Notes: generated by a model from the sequence alone, not told the origin. Positions 1-64,000 are shown, numbered from the stretch's first letter. The stretch: DNA of 64,000 nt from Methanobacteriota archaeon (GCA_963719035.1 CAVRAO010000002.1:320001-384000); one strand, 5' to 3'. Translations and numbers: made by a program.

Positions 1-1384
1 CAACGTTAGAGAGGAGGATATTCTTGAGTATTACGCGGGTACCGACGTACACGATTATTTGAAAAGTGTTTATGACGGCAAAATTAGAACTGCTAGCAAG
101 CCACAGTACGTCGACAATATACCTCGCGCGTACACCGGCAAAGTCATTGATCTCATAAAAAAAGCTGACGAACGTGGAGTGCGGAGCACGCTGTTCAGTC
201 AACTTGAGCTGGATAACGTCGAAGAGCGGGAGGTAAGACATTTAAGCGGAGGTGAATTACAACGCCTCGCCATTGCAGCTACCATCGCTCGCGATGCGGA
301 TTTTTACTTTTTCGACGAACTTACACCCTACCTCGATATATATCAACGTGTTAACGTTGCACACACAATTAGAGAGCTTGCGAAGCGAAAGACAGTCCTC
401 GTCGTCGAGCACGATCTCGCCATACTTGATTTGCTCGCAGATGTTGTGCATATTGTTTACGGCGAGCCAGGAACGTACGGCGTTATTACAAATCCAAAAG
501 CGGTTAGAGTAGGGATAAATGAGTATCTCTCAGGGTATCTTCGAGAAGAGAATGTTCGAATTAGAGCAGAGGCGATTAAATTTGAGCTCCATGCCCCACG
601 CCTTGACATAGATACGCGCATCTTAGCACACGTAGAACACCTAAAGAAGAGTTATAATTCGTTCAAATTCGAAGCAGCCGGTGGCGACCTTACAAAAGGT
701 GTGATCGGCATTATGGGCGCAAACGGTACTGGGAAAACAACGTTCGTCAAGTTACTCGCAGGTGTGATCAAACCTGACGAAGGCAGTGTCGACGTCGAGG
801 TAAAGACCTCTTATAAGCCGCAGTACTTGACAAGAAACGACAACGCAGACGAAAGCGTCGGCTCCCTATTAAAATCGATTACAGATTTGTATGATTCAAG
901 CTACTACCGAACCGAAATCCTGCGACCATTACAACTTGAACGTATACTAGACAGGTCGCTCGAGAAACTGAGTGGCGGCGAGCTCCAGCGAGTGGCCATC
1001 GCCGCTTGCCTCAGCCGCAGCGCAGACCTTTTTATGCTTGATGAACCGAGCGCACACCTCGATGTAGAACAAAGGGCTTTAGCTACGAGTCTTATCAGGC
1101 GCTTCACCGAGAATAAGAAGGCGGGTACACTTCTCGTTGACCATGATATCTATATGATAGACCTCGCAAGTGAGCGATTAATGGTTTTTACAGGGAAACC
1201 TGGCGCAAACGGAACAGCTGAAGGTCCTTTTGATATGCACATAGGCATGAATCGCTTTTTGAAACACATAGGAATAACTTTTAGGCGAGATGAAGACAGC
1301 CACCGCCCACGAGTAAATAAAATGGGTTCCAAGAAGGACCGGAAACAACGCGAAGAGGGCGAGTACTATTATCCAGAGCAATAG
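1..1384 (+). CDS. rli: Ribosome recycling ABC ATPase ABCE1/RLI (5' truncated by window)
   Basis: Two ABC domains (LSGGELQR twice, GANGTGKTT), C-terminal TFRRD..RPRVNK..EYYY; frame open from position 2. Confidence 0.95.
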   Translation, partial: NVREEDILEYYAGTDVHDYLKSVYDGKIRTASKPQYVDNIPRAYTGKVIDLIKKADERGVRSTLFSQLELDNVEEREVRHLSGGELQRLAIAATIARDADFYFFDELTPYLDIYQRVNVAHTIRELAKRKTVLVVEHDLAILDLLADVVHIVYGEPGTYGVITNPKAVRVGINEYLSGYLREENVRIRAEAIKFELHAPRLDIDTRILAHVEHLKKSYNSFKFEAAGGDLTKGVIGIMGANGTGKTTFVKLLAGVIKPDEGSVDVEVKTSYKPQYLTRNDNADESVGSLLKSITDLYDSSYYRTEILRPLQLERILDRSLEKLSGGELQRVAIAACLSRSADLFMLDEPSAHLDVEQRALATSLIRRFTENKKAGTLLVDHDIYMIDLASERLMVFTGKPGANGTAEGPFDMHIGMNRFLKHIGITFRRDEDSHRPRVNKMGSKKDRKQREEGEYYYPEQ

Positions 1385-1413
1385 CCCTCCTTCTCTAGAG
1401 GTTTCGGAAGCAT

Positions 1414-2190
1414 ATGGCGTTTCCAAATGATCTGTACGATTTGAGCTCGTCTGCAGGCATCTTGTTGAGAATTTTGCTCTTTGGAGCTCTCACTATCATC
1501 GTCGCACAGGTGATTGAGACTTTGCTCGAACGATACTTACGACAAGCTTCGATACGGCTAAGAGTAAGCCCTACAAAGTATCTCGTGCTTCGGCGGCTCG
1601 TTGTTGCTGCGGTCTACGTAACGGGCGTCATCATCCTCATCTATTCAACGCCGCAGCTGCAATCGCTCTCCGTCGCTATTTTTACAAGCGTCAGCATTAT
1701 CGGTATCGTCGTCGGCATTGCTGCTCAGAGCACCATTTCAAATGTCATCGCAGGTTTAGCAATTGTTGTATTCAAGCCCTTTGGCGTTGGTGACTTTGTG
1801 ACCGTGCGCGGCGAATCGGGTTTTGTAGAGGATATCACCTTTAGACATACGGTCATTCGTCTTCTCGATGCCCACATGATCGTCCCGAACTCAGCGATGA
1901 CAAGTGAGGTGGTGTTTAACCACTCAGATCATAACATTGCATCCCGCATAGACGTTCGCGTTTCTTACGACTCGGATTTGAGCTTAACAAGACAAATTAT
2001 CCAACAGGAAGCACAGAAAACCGCTGAGGTTGAGCAAGACACGATAGAAGTGTTTTTATCAAAAACGGATGAGCAAGGGGTTACGTTTTCGCTTGTCTTT
2101 AGATTAGAGGGTTCGCCATTTGACTCCGTAAGCAGTCTTAAAGAGAGAATCGTTCTTCGACTTTTGAGCGAAAACGTGACCTTAAGGTGA
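1414..2190 (+). CDS. Small-conductance mechanosensitive channel (MscS family)
   Basis: N-terminal TM helices, GIAAQSTISNVIAG, KPFGVGDFV, IVPNS. Confidence 0.92.
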   Translation: MAFPNDLYDLSSSAGILLRILLFGALTIIVAQVIETLLERYLRQASIRLRVSPTKYLVLRRLVVAAVYVTGVIILIYSTPQLQSLSVAIFTSVSIIGIVVGIAAQSTISNVIAGLAIVVFKPFGVGDFVTVRGESGFVEDITFRHTVIRLLDAHMIVPNSAMTSEVVFNHSDHNIASRIDVRVSYDSDLSLTRQIIQQEAQKTAEVEQDTIEVFLSKTDEQGVTFSLVFRLEGSPFDSVSSLKERIVLRLLSENVTLR

Positions 2191-2260
2191 TTTAGAAGAA
2201 CTAACTACCACACGTCTGCGTTACTAATCGCGGAGCATGAACTGACATAAATTTCTAGTC

Positions 2261-3556
2261 TTACTGCAGCAGCAAAAAAATGACGACTGCCGCTAAGGCA
2301 CCGGCAACAGTTGCGAGCAAATTCACTGAGCTATTCGTTAAGTAATGTCTTCGCTCTAATACCGCCCCCAAAACGCTGTCGACGTTAGCCCCGAAAAAGC
2401 CGCCTAGAATGACGGGAACCATCGTGTTGACTGCCCCGACGCCAAGTAAGACCGCTATGATCGCTATTGCTCCAGCTCCTGCTAACGCAGAGTACTCGCC
2501 AAGCGTGGTTATTCCCCCATCTGTGCCATGTGATACTAACTTCAGATCAGTAATCAATCGCGGCAGCTTCCTGTAAGTCTGTCCAATTTCACTCGCTAAG
2601 GTATCACCAGTAGCTGTCGCCACGGCACCGATATAAGCTGTAACAAGCAAAGCGTTGCCTGTGATCCCAAAAGCGATGGCGCAAACTAGAGCCACAAGTC
2701 CGTTTCCGAAGACATTCCTATATCCCCTCGCGCCACCCCCTTCTTGCGCAATGCCAATAGCTCGTTTGTAGTCGTACTTATATTTCGTAAAGACCCCCCC
2801 AATGACGAAAAATGAGAGGATGAGCACGAACCACCGAAAGTCCGTGAATGAAACGATTAAGAGACCCATTAGGATGCCGCTGAGAACGCCTGAAACATCC
2901 GCCAGTTGGACCCTCCCAAGGGTATACCCTAAGAAGATCATAAAAAGCAACGTTAAAAGAAGTCGTAGCACCGGCACTGAGTAATCAAATCCGACGAATA
3001 GCCACATAACTAAGCCAATGCCGAGCGGCACGACTACGTTCTCCTCTATTCCGCGTAAAATAGTCTTCAACAGCGCCCCCACAAGCGCGCCAATCATAGC
3101 AACGAAAAGCAAAAAGTCGGCTGACGTGCTCACGCTCGTAAAAGTAGCAGCCACCCCTCCGACCAGAAAACCGAAGAAGCCTCCAGACAACACGAAGATC
3201 AGGCTGCTTGTGAAACTACCATAAGAATCAAACAAAACGGCAAGAACCTCTGCCAACGTTACAATTATAATAACCGTGCTGACTATATACAACGGTAAGC
3301 CTGAGACCACACTAAAGATGCAAAGCGCAGTCAAAGAAAGTGTGAGGGCCAGCGGTTTTATAAGCACTTCGCTTTTTCGGTCCGCAACAGTTGCCAGTAA
3401 CATGAACACATGCATCTTGGGGTTTATGAGCGCTATAAGCAAAGACAAAAACAAAAAGAGAAAAAGTGAGCCCGTGCTCCCTAAAAAAGGAACAACCAAG
3501 GCGACCAAACCAAAACTCGCGCGAATTAGCAGTCTACGTGCTGTAACAACATTCAC
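2261..3556 (-). CDS. DUF92 (TIGR00297) membrane protein with N-terminal polyprenol-kinase-like region
   Basis: Highly hydrophobic; RGYRNVFGNG, ATGDTLASEIG, GTDGGIT, DSVLGA motifs. Confidence 0.85.
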   Translation of the reverse strand: MNVVTARRLLIRASFGLVALVVPFLGSTGSLFLFLFLSLLIALINPKMHVFMLLATVADRKSEVLIKPLALTLSLTALCIFSVVSGLPLYIVSTVIIIVTLAEVLAVLFDSYGSFTSSLIFVLSGGFFGFLVGGVAATFTSVSTSADFLLFVAMIGALVGALLKTILRGIEENVVVPLGIGLVMWLFVGFDYSVPVLRLLLTLLFMIFLGYTLGRVQLADVSGVLSGILMGLLIVSFTDFRWFVLILSFFVIGGVFTKYKYDYKRAIGIAQEGGGARGYRNVFGNGLVALVCAIAFGITGNALLVTAYIGAVATATGDTLASEIGQTYRKLPRLITDLKLVSHGTDGGITTLGEYSALAGAGAIAIIAVLLGVGAVNTMVPVILGGFFGANVDSVLGAVLERRHYLTNSSVNLLATVAGALAAVVIFLLLQ

Positions 3557-3644
3557 GCTAATCCCGTTCTAGTTCAAGCTCGAAGTACTTTATGTTTACG
3601 ACGGTTCCGGTGGAAAGAGGCTAAAAGCCAAGACCAAACGACAC

Positions 3645-4283
3645 ATGATTTCAAACCTTTACGAGCGAAGGCTTCTCAATCAAATTCAAGAAGTACCACG
3701 ACACGTTGCGCTTGTTGTCGCTGAAAAAGACCTCAATACTGTTGAAGCGTATAAAAAGTTAGGTGCCTTTACGTCGTGGTGCCGCGACATTGGGATAAGT
3801 CGCGTTACAGTTTACATAAACATGCTGCGTCTAGGAGAGGAAGTCAACCAAAGGTTGCGATCACAGATAGTCCAAAGAGTATCGGATAGCCTTCAATCTT
3901 CATCAATTGCTGCTACCATTTATTCTCCAGACGCCAAAGACCCCACAAGCAGCGATCAAGCTCCCGATGTGAGTTTCTCTATTGGGTATGGTGGAAAGAA
4001 AGAGCTCGTCGATGCCATTAGATCGATAGCACAGAAGGTAATGGATAAGGAGCTAAGAGCTAATGAGATATCTGAAGAAACTGTAAGTGCACATCTCATA
4101 TTCAAAGAAGAGCCTGAACTAGTAATACGAACGGGTGAGAATCGGCTGACTGATTTTTTGATATGGCAAGCTGTTTATTCAGAACTATACTTCACTGAAG
4201 TGAACTGGGCAAATTTCCGGAGAATGGATTTGTTGAGGGCTGTACGCGACTATCAGAAAAGAAAACAGCGGCACGGGCTCTGA
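3645..4283 (+). CDS. Cis-prenyltransferase-like subunit (NgBR/Nus1-like, lacks DGNRR)
   Basis: PRHVAL, GYGGKKE, LTDFLIWQAVYSEL, C-terminal RHG. Confidence 0.85.
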   Translation: MISNLYERRLLNQIQEVPRHVALVVAEKDLNTVEAYKKLGAFTSWCRDIGISRVTVYINMLRLGEEVNQRLRSQIVQRVSDSLQSSSIAATIYSPDAKDPTSSDQAPDVSFSIGYGGKKELVDAIRSIAQKVMDKELRANEISEETVSAHLIFKEEPELVIRTGENRLTDFLIWQAVYSELYFTEVNWANFRRMDLLRAVRDYQKRKQRHGL

Positions 4284-4398
4284 TCATAAATAAATACTCT
4301 TCATTACGCGCGATTGTGCTTCACACAGATGATAAACCTTGAGCGGCAAGCCGTTCGAACTTCAACGCGCTATACGACACATTCAGTTCAAAGTGATC

Positions 4399-5346
4399 AT
4401 GAATATCGCACTTAAACTGCTTACCTCAGCTAAATTCACAGTCGCCATAATTGCCGTGATTATCACTCTAGCAGCGGTCAGCACTATTTATCCCGGGGGC
4501 GATGTAATTTTTGGGTCCTGGCTTTTCCTTTTCTTGATTGGACTGCTTGCATTATCAACCGCAAGTTGCAGTTTGACGAGAATCCCCCCCTTATGGCGCG
4601 CTGTTACGCATCCCACGGTAGAAGTCGACGATCAATTTATACAAAAGCTCCCGTACCACGCAAACCTCACGGGAGTTAAGGTTTCACAATTTAAAGCCCA
4701 TTTGAGAGGATACAAATGGTATGAATCGATTAGTTCCGAAACCACTTTCATATTTGCACAAAAAGGAAGAATTGGCAGATTCGGACCCCATATCGCGCAC
4801 TTTGGCGTGTTAATTCTCTTGTTGGGAGTCGTTATCGGAGCGGCTTATGGTCAAGCAAACCCCTACAGCGATAAGATTATGGTGATTCCAGTTGGTGGCT
4901 CGCAGCAAGTTGATGGCTTTGCTCTACGACTCGATGGCTTTCACGTGAGCTATTATGATGACGGTGCTGTGCGGGAATACAGGGCGACTGTCACAATAAT
5001 AGATGGCAATCAAATGCAAACTCGCGATATCACCATAAATGGGCCGATAAGCTACAGAGGGTTGACTTTCTTGTTATACGGCTATGATTCTAACGGAGTG
5101 TATGAATCTGGAAAGGCAAGCTGGGTTGCATTTCAAATAAAGAACGATGCCGGAATTGCCCTGGTTTGGGCGGGGGCTGCAGTGACGCTTATTGGAATTA
5201 TGTTGTCTCTCTATGTGTCACATAAAAGGATCTGGATAATATTCTATAAAGAACGTACTATACTTGGAGCGATAAGCAATAAAAAATCAGCACGATTTTT
5301 AAGAGACATTGATAATTTATGTGCAAAGCTTAAGGATGGTTCTTAA
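4399..5346 (+). CDS. ccsB: Cytochrome c biogenesis protein CcsB/ResB (System II)
   Basis: N-terminal TM pair, AQKGRIGRFGPHIAHFG with conserved His, external beta domain (INGPISYRG), C-terminal TM then HKRIW; ATG at 4399 preferred. Confidence 0.85.
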   Translation: MNIALKLLTSAKFTVAIIAVIITLAAVSTIYPGGDVIFGSWLFLFLIGLLALSTASCSLTRIPPLWRAVTHPTVEVDDQFIQKLPYHANLTGVKVSQFKAHLRGYKWYESISSETTFIFAQKGRIGRFGPHIAHFGVLILLLGVVIGAAYGQANPYSDKIMVIPVGGSQQVDGFALRLDGFHVSYYDDGAVREYRATVTIIDGNQMQTRDITINGPISYRGLTFLLYGYDSNGVYESGKASWVAFQIKNDAGIALVWAGAAVTLIGIMLSLYVSHKRIWIIFYKERTILGAISNKKSARFLRDIDNLCAKLKDGS

Positions 5347-5412
5347 GAACCACATCACGTGATCAGATTAACAAAAGAGAAATAATGTTTCGTTGAACTG
5401 ATAAAACGACCT

Positions 5413-6477
5413 ATGGACATCGCAGCTCTTGAACATTTAGGATTCGAAATTGCACTTGGTGCTTACCTCATATCATCGATCCTTTTTATCCTCTATTTGT
5501 CAACAAAAAAACGACGCCTTGCAGATATGGGATTTACCCTCATAGGCTTCGGATTCGCGTTTCAAACCCTTGCACTTATAACAAGATGGTTTTATGCGGG
5601 CCACCCGCCGTGGGTGAATACCTACGAAGTCATGTCGTTTTTTGCATGGACCATTGTGGGTGCATATCTCGCACTAAACGTCAGAACTGATTATAAGAGC
5701 GTCGGAACGCTCGTCGCGCCGCTCGCGTTCGCTATGCTTGGCTTCGCCTCATTACAGCCTTCAAACCCGGCGCCACTCATCCCTGCACTGCAGAGCGTCT
5801 GGCTGCTCATACACGTTCCCATCGTTGTGGCATCCTATTGCGCTCTCTTTATCGCGTTCGTGGCAAGCATTCTCTTTTTATTTAAAGACAAGCAGCTGAA
5901 CGAGCGGCGTCCTTTGGTGGACAATCGTCTGCCGAGAAAAAGGTCCGTGAACACCACGCCTGTAATCTCGCAGGAAACTACAAGCATCCTTGATAAGTTA
6001 AGTTTAGACCAGTTGGATGACTTAGCATACAGAAGCGTCGCAGTTGGATTCCCCCTCCTCACCATTGGAATTGTGACCGGAGCGATATGGGCTGAAGCTG
6101 CCTGGGGAAGCTACTGGAGCTGGGATCCAAAAGAGACGTGGTCGCTGATCACGTGGTTTGTCTTTTTGATCTATTTGCACGCAAAAACGCAGAATTGGAG
6201 TTCTTCGCTTGCAGCTTACATCGCTTCGTTTGGATTTATTTCCGTTATGTGCACATTTTTGGGCGTAGGGTATGTCCTTCCATTTCTCGAAACCTATATT
6301 AGTGTCAGCACGGGGTTGCATGGTTATACTGGGGGCGGTGATGTCGCGGGCACCGTATTTTTCTGTGGGATCGTAGGCTTCGTATTCTTATTGCTCTTCG
6401 TGACGCGTAAAAGGCCACCACGCCCAAGCGACGCGCCGTTAGCTGAAGCCAAAACCGAAGCTGCCCAAATTAATTAG
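5413..6477 (+). CDS. ccsA: Cytochrome c synthase CcsA/ResC (System II)
   Basis: WWD motif WGSYWSWDPKETW, RW..AGHPP, PALQSVWLLIHV, GLHGY. Confidence 0.92.
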   Translation: MDIAALEHLGFEIALGAYLISSILFILYLSTKKRRLADMGFTLIGFGFAFQTLALITRWFYAGHPPWVNTYEVMSFFAWTIVGAYLALNVRTDYKSVGTLVAPLAFAMLGFASLQPSNPAPLIPALQSVWLLIHVPIVVASYCALFIAFVASILFLFKDKQLNERRPLVDNRLPRKRSVNTTPVISQETTSILDKLSLDQLDDLAYRSVAVGFPLLTIGIVTGAIWAEAAWGSYWSWDPKETWSLITWFVFLIYLHAKTQNWSSSLAAYIASFGFISVMCTFLGVGYVLPFLETYISVSTGLHGYTGGGDVAGTVFFCGIVGFVFLLLFVTRKRPPRPSDAPLAEAKTEAAQIN

Positions 6478-7067
6478 TCGCAGAGCGTCTTTTTGTTCAA
6501 TAATTCGATATCTTCAAAGTCGTTGATGTTAATAAAAGTGCATAATTCCGGGTCGATGACACGAATCTCTTCTTTTGGCACATAGTTAGCCTGTAATTGA
6601 TCAACAACGTACATAATCGCACCTTTTCGCCTTCGAATTGCCGCTTTAGCAGCGCGAATCGTCGTCTCGCGCCGATATACTGCGTGCAAAGGTTCCAGGG
6701 GATAAGGAATGGCCACGTCGTATCCCACAGCCTTCTGAAAAAGCAAATCTACGACGTCTGCTTTTATGAAAGGCATATCACATGCTGCAACGAACGAATA
6801 CTCAAAACTCGACACTTTTAGTCCACTGCAAATGCCTGCCACAGGGCCGAAGCCTTGGACCTCGTCTCGAACAATTTTGACTCCAGCAAGGTGTAACTTC
6901 TTTTGCTGCTCTTCGTCTCGAGCGACAACAACAATCTCATCAACACAACCAGACAGTGTTTCGACAATATGGTTCAGTATCGGTTTCCCACGCAGTTTAA
7001 GCAATGCCTTCTCTACATAATTCAGTCTGGAACCCTTGCCTCCCGCCAGGACTATAGCAGTTCTCAT
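6474..7067 (-). CDS. mobA: Molybdenum cofactor guanylyltransferase
   Basis: LAGGKGSRL, GPVAGI, ACDMPF, EPLHAVY, FININ. Confidence 0.9.
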   Translation of the reverse strand: MRTAIVLAGGKGSRLNYVEKALLKLRGKPILNHIVETLSGCVDEIVVVARDEEQQKKLHLAGVKIVRDEVQGFGPVAGICSGLKVSSFEYSFVAACDMPFIKADVVDLLFQKAVGYDVAIPYPLEPLHAVYRRETTIRAAKAAIRRRKGAIMYVVDQLQANYVPKEEIRVIDPELCTFININDFEDIELLNKKTLCD

Positions 7068-8011
7068 TAATCGTTTTGAGCTTTAATTCCAGGGACAAAA
7101 TCTCGGAGAATCTCGTTAACCTCTTCGTGCGTGATAACGCAGGCTCTTCTCGATAGATTGAAGACCTCTTCAACTTCGACTTTGCCTATCTCGTTGAGAA
7201 ATAGAAAAGCGCGCTGAACGATATTGACCCTGCGTTCCTGCTCTCGCTTTTGATAAGTACGTACAGCTCTTAGAAGATCAATTCTTCGAAACTCTGGCCA
7301 ATAAGGGGCACAGAAATATGAACAACACTCGTTACCGTTAGCCTGCCAAGGGAGAAAGTTGGACGTTCGTTCTTCACCGCCTGACCTGATTATGAGGTCA
7401 ACGTCAGCGAGTGCATTATTGCTGTAAAAAAGCTCTGAAAGGGCGTTTTCATCGATTTCATCAACAGTTATTACGTTGTTTTCTACCAGCTTTGCGATGG
7501 AGCGTACAACGTCCACGATCTCCTTTCTTCCCCCGTAAGCCAAAGCGAAGTTCAAGTAGTGTTTCTCGAATAGACGAGTGGCTTCTTCAACACGCTCTAC
7601 TGACCGAAGGACGCCGTCTGGCAACAAATCTCGTTCCCCGATCATTCGAACTCGAACCTCCTTTTTGTGGATTTGTTCTTCGTTGAACAAATCCACAAAT
7701 CTCTGTTCGATAAGCGAGAATAAGGACTCAAGCTCTTGCTCGGGCCGCCCGTAGTTTTCAGTTGAAAATGTATAGAGCGTTAGTTCCTTAATTCCAAGAT
7801 CGAGACACCACCATAAAACCCGCTCCGTCGTCAAAGCGCCGTAAAGGTGGCCATGTGCACGGGGTTCACCAATCTTGTCTGCATACCGACGGTTACCATC
7901 TTGTATGATGGCGACGTGTTGCGGAATGGGAGCTGCCTTTACTTCTTTGAACAAAAGCCGTTCGTAAGCTTTATATAAAGAATTATGAGCGTTTTGCCTG
8001 ATCCACGACAT
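7067..8011 (-). CDS. uppS: Polyprenyl (undecaprenyl) diphosphate synthase, catalytic subunit
   Basis: HVAIIQDGNRR, FSTENY, YGGR, RSGGEERTSNFLPWQ. Confidence 0.95.
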   Translation of the reverse strand: MSWIRQNAHNSLYKAYERLLFKEVKAAPIPQHVAIIQDGNRRYADKIGEPRAHGHLYGALTTERVLWWCLDLGIKELTLYTFSTENYGRPEQELESLFSLIEQRFVDLFNEEQIHKKEVRVRMIGERDLLPDGVLRSVERVEEATRLFEKHYLNFALAYGGRKEIVDVVRSIAKLVENNVITVDEIDENALSELFYSNNALADVDLIIRSGGEERTSNFLPWQANGNECCSYFCAPYWPEFRRIDLLRAVRTYQKREQERRVNIVQRAFLFLNEIGKVEVEEVFNLSRRACVITHEEVNEILRDFVPGIKAQND

Positions 8012-8018
8012 AAAGCCC

Positions 8019-8360
8019 CTAAAACACGAAGTCCTTAGTTAGAGGGATATGCCCCTGTTCTTCGCTTAGAAGTGACTGAACGACTTCTTTGTATGAGTCC
8101 TTCAAAGAATAGACGTTGTGATTCTTGGTAACGTCAATCCTAAATATCCCCAACCGAGTATTCATAAGCCCTACCATTGCGGAAACTCCGCGATAACTCA
8201 CTTCGTAGCCGCTATCCTTCAATTGTTGGTACACCTCTTCAGTTGTAAAGATATGCTTTTTGAGAAACAGCTCGAGCACGGCCCTTCGTACTCCTAGCCC
8301 GTCCCTTTCAAGATAATTCTTCAAGCGGTCCTCAACGTTTCTGTCGTTCAGCTCAATCAC
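8019..8360 (-). CDS. DUF2551 winged-helix protein
   Basis: YLERD.LGVRR, GVSAMVGLMNTRLGI. Confidence 0.8.
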   Translation of the reverse strand: MIELNDRNVEDRLKNYLERDGLGVRRAVLELFLKKHIFTTEEVYQQLKDSGYEVSYRGVSAMVGLMNTRLGIFRIDVTKNHNVYSLKDSYKEVVQSLLSEEQGHIPLTKDFVF

Positions 8361-8393
8361 ATCCGAGGCGATAATAAATCACCAACGAGGTAT

Positions 8394-9410
8394 TTACGTT
8401 TTCTGTTTAAAGCAATCGCCTAATGGGGTGATTTCTACCACCATGCCATCTGGATAAGTCTCAACGACGCGCGCTTTCTGTGTCAGATGTGGGTGATCTT
8501 TCACTAGCTGCAACGCTAATTGCCACGAAGTAAGGAACTCGCCGTTTACAACCACATATTCCTTGCTCGAAATGCCTTTAAGGTACTCAAAACTCGGCAC
8601 AGATCCCAACACGCCGAAAACGAGGGTTCCGTCGTCGGTTACTTCGTCGAAAGACCGGGCTACGCGTAGTGCTTTACGCTTCAGTCGCTCTCTGAGCTGA
8701 ATGCTGTCTTTTGATGATGAAGAACAGAAATAAACTGGCAGTCCATCGCTAACAATCTCCAAGGCAGTCTCTCGGCTGCCGAAAGCTGCATAACCAGATT
8801 TGAGCGGAACAAACCCTCTTGCGGTCATAGCGTCATAGTTTGTCTCTGAAAATTCAAGTTCGTTGAGATTGAGGAACCCGCCAAGCTCCTTAAGAGCTTC
8901 GACAATCGAAGGGACAGGTTTAATCGCTGGAATCTCAACTCCTGCGTGCAGGCCGAGTTGCCCTGCATATGCAAGCGCTTCGCAATAGCAAGATGATGAA
9001 AAATCATCCCACTCGTCTATCGGGGGGTGAAGTCGAATTTCATCCAACCCGACACGGGCTAAAGCGTCGAGAGTGTGATCAGAGGGGGCAAGAGCACTGT
9101 AAAGATGGACGTGATGCGCTTGTCCAAACTCACTTTTTAAAAGCCTGACATAATCTCGAACTCGATCGAGCTTCAACAAAGGTTCGCCGCCTGTGATACC
9201 CGTGCCAAGGGCGTCCATGGACCATGCTTCTTCTAAGATATCAGCATCGTTTCTTACAAGTCGCTCGTTAGCATATGCGACGTCTTTTCCCCTCCTATGG
9301 TCGGATAAAGGGCAATAGTAACAGCCCCTATGACACAAACCAGTGACAAAAAGCACCATCTTAGCGCCAAGCTGACATAACTCGCATCCCTTGCTATGTC
9401 CTATTTCCAT
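8394..9410 (-). CDS. Radical SAM protein (archaeal COG2108-like)
   Basis: CHRGCYYC, N-terminal GCELC, GITGGEP, NLNELEF. Confidence 0.9.
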   Translation of the reverse strand: MEIGHSKGCELCQLGAKMVLFVTGLCHRGCYYCPLSDHRRGKDVAYANERLVRNDADILEEAWSMDALGTGITGGEPLLKLDRVRDYVRLLKSEFGQAHHVHLYSALAPSDHTLDALARVGLDEIRLHPPIDEWDDFSSSCYCEALAYAGQLGLHAGVEIPAIKPVPSIVEALKELGGFLNLNELEFSETNYDAMTARGFVPLKSGYAAFGSRETALEIVSDGLPVYFCSSSSKDSIQLRERLKRKALRVARSFDEVTDDGTLVFGVLGSVPSFEYLKGISSKEYVVVNGEFLTSWQLALQLVKDHPHLTQKARVVETYPDGMVVEITPLGDCFKQKT

Positions 9411-9611
9411 GCACTCAGTCTCTCTTTTGCGATTTCAACACATCTGATTCGTTCGTCAATAATTTGACATAGAATCCGAACGCAACTCTCTTGATGTCAC
9501 ACGTGTCCCTTTATCACGTAAAAACTTAAGTATAATCGTGTTAAGGGGTTTATAACTCCGATATACAGGCAACTTAGATCAAGCAGCTTGGACGTGGTTG
9601 GAGGCTGCAAT

Positions 9612-11204
9612 TTGAAAAAGATTCCAATAGACGAGATACTCCGAATCAAACAAAAAAGCTTCGAAGCGGCATGGAAATATGGGGGCGACTTGCTCAATGA
9701 TAAAAGCATCTACGATCTACACCGGATTGCTGATGCTGCCTCCCCAGGAAAGCCGCACGCGCTCAACGAACTCATTGAAAGAATGCGACAACGCCTGTTG
9801 CAGCTAGGCTTCGACGAGATAATAAATGAGACCATCTTTCCGCAAGAGGACGTACTAAAACAATGGGGGCCGACCGGTTATGCCATTCTCGATCGCTGCT
9901 ACTATCTAGCAGCCCTACCGCGACCCGACGTCGGTTTGAGTTCGCAGAAACAAGCAGCGATAAGAAGCTTTAATATCGATCTGCCTCCCGAAAAAGTGGC
10001 CGCGCTTCAGCTGACGCTTCATAAACTAAAAACAGGTGAACTCGAAGGCGATGAGTTAATCAGAGAGATTGGAAAAGAGTTGGATATCGCCGATGACTGT
10101 GCAGTAGAGGTCTTTGAAAAGGTGTTTGACGAGTTTAAAGACTTGAAACCGATCCCTTCTAATCTCACGCTTCGATCGCATATGACTGCTGCTTGGTTCG
10201 ACTCACTCGCTACTATCCAAAAAAACACCAACGTCCCAGTAAAATTGTTCTCAATTGGCCCTCGCTACAGAAGAGAGCAACGCGAGGATGCAACGCACCT
10301 TCGCGTGCACGATTCCGCTTCGTGTGTTGTGATGGACGAGGACGTATCCATCGACCTTGGGAAATGGATAGTGCAGGAGTTCTTACGGCCTTTAGGATTT
10401 GAAGATTTTCAATTCAGACAAGTTGCCACTGGCACGGACACCTACTATGCCCCTGGCAAGCACTTTGAAGCTTTCGCATTTCATCCCGGTTTTGAAGAAG
10501 TCACAAACGAAGACGCTGGATGGCTCGAAGTAGCCGATTTCGGACTATATAGCCCGCTCACGCTCGCCAACTATGGTATCGAATTCCCCGTAGTCAACTG
10601 CGGCATTGGAGTTGAAAGGATCGCCATGCTCATACACGGGTACAAAGATATTAGGACTCTTGTGTACCCTCAATTTTATGAAGAATTCGTTTTGACCGAC
10701 GATCAGCTCGTCGACCTCATCACGCTGAAAAAAACCCCGGCAACCCAGCAAGGACAAGAGATCCAACGCGCAATCATCAATATATGTAAAACCCACGGTG
10801 TCGATGAGAGTCCTGTTGAGTTTCTAGCTTGGGAAGGAGAGCTGTTAGATAAGCTCGTACGCATCAGCGTGATAGAGCCCGAAGAGAACACGAAGCTTTG
10901 CGGACCGGCTTTCCTTAATGAGGTTTTCGTCAAAGATGGAAGTATTATAGGGGCTCTAAAGCCCAAAGGCGTTTCGACGGGTATTACGTATATTGAAGCT
11001 TTCGCAGCTGAAGCCGCATTTGCCATCGAGCAAGCCCTAAAGATGGGCAAAAACGAGCTCGAAGTACGAGTACGAATAGCTCGATCACCCAACGACATTA
11101 ACCTAAACATAGACCCGGTCGCGACGAGATATATAACAAGCCAAAACAAACGGATTGACTTGCGTGGCCCAGTTTTCACAACGATCCGTATGCAAGCTGC
11201 TTAA
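9612..11204 (+). CDS. sepS: O-phosphoseryl-tRNA(Cys) synthetase (SepRS)
   Basis: ILDRCYYLAALPRPDVG, TLRSHMT, RREQREDATHL, GIGVERIAM, LCGPA; TTG start after GGAGG. Confidence 0.93.
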   Translation: MKKIPIDEILRIKQKSFEAAWKYGGDLLNDKSIYDLHRIADAASPGKPHALNELIERMRQRLLQLGFDEIINETIFPQEDVLKQWGPTGYAILDRCYYLAALPRPDVGLSSQKQAAIRSFNIDLPPEKVAALQLTLHKLKTGELEGDELIREIGKELDIADDCAVEVFEKVFDEFKDLKPIPSNLTLRSHMTAAWFDSLATIQKNTNVPVKLFSIGPRYRREQREDATHLRVHDSASCVVMDEDVSIDLGKWIVQEFLRPLGFEDFQFRQVATGTDTYYAPGKHFEAFAFHPGFEEVTNEDAGWLEVADFGLYSPLTLANYGIEFPVVNCGIGVERIAMLIHGYKDIRTLVYPQFYEEFVLTDDQLVDLITLKKTPATQQGQEIQRAIINICKTHGVDESPVEFLAWEGELLDKLVRISVIEPEENTKLCGPAFLNEVFVKDGSIIGALKPKGVSTGITYIEAFAAEAAFAIEQALKMGKNELEVRVRIARSPNDINLNIDPVATRYITSQNKRIDLRGPVFTTIRMQAA

Positions 11205-11431
11205 GTTGACCGACCTAGTTCATTAACTCGCCTAGCTCGGACTTACATACAGACAGATAGTGTTGATAAAGCATTGGCATCGTAACTCTTCTAGAGCGCA
11301 AACGTAGTGTGCTTGTCTGCTCTTGTCGGTGTGTAAGGCCCTAGCTTCTTCAAAGGTTGAAATAATAAAATGGGCGACTTACCATCAATATCTTCATGTT
11401 TTCATTTCAACTGGGCCGCATAAACATCTTC

Positions 11432-11473
11432 TTATAATAGCAACTCAATATTGATAGACATATCAATACTGGT
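11432..11473 (+). promoter_or_regulatory. TATA box and palindromic operator upstream of rbkR
   Basis: TTATAATA (11432-11439) followed by TATTGATA-gaca-TATCAATA (11449-11468). Confidence 0.6.
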
Positions 11474-11485
11474 GTTGAAAGTTCT

Positions 11486-12130
11486 ATGAAAGATCCGCTT
11501 CTTGAGCTAGCGCTTATTAACGCGGCACGGCAACCAATTCAACTGTCGGCAGTAGAATTTGCAAAAAGACTCCAAACGAGTCCTATGACCGCTTCGAGAC
11601 GACTCAAAGAACTTGAAGAAGGCGGGTTGATTGCTCGAACGCTCGCAGGAAGGTCTCAAGCGATTTTCATTACAAATAAGGGATCTAACGCACTAAAAGA
11701 GCAATATTTAGCTTATAAATCAATTTTTGAAGCAAAACCAGCGATCGAATTGGACGGAACCATCGTATCAGGTTTAGGAGAGGGTAGGTACTATCTCTCG
11801 ATACGTGGCTACACAAAACAATTTGAAGAACTGCTCGGCTTCACCCCGTATCCCGGAACGTTAAACATTAAGTTGGATGATGAAAGCGCTTCCGCTCGAG
11901 TGAGATTAAGCAACCTAGCGCCAACCTATATCTCAAGCTTCAAGACGAGCAACCGAACTTATGGTGGTATCAAAAGCTATGTGGCTTCGATTGGCGGGAT
12001 CGACGGCGCAATAATCGTCCCTGACCGCTCACATTATCATAACGATGTAATCGAGACTATTGCTCCCGTTTCAATCAAAAAAACCCTCAAAATTGACAAT
12101 GGTGATTCGATTAAGGTAGTGGTGATATGA
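11486..12130 (+). CDS. ribK: CTP-dependent riboflavin kinase / HTH regulator RbkR
   Basis: N-terminal wHTH (TASRRLKELE), SGLGEGRYY, PYPGTLN. Confidence 0.93.
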   Translation: MKDPLLELALINAARQPIQLSAVEFAKRLQTSPMTASRRLKELEEGGLIARTLAGRSQAIFITNKGSNALKEQYLAYKSIFEAKPAIELDGTIVSGLGEGRYYLSIRGYTKQFEELLGFTPYPGTLNIKLDDESASARVRLSNLAPTYISSFKTSNRTYGGIKSYVASIGGIDGAIIVPDRSHYHNDVIETIAPVSIKKTLKIDNGDSIKVVVI

Positions 12131-12846
12131 CCGTAACAAAGGCTATTAGAGCCGTAAAGAAGGGAGAAATGGTACTAATTTACGACTCGGAAGACAGAGA
12201 GGGCGAAACAGATATGGTGATCCCGGCCATCTCAACGACCCCTAAACAGGTGGCGAGAATGCGCGTCGAAGCCGGCGGGCTCATCTGCGTCGCCATTTCT
12301 CCGGAAGCTGCTGAAAAACTATGTCTGCCCTTTATGGTAGACATCTTAAAATTCGTAAGTTCTAATGGATGCGATTTAAAGCTCAATTCAGTCTGCGAGA
12401 AGCCTGGCGATCTTACTTATGATAAGCAATCCTCCTTTTCGATCGCCGTGAATCACAGAAACGTCGGGACCGGAATTACTGACATAGATCGCGCATTAAC
12501 GATTACCCAGCTTGGCAAAGCTGTCGAAAAAACAACACAGTTCCATAAATTTGACTTCGGTGAAGCTTTTCGCTCGCCAGGTCACGTTCCGTTGCTTCGA
12601 GCAGCTCAAGGACTAATTTCAGAACGTAAAGGACAAACAGAGCTCTCTATAGCCTTAGCTGAAATGGCTGAAATTACACCGGCAATGGCCATGTGTGAAA
12701 TGCTTGACGCACGAAGCGGCAAAGCCTTAACTAAGCAAGATTCGATAGACTTTGCTGAGAGAAATGGACTTGCGTTCGTGACGGGGCAGGAAATAGCCGA
12801 CGCTTATGAGCGCTTAGGTAAGCATACTGTTGCGCGTAGCATATAG
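12127..12846 (+). CDS. ribB: 3,4-dihydroxy-2-butanone 4-phosphate synthase
   Basis: DREGETDM, TGITDIDRA, FRSPGHV, CEML; ATGA overlap with ribK. Confidence 0.95.
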   Translation: MTVTKAIRAVKKGEMVLIYDSEDREGETDMVIPAISTTPKQVARMRVEAGGLICVAISPEAAEKLCLPFMVDILKFVSSNGCDLKLNSVCEKPGDLTYDKQSSFSIAVNHRNVGTGITDIDRALTITQLGKAVEKTTQFHKFDFGEAFRSPGHVPLLRAAQGLISERKGQTELSIALAEMAEITPAMAMCEMLDARSGKALTKQDSIDFAERNGLAFVTGQEIADAYERLGKHTVARSI

Positions 12847-13008
12847 CGCCTCTTGCGGTTGTTATTCATCTGGATTTTTGCGATCACTGAATGGATTCAA
12901 ATAGCAATTGCAGTAGGATTCTCTTCATCCTTTTCTTCTCTATTTAAGGCAGCAACGACCAATAGTCACACTGTTCCTCAACAAGAACTTGAGCGTTCCT
13001 GAACGATC

Positions 13009-14346
13009 TTACAACGAGCCGAAGACATAGGGACCAACGAGCAAAATCAGAAAGGAAGCGAGTATAACCAGCCCCAAAGTCGTCACCAGCACGCTCGTAA
13101 CACGTTCTTGATCTTTGGTGTTTTTGAGGAATTTTTCAGCTAGCGACTTGAAGAGCTCCCTAAAAATATGTCCGCCATCCAAAGGAACTGTAGGGAGACA
13201 GTTAAAGAGCCCAACATAGAAATTGAGCCAGCCCACCCAGAGAAGGGTATTAGCTATCCAAAAAAAGGCGGGGCCAAGTGGAGCCGCCCACCCTGCTGGC
13301 TGGTAAAGGTGAGCGATATCCCCGGTAAAATAACCGGAGTACAGCAGAGGCAGGCCGATAAGAGCGCCCCATCCCCGTAAGTTGTTGAGGTTGGATGGGA
13401 CTGACTTCAAGAAACTGAGAAGTTCCGATGCGGACCCTCCTTGTATGCCAAGGAAACCTTTGTCATAGTTTGGGTTTTTATCTAGAACAACGACAAAACT
13501 TCTCGAAACCCCTTGATCCGTTGCTATTACGGTAATAGTCTGTCCTTGATGAGTCGCATTCATAAACGCATTAAATTCGCCCGTATTAGAGACCTTGGCG
13601 CTGTCGATTTGATTAACTACCATTCCTGGCTGTAAACCTGCTTTTTCCGCTGGAGATCCAGACACGACGCTTACAATACCTAATCCTTCAACTGGCGTGA
13701 CAGAGGATAGAACCGGCCCAAAGAATAATAAAAACGCAACTAATGCAACCGCGAAATTTGCAGTAATACCTGCACTAAAAACTCGCAGCCGTTCTGGTCG
13801 TGTCGCAATTTTGTCTCCCGGTTTGGCGTCCGTTCCTAACAACTGCGATTCATCCGGCTCTGCAAAAGCACCGATGGGCACGAGAGCGATTAAGAGACCT
13901 AATGATTTTACTTTTATGTCTGCGACCCTGCTTAAGATTGCGTGCGAAAATTCGTGAACCACGAGCGTTACTATTAAGCCAATAAGTCCCCACGTCAATG
14001 GAATAAATTGGTTTAGCCCCGGTATTAATAGCACATTTTGCGGTGCATTCAATGCAGTGGGCGCGGGCTGCGTAACTAGCAAATTGATGTCGCCTATCAA
14101 TAATATCGCAAGCATAAAGAACATCCCAAAAACGGTTAGTGGGATTCCAATATTCGCAAAGACCCGCCAGAACTTCTTTGGATTTGCGAGCCTTTCTAAT
14201 AGACGCAACCCGCGTGTCGTTCTTACCATTAAAAGTGGGCCGTAAGCGCTAATGCCGTGTCGTGCAAGAATGCCTCGACTGTTCAAAAAAATAACAAAAA
14301 ACCAATAAATAGCGAAGATGACTACTGCAAGAGTTAAATAATCCAA
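13009..14346 (-). CDS. Site-2 protease family M50 with PDZ domain
   Basis: HEFSH, GAFAEPDE, PDZ (GSPAEKAGL), NCLPTVPLDGGH. Confidence 0.93.
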   Translation of the reverse strand: MDYLTLAVVIFAIYWFFVIFLNSRGILARHGISAYGPLLMVRTTRGLRLLERLANPKKFWRVFANIGIPLTVFGMFFMLAILLIGDINLLVTQPAPTALNAPQNVLLIPGLNQFIPLTWGLIGLIVTLVVHEFSHAILSRVADIKVKSLGLLIALVPIGAFAEPDESQLLGTDAKPGDKIATRPERLRVFSAGITANFAVALVAFLLFFGPVLSSVTPVEGLGIVSVVSGSPAEKAGLQPGMVVNQIDSAKVSNTGEFNAFMNATHQGQTITVIATDQGVSRSFVVVLDKNPNYDKGFLGIQGGSASELLSFLKSVPSNLNNLRGWGALIGLPLLYSGYFTGDIAHLYQPAGWAAPLGPAFFWIANTLLWVGWLNFYVGLFNCLPTVPLDGGHIFRELFKSLAEKFLKNTKDQERVTSVLVTTLGLVILASFLILLVGPYVFGSL

Positions 14347-14373
14347 ATGGCTTTCACCGCAAATGGTATCATG

Positions 14374-14682
14374 ATGTTCTCTGACATATACGTAACTGCA
14401 TCAAATTTAGAGGAAGCAACGCTTATTGCTCGCGCAATAATTGAAGAAAAGTTAGGGGCTTGCGCGAATATACATCCGATCAAGTCATTGTATAGCTGGC
14501 AAGGAACCATCGAAGAGGACGAGGAGTATGCATTGTCAATAAAAACTAAAACTGAGTTAGTTGACAAGGTAACTGCCAGAGTAAAGGAGCTCCATAGCTA
14601 CGAAACGCCGTGTATTATCTCCTTCACAATAGCGTCCGGATGGCCACCTTATCTTAATTGGATCAACGAAGAGACGCTATGA
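14374..14682 (+). CDS. cutA: Divalent-cation tolerance protein CutA
   Basis: LGACAN, SLYSWQG, LHSYETPCII; start uncertain (14347, 14371 or 14374). Confidence 0.9.
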   Translation: MFSDIYVTASNLEEATLIARAIIEEKLGACANIHPIKSLYSWQGTIEEDEEYALSIKTKTELVDKVTARVKELHSYETPCIISFTIASGWPPYLNWINEETL

Positions 14683-14710
14683 CGGCGGCACGCGGATATC
14701 GGATGTTGAG

Positions 14711-16210
14711 ATGGAAGTAACACGCGTTCACTGGGCAGATGTGATAGCACGTGCCGCCGACGGGCCGCAAGTAATAGCTACCGGAATCACCCCCTCCGGC
14801 AATATCCACGTCGGTAACATGCGGGAAGTAGTCACCGCTGACGCTATATTCAGGGCAATTAAGGGTATCGGCAAAGCTGCGCGCCTTATATACATAGCTG
14901 ATTCTTATGACCCGCTCCGTACGGTATACCCGTTCTTGCCTGCAGCGTATAAAAAATACGTAGGGATGCCGTTGTCGGAGATACCTGATCCTTTTGGCTG
15001 TTGTTCAAGCTATGCGGAGCATTACCTTAAGCCTTTCTCGGAATCGCTGAGTCAACTGGACATTACTCTTGAAGTGTACCTCGCAGACCAGATGTACAAA
15101 AGCGGGCTGTATACAGAGGCGACAAAAGTCGCCCTCGAACAACGCGACGCGATTGCTAAGATAATTGAGACTGTTTCAAAGAGGGAACTGCCTATTTGGT
15201 GGAGCCCGTTCAACCCACTCTGCAAGCAATGTCAGAGAATCAGTGCTGCACACATTGTCGAACATATAGCCAGGCACAACTCCGTTAGGTACGTATGCAA
15301 GTGTGGCGCTGAAGGAGTGGCAGATTATTCAAAAGGACAGGGAAAACTTGCGTGGCGGGTCGATTGGCCTGCACGATGGAAGATTTTAGGCGTTACAATT
15401 GAACCCTTTGGCAAAGATCACGCAGTCGCTGGAGGGTCATACGATACGGGTCAACGCATCTCGAGAGAGGTGTACGGATATCCCCCACCAATTCCAGTCC
15501 CATATGGCCATATACATCTCAAGGGACGCGGCAAAATGTCAAGCTCTAAAGGCGTAACAATCACCATCAGCGAAATGCTCGAGAGTGCGCCTGCCGATGT
15601 GTTGCGCTACATGATAATTAAAACGAAGCCCGAAAAGCTTATCGATTTCGATCCCGGCTTGGGACTCCTCACGCTTGTTGATGAATTTGACCACAGCTCA
15701 GGTCGCGCTTTCGAGCTCTCACGAGTTTCTGAACAAGGGTGCGACGTTCCATTCAAGCACATGGTGACCGCAATTCAAATCGCAAATGATTGCGACGAGC
15801 TTGTCCAAGTTCTTCAACGAAGCGGTTATGAAACAACAGACATGAGCGCACTTAAAAAAAGAGCGCGCAACGTCAGAAACTGGCTCGATCGTTTTGCACC
15901 TGAATTCGTAAAGTTTCAAGTCCAGAGTTCACTTCCTGTGCAAGTCAAAACGCTCAACAGCGGGCAAAGAAAAGTATTAGCAAAGCTTGCAATGGCACTT
16001 GAGACTAATAGCAACGATCCTGAGTGGTTACACAATGAAGTCTACACAATCAGCGAAGAAGTAGGAATTGACTCGAGAGACGCTTTTAAAGCAATATATA
16101 TCTCGCTCCTTGGAAAAACGTCAGGACCACGAGCGGGCTGGTTTTTAACCTCATTGAAGCCCGAATTCGTGATCGAACGTTTCAAAGAAGCTGCGATCGA
16201 CATGCGTTAA
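14711..16210 (+). CDS. lysS: Class I lysyl-tRNA synthetase
   Basis: HWAD, GITPSGNIHVGN, KLAWRVDWP, EPFGKDH, KMSSSKG. Confidence 0.97.
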   Translation: MEVTRVHWADVIARAADGPQVIATGITPSGNIHVGNMREVVTADAIFRAIKGIGKAARLIYIADSYDPLRTVYPFLPAAYKKYVGMPLSEIPDPFGCCSSYAEHYLKPFSESLSQLDITLEVYLADQMYKSGLYTEATKVALEQRDAIAKIIETVSKRELPIWWSPFNPLCKQCQRISAAHIVEHIARHNSVRYVCKCGAEGVADYSKGQGKLAWRVDWPARWKILGVTIEPFGKDHAVAGGSYDTGQRISREVYGYPPPIPVPYGHIHLKGRGKMSSSKGVTITISEMLESAPADVLRYMIIKTKPEKLIDFDPGLGLLTLVDEFDHSSGRAFELSRVSEQGCDVPFKHMVTAIQIANDCDELVQVLQRSGYETTDMSALKKRARNVRNWLDRFAPEFVKFQVQSSLPVQVKTLNSGQRKVLAKLAMALETNSNDPEWLHNEVYTISEEVGIDSRDAFKAIYISLLGKTSGPRAGWFLTSLKPEFVIERFKEAAIDMR

Positions 16211-16227
16211 AACCATTCCCATGTCGA

Positions 16228-17400
16228 CTAAACAGCATCGAGAGCTTGTTCAATATCCGCTTTAATATCCTCAACGTCTTCAAGCCCTACTGAGACCCTT
16301 ATGAGGTTTTCCGTTGATTCCAAGCTGTTCTCTCTCGTTCTTCGGCACTACTGCGTGAGTCATTAGACCTGGGTGCTCGACCAATGTCGCTGGATCCCAA
16401 GACTTACAGCAACTTTGCAAAGCTTGAGGTTGTTCAAAAACCTGATAGCCTCGTCCACGCCTCCGCGAATCTCAAAAGCTAGCATCCCCCCATAGCCAGA
16501 CATTTGTGCGTCTAGATTAGGATTCAGTTCGAGATTTCTATCAAATTTCGGGTATAAAACCCGCTTGACGAGCTTCTGTGCTTTCAGGAAAGTAGCAAGT
16601 TCGGTTGCGTTCTGGGTATGTCGTTCCATCCTTAGGGCAAGGGTGCGAAGCCCACGCAAAATTAGAAAAGCGTTGAAAGGGCTAAGCGCAGCGCCAATAT
16701 CACGCAAAACCCCTTTTCTGATATTAATTGCATCCTCATAAGATGAGACGACCACTCCCCCTAGCGCGTCGCCGTGTCCATTTAAGTATTTCGTCGCACT
16801 ATGCACTACGACATCAGCCCCAAATTCGAGGGGTTTTTGATAGTAAGGGGTTAGAAATGTATTGTCAACAATCGTTTTAGCGCCATTTTCCGATGCGACT
16901 GCAGAGACCTTTCGTATATCCACAAGCTTGAACGTTGGATTTGCAGGGGTTTCAAAAAAAACAACCTTGGTGTTGTCTCTTACAGCTTCAGCTACACACT
17001 CGGGATCAGACGTGTCAACAAAACTCACTTCAAATCCCAGACGTGGCGCTCCTTTGGTTAGGAGCTCATACGTGCTGCCGTAAAGCACCCTATCAGCAAT
17101 TAGATGATCGCCACATTTGAGTAGCGTTAGCAGGATTGCTGAAATCGCCGCCATCCCCGAAGCGAAACTAACAGCAGCGTCACCCCCTTCAAGAGCAGCC
17201 ATTTTTAGCTCAAGTGCTGTAAGCGTTGGATTTGAAATCCGAGAGTAAACATATTTCCCCTGTGGAATTCCCGATGGCAGTAGCTCGTCGATCACAAAGC
17301 TAGACGTTTGATAGATGGGCGACGTAAGTGCAGCTACGTCGGGAGGCGCTTGTTCGCCTGCGTGCACTAACTTCGTATTAATCCCATATTCAGAGTTCAC
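16228..17400 (-). CDS. Cys/Met metabolism PLP enzyme (methionine gamma-lyase / cystathionine lyase family), two frameshifts near 3' end
   Basis: YSRISNPT, SGMAAI, ETPANP, DNTF, HSATKYLNGH; correcting indels at ~16397 and ~16314 restores SLGDPATLVEHP..MTH..LIRVSVGLED to TAG at 16228. Confidence 0.88.
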
Positions 17401-17410
17401 GAGCTCGCCC

Positions 17411-18271
17411 TTACATCAATGGCTTTGGCTGTTTTTCTTCTGGTAACACTGGCAATTTCATAGTGTTCACGAGAATAGGTGTCGTTACTTCCTTCGCTCT
17501 TTCGAGTAACAACTCTTTTCCTTTTTGCGACAAGGCAAAAAGTGGCACGCCAGTTCCAACTTGAGCTAGCGCTTTACCCTTAACTGCTTCTCTGATGAAG
17601 CGAGAAGCGCACCCCGTAGTTATATCCACTGTATCGACAAAATCGCGCGCAACCTCCTCTGTCATTCCAGTGACGTGAACGCCGATGACGATGACGTCAG
17701 CGCCTGTCTCTTGCTCGATTTTACGACATTTTCGACTATCGTCCAGCGTTGCGACTGTTACAGCTACACGTTTAAACCCCATCTCTAAAGCGCGAGCAAC
17801 ACCTAAAGGCTGATTAATAATGGCACGGTTCCCGTCAAGTAGAGTCCCACCTTTTTCCTCAACTCGATTCTTCAACTTTGGAATTAGGGTTGTCTCTATT
17901 ACGCCCGAAATCCGAGCACCTATTCCTTGAGCAAGGTTCGGATTGGAAGTAATGACGGTTCCAACACCTTCACAGACTGTGACCGTGGCATCAATGAGGC
18001 CTCGCCGGAGTCCAGTCATCATTACTTCGGATGCGCCAAACCCAACGAAGACTTCCATCTCTATAGCCCGGTCACCGGTGCACATGCCAAAATCGCGAAT
18101 TCGGAATTCAATGTTCTCTTTGACGATCTCTCTATTGATCTCTTGAATGCCACGCGCTTTTGCGAAAATTGGACAACGTTCGATTAGAGGCTCCCCCACC
18201 TCTACTACGTGCCCGTCTTCGACTACGACGTAAGCCTTTCCTAACGCTTCTAAGACGTGTCTATCCTTCAT
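17411..18271 (-). CDS. Methanogenesis marker protein 8 (DUF2099)
   Basis: RHVLEALG, CPIF, FGMCT, FVGFGASE, VCEGVGTV, GCAS. Confidence 0.85.
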   Translation of the reverse strand: MKDRHVLEALGKAYVVVEDGHVVEVGEPLIERCPIFAKARGIQEINREIVKENIEFRIRDFGMCTGDRAIEMEVFVGFGASEVMMTGLRRGLIDATVTVCEGVGTVITSNPNLAQGIGARISGVIETTLIPKLKNRVEEKGGTLLDGNRAIINQPLGVARALEMGFKRVAVTVATLDDSRKCRKIEQETGADVIVIGVHVTGMTEEVARDFVDTVDITTGCASRFIREAVKGKALAQVGTGVPLFALSQKGKELLLERAKEVTTPILVNTMKLPVLPEEKQPKPLM

Positions 18272-18343
18272 CGTCTCCCTCTTGTTGATCAGAGAATAAG
18301 AACTTAAATCATTGCGCTTTGGGGGAAATTGTAGAACCTTCGT

Positions 18344-19138
18344 TTATTGCTCCTTGCTTGTACTCGTTCCACTCACGTAGCCGACCACTAACGGGACATC
18401 TTGGTTATTATCCTCAAGGTGGGCCCATTTTTCAACGTGTATCGGATGGTCAGAGGTCACTAGAACCAATGTAGGCTTTTGCAGCCCGTAACAAAGCCGC
18501 TCGCAGTTCTTATCGATGGTCCTTGCCGAGAAAGCGATGTCATCCCACGCCTTCGCGTAATGATGTGAACAATTGTCAATTGCCCGTAAATGTATCATAA
18601 GTAGTTTTATTCCTTCTAAACTGAATGCCTTCAATGCTAAATCGGCGATCCGTCTATCGTAGTCAACGATCCCGTTAAGGTTCTCGACGCCAATAGCTAG
18701 ATCTACTCGATTTAGCATCGCCTTAGCGCCGGCTTGTTCTATCACTATTCCAGATTTGATCCCCTTCTCGCTTGCAAGCTCAAGAATCGACTTTATCGGA
18801 GTGTAAAAAGTGTCAGCTGTTTCATAGAGAAGATGGTGTTCTGGCGCATATCCGGTCAAGATAGTACCGATATTTGGCGTGGTAATCCTAGGAGGTAACG
18901 AATGGATCTCAAAAAACAAGCCATCTTCAGCTAGGGCTTGAAGATGCGCTAAAGCACCGTTCAATTTCCTATACAGTGTAGCCCCTATACCGTCTACAAT
19001 AACCAGCAATATTTGATCAAAGCTCTTTTTAGCGCAGAATTCGATAATCTCGTTTATCTCTCTTCCATCTTTTTCGGGTATCTCAAACCCAAACAACGTG
19101 CTGATGGTCGGTGCGATATCCATCTGGGTATATCTCAT
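18344..19138 (-). CDS. Alkaline phosphatase superfamily protein (NPP-like, permuted)
   Basis: VIVDGIG, ITTPN..ILTG, D..SH, TSDH; DIAPT element at N-terminus. Confidence 0.75.
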   Translation of the reverse strand: MRYTQMDIAPTISTLFGFEIPEKDGREINEIIEFCAKKSFDQILLVIVDGIGATLYRKLNGALAHLQALAEDGLFFEIHSLPPRITTPNIGTILTGYAPEHHLLYETADTFYTPIKSILELASEKGIKSGIVIEQAGAKAMLNRVDLAIGVENLNGIVDYDRRIADLALKAFSLEGIKLLMIHLRAIDNCSHHYAKAWDDIAFSARTIDKNCERLCYGLQKPTLVLVTSDHPIHVEKWAHLEDNNQDVPLVVGYVSGTSTSKEQ

Positions 19139-19202
19139 TTTTTTCACTCTATAACACCACAGCATTAGATTATTTTACAAGGGCGTGACAGACTTGATAT
19201 CT

Positions 19203-20453
19203 TCAAACGCGCTCGACTTCAAGCTCTTTAGCGCGTGCAGCAGCTTGTTTCAACGCATCATACGCTGGAAGCCCTTTGCCAGAGAGATAATTGATTAGTG
19301 CACCTCCGCCTAAACTCATATAAGAAAAACTGGTCTCGTCGATTCCAAGCTCGCGTATGGCCGAGAGCATATGGCCCCCTCCAACAAGTGAGAATGCCCG
19401 AGAAGAGCCGATTGCTTCTAGAAGTGCCTTAGTTCCGGTCGCAAACTCAGGAATCTCATAGACGCCTGCAGGGCCCTTCGTCACCACGGTCTTTGATTTG
19501 CTTATGATCGAACTATAAGCGGTTATCGTGTTTTTGCCTATATCAGCAACGATTCCAGAGCCTGGCAGGTTCTGCACGCTAACCTCAGTCCGCTTTCCTT
19601 CATCGTTATAGGCAAGATCTACGGGGACGCGTATCCAAGCGCCAAACCGGCTGAGCAGGTCCTTGACATCATCAACGTAATCAAGATAGTGTCTTTCTGT
19701 CAGCCAATTGACAGTCTTTTCACCCAGCTGCACCCCCCTAGCCAGCAGAAGCAACTGACCGAGCACCCCGCAGGTAAGCACATCATCAACGACACCCTTC
19801 TCCAAAACATACGTCATTACCTCAAGGATGTCATCAGGCTTGCTACCACCTAAACAATAAACGAGCGGACGCTCCGGGTTAACAAACACTTGCTGATCGA
19901 AACGGAGTTCCCGTTCCATGTTTCTGCCCGCGACAGACGGTAACGTTCGCGTGAAGCCCACGAGCGATGCGTGCGACCGATGAGCAGCTGAAAATGCATC
20001 ATTAACGAACACGTCAGCTAGCGAGCCCAACCTATGCACAAGAATAGTTTTTGCGTGCTCTTCGGGAGTCCGCTCAAGCGTTTCTTCGGCCAAGAATCTA
20101 ACGTTTTGCAGCAAAAGCACATCTCGGGGTTTCATTTCCTTAACACGCTCACGCGCTGCGACGCCTATAGTATCATCAACGTAGTCGAACGCCTCCCCAA
20201 ACGTGCTGCTCAGCACGGCTGCGTGTTGGTCTAGCGGCAGAAAGTCATAATCGCCAACCCTGCCTTGATGAGCAATCAAAACCACTTTTGCTTCACGATC
20301 AACGAGTTCATCAACTGTATTCCTTACCGCCTCAATACGCTTTGATTCAGAGATTCGCAGACTTGCCTGATCGACTGGTACGTTGATATCCACACGAAGA
20401 AGTACGGTCTTACCTTTAAGTTCCACATCGTCAAGAGTCAGAAAATCTAGCAT
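19203..20453 (-). CDS. pgk: Phosphoglycerate kinase
   Basis: LRVDINVP, AHQGR, NDAFSAAHR, GGGH, SLGGGA. Confidence 0.96.
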   Translation of the reverse strand: MLDFLTLDDVELKGKTVLLRVDINVPVDQASLRISESKRIEAVRNTVDELVDREAKVVLIAHQGRVGDYDFLPLDQHAAVLSSTFGEAFDYVDDTIGVAARERVKEMKPRDVLLLQNVRFLAEETLERTPEEHAKTILVHRLGSLADVFVNDAFSAAHRSHASLVGFTRTLPSVAGRNMERELRFDQQVFVNPERPLVYCLGGSKPDDILEVMTYVLEKGVVDDVLTCGVLGQLLLLARGVQLGEKTVNWLTERHYLDYVDDVKDLLSRFGAWIRVPVDLAYNDEGKRTEVSVQNLPGSGIVADIGKNTITAYSSIISKSKTVVTKGPAGVYEIPEFATGTKALLEAIGSSRAFSLVGGGHMLSAIRELGIDETSFSYMSLGGGALINYLSGKGLPAYDALKQAAARAKELEVERV

Positions 20454-20530
20454 ATTAACGAAAGCCTAGCGCGTTTCGGACAGATGAGTGTTTTGTCGGT
20501 TTAGATTTATTGCGCGTCAAGGTGCGTAAG

Positions 20531-21631
20531 TTACTCGATACCCCACTCCTTGCTGTGAATTTCTCGAAGTTCCTCCGGGTTATCCTGAAGACATTGTGGT
20601 GGCCTAAAGGAACCCATAACTCCCATTGCTTTGTCAGTTTTCCGAATAGATGCTTTGGCGTCTTTTTCAACCTCGGTGACTGCCCTAATGCAATCAATAT
20701 TATCTAAGATTATGTCGGCCTCTTGATGCACACCCTGCATAAAGAACACCTCTTTGTCTACAACGTTAACGCTCTCTTCCCAGATCGCAATCTCCCAGAG
20801 GTCATAGCGCGGTCGCCCCAAATCTCTGCTTAACTCGATAATCTCCGCAGTTGAGCCTAGACCGTCTCCAGCCCGCACCAACATTAACCGCATGCGGCTA
20901 TAAAATGCCTTGAGCACATCCTCGCGAGAGACGTCGTTTTCGACTTCGATCATGATATTATGTTGATGCATAAGTGTGGTCGGGACAAGCACGGCGATCG
21001 TCGCCACGTTCCACTTTGGCATCACGGTATTGACATCTGGACCGTGATGCGAGGGAACGGTCGGCGGATTTGGAATAATGGCGTTAATCGGTCCTTTCTT
21101 GATTTGAACCGGGTCTCCGCCCCTTCGCACTAGTACTGCTCGAGCCTTCTTAATGCCAGCCACGCTATCAACAGCGGATAGTGAGCGACATAGTCCGGTC
21201 GTGTTACAGGACACTACCCGAACATAATCCTTACCTATAGTGTCTTGATAGTTGCAGTAAGCGTTGAATGATGCCCCTATGGCGTCGTGTTTCTCTCCAC
21301 CTTCAAATATGGCCTTGATCCCGAGCTTCTTGTAGATCGATTCAAGATTCTGCGCACCCATCCCTTCAGGCGTGGCATCAACCACAACGTCGGCTTCGCC
21401 CAGCATATCCATAGTCGTACCGGCTACTTCCAAGCCTGCGGCATCAAAAGCTGCTATCTTGTCCTCTTCAGATGCATAAAGGCGGTAGCCCTTCTGATTA
21501 GCGACAAAGGCTTCAAAATTTGGCCGCGTTTTTGCTACCCCTACTAATTCCATGTCGTCCTGCTTAGCTACCGCATCTGCAACCCGCTTACCAATGTTTC
21601 CATAACCATTAATTGCTACTTTTACGGCCAT
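20531..21631 (-). CDS. gap: Archaeal (type II) glyceraldehyde-3-phosphate dehydrogenase
   Basis: [29 protein letters not shown]. Confidence 0.96.
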
Positions 21632-21780
21632 TTACACCCCTCGTTCCAGTTTTCTTCGCCGAGACCGGTTTAGTGCCGATCTTAAAGCATGAAATCCACT
21701 CATCAAGTAATAAGTTTTGGGTTTCCTCTTGCAATCGTCGTTGCTTTGCGTTAGCAACTGCTATCGCCATACACTAACTT

Positions 21781-22926
21781 TCAATCGAACTGTATTAGCC
21801 TCGTCTGCGATAGATGCTTTTTCAAAAAAAGGGTGTTTGTTGGTACTTTGATGCGCGTTCGCACACTCCTAAGGGCGTCAGTCGGGCTTTCAAATATCAG
21901 TGGTTGCCGAGAGAACGCGTCCCTAACGAGCTCTCGAATAACCCAGCTCCCAAGAGGGATATCGTACGTCGGTTTTACTTCGCGTACAACGTAAATAGAC
22001 GCCTGCCTTCTAACTCGTTCCAGAAACTCGAGCGCTGAAAATCGCGCTGCATAGTAGCCGCCATCCATATAGGCTGGCTTATTCATCGCATCTTCGTACA
22101 AATCGCCTATCTCGACCTTGCCCCCCTGCGATACCCACATTTCCGTCCATCCGAAAGCATAGGCTCGAGGGATGAGGAGTATCTCGAAGTGGTTTCCAAA
22201 CGCTTCCGAGACAAAGAGCTGAACATCTGCGTTCTCTGGATAGTTCCGCACCCGCTTAAGCAGATTGTCGCCTAGCATGGAGTCAGTTGCAGTGATCGAC
22301 CAACGCGTCGGGACAATCAAGCGTTTCTTGCCCAATATGCCGACCGACAGAAGCCGACTAATTTGATACGAAGATATCGAAGCTTCGTACAAAACAACTG
22401 CTGCATCTGTTGCTTTGATGTCCCGATCATCGGCAAGCGAGTCTACTTTCTTGGGGACTTGTGGGTTCTCAACTATCTCTATGTCGGTCACGGTTCCGGA
22501 CGGGCCCATAGGCGTAAGGATGCCGTCAAACTGAAGAGTTCGTCTTGGCGGCTTTAAGAACTTCACCTCAACGTCGACAGGAAGCGCAGCCATTGCAAGC
22601 TCCTGCGTCTCCTTGAGTAGTCGGCCCGGATCGCGAGCGTCTTTAACGTTCAACTTAAAATTAGACCGAACTAGGTTTGATCTAAACCCAATTATTTCTT
22701 CCCTGCTCAAATGAAGCCATTTATCTGGCGTGTCACTAAGTGAGGCCTCTTCACGCACGGGGGAGACCAACGGTCCCGCAAGGACCTCAGGGTAGCCGAA
22801 TCTTCCAACAAACGCCGAAGGTGGCGTCGGACCAAATAGATCCTTGTCTAATGTACCAAGCTTAAAGGAGTTTAAGAGGAGCTCCTTCCGGCTTAAGTCT
22901 CCCGATGCAGCCCTCACAGTAAACAT
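21781..22926 (-). CDS. nreA: DNA repair protein Nre (DUF650/DUF651)
   Basis: PPSAFVGRFGYP, VPTRWSITATD, GGYYAAR, C-terminal PIP box QTRLIQF. Confidence 0.88.
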   Translation of the reverse strand: MFTVRAASGDLSRKELLLNSFKLGTLDKDLFGPTPPSAFVGRFGYPEVLAGPLVSPVREEASLSDTPDKWLHLSREEIIGFRSNLVRSNFKLNVKDARDPGRLLKETQELAMAALPVDVEVKFLKPPRRTLQFDGILTPMGPSGTVTDIEIVENPQVPKKVDSLADDRDIKATDAAVVLYEASISSYQISRLLSVGILGKKRLIVPTRWSITATDSMLGDNLLKRVRNYPENADVQLFVSEAFGNHFEILLIPRAYAFGWTEMWVSQGGKVEIGDLYEDAMNKPAYMDGGYYAARFSALEFLERVRRQASIYVVREVKPTYDIPLGSWVIRELVRDAFSRQPLIFESPTDALRSVRTRIKVPTNTLFLKKHLSQTRLIQFD

Positions 22927-22992
22927 GTTTGTCCCTGAAGATTTATATACAAAGGGTTGCGAAGCGCGCTATATCAAACAAAACGACCCTAG

Positions 22993-23756
22993 GTGAAGCA
23001 CATATTGATTTCAGAAGAGCATCCGCGCTATAAGTCACTCGCGCTGCGCAATAAGCTGGTGGACGGCTATGAAAAAGGTATCACGAGTGCTCACGGTCTC
23101 ATTGCGCACGGAAGAGGAGAAGCGTTCGATTACTTATTAGGGGAACAAACGAGCGAGAATGCGCTGAGCGCCACTAACGTTGCGTGTGCCTATTTGCTCA
23201 CTGCACGCTACCCGATTCTGTCAGTAAATGGGAACACCGCTGCACTTGCGTCAGAAGAAATAGCAGAGTTTTGCGCGATAACTGATATTCCTGTCGAGGT
23301 TAATCTGTTTCATCGATCTGAAGAGCGCATAAAGATAATCGCAGATCACTTACGCGCGTGTGACGTAGCTAACGTCCTAACCGGCTTTGACTTCATCAAG
23401 CTCGACCATATAGCCAGCAACAGAGCAAAAGTTGACAGAGCAAGGCATATTCAAAGCAGACGTGGTGTTCGCCCCCTTAGAAGACGGCGATAGGGCTCAA
23501 GCGTTGAGCTCAGCTCGGGAAAGTCGTTCTAACTGTAGACCTAAACCCGCTTTCTCGGACGGCAGTGACAAGTACTGTAACAATCGTTGACGAAGTCACG
23601 CGTGCGATGAAAAATTTGATTGGTTTGGCGAAGCACTTTAAAGGTGAAAATGAGCAAGCTAGACTTGACACGCTCAAAGCGAGTTTTGACAACGTTCAGA
23701 ATTTGAAAGCGTCGTACGTTGTCATGCAGAAGCGGCTTCAGTCTCTGGCGCAGTGA
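22993..23756 (+). CDS. Phosphopantothenate synthetase (archaeal PPS), two frameshifts
   Basis: HPRYKSL, AHGRGEAFDYLLGE, VNGN; GIFKADVVFAPLEDGDR and VDLNPLSRTA recovered in shifted frames. Confidence 0.88.
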
Positions 23757-23764
23757 TCAGATGA

Positions 23765-24217
23765 TCAGGTGCCGTTTAGTAAGTCTACGTCGTATTCAAG
23801 GTTGCTAGGGACTTTGACCGTGAAAACGTAGAGCTTATAACCGTGGTTCCTCGCAATCGCGATAGCCTCTTTTGAGACTTCTGATCGTTCAGTTTCTACT
23901 TTGGCTAAAACAAGCTCGTTGTTCGCTTGGACTACAAAATTGTAGAGCTTCTTGTCACTCAAGCCATTCAAAAAATCTACAAGTTTCTTCAATTCCTTCC
24001 ACGTTCGTGCGATGTATGCATCTTTCTCAACCGAGTTAGAGACGTACCAGTCGCGACTCATGTGAGGATACGCTTTGTACTGCTCGTCGACATCGTGGTA
24101 CGCTTTGAATATCCGCCTCGGATCACTTACAGTGATATACTTAAAGCCGCTCTTCTTGAAATAGCGACTAACTACAATTTCACCTATCGCATTGAGGTCT
24201 TCTTGTTCAAGTCGCAT
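23765..24217 (-). CDS. Hypothetical protein, possible degenerate PD-(D/E)XK nuclease fold
   Basis: 150 aa ORF with GGAG SD; GE..V.RYF..SGF and YNFVV....LVLAKVE pattern. Confidence 0.6.
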   Translation of the reverse strand: MRLEQEDLNAIGEIVVSRYFKKSGFKYITVSDPRRIFKAYHDVDEQYKAYPHMSRDWYVSNSVEKDAYIARTWKELKKLVDFLNGLSDKKLYNFVVQANNELVLAKVETERSEVSKEAIAIARNHGYKLYVFTVKVPSNLEYDVDLLNGT

Positions 24218-24335
24218 ACGAAAACTCCTTTAATCCACCTTACATAATAGCGTTTGCTGTATGATATTCCTTTTCAACTCCATTAAAACATAGAATAGGT
24301 AGAAATAAATATTATCATTTCTCGACGGATGATCG

Positions 24336-25022
24336 ATGACTGATCCTGAAAAGATCAAATGTACAGTGACGAACTGGAACTATATCTACGACCTATGCCG
24401 CGATCTGTCAGCGAGTGTAGTCGAGTCGGGATACGAGCCGGATGTCATAGTGGCGTTAGCGCGTGGAGGATGGTTTGCGGGCCGTATGATGTGCGACTTT
24501 CTCGGTATTTCCGACTTGATCAGCCTGAAGGTTGAGCACTACGTAGGAACCGCTCGCCTAGCGGATGAGTGTCGAGTACGATACCCCATCGCAGAAGAAA
24601 TGGTCAAAGGTAAGCGAGTGCTTATCGTAGATGACATCGCGGACACAGGAAAAAGTCTTCAGCACTCTTTAGATTACGTAAGAGAGTTCAAACCGACTGA
24701 CTGCAAAACAGGCGTTTTACAACTGCTCTTCACTTCCGAAATTACGCCCGACTATTACGCGGAGTTTCTCGAAGATTGGATGTGGGTGGTGTACCCGTGG
24801 AATTTTATCGAGGATATGATCGACTTAATAGTGAAACTGATGGCTAAAGAGAGAAGAGATATGTGGAACGAAAAGTCAATCAAGGCTGGATTAAACCATT
24901 CGTTCTCGATCGATCCTATCCACTTAGACATCGCTCAGCCCGGACGCCTCCCGGAGATCTTAAACGAGATGCAAAGGAGAAAGCTTCTAGAACGGAAAGA
25001 GGGCGGTTGGACGATGAAATGA
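24336..25022 (+). CDS. Purine phosphoribosyltransferase family protein
   Basis: ALARGG, PRPP loop VLIVDDIADTGKS, WVVYPW. Confidence 0.9.
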   Translation: MTDPEKIKCTVTNWNYIYDLCRDLSASVVESGYEPDVIVALARGGWFAGRMMCDFLGISDLISLKVEHYVGTARLADECRVRYPIAEEMVKGKRVLIVDDIADTGKSLQHSLDYVREFKPTDCKTGVLQLLFTSEITPDYYAEFLEDWMWVVYPWNFIEDMIDLIVKLMAKERRDMWNEKSIKAGLNHSFSIDPIHLDIAQPGRLPEILNEMQRRKLLERKEGGWTMK

Positions 25023-25873
25023 ACGCAGATGTTGCATTCATCGGTGGCTCTGGTTTCTATAACCCCGATATCCTTGAAGACCCAACGACGGTTGCAGTAA
25101 AAACACCGTTTGGCCCCCCCTCAAGCGACATAGTCCTCGGTCGGATCGACGGGACAGCTTGTGCTTTTCTAGCAAGACATGGGGAGGAGCACCGTTTTTC
25201 GCCAAGCCGCGTAAATTATCGTGCAAATATTTACGCACTAAAAACTTTGGGTGCCGTAAACGTTGTCGCAATTTCAGCAGTTGGCAGCCTCAAAGAAGAA
25301 ATCAAGCCCCTCTCAATCGTGATTCCCGATCAAATCTTTGATCGAACTAAGCTTCGTTCTAATACTTTCTTTGACGATATTTGCGTTCATGTAGGCATAG
25401 CCGACCCCTTTTGTGGGGGCCTGTCGCACGTGTTGTGGCAGGCAGTGCAACGGGTTGGGGGTTCCGTCAAAAAAGGCGGAACATACGTTTGCATAGAAGG
25501 CCCTCAGTTTTCGACACGGGCAGAATCAAACGCCTACCGACATATGGGCTTCGATATAATAGGAATGACTGCAATGCCGGAGGCCAAACTCGCAAGAGAG
25601 GCCGAAATGTGCTTTAGCATGTTAGGCACTGTAACAGATTACGACGTTTGGCGTGAAGACGAGGTCACTATTGAAACTGTGATAAGCAACGTTGAGAAAA
25701 ACTCAGTGAGCACGCAGAAAATAATCCGAGAAGTAGTGGCCTACCTCCCCCCAAAAGACGACACATGCGCTTGCAGACATGCACTTAAAGATGCCTTTGT
25801 GACTAACCTAGAGATTGTTTCAGACGAAACGCTTGAAAAGCTTCGTCCACTTGTGGGCAAGTACCTCAGGTGA
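25019..25873 (+). CDS. mtnP: S-methyl-5'-thioadenosine/thioinosine phosphorylase
   Basis: IGGSG, LARHG, NYRANI, EGPQFSTRAES, GMT..PEAKLARE, TDYD; ATGA overlap with upstream gene. Confidence 0.92.
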   Translation: MNADVAFIGGSGFYNPDILEDPTTVAVKTPFGPPSSDIVLGRIDGTACAFLARHGEEHRFSPSRVNYRANIYALKTLGAVNVVAISAVGSLKEEIKPLSIVIPDQIFDRTKLRSNTFFDDICVHVGIADPFCGGLSHVLWQAVQRVGGSVKKGGTYVCIEGPQFSTRAESNAYRHMGFDIIGMTAMPEAKLAREAEMCFSMLGTVTDYDVWREDEVTIETVISNVEKNSVSTQKIIREVVAYLPPKDDTCACRHALKDAFVTNLEIVSDETLEKLRPLVGKYLR

Positions 25874-25875
25874 TC

Positions 25876-26562
25876 TTACCGTCTGAGTCGGTGTTCTATC
25901 CTGCTCAATATGCCTCTTAACGTCCTGACTTCTGCTGCACTTAGTTCTGATCTGCTAAAGATGCGTTTCAGGGTCATATTTACGCGCTGACGCTTGTGCG
26001 TCGGAAAGTCGATCAGTTCGAGCACGTCGCTTACATGTTGCATCAATCGATCGAGGTCAGCATGCAATACAACCTCTCGTTTTGGACTGGCACTGGCCGT
26101 GCTGGCGATGCTATGCAATACAATAGCCGCTGCATGCGAAATATTCATCACCGGATATTCAGGGCTCGTTTCAACATTGACGATCATATCACATTCCTGT
26201 AACACTGCGTTTGGAAGTCCTTGATCTTCAGCGCCAAACAGTATCGAAGCGATGCCGTGCATTTCCGAGAGTTTGACGCCAAGTCTAGCAAGCGGGTACG
26301 GTGTTCTGAGGTTTGCTCTGGATCCAACAATTCCTGTGGTCCCTATCACTAAGTGTGAGGAGGACAAAACATCTTCAAGTATCGTTAGCCGCGCAGAATC
26401 GAGCACATCCTGCGCGTGAGAAGCCATTGCTTTAGCGAAGGGCCCCAGTATGCACGGCTGTATTAGTGCGAGTTTAGAGTAACCAAAATTCTTCATCACA
26501 CGAGCTACCGCACCCACGTTACCCTGATAAAGGGGATTTACAAGAACAACTTCAATATCCAT
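25876..26562 (-). CDS. SPOUT RNA methyltransferase, TrmJ/LasT family
   Basis: GNVGAVARVMKNFG, FGAEDQGL, YPVMNISHA. Confidence 0.9.
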   Translation of the reverse strand: MDIEVVLVNPLYQGNVGAVARVMKNFGYSKLALIQPCILGPFAKAMASHAQDVLDSARLTILEDVLSSSHLVIGTTGIVGSRANLRTPYPLARLGVKLSEMHGIASILFGAEDQGLPNAVLQECDMIVNVETSPEYPVMNISHAAAIVLHSIASTASASPKREVVLHADLDRLMQHVSDVLELIDFPTHKRQRVNMTLKRIFSRSELSAAEVRTLRGILSRIEHRLRR

Positions 26563-26672
26563 TGTAGCTCTTGATCAGCGACTACACCAACAATAGAACT
26601 CATTTTTTATTGAGGAAAAACGCTCAGCCTGCGTGAGACACTTAGTTTCGTGTGCAGAAATCATTCAAGCTG

Positions 26673-26991
26673 CTAATCATATTCGCGCCACGTGTAACCA
26701 CACGCAATACATCGAAAGAATCGGTACTTCGCTCTCGTCTGCAGAACGCAGTTGTCTAAGCCACCAATAAGCTTTATCGTTACCGCATTCTGCGCAATGC
26801 GCTTTAATAGTAGGTTTCCCCTCGTCCGACTCACTCTCTATTACCAACATCTGTCGCGCGTTCCGAGAGATTTCGTGAACGTGCTTTTTCTTGACCAACT
26901 GATCCTTCGCTTTTTCAAAACCACACGCTCGACACGTCAGGAGACCCTCTTCGGGAACCATAATGCTCTTGCATTTAGGACAGAATTCCAT
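26673..26991 (-). CDS. tfs: Transcription factor S (TFS), one frameshift
   Basis: FCPKC..CRAC, CAECG, QLRSADE; removing one base at ~26723 restores RFFRCIACGYTWREYD. Confidence 0.9.
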
Positions 26992-27206
26992 TCTTTCTCA
27001 CAGCTTCCGATCAAGCATCAAGCACTTATAAGAGAGAGCTTTGTTTTTCGTACCTTAAATACCTAGGGCGCCTATGAAACCTCGCTAATCTAAACTTCCA
27101 GCTAACGATGGAGAAGTCAAAAACGACGAGTCAAAATGGTTATATGCCAGTTTCATTATAAGGCGTTGTTAGTTAGTTTGGCGGCTTCCAACCCATTGGT
27201 GGATTA

Positions 27207-27977
27207 ATGCAGGTTTTATTGTGGATTGCACTTGGCCTTTTCGTTATTGCAACGCTCGCACCTCGTAAGTACGCATATCCGATCGGAGCTATCGGTTGGA
27301 TTTTTTTCGCCTTCCATTGGGCATATCAACCCGTGTATTACCTCGCAATCGACGATTATTTCAACGTCATAGCAACCATCCTTGTTGCGGTTTTTTGTGG
27401 CTACATTGCCTTTATAATGTGGAAGAAAGCTGATGATCTTACGCTTCTCATGACTAGAGCCGCGGCCCTGGGAGGTGTACTCTACTTCTCGTTTGCAGAA
27501 TTGGCCACTCTTAATCACGTTTTAATTGGTGCCGTCGCGTCACAGACTGCTTTGATATTAAATTTCGTCGGCGTGCCTGTAATTCAGGCTGATTGGAACG
27601 TTCTAACGCTAAACAACTACCCCGTCCAAATCATTTTAGGGTGTACTGGAATCGAAAGTATCGCTCTGTTCATTGGGGTCATTTCGTGCGTGCTTGCCCC
27701 CCCACGCAGAAAATTAGCGGCATTTATGGTCTCCGTTCCAACGATCTACATCTTAAATATTCTGCGTAATGCATTTGTTCTGACAGCCACTGGCAACCAA
27801 TGGTTTGGTTTGCCTGAAAACAGCTTCTACATTTCTCACAATATTATCGCGAAATTTGGATCGATTGGTGCCCTCATATTAATCTCGTACGCCGTATTTA
27901 AGCTGCTCCCAGAACTCCTCGAAATGGTAGTCGGTGTATTTAACTTGCTTAAGGGAGGCGTTATGCGTGCTGGCTAA
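27207..27977 (+). CDS. artA: Archaeosortase A
   Basis: Multi-TM; IILGCTGIESIA (catalytic Cys), LNILRN, SHNIIAK. Confidence 0.9.
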   Translation: MQVLLWIALGLFVIATLAPRKYAYPIGAIGWIFFAFHWAYQPVYYLAIDDYFNVIATILVAVFCGYIAFIMWKKADDLTLLMTRAAALGGVLYFSFAELATLNHVLIGAVASQTALILNFVGVPVIQADWNVLTLNNYPVQIILGCTGIESIALFIGVISCVLAPPRRKLAAFMVSVPTIYILNILRNAFVLTATGNQWFGLPENSFYISHNIIAKFGSIGALILISYAVFKLLPELLEMVVGVFNLLKGGVMRAG

Positions 27978-28554
27978 AGGATCTGAGTACTGGATTCTTG
28001 GCTCTTTCGCACTAACGGCGTTTATCGCTTTTTTCACGCCATATATGTACGTCGGGATTCTGATTATCCTCTTCACCCTTCTTTTTTTCAGAGATCCTGA
28101 GCGTTCCTCAAAGAGCTACGACTCCACTGATGTCGTGAGCCCCGCAGATGGACGGGTACTCAAGATACAGGATAAAAAACTCAGTATTTTTATGAACATT
28201 CATAATGTTCACGTCAATAGATCGCCAGTCGACGGCGAAGTTGTAGATGTTCAGTACCATAAAGGGGGCAGATTTCCTGCTTTTTACAAGGATTCGGATA
28301 GAAACGAGCGAAATATGGTTACTATTCACACCCGGATTGGGAATGTCATCGTTACGCAAATCTCCGGTGCAGTTGTCCGAAGAATCGTATGCTATGTTAA
28401 GCAAAATGAAAGTGTGGCACGAGGTCAACGGATAGGTATGATCCGATTTGGCTCACGGGTCGACGTTGTACTACCTCGCAATTATTCGTTTATCGTTTCA
28501 CCCGGGCAAAAGGTAAAAGCAGGAGAGACAACGATAGCTAAATTGCTCAAATGA
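27967..28554 (+). CDS. psd: Archaetidyl/phosphatidylserine decarboxylase proenzyme
   Basis: FFRDPER, SPADG, HVNRSP, IRFGSRVD autocleavage motif. Confidence 0.93.
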   Translation: MLAKGSEYWILGSFALTAFIAFFTPYMYVGILIILFTLLFFRDPERSSKSYDSTDVVSPADGRVLKIQDKKLSIFMNIHNVHVNRSPVDGEVVDVQYHKGGRFPAFYKDSDRNERNMVTIHTRIGNVIVTQISGAVVRRIVCYVKQNESVARGQRIGMIRFGSRVDVVLPRNYSFIVSPGQKVKAGETTIAKLLK

Positions 28555-28561
28555 TTGAGCG

Positions 28562-29254
28562 GTGCGTATGAGATTACCATTCAATGTTGAAATTAGAGGG
28601 CAAGATGTCGCCACAATAGTCAACCTTCTATTTGGCACTCTAGCCATCCTTTTTCTCGTCGAAGCTTATAAGCAAAATACAAGTATTGCTGCAGCTTTTA
28701 TCCTTATTTGCGTCCTAGCCGACGGAGCTGATGGAATTTTAGCTCGAACAAGAGGCCAAGAAAGCCTAGGGTTCCAGCTCGATTCACTTGCAGATTTTAT
28801 TTCTTTTGGCTTATTACCCTCAATTCTTGTTTATTATGTGGTAAGAGAAGCAACAGGAAATCGTAGCATCTTCTTCTTGATTTTCATTATCTCATTCATT
28901 TATACTGTCAGCGGGATGCTGCGACTTGCACGATACAACATTGCCCCCCAAGAGACGATCTTCCATGGGCTACCGATAACTGCGGGAGGGCTGATAATCG
29001 CGCTCTACGTTCTCGCGGGACTGCCCCCCGCCGGTTTGTTGGTTGTGACGCTTATTCTCGCAGGGCTGATGATTAGCGAAATCAAGTATCCCAAAATCAG
29101 AAATACGCTTACTCAAGCCGTCGTAGGAGGATTTCTGATCCTCATTCTCATCCTTTACGCTATTGGAACAAGCTATTCGATCGCTGCTCTCCTTCTTCTG
29201 CTGCTTTCGATTGTTTATATACTAAATCCGCTGTATCGGGGGTATCTTAGATAA
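28562..29254 (+). CDS. pssA: Archaetidylserine synthase (CDP-alcohol phosphatidyltransferase)
   Basis: DGADGILAR..GFQLDSLADFISFG, RLARYN, FHGLP. Confidence 0.92.
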   Translation: MRMRLPFNVEIRGQDVATIVNLLFGTLAILFLVEAYKQNTSIAAAFILICVLADGADGILARTRGQESLGFQLDSLADFISFGLLPSILVYYVVREATGNRSIFFLIFIISFIYTVSGMLRLARYNIAPQETIFHGLPITAGGLIIALYVLAGLPPAGLLVVTLILAGLMISEIKYPKIRNTLTQAVVGGFLILILILYAIGTSYSIAALLLLLLSIVYILNPLYRGYLR

Positions 29255-29583
29255 ACGACAGAGAACAAGCGCTTTTTGAAGCAGGTATAAAACTCGGAGC
29301 GTTGTATCACCAATATGTTGGCGCGCCACTTGATCTAAACACAATTCCCGCACTAGAAAAAGCAATCCAAGAAAGCATAAGCGTGCAACCTTACGTCGAG
29401 AATATTATAATTAGAATCGACAAAGATAGGGTTTCGTCGAAGCTAAACAAATTTGGCTATACTGAGCTTGAAGGTAAAATGCTCGACGTCGAACTTGTCG
29501 TGAATTATGGATCGGCAAAAGTGCTCGTCAAGATGCAATACGATGAGGATGCAGACTACCCTCTGATGTTTATCGAGAGATAA
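29251..29583 (+). CDS. mptD: Archaeal dihydroneopterin aldolase (MptD), probable ATA start
   Basis: (M)NDREQALFEAGIKLGALYHQYVG, YPLM; in-frame TAG immediately precedes ATA at 29251. Confidence 0.85.
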   Translation: MNDREQALFEAGIKLGALYHQYVGAPLDLNTIPALEKAIQESISVQPYVENIIIRIDKDRVSSKLNKFGYTELEGKMLDVELVVNYGSAKVLVKMQYDEDADYPLMFIER

Positions 29584-29717
29584 GCGAGGGGCCCGACGTT
29601 AGGCTTAGAACAGCCCTGTTTTTTGTTAATCATTGAAAAAGCTCCATTTTGCGCCTTAATTAGTCTGCAAGCGCTTCGCTTAGTTTTAAGAAGGATGATT
29701 TGTATAGTTCAATTCAT

Positions 29718-31781
29718 ATGAGCAGTGACTTCAAGGAGCGATGGGCCACCTTTTTCACTCGCTACTACGAAAAGCAGATACTGAATCTTGCGAGCGACTA
29801 TCCGGAAGTAAACAGCATTGATGTAGACTATGCTGCCCTTCAAAACTTTGACATCGCTCTAGCAGATGCGCTCCTTGACGGCCCATTACCAATCTTACGA
29901 GCAGCACATGACGCACTCCTTGAATATGACTTACCCATCGAATGCAAGCTTGACGTAGAAGTACGAATCATCAACGTTCCTGATAAAACAAATATTAGGG
30001 ACCTAAGAAGCAACCACGTAGGAAAGCTAATATCGATCGAGGGGCTCGTCCGAAAAGCCACTGAAGTCCGTCCAAAACTTGCTGAAGCAGGTTTCGAATG
30101 TCTAAGCTGTGGGAACATAACAACCGTCGAACAAGACGAAGCCAAACTTAAAGAGCCAACCGAATGCTCACACCGCGTCTGCCGGAAGAAAGGACCATTT
30201 AAGTTGAATTTCACTCATTCCAAATTCATTGATTCACAAAAAATTCGGCTGCAAGAGGCCCCAGAAGGCCTAAAAGGCGGAGAACAACCACAGATGCTCG
30301 ATGCAAATGTTGAGGCCACGCTCGCTGGAAAGGTCTTTCCTGGAGACAGAGTTGCTATGACTGGCTTGCTGCGGGTTGCACAGCGGCAGTATCAGAACGT
30401 AAAAAGCACGACGTTTGATTTATTTCTAGAGGCAAACTCAATCGAAATTCAAGACAAAGAGTTTCAGGACATTGAGATATTGCCGGAAGATGAGGTTAAA
30501 ATAATCGAACTCGCTGGGAGGGCAGGAATTGACCAAGCTATCGTTTCTTCGATAGCCCCATCAATTTTCGGTTATGAAAGCGTCAAAGAGGCAATAGCGC
30601 TCCAACTTTTTTCAGGCGTGCCGAAAACTCTTCCTGATGGCTCACACATACGGGGGGACATTCACATTCTGCTCGTTGGCGATCCTGGCATAGCAAAATC
30701 GCAACTGTTGCGATACGTAGTTCAGTTAGCGCCGAGAGGCATATACACGAGTGGCAAGAGCTCAACTTCCGCTGGATTGACCGCGACTGCGATTAAGGAT
30801 GAATTTGGCGACGGCCGGTGGACTTTAGAGGCCGGCGCCCTTGTGCTGGCGGATCAAGGGATAGCTGCCGTTGACGAGATGGACAAGATGCGAGCTGAAG
30901 ATAGATCATCTCTGCACGAAGCGATGGAGCAGCAAACCGTCAGCGTGGCGAAAGCGGGAATTATGGCTAACCTAAAGAGTCGCTGTGCCCTGTTGGGAGC
31001 TGCGAATCCTCGATATGGGAGGTTCGACCCTTACGAGTCCATAGCTGAGCAAATTAACATGCAGCCTACGCTGCTTTCTCGCTTTGACCTGATTTTCGTG
31101 CTCACCGACGTGCCGAACGAGAGCATCGACACGGGTATCGCAAAGCACATAATCCAGGCGCATTTTGCGGGAGAACTTGCCTCTTCTGGCTTCCCAAACG
31201 AGGAGGTAGAAGCCGCAATGAGCGTCATACGTCCTGTGATTGAATCTGAGCTGCTGCGTAAATTCATTGGCTACGCAAAAAGGATCAACCCAATTCTAAC
31301 CGAAGACGCCAAGCAGCAGTTCATCGACTACTACGTAGGTTTGAGGAAACAAGGCGGTGAGGGGTCACCTATCCCTATCACTGCGCGCCAGCTTGAAGCC
31401 CTCGTGCGGCTAGCCGAAGCGAGCGCTCGCACGCGATTAAGCAAATGGGTGACGCTCGATGATGCGAAACGCGTCATTCAAATCGTCGAAACTTGTCTCA
31501 AAGAGGTAGGTGTTGACCCTGAAACAGGGAAGCGGGATTTCGACGTAATTGCAGTCGGAAAAAGCAAAAGTCAACAAGAACGAATCAAAAGCATTAGGGA
31601 TATTATCAGAGAGCTCGAGCGAGAAGCGGGATCTGCGCCTCTTGATAAAATCGTAGAGAGAGCTTCAAAATTGGGCTTCGACAAGGACAAAGTTGAGGCA
31701 GAGATTACAAAATTAGTGCAAGAAGCAGCAATATTTGAGCCCGTCAGATACAGCGGCAACTACAGGCTGACACAACAATAA
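29718..31781 (+). CDS. mcm: MCM replicative helicase
   Basis: Zn finger, GDPGIAKSQ, AVDEMDKM, SRFD, C-terminal wHTH; no intein. Confidence 0.97.
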   Translation: MSSDFKERWATFFTRYYEKQILNLASDYPEVNSIDVDYAALQNFDIALADALLDGPLPILRAAHDALLEYDLPIECKLDVEVRIINVPDKTNIRDLRSNHVGKLISIEGLVRKATEVRPKLAEAGFECLSCGNITTVEQDEAKLKEPTECSHRVCRKKGPFKLNFTHSKFIDSQKIRLQEAPEGLKGGEQPQMLDANVEATLAGKVFPGDRVAMTGLLRVAQRQYQNVKSTTFDLFLEANSIEIQDKEFQDIEILPEDEVKIIELAGRAGIDQAIVSSIAPSIFGYESVKEAIALQLFSGVPKTLPDGSHIRGDIHILLVGDPGIAKSQLLRYVVQLAPRGIYTSGKSSTSAGLTATAIKDEFGDGRWTLEAGALVLADQGIAAVDEMDKMRAEDRSSLHEAMEQQTVSVAKAGIMANLKSRCALLGAANPRYGRFDPYESIAEQINMQPTLLSRFDLIFVLTDVPNESIDTGIAKHIIQAHFAGELASSGFPNEEVEAAMSVIRPVIESELLRKFIGYAKRINPILTEDAKQQFIDYYVGLRKQGGEGSPIPITARQLEALVRLAEASARTRLSKWVTLDDAKRVIQIVETCLKEVGVDPETGKRDFDVIAVGKSKSQQERIKSIRDIIRELEREAGSAPLDKIVERASKLGFDKDKVEAEITKLVQEAAIFEPVRYSGNYRLTQQ

Positions 31782-31782
31782 G

Positions 31783-32106
31783 ATGCCGGAAAAACAGATA
31801 ACCACCCTTTCGAGCATATATTTGAAGTCGTACAGTGTTAACAAGGAAATTCTAGTTGCTGCGTGCGATTCAGAACTTATCGGGCGCACATTTTGCGAAG
31901 GGGAGCTTCACTTGCATGTCAATGAAGACTTCTTCAAGGGTCAGCCGGCTGATGAAAACGAGGTGAAAAAGGCACTCGAAGAGGCCACAATCGCAAATCT
32001 TGTCGGCAAACGATCTGTTACTTGCGGCATCGACAGCGGTGTCATCGATAAGAACTGCGTCATTATGATTGGCGGTGTCCCGCACGCGCAGATGGTTGTT
32101 TTCTAA
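31783..32106 (+). CDS. DUF424 protein
   Basis: LVAACD.EL.G, FFKG, ANLVG, GVPHAQ. Confidence 0.88.
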   Translation: MPEKQITTLSSIYLKSYSVNKEILVAACDSELIGRTFCEGELHLHVNEDFFKGQPADENEVKKALEEATIANLVGKRSVTCGIDSGVIDKNCVIMIGGVPHAQMVVF

Positions 32107-32121
32107 ATCACAGGAGGCAAT

Positions 32122-33141
32122 GTGACTCTCGAAAGCATTTGTCCCAGCTGTGGTGAACCTTCGCATGGTGTGTGTGAACGCTGTCTTGCCCGAGGTCGCA
32201 CTATTCCGGCAATGCCTAGCTTCCTCTCTATACAAGTGTGTCCGACGTGCTCCGATCACTTCTTCAAGGGCAGATGGATAAACGAGGATACAAATCGCGC
32301 AGTCGCAAAGGCAGTCGAAGAGGCTCTGAAGATTGATCCCGATAAAGCAGCGTTTACGATTGTTTTAAATCAGATTTCCCCGACGATCTTACACGCACAT
32401 GTCGAAATCAACGTCTCTGAGGCGGGAGGTTCACACGTAAGTTTTGACGTAGATGTTCGTGTGAACCGAGTGGCGTGCGACAGATGCTCTAGAATATCGG
32501 GCGGTTATTACGAAAGCAAAGTTCAAATACGCGCCGACCGCAGGACGCCAGAGCGAACCGAACTCGATCGCGCTCTTGAGATTGCTGCAACAACTCTTGA
32601 ACTGGCACAGAAGACGGATCGACTAGCATTTATCGCCAAAACAATCTGGCTAAGAGAGGGCCTCGACCTTTATGTCGGCACGGTGAAAGCCGCTAAACGG
32701 ATTGCACGGGCCTTATTAAGGGAGATGGGGGGAACTCTTAGCGATTCGGCTAAGCTCACAGGACGACGCGACGGTAAGGATGTTTACCGCGTGACCTTCG
32801 TCGTGAGACTGCCCGAATTTCCGACTGGAACAATTATTTTGTCACGGCAGCATATGTATGAAATCTGTTCGACAATAAGCACGACAAACGCTGTCGACCT
32901 AGAGACCGGCTATAGAACTGCTCTGAATGCCGAGGAATTACGCACTGCAGAGCTCGCTGGCACTCGAAGTGATGCGAAACGAACTGTGTTAGTTGCGATC
33001 GATGGTGACGAGGTCCACCTGCTCGACCCTGAAACGTACGCTACTCTTACGATCAAAAAGCCTCCGTACGTGAGTAAAGAGGACGAAGGTAAAGAGGTGG
33101 GAGTCATTAAGACGCAAGAAGGGGTATTTATCCTTCCATGA
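32122..33141 (+). CDS. NMD3 family ribosome biogenesis protein
   Basis: Four CxxC pairs, GGYYESKVQIR, GLDLYVG. Confidence 0.9.
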   Translation: MTLESICPSCGEPSHGVCERCLARGRTIPAMPSFLSIQVCPTCSDHFFKGRWINEDTNRAVAKAVEEALKIDPDKAAFTIVLNQISPTILHAHVEINVSEAGGSHVSFDVDVRVNRVACDRCSRISGGYYESKVQIRADRRTPERTELDRALEIAATTLELAQKTDRLAFIAKTIWLREGLDLYVGTVKAAKRIARALLREMGGTLSDSAKLTGRRDGKDVYRVTFVVRLPEFPTGTIILSRQHMYEICSTISTTNAVDLETGYRTALNAEELRTAELAGTRSDAKRTVLVAIDGDEVHLLDPETYATLTIKKPPYVSKEDEGKEVGVIKTQEGVFILP

Positions 33142-33959
33142 AAGGGCATCAGCTGCTTGAGCAACGATTGAGGGCGCCGCTCGCTGAACACGAAAAGCTG
33201 CTGTTGCCACGGAGGTGGCAGATCCTTGGTGATTTGGTACTCGTCAACATCCCGAGCAAGATCGTGCGTCTGAAACACGAGATAGGTGAAGCGCTGCTGG
33301 AGCTTTATCCACGCTGCAAGAGCGCTTTGTGGGACAAAGGAGTGCACAGCTGCCTCCGGACGCCTGAGGTCGAAGTCATTGCAGGCTCAGGAACGAAAAC
33401 TGTCCATAAGGAAAATCGTTGCAAATTCGCCCTCGACGCGAGCCGTGTTATGTTCTCAGCAGGCAATTTTGCCGAACGCGTTCGAATGAGCACGATCGGC
33501 AGCAACGAGAGAGTCCTCGATATGTTTAGCGGCATAGGTCAGCTTAGCATTCCAATAGCTGTGCATGCCCGTCCGCAGTCGATTGTCGCTATAGAGCTCA
33601 ATTCAGTTGCATATCGCTACCTTCAGCAAAATATCAGGCTAAATAAGGTAGATAGTATCGTCCAACCCCTGTTGGGCAATTGCGCGTACGTTACCCCAAA
33701 CGCCCAATTCGACAGAGTGATCATGGGGCATTTCGACGCATGCGACTATCTTCATAAAGCGCTGCGCTCTTTAGCTCCCGAAGGGATCATTCACTATCAC
33801 GAACTCGTCCCAGTAGAATTAATGTACAAGCGACCCTATGCGCGCGTCGAGCAAGCGGCGCAAGCACTCGCGAAATCGGCCGACCTGCTTGGTACGCGCA
33901 AAGTCAAAGACTATGCTCCGGGAATTGCACATGTCGTAGTCGATGCTAGGATAAATTGA
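33138..33959 (+). CDS. Taw2/Trm5-like SAM-dependent tRNA modification enzyme
   Basis: HKENRC.F.LD, VMFSAGN..ER, VLDMFSGIG, DRVIMG. Confidence 0.85.
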   Translation: MKGHQLLEQRLRAPLAEHEKLLLPRRWQILGDLVLVNIPSKIVRLKHEIGEALLELYPRCKSALWDKGVHSCLRTPEVEVIAGSGTKTVHKENRCKFALDASRVMFSAGNFAERVRMSTIGSNERVLDMFSGIGQLSIPIAVHARPQSIVAIELNSVAYRYLQQNIRLNKVDSIVQPLLGNCAYVTPNAQFDRVIMGHFDACDYLHKALRSLAPEGIIHYHELVPVELMYKRPYARVEQAAQALAKSADLLGTRKVKDYAPGIAHVVVDARIN

Positions 33960-34896
33960 ACTCGAGTTTCACGTGGGTGGCGGCGTCAACAAGCACCTTA
34001 AGCTTTTGAAACGCAACCTCTCTCGTTTGAAGGCGCAGTCCGCAATCAGGATTGATCCACATATCGTCACCAAAAACTTCTATGCCGCGCTCGATTCGCT
34101 TCTTAACCGTTTCTACAGATTCGACCTCTGGACTGTCAGTGTCGATCACACCGAGCGCGACTTTTTTTCCACGGCCTTCAAATGCAGCTCCTGTGAGTTT
34201 GTCCAGCAAAATAGGGTATTTCGCTGCCTCCACGCCGATGTATTCAACGTTTTTTAGCTTCAGGAGCTGCTCAAGCTCCTTGAAGGACGCTACATGAGGA
34301 TGAAGCTTCACAGGAATCTCAACATCCTCGACCGCAGCGTCGATATATCCAAGAACGTTCTCTACTCCCACATTGTACAAAACTGGCTCATCGATCTGCA
34401 AAGCATCCGCTCCTGCTCGGCAAAGCTGGTCAGCTTCAAAGCGTAGCGCTTTTGCCAGGTCACTAAGCAAACGTGGGTCGAGGCTCGACCTGTACGGCGC
34501 GCCGCGGCTTATAGAAGACGATGCGGCGATTGTGACGGGCCCTGTTATGATCCCTTTGATCTTAACACCCTCTCCGGCATACTGACGTGCTAAAGTGAGG
34601 TCCTTTGCAGTAATGCTCCTCAGCGGCCGCGTGATTTTTCCAGTTATGTACGATCGCCCCTTCTCGCTTTTCATTCCCGGAATCCCGGCTGCAAACGCGC
34701 TGACCATATCAGCTCTAACTTGGCCGTCAGAGATCAGGTCGATTCCGGCTTGAACTTGATCAACGACTGCTGCCTCAATAGACGCGATGAAAGGATCCTT
34801 TCCAGCCATAAGATCCTGAACACTCATTTTGGCTTTGCAATCTTCTCCTATGGTGTGCGTCGGGTAACTCCCAACCGTGTTAGTAAGAATTACCAT
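33946..34896 (-). CDS. Core (single-barrel) methionine synthase, MetE C-terminal family
   Basis: VGSYP, SDGQVR, ITGP.T, QIDEP, NPDCGL. Confidence 0.88.
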   Translation of the reverse strand: MVILTNTVGSYPTHTIGEDCKAKMSVQDLMAGKDPFIASIEAAVVDQVQAGIDLISDGQVRADMVSAFAAGIPGMKSEKGRSYITGKITRPLRSITAKDLTLARQYAGEGVKIKGIITGPVTIAASSSISRGAPYRSSLDPRLLSDLAKALRFEADQLCRAGADALQIDEPVLYNVGVENVLGYIDAAVEDVEIPVKLHPHVASFKELEQLLKLKNVEYIGVEAAKYPILLDKLTGAAFEGRGKKVALGVIDTDSPEVESVETVKKRIERGIEVFGDDMWINPDCGLRLQTREVAFQKLKVLVDAATHVKLEFNLS

Positions 34897-35526
34897 TCAA
34901 GTGCTCCTATTTTGCACGTAATCTCGATTTATAGCGTTTATAAAATAACGTTTGCGAACGTTCTCTCGCCTGTCCTCGTCCTCTTCAAAACCCTCTGCGT
35001 TGACTGATGCGGCAAGTGTCTCCGGACAGGGATCGTAAACGAGCCTGCTTGCCGCGTTTTCAAGGTCACTAAGGCGGCGGGAGTAGAAGAGATGCGAACG
35101 GCACCTACAGTCTGACGAACCAAAGCCTCCAATGCGGGACAGCGAAGGATTTTTCCCCAAGTTTTGCGCTATGCCACATTCGATTCTCTCTTGTGTCACA
35201 ATTTCAATTGTCTCGATAACCTCAGAAACGGTTAAGAGGTAATCAATATGCCACTTTTGCGTCTTGCGACGTCCGGAAGAAATATCCAAGTGGCGCTCAA
35301 CTCGTTTGAAGCCAGCAGCCCCCATCGCCGATCCGACGTACGCATAGAAGCCTTGTGCAAATGAGATGATCCCGAGCTTTCCAACCGTCACATCTTTCGC
35401 CGACGCTAACCAAAGAATCAACACGTACGCGCCCTTAACGACATCATTCCGGGCCTTCGTTCGCTTTTGCGAAATTGAGAGACTGTTTGATCTGTTCATT
35501 GACGTTGTTTGCCGTGACCTCTCCAT
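34897..35526 (-). CDS. GIY-YIG (DUF123/Uri) nuclease family protein; start uncertain
   Basis: KGAYVL, YAYVGSA, RVERH, WHIDYL, EC, GFGSSDCRCRSHL. Confidence 0.85.
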   Translation of the reverse strand: MERSRQTTSMNRSNSLSISQKRTKARNDVVKGAYVLILWLASAKDVTVGKLGIISFAQGFYAYVGSAMGAAGFKRVERHLDISSGRRKTQKWHIDYLLTVSEVIETIEIVTQERIECGIAQNLGKNPSLSRIGGFGSSDCRCRSHLFYSRRLSDLENAASRLVYDPCPETLAASVNAEGFEEDEDRRENVRKRYFINAINRDYVQNRST

Positions 35527-36067
35527 GGCCAGGATATAATACGCTCACTTCCAGTTTCTCCAATCGCGAGATTGAACGTATCAAGTCGTGGGAGCTTCCG
35601 CCAGGCAGATCGGTCCGACCAATGCCCCCGTAAGGAAAGACCGTGTCCCCGGAAAAAAGGCTCTTCGAATTGTCATCGTAAAGGCAGATACTTCCAGGGG
35701 TGTGCCCCGGCGTGTGTATCACGTCCAAGATAGAATCTCCAAGGTCAATTTTTGTTCCGTCCCTAAGCAAAGTGTCGACATGAAATCGAGGCGCTCGAGC
35801 GCCAAAAAAATGCGCTGCTGAAGCGTTTGTCCCTATTGCTTTAGCATCGGCCTCGTGCATCATAATTTTCGTGCTACCTGGAAGTCTCAGCTGATCAACC
35901 GCTGCCGTATGATCGTAATGCAAGTGAGTCAAAATAATGCAACAGGCTTCATCTAAAGGCAACTGTTGAGCGGTTGTAAGAGACCCCAAGTCAACGATCG
36001 CTTTTTGCTCTGCAATTAACCAATAAGTGTTGCTTTCGTTAGCCCCCAAAAAGGTATCCACACGCAT
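35444..36067 (-). CDS. MBL-fold metallo-hydrolase
   Basis: THLHYDH, TPGHTPGS, GDT, PGHG. Confidence 0.93.
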   Translation of the reverse strand: MRVDTFLGANESNTYWLIAEQKAIVDLGSLTTAQQLPLDEACCIILTHLHYDHTAAVDQLRLPGSTKIMMHEADAKAIGTNASAAHFFGARAPRFHVDTLLRDGTKIDLGDSILDVIHTPGHTPGSICLYDDNSKSLFSGDTVFPYGGIGRTDLPGGSSHDLIRSISRLEKLEVSVLYPGHGEVTANNVNEQIKQSLNFAKANEGPE

Positions 36068-36198
36068 TTCTGTGAAGTACGGTTTGCGGTGTAATAAAGC
36101 TTGGGCTAGACCAATACAAAGTGGCGCGGCTCACATTTTTAAGCAACAAGCGCATAAACATTACGCAGAGGTATAAGCTAAGCATAGCTAAAAACAGC

Positions 36199-37470
36199 AT
36201 GACACTTCTAGAGGAAGCAAAGAAAGGATTAACAGATGATATAAGAAACGTTGCCAAATCAGAGGACATAGCGAGCGAGAAACTCAGGCGTAACATCGCT
36301 AGCGGTCGAACTGTCATTCCGAAAAATGTGACTCACGACGTTGCAGCGATCGGTATAGGCGACGCATTACGTACAAAAGTCAACGCTAATGTAGGAACTT
36401 CCATAGACTACGTTGAGATTAGTGAAGAGCTTGCAAAAGCAAAGACAGCCCTTAAATTCGGCGCAGACACTGTCATGGATCTTTCCACGGGCGGAGATTT
36501 AGACTACATACGAAGTGAGATTCTGCGAGAGATCCAATCTCCGATTGGTACAGTGCCGATATACCAAGCAGCAATGCGACGGGACGCCGTGGTGTCAATG
36601 ACGACAGACGACATGTTCAATGCGGTTCGTAAACACGCGCGAGATGGAGTTGATTTCATGACTATCCACGCAGGAGTCAACTTAAAGTCCCTAGAAGTGT
36701 TGAAGAAGCATAAAAGGCTTATGGGGGTCGTCAGTAGGGGGGGTGCTTTTACAATAGCATGGATGACGCACAACAACGCAGATAACCCCTTCTATGCAGA
36801 ATATGACTATCTCATAGAGCTCGCACGCGAATACGATTTCGTGATAAGTCTGGGTGACGGTATGAGATCAGGATGCTTGTTCGATGCTAGCGACCGTCCG
36901 ACGTTCATGGAGTACATTCAAATCGGAGAGCTTACGAAACGAGCTCAAGAGAACGGCGTTCAGACTCTCGTAGAAGGGCCCGGTCACGTCCCCCTTAACG
37001 AGATAGAAACCAACGTCAAGGCAATGAAATCGTTAACAGGTGGCGCACCACTCTACCTGCTTGGACCACTCGTCACAGACATAGCTCCCGGCTACGATCA
37101 CATAACGGGAGCAATTGGAGGAGCTCTCGCAGGAATGTATGGTGCCGACTTCTTGTGCATGACCACGCCATCGGAACATCTGGGGCTGCCTTCTCAAGAA
37201 GATATAAAACAAGGGGCAATCGTTACAAAGATAGCTGCTCACGTTGCTGACCTCGCGAGAGGGATGCAAAATGCACATGAACTCGACAAAGAAATGGCAA
37301 AATCGCGAGCTAGCTTGGATTGGGAGAGGCAATTCCAGCTTTCAGTGGATCCAGAGTTAGCTCGTACCAAGTACAACTGCCGTGGTCGAATGACTGATGC
37401 TTGTTCTATGTGCGGGGATCTTTGTGCGATAAAAATCGCAAAAGCAGCTTTGGAGAACTCCAAGCTATAA
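36199..37470 (+). CDS. thiC: Phosphomethylpyrimidine synthase ThiC (or ThiC-family paralogue)
   Basis: [38 protein letters not shown]. Confidence 0.92.
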
Positions 37471-37481
37471 TCCCAAGCTGC

Positions 37482-37901
37482 TTAGAGGTCTAAACCCTTA
37501 TTTGCTTCCACGTTAACTTGCAGAATTCTCAGCGCCAATAGGGCGGCATTTTTCCCATTGTCTATTCCAACCGACGCCACCGGAACTCCAGCAGGCATTT
37601 GGACAACGGAAAGCAGCGCGTCTAAACCGTTGAGCTTATTACTCACAGGGACACCTATCACGGGAGCATTTGTTTTTGAAGCAATGATGCCTGGAAGAGC
37701 TGCAGAAAGACCTGCAATAGCAATATAAACTTTAGCCTGAACTTCTCGAAGGTATTCATCAAGGCGTATTGGCTCTCGATGCGCTGAAATAACCTCGACC
37801 TCGTACGTGATACCCGCATCCTTTATTACCTCTATCGCTTTTTCTGCCACGTGCATGTCAGAAGTAGCGCCCACTAATATAGCCACGTCGGGGTGATTCA
37901 T
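37482..37901 (-). CDS. purE: N5-CAIR mutase / AIR carboxylase
   Basis: [28 protein letters not shown]. Confidence 0.93.
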
Positions 37902-38195
37902 CGCTTTGTAGTTATCTCGCTACCGTAAAAACTCTTTCTAAACACGCAGGACGCGAACACGTGCAACGTACTTCGACGGTGTGTGTAAGATACTAATCGC
38001 GTCACAAAAAAATACGCTGTCGACCTAGTTTGAGCGAGTTTCGGTCGCGAAATAACGGAAAGCGGTTTTTTTCGCGCGAGAGGCTGCATTTGACTTTCAG
38101 TAATGTGTAGTGGCACAAAATTCTAAATAGGGTGTAGCGGTTAAATAAGGAGGCAGAGAGCTGCTTATCCGAACATAATCACAAGAGATGCTCCC

Positions 38196-39344
38196 ATGGA
38201 TAACACAGTTGAAACTGATTTATTAATGATTCCTGGACCGGTCCAAGTGGCCCCTCAAGTACTTCGCGCTTTATCAAAACCGATGATTAACCATCGTGGG
38301 CCTGAATTTAAAAAAGTGTTAGATGAGAGTCGCGAAAAACTTCGTAGCCTTTTCAACACAGAGAGCGATGTCCTCATACTTAGCGGATCCGGAACATGCG
38401 CTATGGAAGCTGCAGTCGGCAATCTCGGCGGTGATAAAAAATTCGTTGCGCTTGAAAACGGCAAGTTCGGAGAACGATTAAAAGTGCTCACCTCACTTTA
38501 TGGCAGCTCTGCGCCGGTTGTTGCCGAATGGGGCACATCGATAGACACTGACAAAGTCAAACAAGCACTGCAAGTAGGAGCAGATGCAGTCACGATCGTC
38601 CATAATGAGACCTCAACAGGTATGACAAACGACGTTTCGCAGATAAGCGCACTGTGCCGAAAATATGACGTACTTCTAATCATGGATGGGGTATCATCTA
38701 TTGGTGGCATCGAAGCACCCATAGACAAATGGGGGGTCGACATAGCGTTCACTGGCTCTCAAAAATGTCTCGGCCTTCCACCCGGTCTTTCGATGATTGC
38801 AGTAAACGATCGGGCCTGGGACTTTATTAAAACGGCGCAAAAAAGGCCTTTCTATGCTGATCTGATTGCTCATATGAAATCTGCCGAGAAGGGGCAAACA
38901 CCTTATACGCCTACTGTCCCGTTGTTCTTTGCGCTTGAGGAGGCTCTGAAAATGCTTGAAGCTGAAGGGCTTAGCGAACGTATCAACAGGTACCGCATTT
39001 ATGCGACATCTATCCGCGCTGCAATTGAAGCGATGGGCTTGGAACTATTTCCACAACTCAGTGCTTCGAGCACCTATTCAAACACAGTGACAGCCATTAA
39101 GATGCCACCTAGAATAGATTTTTTGTCGCTAAAAAATGAGATGAGACAACGGGGCATCATTATCGCAGGTGGCCAAGAACGGCTAAATGGACACATTTTC
39201 AGAATAAGTAATATGGGTAATATAAGCAAAGGTGATATATTACAGGTTATAGAGAAGCTTGAGCTCGTATTGCTTGAAAACGGCGTTGTTAATGAGATGG
39301 GGGCAGGGACGCTCGCTGCTGATTGCGTTCTTGAAGGATTATGA
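38196..39344 (+). CDS. Class V PLP aminotransferase (serine-pyruvate/aspartate type)
   Basis: MIPGP, HNETSTG, GSQKCLGLPPG. Confidence 0.92.
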   Translation: MDNTVETDLLMIPGPVQVAPQVLRALSKPMINHRGPEFKKVLDESREKLRSLFNTESDVLILSGSGTCAMEAAVGNLGGDKKFVALENGKFGERLKVLTSLYGSSAPVVAEWGTSIDTDKVKQALQVGADAVTIVHNETSTGMTNDVSQISALCRKYDVLLIMDGVSSIGGIEAPIDKWGVDIAFTGSQKCLGLPPGLSMIAVNDRAWDFIKTAQKRPFYADLIAHMKSAEKGQTPYTPTVPLFFALEEALKMLEAEGLSERINRYRIYATSIRAAIEAMGLELFPQLSASSTYSNTVTAIKMPPRIDFLSLKNEMRQRGIIIAGGQERLNGHIFRISNMGNISKGDILQVIEKLELVLLENGVVNEMGAGTLAADCVLEGL

Positions 39345-39381
39345 ACTGCGAGATTTAGTATTCATTGTGGGGGATCTTTGA

Positions 39382-39837
<456 letters not shown>

Positions 39838-39858
39838 GATAAACGAGAGGAATTATTC

Positions 39859-40281
39859 ATGGATCAAAGAGATGGTGAGAATATACGGCTTGGATTTGTC
39901 GTAGCAGAATTTAACCGAGACATTACATACCAAATGGAAATCCTTGCAAAAGAGCATGCTGCATTTTTAGGCGCTGATGTCGTGAAGACCATTTATGTTC
40001 CAGGAGTCTTTGATATGCCCTTAGCAGTAAAGAATTTGGCTTCAGATGATGAAGTAGATGCAGTAGTTACGATAGGTTGTGTAATTGAAGGCGCGACAAT
40101 GCACGACGAAATTGTTGCGCAGCACGCGACTCGTAAAATTGCGGATTTGGCGTTAGAGCACAACAAGCCAATCACATTGGGAATATCGGGTCCAAGAATG
40201 TCCCGTTTGGAAGCGCACGAGCGAGTCGATTATGCAAAAAGGGCTGTTGAAGCCGCTGTAAAACTTTTTAAAAGACTCTAA
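39859..40281 (+). CDS. ribH: 6,7-dimethyl-8-ribityllumazine synthase
   Basis: VVAEFN, VPGVFDMP, VIEGATMHD. Confidence 0.95.
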   Translation: MDQRDGENIRLGFVVAEFNRDITYQMEILAKEHAAFLGADVVKTIYVPGVFDMPLAVKNLASDDEVDAVVTIGCVIEGATMHDEIVAQHATRKIADLALEHNKPITLGISGPRMSRLEAHERVDYAKRAVEAAVKLFKRL

Positions 40282-41459
40282 TGAGAAAAAGCCCAGTCAT
40301 TTCCGCAAGAGTCCAACGTATACCTCAATCTGCTACGATGAAAATTGCGGACATTGCAGCCAATCTTAGACGCGAAGGACGAGACATTATCAGTTTCAGT
40401 CTCGGTGAACCTGACTTTGAAACCCCAGAGAACATAAAAAAAGCCGCAAAAATTGCCCTAGATCGTGGCGAGACGCACTATACACAAGGTAGTGGAATTC
40501 TGGAACTTCGAGAAGTAATAGCAGAGAAGCTGAAAACTGATAACAGCCTCGACGTGACTTCAAGCGACGTTCTTGTCACAACCGGCGCGAAACAAGCGAT
40601 ATTTGAAGCGATCTGTTCGCTCATCGATGAAGGAGACGAGGTTTTGTTGTTCGATCCAGCGTGGGTTTCATACGAAGCAATCGTAAAGTTCGCTGGTGGA
40701 AAGCCCGTCATGGTTCCTGTTTACGAACGGGATGGCTATACGCCAGTTGAGTTCGAAAGTCGTATAACTAAAGATACAAAGCTCCTTGTCTTAAATAGCC
40801 CGTGTAACCCAACTGGAGCTGTGTACGGCGAAAGCGTAATAAAGAGCATAGCTCAGACCGCCGAAGATCATGACCTCTTAGTGATTTCCGACGAGGTCTA
40901 CGAAAAGATCGTTTATGGCGCCAAACATCACAGTATAGGTACATTGATACCTGACTTGACGATTACAGTAAATGGATTCTCGAAGGCATACGCTATGACG
41001 GGGTGGAGGCTCGGCTATGCAACTGCACCTCGATCAATCCTTCAAGGGATGCTTAAGATCCAACAACACACCGTAAGCAACGCAACGTCCTTCGTCCAAC
41101 GAGCTGGTATCGAGGCGCTGAGCGGTGACCAAAGCGCTCAGCGTGCTATGGTGGCTGAATTCCAAACGCGTCGCGACCTTGTTATTGACGGACTAGCTAG
41201 AATTGGAATAAAATGCGCGCTTCCAAAAGGTGCATTCTACGCGTTTCCAAAGGTCACTCAATTTGGTACTTCTGAACAGGTGACTGAACAACTGTTGCGA
41301 GACGCTTTGGTCGCCGTGACGCCTGGATCAGCATTCGGCCCGAACGGTGAGGGTTATGTGCGTATGTCCTACGCCACGAGTCGAGAAGACATCGCTAAAG
41401 GCATCCGCAGGATCGAAGAATCGCTCCAGAAAGAGTCTAACATTTTACCCGACGCTTAA
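40281..41459 (+). CDS. Class I/II PLP aminotransferase (aspartate aminotransferase-like)
   Basis: GEPDF, NSPCNPTG, SDEVY, SKAYAMTGWRLG. Confidence 0.92.
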   Translation: MRKSPVISARVQRIPQSATMKIADIAANLRREGRDIISFSLGEPDFETPENIKKAAKIALDRGETHYTQGSGILELREVIAEKLKTDNSLDVTSSDVLVTTGAKQAIFEAICSLIDEGDEVLLFDPAWVSYEAIVKFAGGKPVMVPVYERDGYTPVEFESRITKDTKLLVLNSPCNPTGAVYGESVIKSIAQTAEDHDLLVISDEVYEKIVYGAKHHSIGTLIPDLTITVNGFSKAYAMTGWRLGYATAPRSILQGMLKIQQHTVSNATSFVQRAGIEALSGDQSAQRAMVAEFQTRRDLVIDGLARIGIKCALPKGAFYAFPKVTQFGTSEQVTEQLLRDALVAVTPGSAFGPNGEGYVRMSYATSREDIAKGIRRIEESLQKESNILPDA

Positions 41460-41862
41460 TGATCGCTCGAATTATGTTTTCCGTACTCGATAGAGTTCCA
41501 CTGTCGTGATACGGTAGCCTTATCACTTTTGAAGGAATGTGCCTTTTTTCAAGGTCCTCTTGAAGTTTGTTCTCGTCAAAATACTGATCGAAACCAAGCG
41601 CTATTATGTCCGGTTTTATTAGTGTGAGGGGTTCGAACATGTCGCGCTCGCTCCCAAGTTCAGCGTGGTCAACCATCTCTAGGGCCTCAACTACTTGCAG
41701 CCGTTGCTGTTCTGGAAGGATAGGTTTTGACTTGTGCTGAACCATCGAATCACGTGACACAATGACAAATAGTTCGTCGCCTAGTTCCTTTGCTTTCCTT
41801 AGATAAAGGATATGACCGGGATGCAAGATATCAAACGTGCCTGTTGCGAGAACCCTAGTCAT
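41437..41862 (-). CDS. ribL: Archaeal FAD synthase
   Basis: ATGTFDILHPGH, PDIIALGFDQ; near rib genes. Confidence 0.85.
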   Translation of the reverse strand: MTRVLATGTFDILHPGHILYLRKAKELGDELFVIVSRDSMVQHKSKPILPEQQRLQVVEALEMVDHAELGSERDMFEPLTLIKPDIIALGFDQYFDENKLQEDLEKRHIPSKVIRLPYHDSGTLSSTENIIRAIIKRRVKC

Positions 41863-42292
41863 TTTCGCCGCCGAAGGTTTCCTTTATGTCTTTATACACA
41901 GCGCTCTCTTCTATTTCAACGTCGAGCACATCGAGTTTTCGAATGTTACCGATTCTATCATAACAAGCCCAGCTCGTGATTTCGTAAGGGTAGCCGACAA
42001 TGATATGATAATCACCATTTTGCATAAACATGCGAATATCTGCATCCGACGGCTGGAGTCCCCCCGACGGATGGCTATGCACTGATCCTACAATATGTGT
42101 ATTCACGGGTAACATGAACAGATCCATAACCGCATTGACATTTGAAGACTGAGTAATAGGGACGTCCACATCAGTTATGATCTGGTCAGTCTCATACAAC
42201 ATCCCAGCAAATTCCTTGGGATGAGAGGACGCACTCACTTCAAGTACAAACTTCAATGCGTCACGTGCGATGCCTTTGATCTTCTTTTTCAT
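41855..42292 (-). CDS. JAMM/MPN+ metalloprotease family protein
   Basis: HPKEF, GSVHSHPS..PS.AD. Confidence 0.9.
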   Translation of the reverse strand: MKKKIKGIARDALKFVLEVSASSHPKEFAGMLYETDQIITDVDVPITQSSNVNAVMDLFMLPVNTHIVGSVHSHPSGGLQPSDADIRMFMQNGDYHIIVGYPYEITSWACYDRIGNIRKLDVLDVEIEESAVYKDIKETFGGEND

Positions 42293-42388
42293 AAGCGCTA
42301 CCTAGTTGTATACTCCCGCTAGATCATTTTTACTCTGTCAAAATACGAAGGACAAAAAAGCCGCTTTGTCTATTCCACCGTTTCTCAT

Positions 42389-42461
42389 TTGTGCCTCAGA
42401 ACTCATAGGGATCATCATTGCGTTTTTAACGCTCGGGATTTAAAATACATCATCGGCGCAA
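42389..42461 (-). ncRNA. Box C/D guide sRNA (sR-tMet-like)
   Basis: Minus strand: gcgcc-g-ATGATGT-ATTTTAAATC-CCGA-gcgttaaaaacgca-ATGATGA-TCCCTATGAGTT-CTGA-ggcac; terminal stem; TATA-like element at ~42483-42494. Confidence 0.8.
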
Positions 42462-42621
42462 GTGCAATTTGAACTTCTCTGTATTATAGATATACCTCGT
42501 TGTCCCCGCAACACCTGCAGCCTACAAACGCTCTCCGCGAGCATTGGCGTCGAGAAGATCACCTTGCAGGACTTGCTAGGGACTCAGATTTCGCGTAAAA
42601 ATGACAACGACAACGTTATGA

Positions 42622-42704
42622 TGCGGAGGGAGGGATTCGAACCCGCGAACTCCTGTGAGAGTGGATCTTGAGCCCACCGCCGTTGACCACTTGGCTACCT
42701 CCGC
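42622..42704 (-). tRNA. tRNA-Leu(CAA)
   Basis: GCGGAGG acceptor, GTGGG-CT-CAA-GA-TCCAC arm, long variable arm, GGTTCGAATCC. Confidence 0.96.
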
Positions 42705-42999
42705 TTTCGTTTGATCTAGTACTGCTATCACATATTTCTAGTTAACTAATGCGGAGCAAGAAGCCTATCGACCCCCAAATCGATTATACAAGTCAACGCA
42801 ATAATTAATTTAAGCAAACGATAACGCGCCTTGCCCTGATGGATCACCCGATAAAATAACCCGTAGAAACAAGTTAATATGCTAAGTTCGATTAATTGTC
42901 ACTTGGTAGGTATAAGCAAATTACCTTTTTCGAGATTCCTGCAATAAAATATCGCAATTTCTAAATACGCTTCTAATGTTTATGTAAGAGGTGATACTA

Positions 43000-43230
43000 G
43001 TGGTAGTTGGAGTTACAATGGTCAACGTCGTTCCTGGTGAAGAACGATACGTGTACAGAACGCTATTGGAATTAAGCGGCATTAGGGAAGTGTACCACGT
43101 CTTTGGAGAGTATGACTTTGTAGTCATTATTGAAGTCGAGGGGCTTACTGCATTGAACAATTCAGTTGATAACATCCGAGATATCAAAGGAGTGACAACG
43201 ACTCACACTATTGTTGGCGCGGAACTGTGA
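43000..43230 (+). CDS. Stand-alone Lrp/AsnC ligand-binding (RAM) domain protein
   Basis: [16 protein letters not shown]; GAGGTGA SD before GTG. Confidence 0.85.
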
Positions 43231-43245
43231 TCGGGAGAACGCCAA

Positions 43246-45111
43246 ATGGCTGAAAACATCGCCGAGAAGCTTGCACAGAAACAGCGCGAGATTAGCATAG
43301 CCGAGTTCTTTGAGAAAAATCGTCACATCCTCGGTTTCGACTCGTCAACTCGAAGCCTTATAACAAGCGTTAAAGAAGGAGTTGATAACGCACTAGATGC
43401 CTGCGAAGAGAGCGGTGTGCTGCCCGACATTCTGATTGAAATTCAGAAGGTGGATAAAGACAGCTATCGCGTCATAATCGAAGATAACGGCCCCGGCATC
43501 GTGAAAGAGCAGATACCGCGAGTGTTCGGAAAACTCCTGTACGGCTCTCGATTTCACGCACTAAAACAGAGCAGGGGGCAGCAAGGCATAGGAATCTCCG
43601 CGGTCGTGTTATATGCACAACTGACATCTGGGCGGCCCACCTCGGTATACTCAAAAACAGGAAAGAATGAAGACGCTCACTATTACGAGCTCGTTATCAA
43701 CACGAAGACTAACGAACCTGAAATATTAATAGAGAGAATCGTGCCGTGGGACCGCCCACACGGGACCAGAATTGAAGTCGAGATGGAGGGCACATACGTC
43801 CGCGCTCGTAAGCAATCGATCTACGGTTACGCGAAATCGACTGCCATAGTCAATCCGCACGCGAGATTGACGTTGGTTGAGCCGAACGGAGACACTGAAG
43901 TGTTTGAGCGCGTTACGGAGATCTTGCCGGTCGAGCCTTGTGAGATTTTGCCACATCCTGAGGGCATTGAGCTAGGCACTTTGATCAGGATGTTGCGGGA
44001 TACGGAAAGAAGACGATTAACCTCATTCTTGACGAACGAATTCGCGCGGATTGGACACAAAACCGCGAAGGAGATATGCGCAAAAGCCGGTATCGACCCC
44101 GACGTGAACCCCAGTGACCTTTCACGCGATCAAGCAAAGCGCTTGCTTGAGGCATTCAAAACCGTTAAAATCATTGCGCCTTCAACTGAGTGCCTTTCCC
44201 CTATAACGGAAGAGCTGATTAGAAAAGGGCTAGAAAAAGAATACGACGTTGACTTTATTGCGACGACCACACGTGACGCCTCAGTGCATACAGGAAATCC
44301 ATTCATCGTCGAAGCAGGAATTGCCTACGGGGGCGGCTTGCCAAAGGAAGAGAGGATAGATATCCTGCGATTCGCAAACCGAGTGCCACTGTTGTATCAA
44401 CAAGGAGGGTGCGCTAGCACTCACGCCGTTGAGAAGATTAACTGGAGGAACTATGAACTCCTACAACCAGGCGGGAGCGGTATCCCACAAGGCCCAATAG
44501 TTGTGCTTACACACGTCGCTTCAACTAACGTTCCTTTCACATCAGAGTCGAAAGAAGCGATCGCAGATATACCAGAGATAGTAGACGAGATAGAACTTGC
44601 TGTCCGAGACGTCGCGCGTGGCCTCAAAAACTACTTAGCGAAGCAAAAAATCCTTGCAAAGAGAAAAGAGAAAGAGGAAATAATAGAGCGAGTTCTTCCT
44701 AAACTTGCAGAGAAGGTATCTGAGATACAAGGAGCCCCTCAACCTGACATTCAACCTATCGTTGCTAAAATAATGGGGAACGTGCTCGTTAAAAAGACAA
44801 CTGAACTGAACGATACTGCGTGTAGAGTGACAATCCGCATAAACAACTTTTCAGAGAGTCTCAAAGAGTTCAAGCTGCACGAAGTCTCTGCTGTAGAGGT
44901 CGAAGACTCGACCCCCAAGCCAAAAGTATCGAGTTTTGATGGCCAATTCGACAACATGTGGAAAGTGTCAATCAAGCCCAATTCAGAAAAGAAGGTTAGA
45001 TACTCGGTTAAGTCAGAAGAATCTGCAAATACAATTCCTTTGGTCGAGGGGATACTCGCAGAGATGGTCACGGGGGCAAACGCACTGCCCAAGAAGCGAG
45101 CTAGTGAGTGA
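43246..45111 (+). CDS. top6B: DNA topoisomerase VI subunit B
   Basis: [36 protein letters not shown]. Confidence 0.97.
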
Positions 45112-45119
45112 GGTGAAGC

Positions 45120-46244
45120 ATGAAAGCTGAAAAAGACCTACTGAAAACAAAGAAAGAAAAAGACAGCTTGACCGAACAGAGGCTCTTGAAAATCATCGAA
45201 ACTATGTACGATCAGTTTGCAAGAGAACAAATTCCACAACTACTAATCCCCACAAGAACGAAATCAAACATTGAGTTCAACGAAGAATCGGAGGTTTGGG
45301 TCTACGGTGACCGGGAGAGTGCAAGGAGCTGCAAGACGGTACGAGGAGCTTATAGCCTTCTCAAGTCGAGCTACACGATTGAATTCCTAAAAAAGCAGCT
45401 CGACGAGAACCGCTCGTCAACACTCAGAGAGCTTTATTATATTTCCGAAGGTTGGAAACTGGCGAAGTTCAGAGAGCAGCCTGAGTCTGACAGAATGATC
45501 GAAGATCTAGAGATCATAACTGAACTACAGCGCGAAAACTTTCATGTGCGACCTGAAGAGAACGGCGCAACTATTTTTGGTCCGATTCGAATCAAAGAAA
45601 ACGTTGAAAGACGTGGGCAAGTGTCAGAACGCGTCATTCACTGCGTCGATGATGTCGGTGAAGGGGGGTACCAGATCCCATATAACGTCGATAATCTAGA
45701 TTTTCTCGAGCACGACGCTAAGTTTATTATTGCCATCGAAACCGGCGGAATGCGGGATAGGCTTATCGAAAATGGCTTCGATACAGACTATGACACAATA
45801 ATCGTACACCTTAAAGGCCAGCCAGCGAGAAGCACACGGCGGCTTTTAAAAAGGATGAACGAGCGGCTAAAGCTGCCCGTCGTCGTTTTTACGGACGGAG
45901 ATCCCTGGTCTTACAGAATATTCGCCTCTGTCGCTTACGGCTCGATAAAGAGCGCACATATGTCAGAATACATGGCAACCCCAGCAGCCCAGTTCATTGG
46001 CGTGCGCCCGAGCGACATCGTCAATTACGACCTGCCTACCGATAAGTTGTCTGATCAGGACATGAGGGCTCTGCAATCAGAGCTTACTGATCCACGTTTC
46101 GCAACTGATTTCTGGAAGGAAGAGATCAATCTCCAAATCGAACTGAAGAAAAAGTCAGAACAACAAGCGTTCGCAAGTCGAGGTTTAGACTACGTAACTG
46201 ACGTTTACCTTCCCGAAAGACTCACTGATCTGGGGATAGTTTGA
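45120..46244 (+). CDS. top6A: DNA topoisomerase VI subunit A
   Basis: [29 protein letters not shown]. Confidence 0.97.
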
Positions 46245-46316
46245 TAGGCTTGTGACGATTTACGTTACTGATTTTGGGGGGCGTTGGGACGATCATCAGC
46301 AAGACGTAGCAGCAGG

Positions 46317-47537
46317 TTAATTGAGTTGACGCCAACCAGCCCCACAAACCTGACTTCCCCACCCTTTCTTTCCCTTGATAGAACCTTCACTAAATACGAC
46401 TTCGCCTCGTACCATAGTGAGTGACGGGAAAACGGCGACACAGCCTTCGAAAGGCGTCCAACCACACTTGCTATACAGTACACTCGGCGTTACTATTTTC
46501 CTATCGTTGGGATCAACAAGTATGAGATCCGCGTCGTATCCTTTACATATCACTCCTTTGTTCTTTAAATTAAACCTAGTCGCTGGAGCTGCGCTCACCA
46601 TATTCACGAGCCGTTCGAGACTAATCTGATCGAGCCTTGACAATAGCAAGGGAAGCAAAGTCTGAACCCCTGGCACTCCTGGAGGCGGGTACGACATGTT
46701 TTTATCGGCAACAGAATGAGGCGCGTGGTCGCTCGCGATCATGTCGATATGACTGAGGTGTGACCAGAGAGTATCGACGTTTTGCCGGCTCCGAAGCGGC
46801 GGGTTCATGATACCAAATGGGCCAAGTCTTACTTGGTCGAGGTCAGATAGGAATAGATGATGCGGAGTTACTTCACAGCTGACATCCTGATCGGAACCCC
46901 TCACAAATTCAAGCCCAGACGCTTCACTTAGATGGCTTACGTGCACTTTAGCCCCAATTTCTTTGTTGCACGCAACGACTGTTCTGATCCCTTCCAGTTC
47001 ACTTGAGATTTCACCGACGCGTCTTTCAGCGTGAACGCATAAGACGGCATTAAGCCGCTTGATTATCTGCAGCGCGTGCTGCAATTCCTCGCGCGATTTT
47101 TCTTGAACGAATACCTCTCCAAAAGCCGTCACCCCTAATCGCCATAAGTCGTCGAGCTGGTCAAATCTTTCAATACCAGCGTTGATACCATAATCAACAA
47201 CAGATTTTCGTGCAGCGCGCTGCTTACGAAAATAGGACCTCTCATCGCATACCGGAGGCTTTGTGTTCGGCTGATCTATAACAGTAGTCACACCACCGGC
47301 AGCAGCTGCACACGATCCAGAATACCAATCCTCCTTGTATGCTTCGTCCAAATCACGAAAATGTACGTGCACATCGATTGCACCAGGCAATAACAATCGG
47401 CCGCGCGCATCTATCTCTTGCCCTCCTGCACTGACGCTTCCAATCTTTGCAATCATGCCACTTTCGATCAAGACGTCGCTGAGAACAACTTGGTTCCTGT
47501 AAAAGACTCGTGCATTTCGAATGACTGTTGTGCTCAT
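46317..47537 (-). CDS. pyrC: Dihydroorotase
   Basis: DVHVHFR, AAAGG.T, EVTPHHL, MNPPLR, SDHAPH. Confidence 0.88.
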   Translation of the reverse strand: MSTTVIRNARVFYRNQVVLSDVLIESGMIAKIGSVSAGGQEIDARGRLLLPGAIDVHVHFRDLDEAYKEDWYSGSCAAAAGGVTTVIDQPNTKPPVCDERSYFRKQRAARKSVVDYGINAGIERFDQLDDLWRLGVTAFGEVFVQEKSREELQHALQIIKRLNAVLCVHAERRVGEISSELEGIRTVVACNKEIGAKVHVSHLSEASGLEFVRGSDQDVSCEVTPHHLFLSDLDQVRLGPFGIMNPPLRSRQNVDTLWSHLSHIDMIASDHAPHSVADKNMSYPPPGVPGVQTLLPLLLSRLDQISLERLVNMVSAAPATRFNLKNKGVICKGYDADLILVDPNDRKIVTPSVLYSKCGWTPFEGCVAVFPSLTMVRGEVVFSEGSIKGKKGWGSQVCGAGWRQLN

Positions 47538-47544
47538 GCGTGGG

Positions 47545-48120
47545 TCACTCAAGAAAGCGCTCTACTACCTCGCCACCAGCGCGAAGCTCGGAAAAGACCT
47601 GACCTTCAAACACAAATATTTCAGCGTTGCGTTCTCGCGGGTTTAAACCTGCCTTCACATACGTTTGGTCCAAAAACTCTTGTGGTGTCCAGTTAAAGTC
47701 GGTCGCAACTTGAGGCAGAAGCAATCCTTGTTGCGACCCTTTTTTTACAATAACGCCGTGCTTTCCGACTACGATATCAGCAGGGCCGTCAATTCTTTTG
47801 GGCTTTGTTAGGAGCGTAATCTCTACCGTAATGCGCGTTAGCTCCTCAGCACTGACCGGAGGAAATCGATAGTCATACAAGGCAGCGCTGATTGCCGAGT
47901 CAATCAAGGCTTCTTTTATGGTTTTGCTCGCATAGGGATATCCCACACAGCCCCGCAAGGCGTCCGAATGCAGCGTCACAAAAACGCCGCCAAGTTCATC
48001 GAAAACAGCTGGGAGGTCTTGAGGGGGCTCTATGCGATCTCCGGAATTCACCGCGATCTCGATTGCTTCGCGTGCGAGACGCACACCGATGCGCGCTTCG
48101 TCCAGATGCATGCTTCGCAT
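47545..48120 (-). CDS. AMMECR1 domain protein (TIGR00296)
   Basis: GVFVTL..LRGCVG, DYRFPP, GLLLPQV. Confidence 0.92.
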   Translation of the reverse strand: MRSMHLDEARIGVRLAREAIEIAVNSGDRIEPPQDLPAVFDELGGVFVTLHSDALRGCVGYPYASKTIKEALIDSAISAALYDYRFPPVSAEELTRITVEITLLTKPKRIDGPADIVVGKHGVIVKKGSQQGLLLPQVATDFNWTPQEFLDQTYVKAGLNPRERNAEIFVFEGQVFSELRAGGEVVERFLE

Positions 48121-48163
48121 GTTAGTGAATACTTATATTACATTTGCCTTCAAGATACGTAAC

Positions 48164-48455
48164 GGAGAGAGGGTGAGTGGCTGCCGGTGAAACTCGCTGA
48201 GGAAAGTCCTCCCACCTTCTGGACGTGTGAGCGAGGAGACTCGCATGGCGAGAGTCATGGCTCTGACACAGAAACGATACGTCCCTGCAAACATGAGTAT
48301 GAGGTGAAGAACCGACGAGAGCAGGGGTTACGATGGAACGGTGAATCCTCACAGGTGCAAGCTAAAAAGGGTGAATGAACAGTCCAGATAACACCCAGGT
48401 TAAGCGCTTAGATAAATGCCACTTGAAACAGAAGGAGGCTTACAACCCTCACTCC
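48164..48455 (+). ncRNA. rnpB: RNase P RNA (archaeal type A)
   Basis: GAGGAAAGTCC near 5' end, ACAGAAGGAGGCTTA near 3' end, P1 GGAGAGAGGGT/ACCCTCACTCC, P6 CTGGAC/GTCCAG, P8 and P9 hairpins. Confidence 0.95.
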
Positions 48456-48560
48456 AATCTTATTCTCAAACACTTTTTTGCTGCGCGAGAAAGTTTTATA
48501 TTAATCTGCTCCAAAATATTGCTGCCTTTCAAATGAAAAACTAAAGGCTTGAGGAAGAAA

Positions 48561-49499
48561 ATGAAACTAAAAGAGCTAGCAGAGCAGATAAGTGCCCGTT
48601 TTTTGGAACAAGGAGTAACAATTCCGGCTAGCGAGATAGAACAGCGGTTACGTAGTCTCGTCGATGATTTTAAAGTGCCGACAGAAGAAGCCAGAAGAAG
48701 CGTAGTCTCTTATTACTCCAAACTCCACCCAAAACAAGGATCGGCTTCGCCGACAGAAGTTATCTACTCAAAGATCAAAGACATAAACACAGAAGACGTA
48801 TGGATCAGCGTCCGTGTCCGTGTTGTACAGCTTTGGGAGCCCAATTCGCAATCCATAGCGCAAGTCGGCTTGATCGGCGACGAGACCGGAACTATAAAAT
48901 TCACCAGCTGGTCTAACGCGAAGCTGCCGATTCTCAAGGATGGACTAAGTTATTCATTACGTAATGTTGTTACAAAATCATGGCAGGGGCGTTTCAGTAT
49001 TAGCTTGAATAAAGCATCCGAAATTGCCCCACTCGATGAAGAGGTCGAAGTCGGTCGCACAGAAGAAGAAATTTCCGGCACTATTATCGACGTGCAATCT
49101 GGTTCTGGACTTATCAAACGATGTCCTGAATGTAGTCGTGTCGTTGTCAAAGGGTACTGTGCCGAGCATGGCAACGTAAGTGGCGTTTACGATCTGCGCA
49201 TTAAAGGTGTGTTAGACAACGGTGAGATTGTGACAGACGTGTTGTTTAACCGCGAACTAACAGAAAGGTTAACAGGAATAACGCTCGCAGAGGCCAAAGA
49301 AATGGCCATGGAAGCACTCGACCAAAACGTTGTCGCAGATTCCATGAAGGGTGTAATAATCGGACGATACTACGTAGTGCGCGGCAACAAAACACCCCGG
49401 TGGTTACTTGTAACAGATTTCAAAGAAACCCCTCAAATAACTGATGGAGACATTAGCGCCGTTCTCGCTAGAGCGCAGGAGCTTCTGCAATGGCCCTAA
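48561..49499 (+). CDS. Replication protein A (OB-fold, Zn finger)
   Basis: QVGLIGDETG, GSGLIKRCPEC..C.EH, DLRIKGVLD. Confidence 0.92.
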   Translation: MKLKELAEQISARFLEQGVTIPASEIEQRLRSLVDDFKVPTEEARRSVVSYYSKLHPKQGSASPTEVIYSKIKDINTEDVWISVRVRVVQLWEPNSQSIAQVGLIGDETGTIKFTSWSNAKLPILKDGLSYSLRNVVTKSWQGRFSISLNKASEIAPLDEEVEVGRTEEEISGTIIDVQSGSGLIKRCPECSRVVVKGYCAEHGNVSGVYDLRIKGVLDNGEIVTDVLFNRELTERLTGITLAEAKEMAMEALDQNVVADSMKGVIIGRYYVVRGNKTPRWLLVTDFKETPQITDGDISAVLARAQELLQWP

Positions 49500-50056
49500 A
49501 ACAGCGGGAAGTAGCGCGTCGCCTATTTGCGAAAGAGCTGCAGGAGTCGACGCTTTTCTACAAAGAACACGATGATGCATACGCACCACAGTATCTTTTA
49601 ACCCCTACTGGTGCAAAATGTAATCGAGTATTTGTGGTAGGCACGTTAACAGAAAAGGAAAATGTCGGCGTTGACGCTGACTACTGGCGTGCTCGAATAG
49701 CCGATCCGACGGGCGTTTTTCCAATTTACGCCGGCCAGTATCAACAACAGGCAGTCACACAACTAAGTTCGATAGAAGTACCTTCGTTCGTAGCTGTCAT
49801 AGGAAAATTGAACGTTTTTCACGCAGACGAAGGCCCCGTCAAAGTATCCATTCGACCTGAGTTCATAAACGTCGTAGATGCCGAAACAAGGGATAGGTGG
49901 GTTTTAGAGACTGCTGAAAAAACTCTTGAAAGGATTGAAAGGCTTCAACAGAGCGGCGAAAATATGAAAAGAGTTCGTGAATACTACGGCACAGATACAA
50001 GCCAGTACACAGCAGTTGTGATAGAAGCTGTTAAGACGCTAACAAAAGAGCACTAG
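49490..50056 (+). CDS. RPA-associated OB-fold protein
   Basis: REVARR.FA.E, LTPTGAKCNRVFVVG, DPTG; overlaps RPA gene. Confidence 0.88.
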   Translation: MALKQREVARRLFAKELQESTLFYKEHDDAYAPQYLLTPTGAKCNRVFVVGTLTEKENVGVDADYWRARIADPTGVFPIYAGQYQQQAVTQLSSIEVPSFVAVIGKLNVFHADEGPVKVSIRPEFINVVDAETRDRWVLETAEKTLERIERLQQSGENMKRVREYYGTDTSQYTAVVIEAVKTLTKEH

Positions 50057-50100
50057 ACATAGCAAAGGCTATCCGCTTCAATGGCTTATCCCGTGGCAAT

Positions 50101-50907
50101 ATGGTAATGAGATACGGTGTTTCGTCAACGATTGAACAAGACGTTAAGGAGTTTATCTTGAGCGCCGCTCACACGTTCAATGCTATCGAACTCGTTTCTG
50201 AGTATCCGCATGTTCACTACAGCACACCTAATGTCGACGTGCTTTCTGAACTGAAATCGAGCTACGGACTTACTTACACGATGCATGCGCCTTTTTGTAG
50301 TGTAAATCTCGCTAGCATCAATCCGAAGCTTCAGCAAGCATCCGTTAAAGAAATAGTCCATTCGATCACTTATGCTAACGAACTCGGATGTGAGCTAATC
50401 GTGGTCCACCCTGGTATTGTAAGCTATCCAAGAAACCTGCCAAAATTTGAAAAAATCTCAAAGGATCATCAGTACGATTCTTTTATACAGATTTGCGAAA
50501 AAGCTGAGGACGAAAAAATTCTAGTGTGTGTGGAGAACATGCCGCGGCTTCCACAAGCATTCAAGCAGACATGGACCGGGGAAGCTCTCGTACAAATTGT
50601 TGACGAGTTTGGATCGGTTTTCTTGCAATTAGCACTGGACGTAGGTCATTGTAATACCACAGACGTTCCTATACCACAGATGATTCGAGATTTCGGCTCG
50701 CGGATCAAGCACGTGCATATCCATGACAACGACGGATATCGAGAGTCTCATTCGATTGTTGGGCAGGGTTCAGTGCCGTGGCGAGCGGTTGTTGAAACAC
50801 TTCATGAGATACGATATAACGGGCTTCTCATAGACGAACACCGGACAATTGAAGGACAAAAACTCGGAAAAAAGTACCTAGAATCAATCATTCAGTCTTG
50901 TTCCTAA
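50101..50907 (+). CDS. Sugar phosphate isomerase/epimerase (AP endonuclease 2 TIM barrel)
   Basis: HAPF..NLAS, HPG, ENMP, DVGH, HIHDN. Confidence 0.88.
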   Translation: MVMRYGVSSTIEQDVKEFILSAAHTFNAIELVSEYPHVHYSTPNVDVLSELKSSYGLTYTMHAPFCSVNLASINPKLQQASVKEIVHSITYANELGCELIVVHPGIVSYPRNLPKFEKISKDHQYDSFIQICEKAEDEKILVCVENMPRLPQAFKQTWTGEALVQIVDEFGSVFLQLALDVGHCNTTDVPIPQMIRDFGSRIKHVHIHDNDGYRESHSIVGQGSVPWRAVVETLHEIRYNGLLIDEHRTIEGQKLGKKYLESIIQSCS

Positions 50908-51543
50908 CTGAAGATTCGGTGCTCTGAAATTTTTTTAGAGGCTTTTGTCGCCTTTCAAAGATAGAATCCTAATTATTTCCCACCAACCCAACTATAACAG
51001 CAAATGGACGCATGATTTAAGTTCTTTCTTATTCTATACCCCGTGCCTACTTTTAAAAAAATCTTCGCCAACATCGGTTAGCAAAAACGATGGTTTTTCT
51101 CGCAGATGTATGAACGTTTCAACGACAAATAGAAAACTTGCTCACGACGACTCAATGCTTGCAATTAATTCTTTCGAAACACCTGCTCATTTGTTGAGGC
51201 AACTCGAGTATGGGTCAATTCCCAAGTTGACTCTGAACTTTCCCTTGTGTGAAGTCCTGTTGTCGCCCACGACTTTGTCCGCAAGTTGTTCGCAAATCAT
51301 CAAAAAGACTGTTTGCCAATACCTCATGCAAACCTAATGAAAAATTAAATTACTTCTTAATTTCAACACCATTGCGGCGCTACTCTACGCATAATTTTTT
51401 CAATTATGGACAACATAAAACTGAACATTTACTTAAACAAACCTAAGGGCTGCACAAACAATGATTTCGGATCCTTCTAACAACAATTAAAGTAGAGCAC
51501 GTATTGTTTCCAATAGTTAATTACTAAAAGTGACAAAAGACCT

Positions 51544-52008
51544 ATGGTCAATACTAAAAGCATTTTAATCGTTGACGACGACGAGACGATCTTAGCAGTC
51601 TTGAAAGAGATTTTAGAGCTAGACGGCTACACAGTTGAAACCGCGGCAACCGGCAAAGAAGCTATAGAAAAATCAGAAAATTTCTTTTTTGACTTATCGA
51701 TGCTGGACATAAAGCTTCCCGACATGGAGGGCACAGAGTTGATAACAAAACTGCACAAAGCAAATCCACAAATGATCAAAATAATCATAACTGGATTTCC
51801 GAGCTTCGACAATGCAGTAAAGTCTCTCAACCTCGGAGCAGATGCATACATCACGAAGCCTGTCAATTCTAAAGAGCTGCTTGAACTTGTCGGAGAAAAG
51901 ATAAGAGAGCAGCAAGCGGCGAGTCAAATAGACGAGGACCGGGTTTCAGACTGGGTAGACGGCAAGATTCGCCAAATTGAACAAGAACAACAAGAGCGTC
52001 AGAGTTAA
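51544..52008 (+). CDS. Stand-alone response regulator receiver
   Basis: ILIVDDD, LDIKLPDMEG, ITG, YITKP. Confidence 0.93.
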   Translation: MVNTKSILIVDDDETILAVLKEILELDGYTVETAATGKEAIEKSENFFFDLSMLDIKLPDMEGTELITKLHKANPQMIKIIITGFPSFDNAVKSLNLGADAYITKPVNSKELLELVGEKIREQQAASQIDEDRVSDWVDGKIRQIEQEQQERQS

Positions 52009-52130
52009 GAGCTGAGCTTACCTTGCGCTCGATTACAGAAATCGCCGAAAAAAGTGGCACCATACTTTTACTGCCATTGCACTTAGAAAAAAATCGTCTC
52101 GAAATGTCAATTCACGACGACTGCAGAGAT

Positions 52131-52853
52131 ATGGCGATTGAAGACCCCGATAAGCGATCACCACGAGAAAAAGAGATCGAAAAACTGATCGTTGCTTTAT
52201 CGGAAGCTCAGAGCCAAAAATCAAGGATAGCTGCAGCAAAGGCACTCTGTGAAATTGGAGGTATCGCGATTACTCGCCTAATCTCGACGCTCAATCAAGC
52301 AAGATGGGAAGTGCGCAGCAGCGCCGTTTTAGCGCTTGCAAAGGCAGGACAACCCGCAACGCAAGCGTTCCAAGCTGCTTTACAAGATGAAGATTGGTTC
52401 GTGCGGGCGACAGCAGCGAAATCGCTAGGTCAAGTCAAAGATCCTCAGGCTATTAAAAATCTTGTTAACGTTTTAGGTGACAGAGAATGGTTCGTTCGTA
52501 AGCGCGCTGCAGAAGCGTTGAGCAAAATTGGGGAGCCTGCGATTGAGCCGCTGATCGACGCGCTAAAAGATCGAAATGGACTCGTCCGTGAGCGCGCTGC
52601 AGAAGCGTTGAGCAAAATTGGGGAGCCTGCGATTGAGCCGCTGATCGACGCGTTAAAAGATCGAAATGGACTCGTCCGTGAGCGCGCTGCGGAGGTCTTA
52701 GGGGAGATAGGCAACGAAAAAAGCGTAAGACCGTTGCTCGAGACTTTCCACGACGAAGAGCTGTACGTGAGAGCTAGAGCGGTGCTAGCGTTTGAAAAAG
52801 TGAAAACACGAAGTGTTAAAAGAGGTTTACCATCAGGTAGAAAGAAGCAGTAG
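52131..52853 (+). CDS. HEAT/PBS-lyase repeat protein (start uncertain)
   Basis: Repeated VR..AA..L..IG...AI.PLI.ALKD units. Confidence 0.88.
   Translation: MAIEDPDKRSPREKEIEKLIVALSEAQSQKSRIAAAKALCEIGGIAITRLISTLNQARWEVRSSAVLALAKAGQPATQAFQAALQDEDWFVRATAAKSLGQVKDPQAIKNLVNVLGDREWFVRKRAAEALSKIGEPAIEPLIDALKDRNGLVRERAAEALSKIGEPAIEPLIDALKDRNGLVRERAAEVLGEIGNEKSVRPLLETFHDEELYVRARAVLAFEKVKTRSVKRGLPSGRKKQ
52501..52690 (+). repeat. 90-bp tandem duplication within HEAT gene
   Basis: 52501-52590 and 52591-52680 differ at one base; a further 10 bp continue. Confidence 0.95.
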
Positions 52854-52953
52854 TATTTTCAAGTTAAAACATCCTAAGCTGTAGCTTCGACACGACATAG
52901 ATCTGCACGTTAATAACCCCTCACACCGCAAAAGATCCATTTTTAGCTCAACT

Positions 52954-53526
52954 CTAAGAATCAAGAAGCTGTAAAAAGTACTTGTGAAATCTCAAGTCAT
53001 CGCTCAATTCCGGATGGAATGACAGAGCTAATTTATTTCCTTGTTGCGCAGCAACACTATATTCCTTGAAGCGAGCTAAAACATCTATTCCTTTTCCGAC
53101 TTGCTTAATCGCAGGAGCTCGAATAAATATGGCGTTAAACGTAGAGTTAAAACCTTTTATTTCTAAAGGAAGCTCAAAAGACTCAGCTTGCCTTCCAAAT
53201 GCATTTCTTTTTACCTGCATATCCATAAGCCCCAAGCCCTCTACGTCCTCATCTTGATAGTTAGATAGGATGATTAATCCAGCGCACGTTCCCATCATTG
53301 GAATGTGCCGATTCTTAAGCATCTCTTTATCAAGTCCTTCAAAACGCAAGAGCCTAGAAATTGTTGTACTTTCGCCACCTGGAATGACTAAACCGTCACA
53401 ATTCTGAATGATTCCCTTCTTTTTTATCCGGACTATTTTGTAGTTCAAACCTCGTGAGACTTTTTCTAACGCCGCTATATGTTCAGAAACTGCTCCTTGA
53501 ATAGCAATTACTCCGATTGTTAGCAT
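52954..53526 (-). CDS. pdxT: PLP synthase glutaminase subunit
   Basis: AIQGAVSEH, PGGESTT, GTCAGLI, RNAFGRQ, FHPEL. Confidence 0.95.
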   Translation of the reverse strand: MLTIGVIAIQGAVSEHIAALEKVSRGLNYKIVRIKKKGIIQNCDGLVIPGGESTTISRLLRFEGLDKEMLKNRHIPMMGTCAGLIILSNYQDEDVEGLGLMDMQVKRNAFGRQAESFELPLEIKGFNSTFNAIFIRAPAIKQVGKGIDVLARFKEYSVAAQQGNKLALSFHPELSDDLRFHKYFLQLLDS

Positions 53527-53816
53527 TGAGTGATTCCTTCTTGATGCCCCAAATGGCCACAGATTTTTGCTCGGCCATTCGTCTCGCAATACGTAAAGCG
53601 GTTTATGATATCAAAACATACAGCAGCTAGCGCGTTTTCACACTGATAATCTGCAGTGACTAGCTGACGCCCAATAACATATAAAAGATAGCATGCAACA
53701 GCGCAGTTTCAACTCAATCAGAACTCTAATGACTAACGCACTCCCGCCTCCCCTAAACCCCAAACGTCCAAAGCGATAGTTATATATTAAAAAATGTTTT
53801 ACGTTTTACGTAATAA

Positions 53817-54710
53817 ATGGCCAAAGATAAGATTTTCAACATTAGAGTCTCAGAAGAGGATTATATCAAGCTAAAAAACCTTGGCAGTGTAAGAGCCCGC
53901 GAAATTTTGCTTGATGCAGTCAACTACGAACTTTTTGAACAGGTTCCGAAAAGTGAGATGGGGAAACTCGTCTATAAGTATGACGAGTTAGATGCCTCTT
54001 TGACCAATCTTGAGCAGAAGCTAGGCGTCATCGAACAAAAGGCCCTTTCGAAGTTGATTGATGACGAATATGCTCGAACAGCACTCAGCGATTTTGAAGA
54101 TCTTTTTCAACGAGTTGATCGCTCTGTCAAAAAACTAAATAAAGAGAGGTTCGAGCTCCTAAAAATGAGAAGGGAGGGGACACGGTACCTTTACTTCGGC
54201 GTCAGAGAGCTTGCAGGTAAACATCGACTGAGCGAACCGCTCGACCGCACCGACGCTGAACTTTATAACGAGTTAGCTTCGAAGCAGTTGATTGACAACA
54301 AAGAAAAATACAAAAAAAGCATAAGTGAACTTGTCAAAGGCATTCAGGACAAGATCAAAGAAGAAGAGCTCCTCTTAGATTCCCTAAGAGCGATGAGCCC
54401 TTACATTATCATGCAAGAGAATGTTCACGGTCAAATTGACAATTTGAAAGAAGAGATGAAAGATGTCATTTTCATTATCGAGCATATAAAAGCCCTCGAG
54501 AAAAAATATGTCAGCAACTTCTTAGAGAGTTTAAGGTTTAGCAGGGGTGACGAAGAGCCTTTAGCCTCTAAGCTCTTGGATAACGAAGACTATTGGGAAC
54601 GTTTCCATAACTCAGACCTTTCCCTCTATGACAAGTTCGAGAAGTACCTTATCTGTTGCGGAGTCGATCAGACTAGAGCTAAAGCAATAGTCAAAAAACA
54701 TATGACGTAA
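53817..54710 (+). CDS. Hypothetical protein: N-terminal RHH-like motif plus coiled coil
   Basis: 297 aa ORF; KIFNIRVSEEDYIKLK; E/K/L-rich helical body; TATA ~30 bp upstream. Confidence 0.7.
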   Translation: MAKDKIFNIRVSEEDYIKLKNLGSVRAREILLDAVNYELFEQVPKSEMGKLVYKYDELDASLTNLEQKLGVIEQKALSKLIDDEYARTALSDFEDLFQRVDRSVKKLNKERFELLKMRREGTRYLYFGVRELAGKHRLSEPLDRTDAELYNELASKQLIDNKEKYKKSISELVKGIQDKIKEEELLLDSLRAMSPYIIMQENVHGQIDNLKEEMKDVIFIIEHIKALEKKYVSNFLESLRFSRGDEEPLASKLLDNEDYWERFHNSDLSLYDKFEKYLICCGVDQTRAKAIVKKHMT

Positions 54711-54764
54711 TCCTGCGTCATTCACTTGACTTTAAATCACAAGCTAGTAAAAAAACACAACTAG

Positions 54765-54849
54765 TGGACTCGACGGGAATCGAACCCGTGGCATCCACGT
54801 ATTTCTCCTGAGATGCGAACGTGGCACTCTACCCCTGAGTTACGAGCCC
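54765..54849 (-). tRNA. tRNA-Ala(CGC) with 13-nt intron at 37/38 (54801-54813)
   Basis: GGGCTCG/CGAGTCC-A acceptor with G3:U70; CCACG-TT-CGC-A[intron]A-CGTGG; GGTTCGATTCC. Confidence 0.92.
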
Positions 54850-54885
54850 TTACACCTGCAACTGATGTCGCACTTTAAATAATTT

Positions 54886-54927
54886 GGGACTTTCAGTTAG
54901 GTAAGCGGGACTTTCAGTTAGGTAAGC
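54886..54927. repeat. Perfect 21-bp tandem duplication
   Basis: GGGACTTTCAGTTAGGTAAGC twice. Confidence 0.95.
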
Positions 54928-54980
54928 AAGAAAACCCTCAATACACTGCTACTCTTGCAACGGAGTTAAAAAAGGCTGGA

Positions 54981-55979
54981 TCAGAATAAGATCTCAATAT
55001 CCAGTTCTTCTGCCAGTTCCTTGTAGCGGTTCCTTATCGTCACTTCAGTTACGCCAGCAACGTCAGCAACCTCTCGTTGCGTTCTCCTGTCACCACAAAT
55101 AACTGAAGCTATATAGATGGCCGCTGCAGCGACTCCCGTAGGACCTCTTCCGCTTGTCAACTCCTTTTCCGCAGCTTGCCTCAAGATTTCGACAGCTTTG
55201 GATTGGACCTCGCCCTTGAGTTTAAGACCTGAACAGAATCTCGGCACGTAGTCTATGGGTGACGTTGGAGTCAGTTTTAGATCTAGCTCACGTGAAATAA
55301 ATCTGTAAGTCCTGCCGATCTCTTTTCGACTTACTCTCGAAACCTCTGCAATTTCATCGAGAGTTCTTGGAACTGAACATTGACGACAAGCAGCGTATAA
55401 CGCGGCCGCTGCAACGCCTTCAATACTCCTTCCTCGAATAAGATTTTTATCGACTGCTTTGCGGTAAACAACGGCAGCAGTTTCCCGTACGTTTCTTGAT
55501 AACCCGAGCGCTGATGCCATTCGGTCAAGCTCAGATAAAGCAAATGCCAGATTTCGTTCTGTTGCGTTTGAAACACGGATTCGCCTTTGCCATTTGCGCA
55601 ACCTATATAATTGTGCTCTATTCTTCGACGAAATAGACCGGCCATATGAATCTCTATTTCGCCAGTCTATCATTGTTGATAATCCCTTGTCGTGAATAGT
55701 GTAGGTCATAGGAGCGCCTACGCGGCTCCTTTTCATTCGTTGATCGTGATCAAATGCTCTCCATTCTGGACCCATGTCCATAAAGTCTTCATCAATAACT
55801 AGCCCACATTTATCGCAGACAAGTTCCGCCCTTTCATAGTCTTGGACTAGCTGTCGTGAGCCGCATTCGGGACAAACAGCTTTCGATTCCTCATATTCTC
55901 CAAGCTCTTTTTGGCGCTCTTTTGCTACTTCCCGCGCTTTTGTGCGCTCTATTATTCTTTCCTTTTCCACTTCAACCAT
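54981..55979 (-). CDS. tfb: Transcription initiation factor IIB
   Basis: CPECG..CDKCG ribbon, GPEWRAF, two cyclin repeats, TEVTIRNRY. Confidence 0.97.
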
Positions 55980-55994
55980 AATTCACCTTTGAGC

Positions 55995-56225
55995 TCAGAC
56001 GTAAACCTTTTCTCCAAGCAATTGTTGCAAGTCAGCAGGAGTAAGTTTTTTAGATGGCTTCACTGATATATAGGGTGATATTACTGGACCAAATACGTCA
56101 TGTACCTTGCCAATTTTTTTCATTCGCTTCGTTAATACCGCAGAATTAATCTTTGGAAACAAAGCCGCTCTAAGAATAATGTAGTCGTGATTCGAAACGT
56201 GAAGCACAATGCCTAACTTTCTCAA
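55995..56225 (-). CDS. gar1: H/ACA RNP protein Gar1
   Basis: LG.VLH, IGKVHDVFGPV..PY; directly upstream of tfb. Confidence 0.88.
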   Translation of the reverse strand: MRKLGIVLHVSNHDYIILRAALFPKINSAVLTKRMKKIGKVHDVFGPVISPYISVKPSKKLTPADLQQLLGEKVYV

Positions 56226-56288
56226 CCCTGACCTCAAGCGTTACATATATATATAGTTTCTGAAACTATTTAAAATTTTGGGAAAAAC

Positions 56289-56927
56289 TTATAAAATTTC
56301 ATTGAGAAGCGATTCTGCATTTTGATTGGTTGCTCTCTGCGCTTCTTCCTCGCTTAGACCAGCGCCTTTTGCAATTCTTATTGCGTCATCAGTCCCAATG
56401 AGCTCAGTCCCGTGACAATCGGTGTTTACCAACATTTTCGCGGCGATTTTTGCTACGTGTCCATTAGTAACGTTGTGACCACATCGTGCTGTGAGCTCGA
56501 GATAGATGCCGTTTTGACGTGCAAGCTCTGCATCTTCCTGACTAACAAAACCTGGATGTGCAATGATATTAACGTCAGCAAGAGCGGCGGCTGCTTTGTT
56601 TGTTCCAGGCGCTACCGGCTCCACAATTGTCTCACCATGTACGATGATAAGTTGCGCGCCTAACGCCTTAGCCTTCCGAACAAGCTTTGGAATTTTTTCA
56701 GGAACAACATGAGTGATTTCCGCTCCAACAAGCACTTCAATGCCGCTAGACCCCTCAGCTGCCCGCTTTGTCGAGCGTATCACTGAATCTATGTTAGAAA
56801 AGTCAACGTGATCTGTTATCGCTATTGCTTCATGATCTGCGACATATGCCCGCCGTATTAGTTCACTTGGAAGAAGCACACCATCGCTCAAAATGGTGTG
56901 CGTATGAAACTCTATTCGTTTAGTCAT
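56289..56927 (-). CDS. PHP domain protein (histidinol phosphatase-like)
   Basis: HTHTILSDG, ITDH, HGETIVEPV, AHPG, NTDCH. Confidence 0.9.
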   Translation of the reverse strand: MTKRIEFHTHTILSDGVLLPSELIRRAYVADHEAIAITDHVDFSNIDSVIRSTKRAAEGSSGIEVLVGAEITHVVPEKIPKLVRKAKALGAQLIIVHGETIVEPVAPGTNKAAAALADVNIIAHPGFVSQEDAELARQNGIYLELTARCGHNVTNGHVAKIAAKMLVNTDCHGTELIGTDDAIRIAKGAGLSEEEAQRATNQNAESLLNEIL

Positions 56928-56931
56928 GCAC

Positions 56932-57228
56932 TTAAGAGTCGTGCTGGGCTCGCATTGATTTTATTCTGCGCGCAATTTGCCTCATCGCATCTCGCTTACT
57001 ATCATCTAAGTCTATGAGCACCCGGCCTTTATACTCCCACCAAGACTTTGGGTACATCTTTTCATCTTCACAAGTCGGATTTAGTCCCAATTCCTTAGCT
57101 GCTCGCATGATTTCGTCTATGCCAGGCGCTCCTATTGAATCTTTCTTTGCTAGGATTCGGCCCTCTTTGCGCGTTTTATGCGCGTCCATGTATATGGGCC
57201 AAACAATTCTTTTTGAGTTCTTCGCCAT
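56932..57228 (-). CDS. srp19: Signal recognition particle protein SRP19
   Basis: VWP.YMD..KTRKEGR, YPKSWW..GRV. Confidence 0.93.
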   Translation of the reverse strand: MAKNSKRIVWPIYMDAHKTRKEGRILAKKDSIGAPGIDEIMRAAKELGLNPTCEDEKMYPKSWWEYKGRVLIDLDDSKRDAMRQIARRIKSMRAQHDS

Positions 57229-57288
57229 CGTATAATAGCCATCAATATAGTAGATATTTTAATATTGTCAAACCAGCCATTAAAACCT

Positions 57289-57948
57289 ATGCACAGGGTT
57301 GAGATAGAGGTGGGCCGCGATGTCCTTAAACGTAACAAAGAAGAAGCGACTAAAAACCTAGAGGTGTTAAGACAACACAACATTAAAGCATTCGATATCC
57401 TAGGATCAATCGGCTCAGGAAAGACGTCTATCATAGAAAAGGTCGTGCCGATATTACAGCATGAAGGGTGTCAAATTGGAGCAATTGCTGGTGATGTCGT
57501 CGGTGAAGATGATTTTCTTCGAATGAAAGCGCTGCACATTCCGGTGATTAACCTAAACACCGGAACAGAATGTCACCTCGATGCGCACATCGTCGGACAC
57601 GCTTTAACTAAATTGCCTCTCAAAGAATTGGACCTGCTTTTTATCGAGAACGTTGGTAATATGGTATGTCCAACAGATTTTGAACTTGGCACAGATGCAA
57701 GAATCGTCGTTGTAAGCGTCACCGAGGGAGATGACGTAGTGAATAAACACCCCATGATCTTTAGAGTAAGCGATATCGGAATTGTCAACAAGATCGACTT
57801 AGCTGAGGCAGTTGGAGCAAGCGTGACACGTATGCGTAGCGATATGAAGCGAATTGCCCCTCAAGTTGAACAGATACTAATGAGCGTTAGAACTGGACAG
57901 GGTATAAGAGAATTTGTCGACGATCTGCACAAATATATAATTTCTTAA
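57289..57948 (+). CDS. hypB: Hydrogenase nickel incorporation GTPase
   Basis: GSIGSGKT, ECHLDAH, ENVGNMVCP, SVTEGDD, NKID. Confidence 0.93.
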   Translation: MHRVEIEVGRDVLKRNKEEATKNLEVLRQHNIKAFDILGSIGSGKTSIIEKVVPILQHEGCQIGAIAGDVVGEDDFLRMKALHIPVINLNTGTECHLDAHIVGHALTKLPLKELDLLFIENVGNMVCPTDFELGTDARIVVVSVTEGDDVVNKHPMIFRVSDIGIVNKIDLAEAVGASVTRMRSDMKRIAPQVEQILMSVRTGQGIREFVDDLHKYIIS

Positions 57949-57954
57949 TACAAC

Positions 57955-58347
57955 TCACAGGGACTGTTCTTCGGCGACTAGAACGGCGTTAATGGATCCA
58001 TCTTGACCTGGCCTACTAGTAACCTTCGCCTTGCCTACTGTTGTTTGAATAATCGCACCTTTTGTTATGATGTTACGTCTGACGTAGTTTCTATTAGCAG
58101 CATTAAGTTCGACGGTTTCGATATCTGCGATACTTGTTTTGCCCGTCAAACCATCGGTCACATTAGCATGAGAACCTTTGTAAAGCCGTGTCTTTGAGTT
58201 ACTACCGAACCCAAAGATTTGCTTCTTTCTCGTTTCTCCAAGCTGAGTAAGCGTCGACTCTCTACCCATCTCGTGTTTTTTCTTACTAACAGAGTGCTTA
58301 ATTCTGCCCCCTGTACTGCGGCGCACGGACTTTCCTTGCCACTTCAT
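57955..58347 (-). CDS. rps8e: 30S ribosomal protein S8e
   Basis: WQGKS.R..TGG, RRNIITKGAII, TSRPGQDG. Confidence 0.96.
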   Translation of the reverse strand: MKWQGKSVRRSTGGRIKHSVSKKKHEMGRESTLTQLGETRKKQIFGFGSNSKTRLYKGSHANVTDGLTGKTSIADIETVELNAANRNYVRRNIITKGAIIQTTVGKAKVTSRPGQDGSINAVLVAEEQSL

Positions 58348-58634
58348 ATGTAAACAACCTGACTTGAATGATTGATAAGGGTTCTTATAAGAGATTTCTT
58401 ATTTCAAGCTTTCTGTGACTTCAAAAGGTTGATTAGCTACAACACTACAGGTGAAAAGCTTCGCCAAACGTGATTGATCTTGCAGGTTGTTTCGTTATTC
58501 AACTCCGCTTTCAAACCCCTGTCGCGTGCTATAACCTAATAACACCCCTGGTTGGTGGTGACAACCAACTCAATCTCACTTTCATAAAAGAAGAATTCAG
58601 CGGTGTTTTTAGCCGCTTAAGCGCAATTTTTTTT

Positions 58635-59603
58635 CTATGTGGGCACTGAGAGATTTCTTCGGCTCAACAACACAAATTCCGCTACGAGGGCTTCGAGTTG
58701 GATCGTCTCGTTAGCGCCCTCGCTAAGTCTGAAATCAGTCTCTCCAACACTGTTTATAAACTGAGCTTTTAACTGATCAGGGATGTTAAGATCTAAGAGT
58801 GCTTTGTGGATTTGCGCGACTATTTCCGTACCAGAAAGGCCTTGTTCTATAAGAAGCGAGTCCAACGACGACAGGGCGCTTGAGAGCTTGCCCTCAATGG
58901 ATGCGGTTAGAAGGTCTTCGATAGCTTGTGGATTGGCGATTGCAGTTATTTGATAGATCATTTCCCGATCGATCTCTTTTCTTGTGGAAGCTGCAGACTG
59001 TAATGTATTTATCGCGCGACGTAGATCTCCACCGGCTGCATAACTGATGGCTTTCAAAGCTTCATCGCTTATAGCGACGTGCTCTTCTTTAGATATGTAT
59101 CGTAGCTGTGATTGCACATCGTTCGGATCGAGGGGTGTAAATCTATAAACGGCGCATCTGGACTGTATTGGTTCAATGATTTTATTGGAATAGTTACACG
59201 ACAAGATGAATCTACACGACATGCTGTAACTTTCCATTGTTCGCCTCAAAGCCGACTGTGCGTCTGGCGTGAGCGAATCAGCCTCATCCAAGAAAATAAT
59301 TTTGAAAGGAGCATTCACGGGAGCTGTTCTGGCAAAATTTTTAATTTTGTTACGAACAACTTCTATACCTCGTTCATCAGAAGCATTTAGTTCAGTGAAA
59401 TTGCTTTGCCATTCACCTTCGTAAAGTTCGTGAGCCAAAGCGATTGCTGCGCTGGTTTTTCCCGTCCCCGCAGCCCCTGCAAACATTAAATGCGGCAGGT
59501 TCTTTAGTTTAACATAGGCTTCAAGTCTCTTCACGACGTGATCTTGTCCAATAACTTGTTTGAGCTTACGAGGACGGTATTTCTCAATCCATATTTCTTC
59601 TAT
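58635..59603 (-). CDS. rfcS: Replication factor C small subunit, probable ATA start
   Basis: (M)EEIWIEKYRP upstream of track start; GTGKT, ELNASDERG, DEAD, SRC. Confidence 0.95.
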   Translation of the reverse strand: MEEIWIEKYRPRKLKQVIGQDHVVKRLEAYVKLKNLPHLMFAGAAGTGKTSAAIALAHELYEGEWQSNFTELNASDERGIEVVRNKIKNFARTAPVNAPFKIIFLDEADSLTPDAQSALRRTMESYSMSCRFILSCNYSNKIIEPIQSRCAVYRFTPLDPNDVQSQLRYISKEEHVAISDEALKAISYAAGGDLRRAINTLQSAASTRKEIDREMIYQITAIANPQAIEDLLTASIEGKLSSALSSLDSLLIEQGLSGTEIVAQIHKALLDLNIPDQLKAQFINSVGETDFRLSEGANETIQLEALVAEFVLLSRRNLSVPT

Positions 59604-59623
59604 ATCGATCGCCTCTATTCCCG

Positions 59624-60025
59624 CTACGACTTGTCAGAGGGCACAGCGCAATAACGCATTTGGCTAATAATCTGCGATTGCTGGCTCATAAAATCAGCAA
59701 TATCGAAAATCCCGGTGACATCAACAACCCCAATGGCGGCTATTGCGGAACCTGCGCTATCTCGAATTGGGGCGACAATAACCGGCACATTTGCGTAGTC
59801 CCCCACCTCAGGTCGCGTCTTTATCACTTGGTTCTCAACGAGTACTCTCTCGAGTATCGGCCCAGTATAGCTCCGACTTTTTACTGCGCCTTCTTCAACT
59901 TGGACGCCAAGATTGTTCCTGCTGCGTACAGTTACTGGCAAACCACTTAATACAGCGTGAACCGCTAGTGCAATCGGGACCAAATCGCCGCTCGTGCTGT
60001 CTGCGGTAAGCTTAAATTCTTCCAC
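59624..60025 (-). CDS. DUF2111 protein
   Basis: LPVTVRS, YTGPILE, PVIVAPI, AAIGVVD. Confidence 0.8.
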   Translation of the reverse strand: MEEFKLTADSTSGDLVPIALAVHAVLSGLPVTVRSRNNLGVQVEEGAVKSRSYTGPILERVLVENQVIKTRPEVGDYANVPVIVAPIRDSAGSAIAAIGVVDVTGIFDIADFMSQQSQIISQMRYCAVPSDKS

Positions 60026-60226
60026 TACACTCCCCTCATTTTACACAACCGCTACAACAAATAAAGGATTGATGGTGCAACAATTGTAAGTTTATGCGCG
60101 AAGGCGCGATTTTTATCTCTTCTGTAACAAATGACGCCCTAGACCATCCGTTTTTAGTCTTTTTATTTCATTTCCAAAAACGTGATTGAGTCCCAGTAAT
60201 CTTCCCTGGTGTTCTCCTTTCGTTAG

Positions 60227-61343
60227 TCATTCCACGCGTTCAAACCTGTCCTCAAGCCTCCTGAGCACTTTAGGGAGCGTCGTATACTCCATATCCTGAA
60301 GTGGGAGCCGATGTGGTTCAAAAGGTCCGTGTCGCCTCATGTAGTTCGCAATCACATTTGCCTCATCGCGCGCTGCGTCATATCCAGGATCGTTGAATAG
60401 GTCCACAGGGCCAACAAACTTCCCGTTGGCTATCTGAAATCCAGCTGCGACAACACGCGGAGGACCATCAAAGCGAGTGCACTTAGCGTTTTCAAAGGCG
60501 ACTGGCATGACCGGGCCATTATGACTGCCTCGCATCCATCCACTAACAAGGTGAGGGAACGTCCATGGCTCGATAACCTCGCCGAGGGCTGGCAATCCAG
60601 ACTGAGACCGCACGAGCGCTACTGGGTCGTCCTTACCTACGTATTCGCCTGCGATTTCATACAGCTTCTCGGTACTTACAGCTGCGACTGGCTCGTCGGA
60701 CGGCAATTTGCCTCCCTCTTTTGGAAACACCCGCTTTATGACGTATCTACTTTTGGCGCCGATAAGGGCCAACATGTCATACATCTCGGCGGGACAATCC
60801 ATAAAGACGCGCATATGGTCTCTAATGTCCCATATCTCGAACGTGAAACCACCGTGCATGCTTGGATCAATCACCAATCCGGCCGTGTTGAACGGGTCAG
60901 CAAACATCTTAAAAACCGGAAGATTGAAAGCACCAGGTTCGGTCTTGTCCATCATGAATGCGACAAGGGGCTCTCCTATTCGTTCTGTGAACTCAATTTC
61001 CGTGGCACCTGGGCCCATTCCGCGTATGTTTCCTGAAAACGAGTCCTTCAACATGTCTTGGCCCGCGCCATATAGCTTCAAGACCTTAGCAACTGCCGTG
61101 CACTCAGTAAAGATCTTCCAAGCGAGTCCGTGGATTTCTGGGTCGTTATCGCCTTTGGCGTGCCCCATAAGGAGCTCGAGGTCATCGCCACACGCCATAA
61201 CCCTGAAATCAGCAACCAAGCCGGTCTGCATTGCTTCGCTGAGAAGCTCTTCTGCTTTTTCGCAGAGCTGAGGGTGTACAGGTCGCGTGTCCTGGAAACC
61301 CGCCAACATCTGCTTTTATTAAACTTATTGTTACCTTAGTCAT
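60227..61343 (-). CDS. fbp: Bifunctional fructose-1,6-bisphosphate aldolase/phosphatase (class V), one frameshift
   Basis: MTKVTISLIKADVGGFPGH from 61343, extra base at ~61281, then GDD, LYGAGQD, DKTEPGAFN, YVGKDDP, GWMRGSH. Confidence 0.93.
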
Positions 61344-61567
61344 ACCTGACCACCGATACTGATCTAAATTACTCAGTTATGCTAAATACTCATCGGCATA
61401 TTTAAGATTCGCGAAAATAAAAGTGGTTTGTTATTCGTCTGAAGCGCCTTAGTGTAGGCAAGGAAAGGTTTAAATTAAGGTAACCTATATAAGGAACGGT
61501 GAGGTTTGCCTATCTCTAATTGTAAAAAAGTTGTTAATAAGTTAGAGGACTGTATCGAACTATTTAG

Positions 61568-61661
61568 GGGCTCGTAGCTCAGTTAGGCAGAGCACCTGGC
61601 TTTTAACCGAGATCTTAGGAGAGATACCAGGCGGTCAGGGGTTCAAATCCCTTCGAGCCCG
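61568..61661 (+). tRNA. tRNA-Lys(UUU) with 20-nt intron at 37/38 (61606-61625)
   Basis: GGGCTCG/CGAGCCC-G; CCTGG-CT-TTT-A[intron]A-CCAGG; BHB with CTTT/AGAG helix. Confidence 0.94.
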
Positions 61662-61791
61662 CCTTCTCTACCAGCCAATCGACAGACGCAGCAAATCTCT
61701 AAATGTCAACAGACGAAGATTATCGCTCAGTTATTGATGAATTTCGGAAATAAATTCATCGTCGTAATTGTGGAGACTGTTTGGGGGGCGC

Positions 61792-62040
61792 ATGAAAAAC
61801 CTAAACGTTCTAGAGCATGAGATGGTGCCAGAGCACACAATCATGTTAGAAGAAGAAGTGAACGAGTTGCTGGCTCGATATGGCATCGAACTCAAGCAAC
61901 TACCTAAAATGTTGGTAACCGATCCTGCGTGCAAAATAGTTGGTGCGCAAAAAGACAACGTCATAAAAATAAGACGCCGCAGTTTAACGGCAGACGAAGC
62001 CGTTTCATACCGTCTTGTTATCGACACGAAGATGGGGTGA
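61792..62040 (+). CDS. rpoH: RNA polymerase subunit H (Rpo5)
   Basis: HEMVPEH, QLPK..TDP, YRLV. Confidence 0.95.
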   Translation: MKNLNVLEHEMVPEHTIMLEEEVNELLARYGIELKQLPKMLVTDPACKIVGAQKDNVIKIRRRSLTADEAVSYRLVIDTKMG

Positions 62041-62044
62041 TAAT

Positions 62045-63601
62045 TTGATAGATAGACAGGTTATCTCAAGAAGCTATTTTACAAGAGACAAAATCGCTCA
62101 ACATCATATCAATTCTTTTAACGATTTCATAGAACGAGGGCTCCAGAAGATTATTGACGAGCAGGCAGTGATTGAAACTGACGTTCCAGGCCTACTTGTG
62201 AAGCTAGGGCGGATTCGAGTTGACACCCCAAAAGTGCGCGAAGCAGACGGCTCACTCGAAGAGCTTTACCCTACTGAAGCACGGCTTCGAAATATTACAT
62301 ATGCTGCTCCAATTTTTCTTGAAATGACGCTTCTACAAGGCGAAACCGAAAAAGAGCCAGAAGAGGTAGAAGTTGGATTAATGCCGATTATGGTGGGCTC
62401 CACCGCGTGCAATTTTTCAAAGCTCTCCGAAGGTCAGATGGTGAAACTAGGAGAAGATCCAGCAGATCCTGGGGGATATTTCATTGTAAGCGGCTCCGAG
62501 CGAGTAATAATCACCCTCGAGGATCTCGCACCGAACAAAATCTTCTCAGAGTATGACGAGCGCTACGGAGGACGAATAGAAGTCGCCAAGGTTTTTTCGC
62601 AGCGCCGGGGCTACAAAGCTCTAGTTATGGTGGAAAGGGGGCGTGATTCGATTTTAGAGGTGTCATTCCCTTCAGTTTCTGGACGAATTAACTATGTTAT
62701 GCTGGTCAGGGCGCTTGGTCTGGTGACCGACCAAGACATCGTCCAGTCCGTGTCTAATGATCCAGAAATTATCAAATTCATGCTGGAGAATATTGAAGAG
62801 GCTGAAGACTTCACCCAAGACGAAGGAGAGTCACTTGATGAGCTACACCAGAAGATTCAGGAAGCGGCAATGAAAAAGCTCGGAGAGAAGGTCGCTGCTG
62901 GTCAAGCTACTGAGTATCAAGCAAAGAGGTCTAACTATGTGGTCGATCGCTATCTCCTACCTCATCTCAACGACCCACTCCTCTCCGAGGACGAAACGCG
63001 GCTAGTCAAAGCACACTTTCTTGGAAGAATGGCAGAAGCCTGTTTCAAGCTAGCTCTGCGCAAACGCGGGGAAGACGATAAAGACCACTACGCAAACAAA
63101 CGCTTAAAACTAGCTGGCGACCTAATGGAAGATCTGTTTCGCGTGTCATTTAGTCGACTTACGAGAGATATAAAATATCAACTCGAGCGCGCAGATATGA
63201 GAAACCGCGAGCTCAACGTATTGACTGCAGTAAGGGCCGACGTGCTAACAGAGAGGCTCACCCACCCCCTTGCAACGGGAAATTGGGTCGGAGGGAGAAC
63301 AGGCGTGTCGCAATTACTCGATCGTACTGACTACATGGCTATGCTTTCGCATTTGAGAAGAGTTATTTCACCGTTATCTCGCGCGCAACCTCATTTTGAA
63401 GCCCGTGACCTGCATCCGACCCAATGGGGCCGCATTTGCCCAAGCGAGACGCCTGAAGGACCGAACTGTGGGCTCGTCAAGAATTTTGCCCAGCAGGTCG
63501 AACTTTCGACCGCTTTGGAAGACGAAACTACTGTCCTGTCAACCCTAAAAGAACTTGGCTACACGCCTATTGGACGTGAAATCGTGCCGGAGGTGAGATA
63601 A
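62045..63601 (+). CDS. rpoB2: RNA polymerase subunit B'' (Rpo2N)
   Basis: EARLRNITY, DPGGYF..GSERV, DDKDHY.NKRL, ETPEGPNCGLVKN; TTG start after GGGGTGA. Confidence 0.96.
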   Translation: MIDRQVISRSYFTRDKIAQHHINSFNDFIERGLQKIIDEQAVIETDVPGLLVKLGRIRVDTPKVREADGSLEELYPTEARLRNITYAAPIFLEMTLLQGETEKEPEEVEVGLMPIMVGSTACNFSKLSEGQMVKLGEDPADPGGYFIVSGSERVIITLEDLAPNKIFSEYDERYGGRIEVAKVFSQRRGYKALVMVERGRDSILEVSFPSVSGRINYVMLVRALGLVTDQDIVQSVSNDPEIIKFMLENIEEAEDFTQDEGESLDELHQKIQEAAMKKLGEKVAAGQATEYQAKRSNYVVDRYLLPHLNDPLLSEDETRLVKAHFLGRMAEACFKLALRKRGEDDKDHYANKRLKLAGDLMEDLFRVSFSRLTRDIKYQLERADMRNRELNVLTAVRADVLTERLTHPLATGNWVGGRTGVSQLLDRTDYMAMLSHLRRVISPLSRAQPHFEARDLHPTQWGRICPSETPEGPNCGLVKNFAQQVELSTALEDETTVLSTLKELGYTPIGREIVPEVR

Positions 63602-64000
63602 TGGTAGAGGTCCGGATTTTCGTTGATGGCGCCTTAAAGGGAACACATAGCGATGCAAGACAATTTGTTGACCAGTTTCGAACAAAAAGAAGACGTGGAG
63701 AGCTTCCGCATTTAATAAATATCGCGTTTCACGAAGATACGAATGAGGTCAATATTAATACTGATTCTGGGAGAGCACGAAGACCACTCATCATCGTCGA
63801 GGCAGGAGCGCCACTAATTACTGAAGACCATATAAACAAGCTTGAAAGCGGAGAGCTGGTATTCGACGATCTAATAAGCAACGGGTTGATTGAATACATC
63901 GACGCCGAAGAGGAAGAGAACATCTATGTTGCCGTAACGCCAGAGGACCTCACTACTGAACACACCCATCTTGAGATCGATCCATCACTCATCTTAGGAA
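63601..64000 (+). CDS. rpoB1: RNA polymerase subunit B' (Rpo2C), 3' truncated by window
   Basis: MVEVRIFVDG..TDSGRARRPL..IEYIDAEEEEN..HTHLEI; TAATG overlap. Confidence 0.93.
   Translation, partial: MVEVRIFVDGALKGTHSDARQFVDQFRTKRRRGELPHLINIAFHEDTNEVNINTDSGRARRPLIIVEAGAPLITEDHINKLESGELVFDDLISNGLIEYIDAEEEENIYVAVTPEDLTTEHTHLEIDPSLILG

Follow-up and report, generated by a model that had tools for sequence, protein, structure and literature searches.

What does the 329-nt gap between a tRNA-Leu(CAA) gene and a 145-aa ORF encode, and on which RNA does its product act? The window, a 64,000-nt stretch of DNA analysed as a whole, carries in this gap a candidate box C/D sRNA on the minus strand (42390-42460), whose boxes, stem, hairpin, and TATA-like element can be read from the sequence. 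The original prediction took it for a dual guide, with one spacer directed to the wobble base of elongator tRNA-Met and the other to that of tRNA-Leu(UAA). Our analysis indicates that the locus very probably encodes a box C/D sRNA guiding 2'-O-methylation of C34 (Cm34) on unspliced elongator pre-tRNA-Met(CAU), with a single guide and an orphan D' spacer.

The host is an archaeon, with an archaeal RNase P RNA in the window and 16S, tRNA-Ala, and 23S genes in one operon. Its genome is 91% complete, comprises 13 contigs with ~49% G+C, and contains introns in many tRNA genes; C/D-like boxes are also found in its tRNA-Trp intron. All components of the C/D machinery are encoded, namely L7Ae (C2:316500-316775; PF01248, 91.3 bits), Nop5 (C8:235769-236185; PF01798, 149.1 bits), and fibrillarin (C8:236245-236844; PF01269, 220.9 bits), the latter two in adjoining genes.

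From 42460 to 42390, the minus strand reads tgcgcc-g-ATGATGT-ATTTTAAATC-CCGA-GCGTTAAAAACGC-a-ATGATGA-TCCCTATGAGTT-CTGA-ggcaca (Table 1). The spacing in the RNA, AUGAUGU-10 nt-CCGA-14 nt-AUGAUGA-12 nt-CUGA, has the archaeal C/D box order and spacer lengths, 10-12 nt being the archaeal guide range given in PMC7994747. Boxes C and D' are each one base off consensus (C = RUGAUGA, D = CUGA), and the final U of box C, where the consensus has A, is invariant across the family. In this genome the terminal stem includes one C·A mismatch, at a position that is U-A in most relatives. With the hairpin between D' and C', the C'/D' motif is closed as a K-turn, not a K-loop. Our coordinates for the boxes, stem, hairpin, and TATA-like element agree within 1 nt with those originally given. 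The full four-box arrangement, expressed as the regex C-N8-13-D'-N2-20-C'-N10-13-D, has a single match in the 2,190,301-base genome (both strands), and neither the reversed genome nor any of five window-shuffled genomes has one.

Table 1. Features of the sRNA locus and its flanks, in window coordinates.
Feature	Position	Strand	Remark
TATA-like element CTATAATA	42482..42489	-	~26-27 nt 5' of the predicted 5' end
Terminal stem, 5' strand ugcgcc	42455..42460	-	pairs with 42390-42395
Box C AUGAUGU	42447..42453	-	read from sequence
D' spacer AUUUUAAAUC (DNA ATTTTAAATC), 10 nt	42437..42446	-	read as an orphan; unconstrained by this reading
Box D' CCGA, non-consensus	42433..42436	-	read from sequence
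Hairpin GCGUU-AAA-AACGC (DNA GCGTTAAAAACGC) between D' and C'	42420..42432	-	covariation in alignment A1
Box C' AUGAUGA	42412..42418	-	read from sequence
D guide UCCCUAUGAGUU (DNA TCCCTATGAGTT), 12 nt	42400..42411	-	base 5 = g42404, opposite C34
Box D CUGA	42396..42399	-	read from sequence
Terminal stem, 3' strand ggcaca	42390..42395	-	pairs with 42455-42460
Oligo-T run, 6 T	42354..42359	-	37 nt past box D; likely transcription stop
tRNA-Leu(CAA) gene	42622..42704	-	ARAGORN and Rfam; upstream, syntenic context, not target
145-aa ORF	41855-42292	-	other flank of the sRNA gap

By the N+5 rule, as quoted in PMC7994747, the D guide is expected to pair with AACTCATAGGGA and to select the C of CAT. 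A genome-wide scan locates GACTCATAGGGT at C12:158014-158025, at the exon-intron junction of a tRNA(CAU) gene, where the original prediction had placed RACUCAUAGGGA. This gene (G000:C12:157953-158083) is 131 nt long and includes two introns. Its junction carries the sequence GACTCATAGGG. It is missed by ARAGORN with introns allowed, and its Rfam tRNA score of 26.7 bits is under the cut-off of 29; a tRNA-Leu(gag) with a 58-nt intron, reported by ARAGORN at a lowered threshold, is a misreading of the same gene. The acceptor stem is GCCGGGG/CCCCGGC and the anticodon arm TCAGA-CTCATA-(intron)-A-TCTGA. The 26-nt intron follows position 37 and can be drawn as a canonical bulge-helix-bulge with the central helix CUCA/UGAG and the outer helix GGU/ACC, and the D-loop contains an insert of ~31 nt (28-33 nt) relative to orthologues of other families. 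When both introns are removed in silico (26 nt from the anticodon arm and 28-33 nt from the D-loop), ARAGORN recognizes tRNA-Met(cat) in 40 of 42 splice variants.

Bases 2-11 of the D guide form 10 uninterrupted Watson-Crick pairs with A31-A37 and the intron GGG, and base 1 can add G30·U (duplex at G000:C12:158014-158024). C34 faces guide base 5, g42404, at the N+5 position of a tRNA-Met Cm34 guide, as had been proposed. Because three of the ten pairs are intronic and C34 lies in the central helix of the bulge-helix-bulge, methylation would have to precede splicing. The two CAU tRNAs that ARAGORN does find, one of which we take to be the initiator, read GGCTCATAACC instead, with the loss of three G-C pairs. 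The target is probably elongator tRNA-Met and not tRNA-Ile2(CAU), judging from homology to the Haloferax system and from the typical acceptor stems of these tRNAs. A paralogue search with the other CAU tRNA in three complete relatives for tRNA-Ile(GAU)-like genes returned Arg, Phe, and Pro genes as the nearest, which favours neither identity.

Among 48 stable RNAs (8,395 nt), the tRNA-Met junction is the top match of the D guide, and 28 of 2,000 shuffled guides attain a 10-pair Watson-Crick run against this set. Under a looser score, which adds G·U pairs at half weight to Watson-Crick pairs and allows mismatches anywhere, 45 of 300 shuffled guides equal the match against the stable RNAs, so the single-genome match is modest, supportive rather than decisive, and the case rests on conservation and position. 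The best genome-wide match outside the sRNA, with 11 Watson-Crick pairs and a G·U at C6:53560, is treated as chance because it has no tRNA-like context and no Rfam tRNA match. A second CCCTATGAGCACTGA, at C6:91502, is likewise attributed to chance, as it has no C' box upstream.

A blastn search with a 111-nt query around the element detects it in 15 of the 17 other genomes of the same genus, the two without a match being ~60% complete, and in four of six genomes of the sister genus; the C'-guide-D part alone is detected by blastn in seven genomes belonging to other families of the phylum. Of 61 related genomes, 31 contain the pattern CCCTATGAGNNCTGA, and a reversed control pattern gives 0-1 matches. 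In public genomes, a 25-base degenerate pattern finds at least 119 loci. Most of those listed are labelled Methanosarcina, Methanothrix, Methanolobus, Methanoperedens, or relatives, mostly Methanosarcinales, which places the lineage among methanogen-related Euryarchaeota (Halobacteriota in some records). One public locus with the genus-type architecture (L069) is labelled 'Methanomicrobia archaeon'.

An alignment of 27 parsed loci (A1) separates the constrained from the unconstrained parts of the element. Box C is identical in all 16 same-genus loci, with TGATG invariant in all 27; box C' is near-invariant and the CTGA of box D invariant across the 27. The unit of C' box, CCCTATGAGTT, and CTGA-GGC is near-invariant in these loci, which represent at least five families; in place of CCCTATGAGTT, one locus of the 27 reads CTCT. 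Within the genus (16 loci), only one of the 12 columns of the D guide varies and its mean pairwise identity is 0.99, compared with 0.42 for the 3' trailer (flanks, 0.42-0.73). Box D' is CCGA in 15 of these 16 loci and CTGA in one. In the terminal stem and hairpin, standard pairs fill 80.1% of A1 cells, compared with 28-44% after the 3' partners are shifted by 1-3 columns, and 82% of the helix-1 cells are paired in the terminal stem that joins C and D into a K-turn. Eight pairs of the alignment have changed on both sides. The terminal stem comprises three invariant G-C pairs and four further pairs with compensatory changes, and in the hairpin, pairs 31-50, 32-49, and 40-48 show changes on both sides. 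None of 500 column shuffles reached the covariation score of A1, a figure inflated by the relatedness of the loci. The hairpin is found across the genus, and other families have loops of 3-6 nt.

The target junction follows a similar distribution. The CTCATA-GGG junction proposed for tRNA-Met is preserved in 22 orthologous tRNA genes of relatives, among 30 loci returned by the tRNA search; 18 are in the window's own family and four in G052, G059, G029, and G049. In G026 and G058 the tRNA-Met is intronless. Families f2 (4/4) and f9 (3/3) contain both guide and junction, and families f4 (0/4) and f13 (0/2), to which G026 and G058 belong, contain neither, with the qualification that some of the f9 junction matches are the antisense of the sRNA itself and that chance 11-mers occur at ~0.4 per genome in a control. 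Guide and intron are kept or lost together, with family f3, which has the junction without the exact guide pattern, as the exception.

In all 16 same-genus loci, a tRNA-Leu-like 3' end is found 143-177 nt upstream of box C. The location downstream of a tRNA-Leu gene, noted in the original prediction, therefore holds as synteny, but the gene is tRNA-Leu(CAA), not UAA, and the D' spacer does not match it. In the sister genus, one locus (G021) has a tRNA-Leu-like 3' end just 13 nt upstream of box C, and the other four are instead preceded by a TTTAAA element of their own. Of the 16 same-genus loci, 15 carry a CTATAA-type element that starts 34-36 nt upstream of box C; acting as a promoter, it would place the start at the base of the terminal stem, ~6-8 nt before box C. 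In 14 of the 16, five or more consecutive Ts begin 36-41 nt past box D and may serve as a terminator. The primary transcript would then be ~105-110 nt long, with its 3' end subsequently trimmed. Each of four soil metatranscriptome runs, all from one study, contains parts of the neighbourhood. One run includes a 94-nt RNA-library contig on 42386-42479 with two differences, and the other three have no contigs over the sRNA. This contig is a weak hint of transcription, because such contigs carry neither ends nor strand and RNA libraries can contain DNA.

The D' spacer had been predicted to pair with GAUUUAARAU in the anticodon arm of tRNA-Leu(UAA). However, the only tRNA-Leu(UAA) gene of the genome (G000:C8:269342-269442) does not contain GATTTAA[AG]AT; it reads GACTTAAGA, followed by A in the unspliced or T in the spliced form, and the arm as RNA is GACUUAAGA(U/A), so U34 of this tRNA does not emerge as the target in the form proposed. 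Against the spliced tRNA, ATTTTAAATC forms eight Watson-Crick pairs and one G37·U, with an internal A·C at position 32, two bases from U34; against the unspliced tRNA it forms seven Watson-Crick pairs and one G·U with two mismatches. A dual guide that also directs U34 2'-O-methylation while tolerating both A·C at 32 and G37·U is, in our judgement, decidedly unlikely. Spliced tRNA-Leu(UAA) is indeed the top D' match among the 48 stable RNAs, with U34 at N+5, and the spacer is within the archaeal length range; excerpts of PMC7994747 describe Pyrococcus C/D sRNAs aimed at position 34 of tRNA-Leu(UAA) and tRNA-Leu(CAA), and narrow regex searches of the genome for dedicated wobble guides returned one unconvincing match for tRNA-Leu(UAA) and none for tRNA-Leu(CAA). 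Yet 110 of 300 shuffled guides do at least as well, the spacer's longest Watson-Crick run is unremarkable (772 of 2,000 shuffles), and the search of the 48 stable RNAs (8,395 nt) gave no significant target. The conservation data point in the same direction. All 10 columns of the spacer vary among the 16 same-genus loci, which have nine versions of it at an identity of 0.59, whereas the 14 genus genomes compared do not differ in the tRNA-Leu(UAA) anticodon arm; the genomes' own spacers form seven Watson-Crick pairs with this arm in five cases, six in one, and two or three in eight. Spacers of other families are 8-9 nt long and unrelated in sequence, and 79 distinct D' spacers of 8-12 nt occur among the 115 parsed loci of at least 119 public homologues. 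With neither conservation of the D' spacer nor covariation with tRNA-Leu(UAA), and with a spacer that drifts freely while the arm stays fixed, the proposal of a dual Met/Leu wobble guide falls away. In our reading, the D' spacer is an orphan that lacks a conserved target, and the RNA would thus act as a single guide; tRNA-targeting sRNAs usually have one working and one orphan guide, according to PMC7994747. The case is also a warning that a second target is easily over-read from the short, AT-rich spacer of a single-guide sRNA.

A narrower form of the tRNA-Leu reading concerns the six genomes with six or seven Watson-Crick pairs, which belong to one subclade. There is a comparably slim chance that in the AUUUUAAAUC subclade (this genome, G003, and G004) the D' spacer is a working Um34 guide for tRNA-Leu(UAA), nascent or decaying, that tolerates A·C at 32; the D' motif kept by this candidate subclade is TTAA(A/C)TC. 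If so, one sRNA would adjust the wobble position in two tRNAs (AUG and UUA/UUG decoding), and the genus would provide a natural series in which a guide is born or dies while its target stays the same. That the spacer targets or binds another, species-specific RNA, such as an mRNA or an unannotated transcript, as a fast-changing second target, is highly unlikely. Orphan guides are sometimes later given targets outside rRNA and tRNA, as noted in the same excerpts of PMC7994747, and perfect 10-nt complements of the spacer occur at five other places in the genome, but five perfect 10-mers in 4.4 Mb (both strands) are about what chance would produce, the spacer evolves nearly as fast as its flanks, and its length ranges from 8 to 12 nt among homologues. 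More remote still is a role mainly as a chaperone or timer of pre-tRNA-Met splicing, in which the RNA opens the C34 helix and methylation is secondary or absent. By a reading of the sequence, pairing of the guide extends over the 5' splice site and requires the central 4-bp helix to melt, as such a role would entail; against this, the four boxes are conserved, the 12-nt spacing sets C34 exactly at N+5, fibrillarin is encoded, and the homologous Haloferax system is reported, in PMC4033218 and PMC6601510, to yield Cm34. Finally, the box motifs are short and no Rfam family reaches its gathering score, as expected of a chance arrangement of motifs in an intergenic region with no functional RNA. 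This explanation has a negligible probability: it is contradicted by conservation, the element being present in no fewer than 31 of 61 relatives and at least 119 public loci, by the compensatory changes in the stems, by boxes and a D guide that are near-invariant beside fast-evolving flanks, and by an arrangement that is unique in the genome and without a match in six controls.

The single-guide reading also agrees with what is known of related RNAs. At Rfam gathering thresholds, the whole window yields only RNase P and three tRNAs, with no C/D family. A permissive Rfam search matches the element to RF01126 sR41 (40 bits, E 3.6e-8; gathering score 54) and RF02163 sR-tMet (24.9 bits, E 0.015; gathering score 50). 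These best matches align the same guide, but both fall under the gathering scores. The guide core CCCUAUGAG before box D is aligned in both families, and CCCTATGAG of the D guide recurs in both consensus sequences, which bears out the suggested likeness to Haloferax sR-tMet. We place the RNA in the known archaeal family of tRNA-Met Cm34 guides, as an unannotated member that scores below threshold. Its best Rfam match, sR41, shares its box order and has the guide core GCCCUAUGAG ahead of box D; where the sR41 model has a short K-loop, our RNA has an 11-nt insertion forming the hairpin.

Haloferax volcanii sR-tMet was reportedly described by Joardar et al. in 2011 (RNA Biol 8:782). Like our RNA, sR-tMet is reported to be a stand-alone (exonic) box C/D sRNA of ~70-75 nt with a D guide, CCCUAUGAGU, that covers the anticodon loop and the first intron bases of elongator pre-tRNA-Met and places C34 at N+5, and its second guide likewise has no known target. 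Haloarchaeal Cm34 is assigned to sR-tMet in the excerpts of PMC4033218 and PMC6601510. The sR-tMet consensus in the Rfam alignment shares with our RNA a 'Ccga' D' box and, between it and C', a G-C hairpin, although the hairpin has 5 bp here versus ~9 in the model. Further differences are that box C ends in U in our RNA and that the lineage is an uncultured methanogen relative with a second, D-loop intron in its tRNA-Met. The CCGA D' box and hairpin-closed C'/D' K-turn, being common to this lineage and haloarchaeal sR-tMet, suggest that the architecture predates the haloarchaea. The Methanosarcinales orthologues (Methanosarcina, Methanothrix, Methanolobus, and others) resemble our RNA in the C' box, D guide, D box, and GGC stem, with identity of the D guide following by construction because it was fixed by the search pattern, and in their short, variable D' spacers. 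They differ in having a CTGA D' box, a 3-6-nt K-loop, and an RTGATGA box C.

Other systems provide functional parallels. According to PMC2584109, a separate C/D sRNA directs Cm34 formation in intron-containing tRNA-Met, and 18 archaea yielded candidates, among which there may already be relatives of our RNA; the guide duplex involves intron bases, and methylation must come before splicing. The same paper names the Pyrococcus tRNA-Met Cm34 guide, with the job predicted here, as sR49, and since it gives Pyrococcus sR41 a 23S target, the 'sR41' of Rfam and that of the paper may differ. The pre-tRNA-Trp intron guide also acts on an unspliced pre-tRNA, producing Cm34 (and Um39) with intron bases in the duplex (excerpts of PMC2584109 and PMC4033218); it is located inside the intron of its own target and uses both guides, whereas our RNA has a separate gene and one working guide. 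Human SNORD97/SCARNA97 form C/D RNPs for the 2'-O-methylated wobble C34 of elongator tRNA-Met(CAT), according to the excerpt of PMC6601510. The likeness is functional; these RNAs are eukaryotic and intron-encoded, and are two cooperating guides whose target has no intron contribution.

In the proposed mechanism, an sRNA of ~71 nt (42460 to 42390, minus strand) would be made from its own TATA-type promoter, the transcript ending at the oligo-T ~37 nt downstream and then being trimmed to the RNP-protected core. L7Ae would bind the terminal C/D K-turn and the hairpin-closed internal C'/D' K-turn, and Nop5 and fibrillarin would complete the RNP. The 12-nt D guide would pair with the unspliced elongator pre-tRNA-Met(CAU) at G000:C12:157953-158083, and fibrillarin would 2'-O-methylate the wobble C34, opposite guide base 5.

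This locus represents a gain in annotation and not a discovery, standard thresholds missing both the sRNA and its two-intron tRNA-Met target. The tRNA-Met Cm34 guide, intron-dependent and predicted to act before splicing, would thereby extend to an uncultured methanogen relative and across the Methanosarcinales, and the hairpin-closed C'/D' motif also occurs outside the haloarchaea, from which it is known. As the same guide is present in the genetically tractable Methanosarcina, its function is directly testable there.

The tRNA-Met(CAU) gene whose transcript is the predicted target of the D guide lies outside the window, on contig C12 of the source genome (G000:C12:157953-158083), and carries two inserts: its D loop is enlarged by ~31 nt, and a further 26 nt follow position 37. 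This gene was not detected by ARAGORN and scores below the cut-off against the Rfam tRNA model (26.7 bits). The D-loop insert is common to both genera of the family and is absent from the orthologues in the relatives' genomes G052, G059, G029, and G049.

The D guide also partially matches the variable arm of tRNA-Leu(UAG) (G000:C8:322543-322648, outside the window), where 8 of the 12 positions form Watson-Crick pairs and 2 form G·U pairs; this pairing would set a variable-arm C at N+5, but the match is probably due to chance. The variable arm of this tRNA reads GTCTCATAGGAG.

A guide of another kind is predicted in the tRNA-Trp(CCA) gene (G000:C8:151456-151626, outside the window), which contains a 95-nt intron. 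Read by eye, the intron holds box C/D-like motifs (ATGATGA...CTGA and GTGATG...CTGA), which would make it the classic intron-borne guide for C34 and U39 of its own tRNA.

Further RNA genes in the window are given in the table. The tRNA-Lys(UUU) gene evidently contains an intron, and in default mode ARAGORN returns the tRNA-Ala(CGC) gene as "tRNA-???" with a four-base anticodon (cgca).

Other RNA genes in the window, with strand and supporting evidence
Feature	Position	Strand	Evidence
Archaeal RNase P RNA, full length	48165-48454	+	Rfam, 216 bits
tRNA-Ala(CGC), 13-nt intron	54764-54849	-	ARAGORN, introns allowed
tRNA-Lys(UUU), 96 nt	61568-61663	+	Rfam, 59.8 bits; ARAGORN

With introns allowed, ARAGORN also reports a "tRNA-Stop(tta)" (G000:C8:151159-151269) and a "tRNA-SeC(tca)" (G000:C8:441302-441389), both outside the window. 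Because their anticodon surroundings read cctTTGgat and cttCGgag, respectively, we suggest that these are a mis-parsed intron-containing tRNA-Gln(UUG) and a mis-parsed tRNA-Arg. Another call, at C2:557062, is a "tRNA-Arg(gcg)" of 424 nt that includes an intron of 330 nt; this one appears to be spurious.

A trailer of 35 nt (window 42354-42389, minus strand) separates the sRNA from a conserved oligo-T; its length is kept within the genus (36–41 nt), its sequence is not. Haloferax sR-tMet reportedly retains a long 3' extension.

At the sRNA locus of G021, a member of the sister genus (L024, contig C35), the sRNA lies immediately downstream of a tRNA-Leu gene, with box C ~13 nt past the tRNA 3' end, and the locus lacks the TTTAAA element present in its congeners. 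This adjacency, together with the missing element, suggests that the tRNA-Leu and the sRNA are co-transcribed there, and that RNase Z-type 3' processing of the tRNA-Leu would generate the 5' end of the sRNA.
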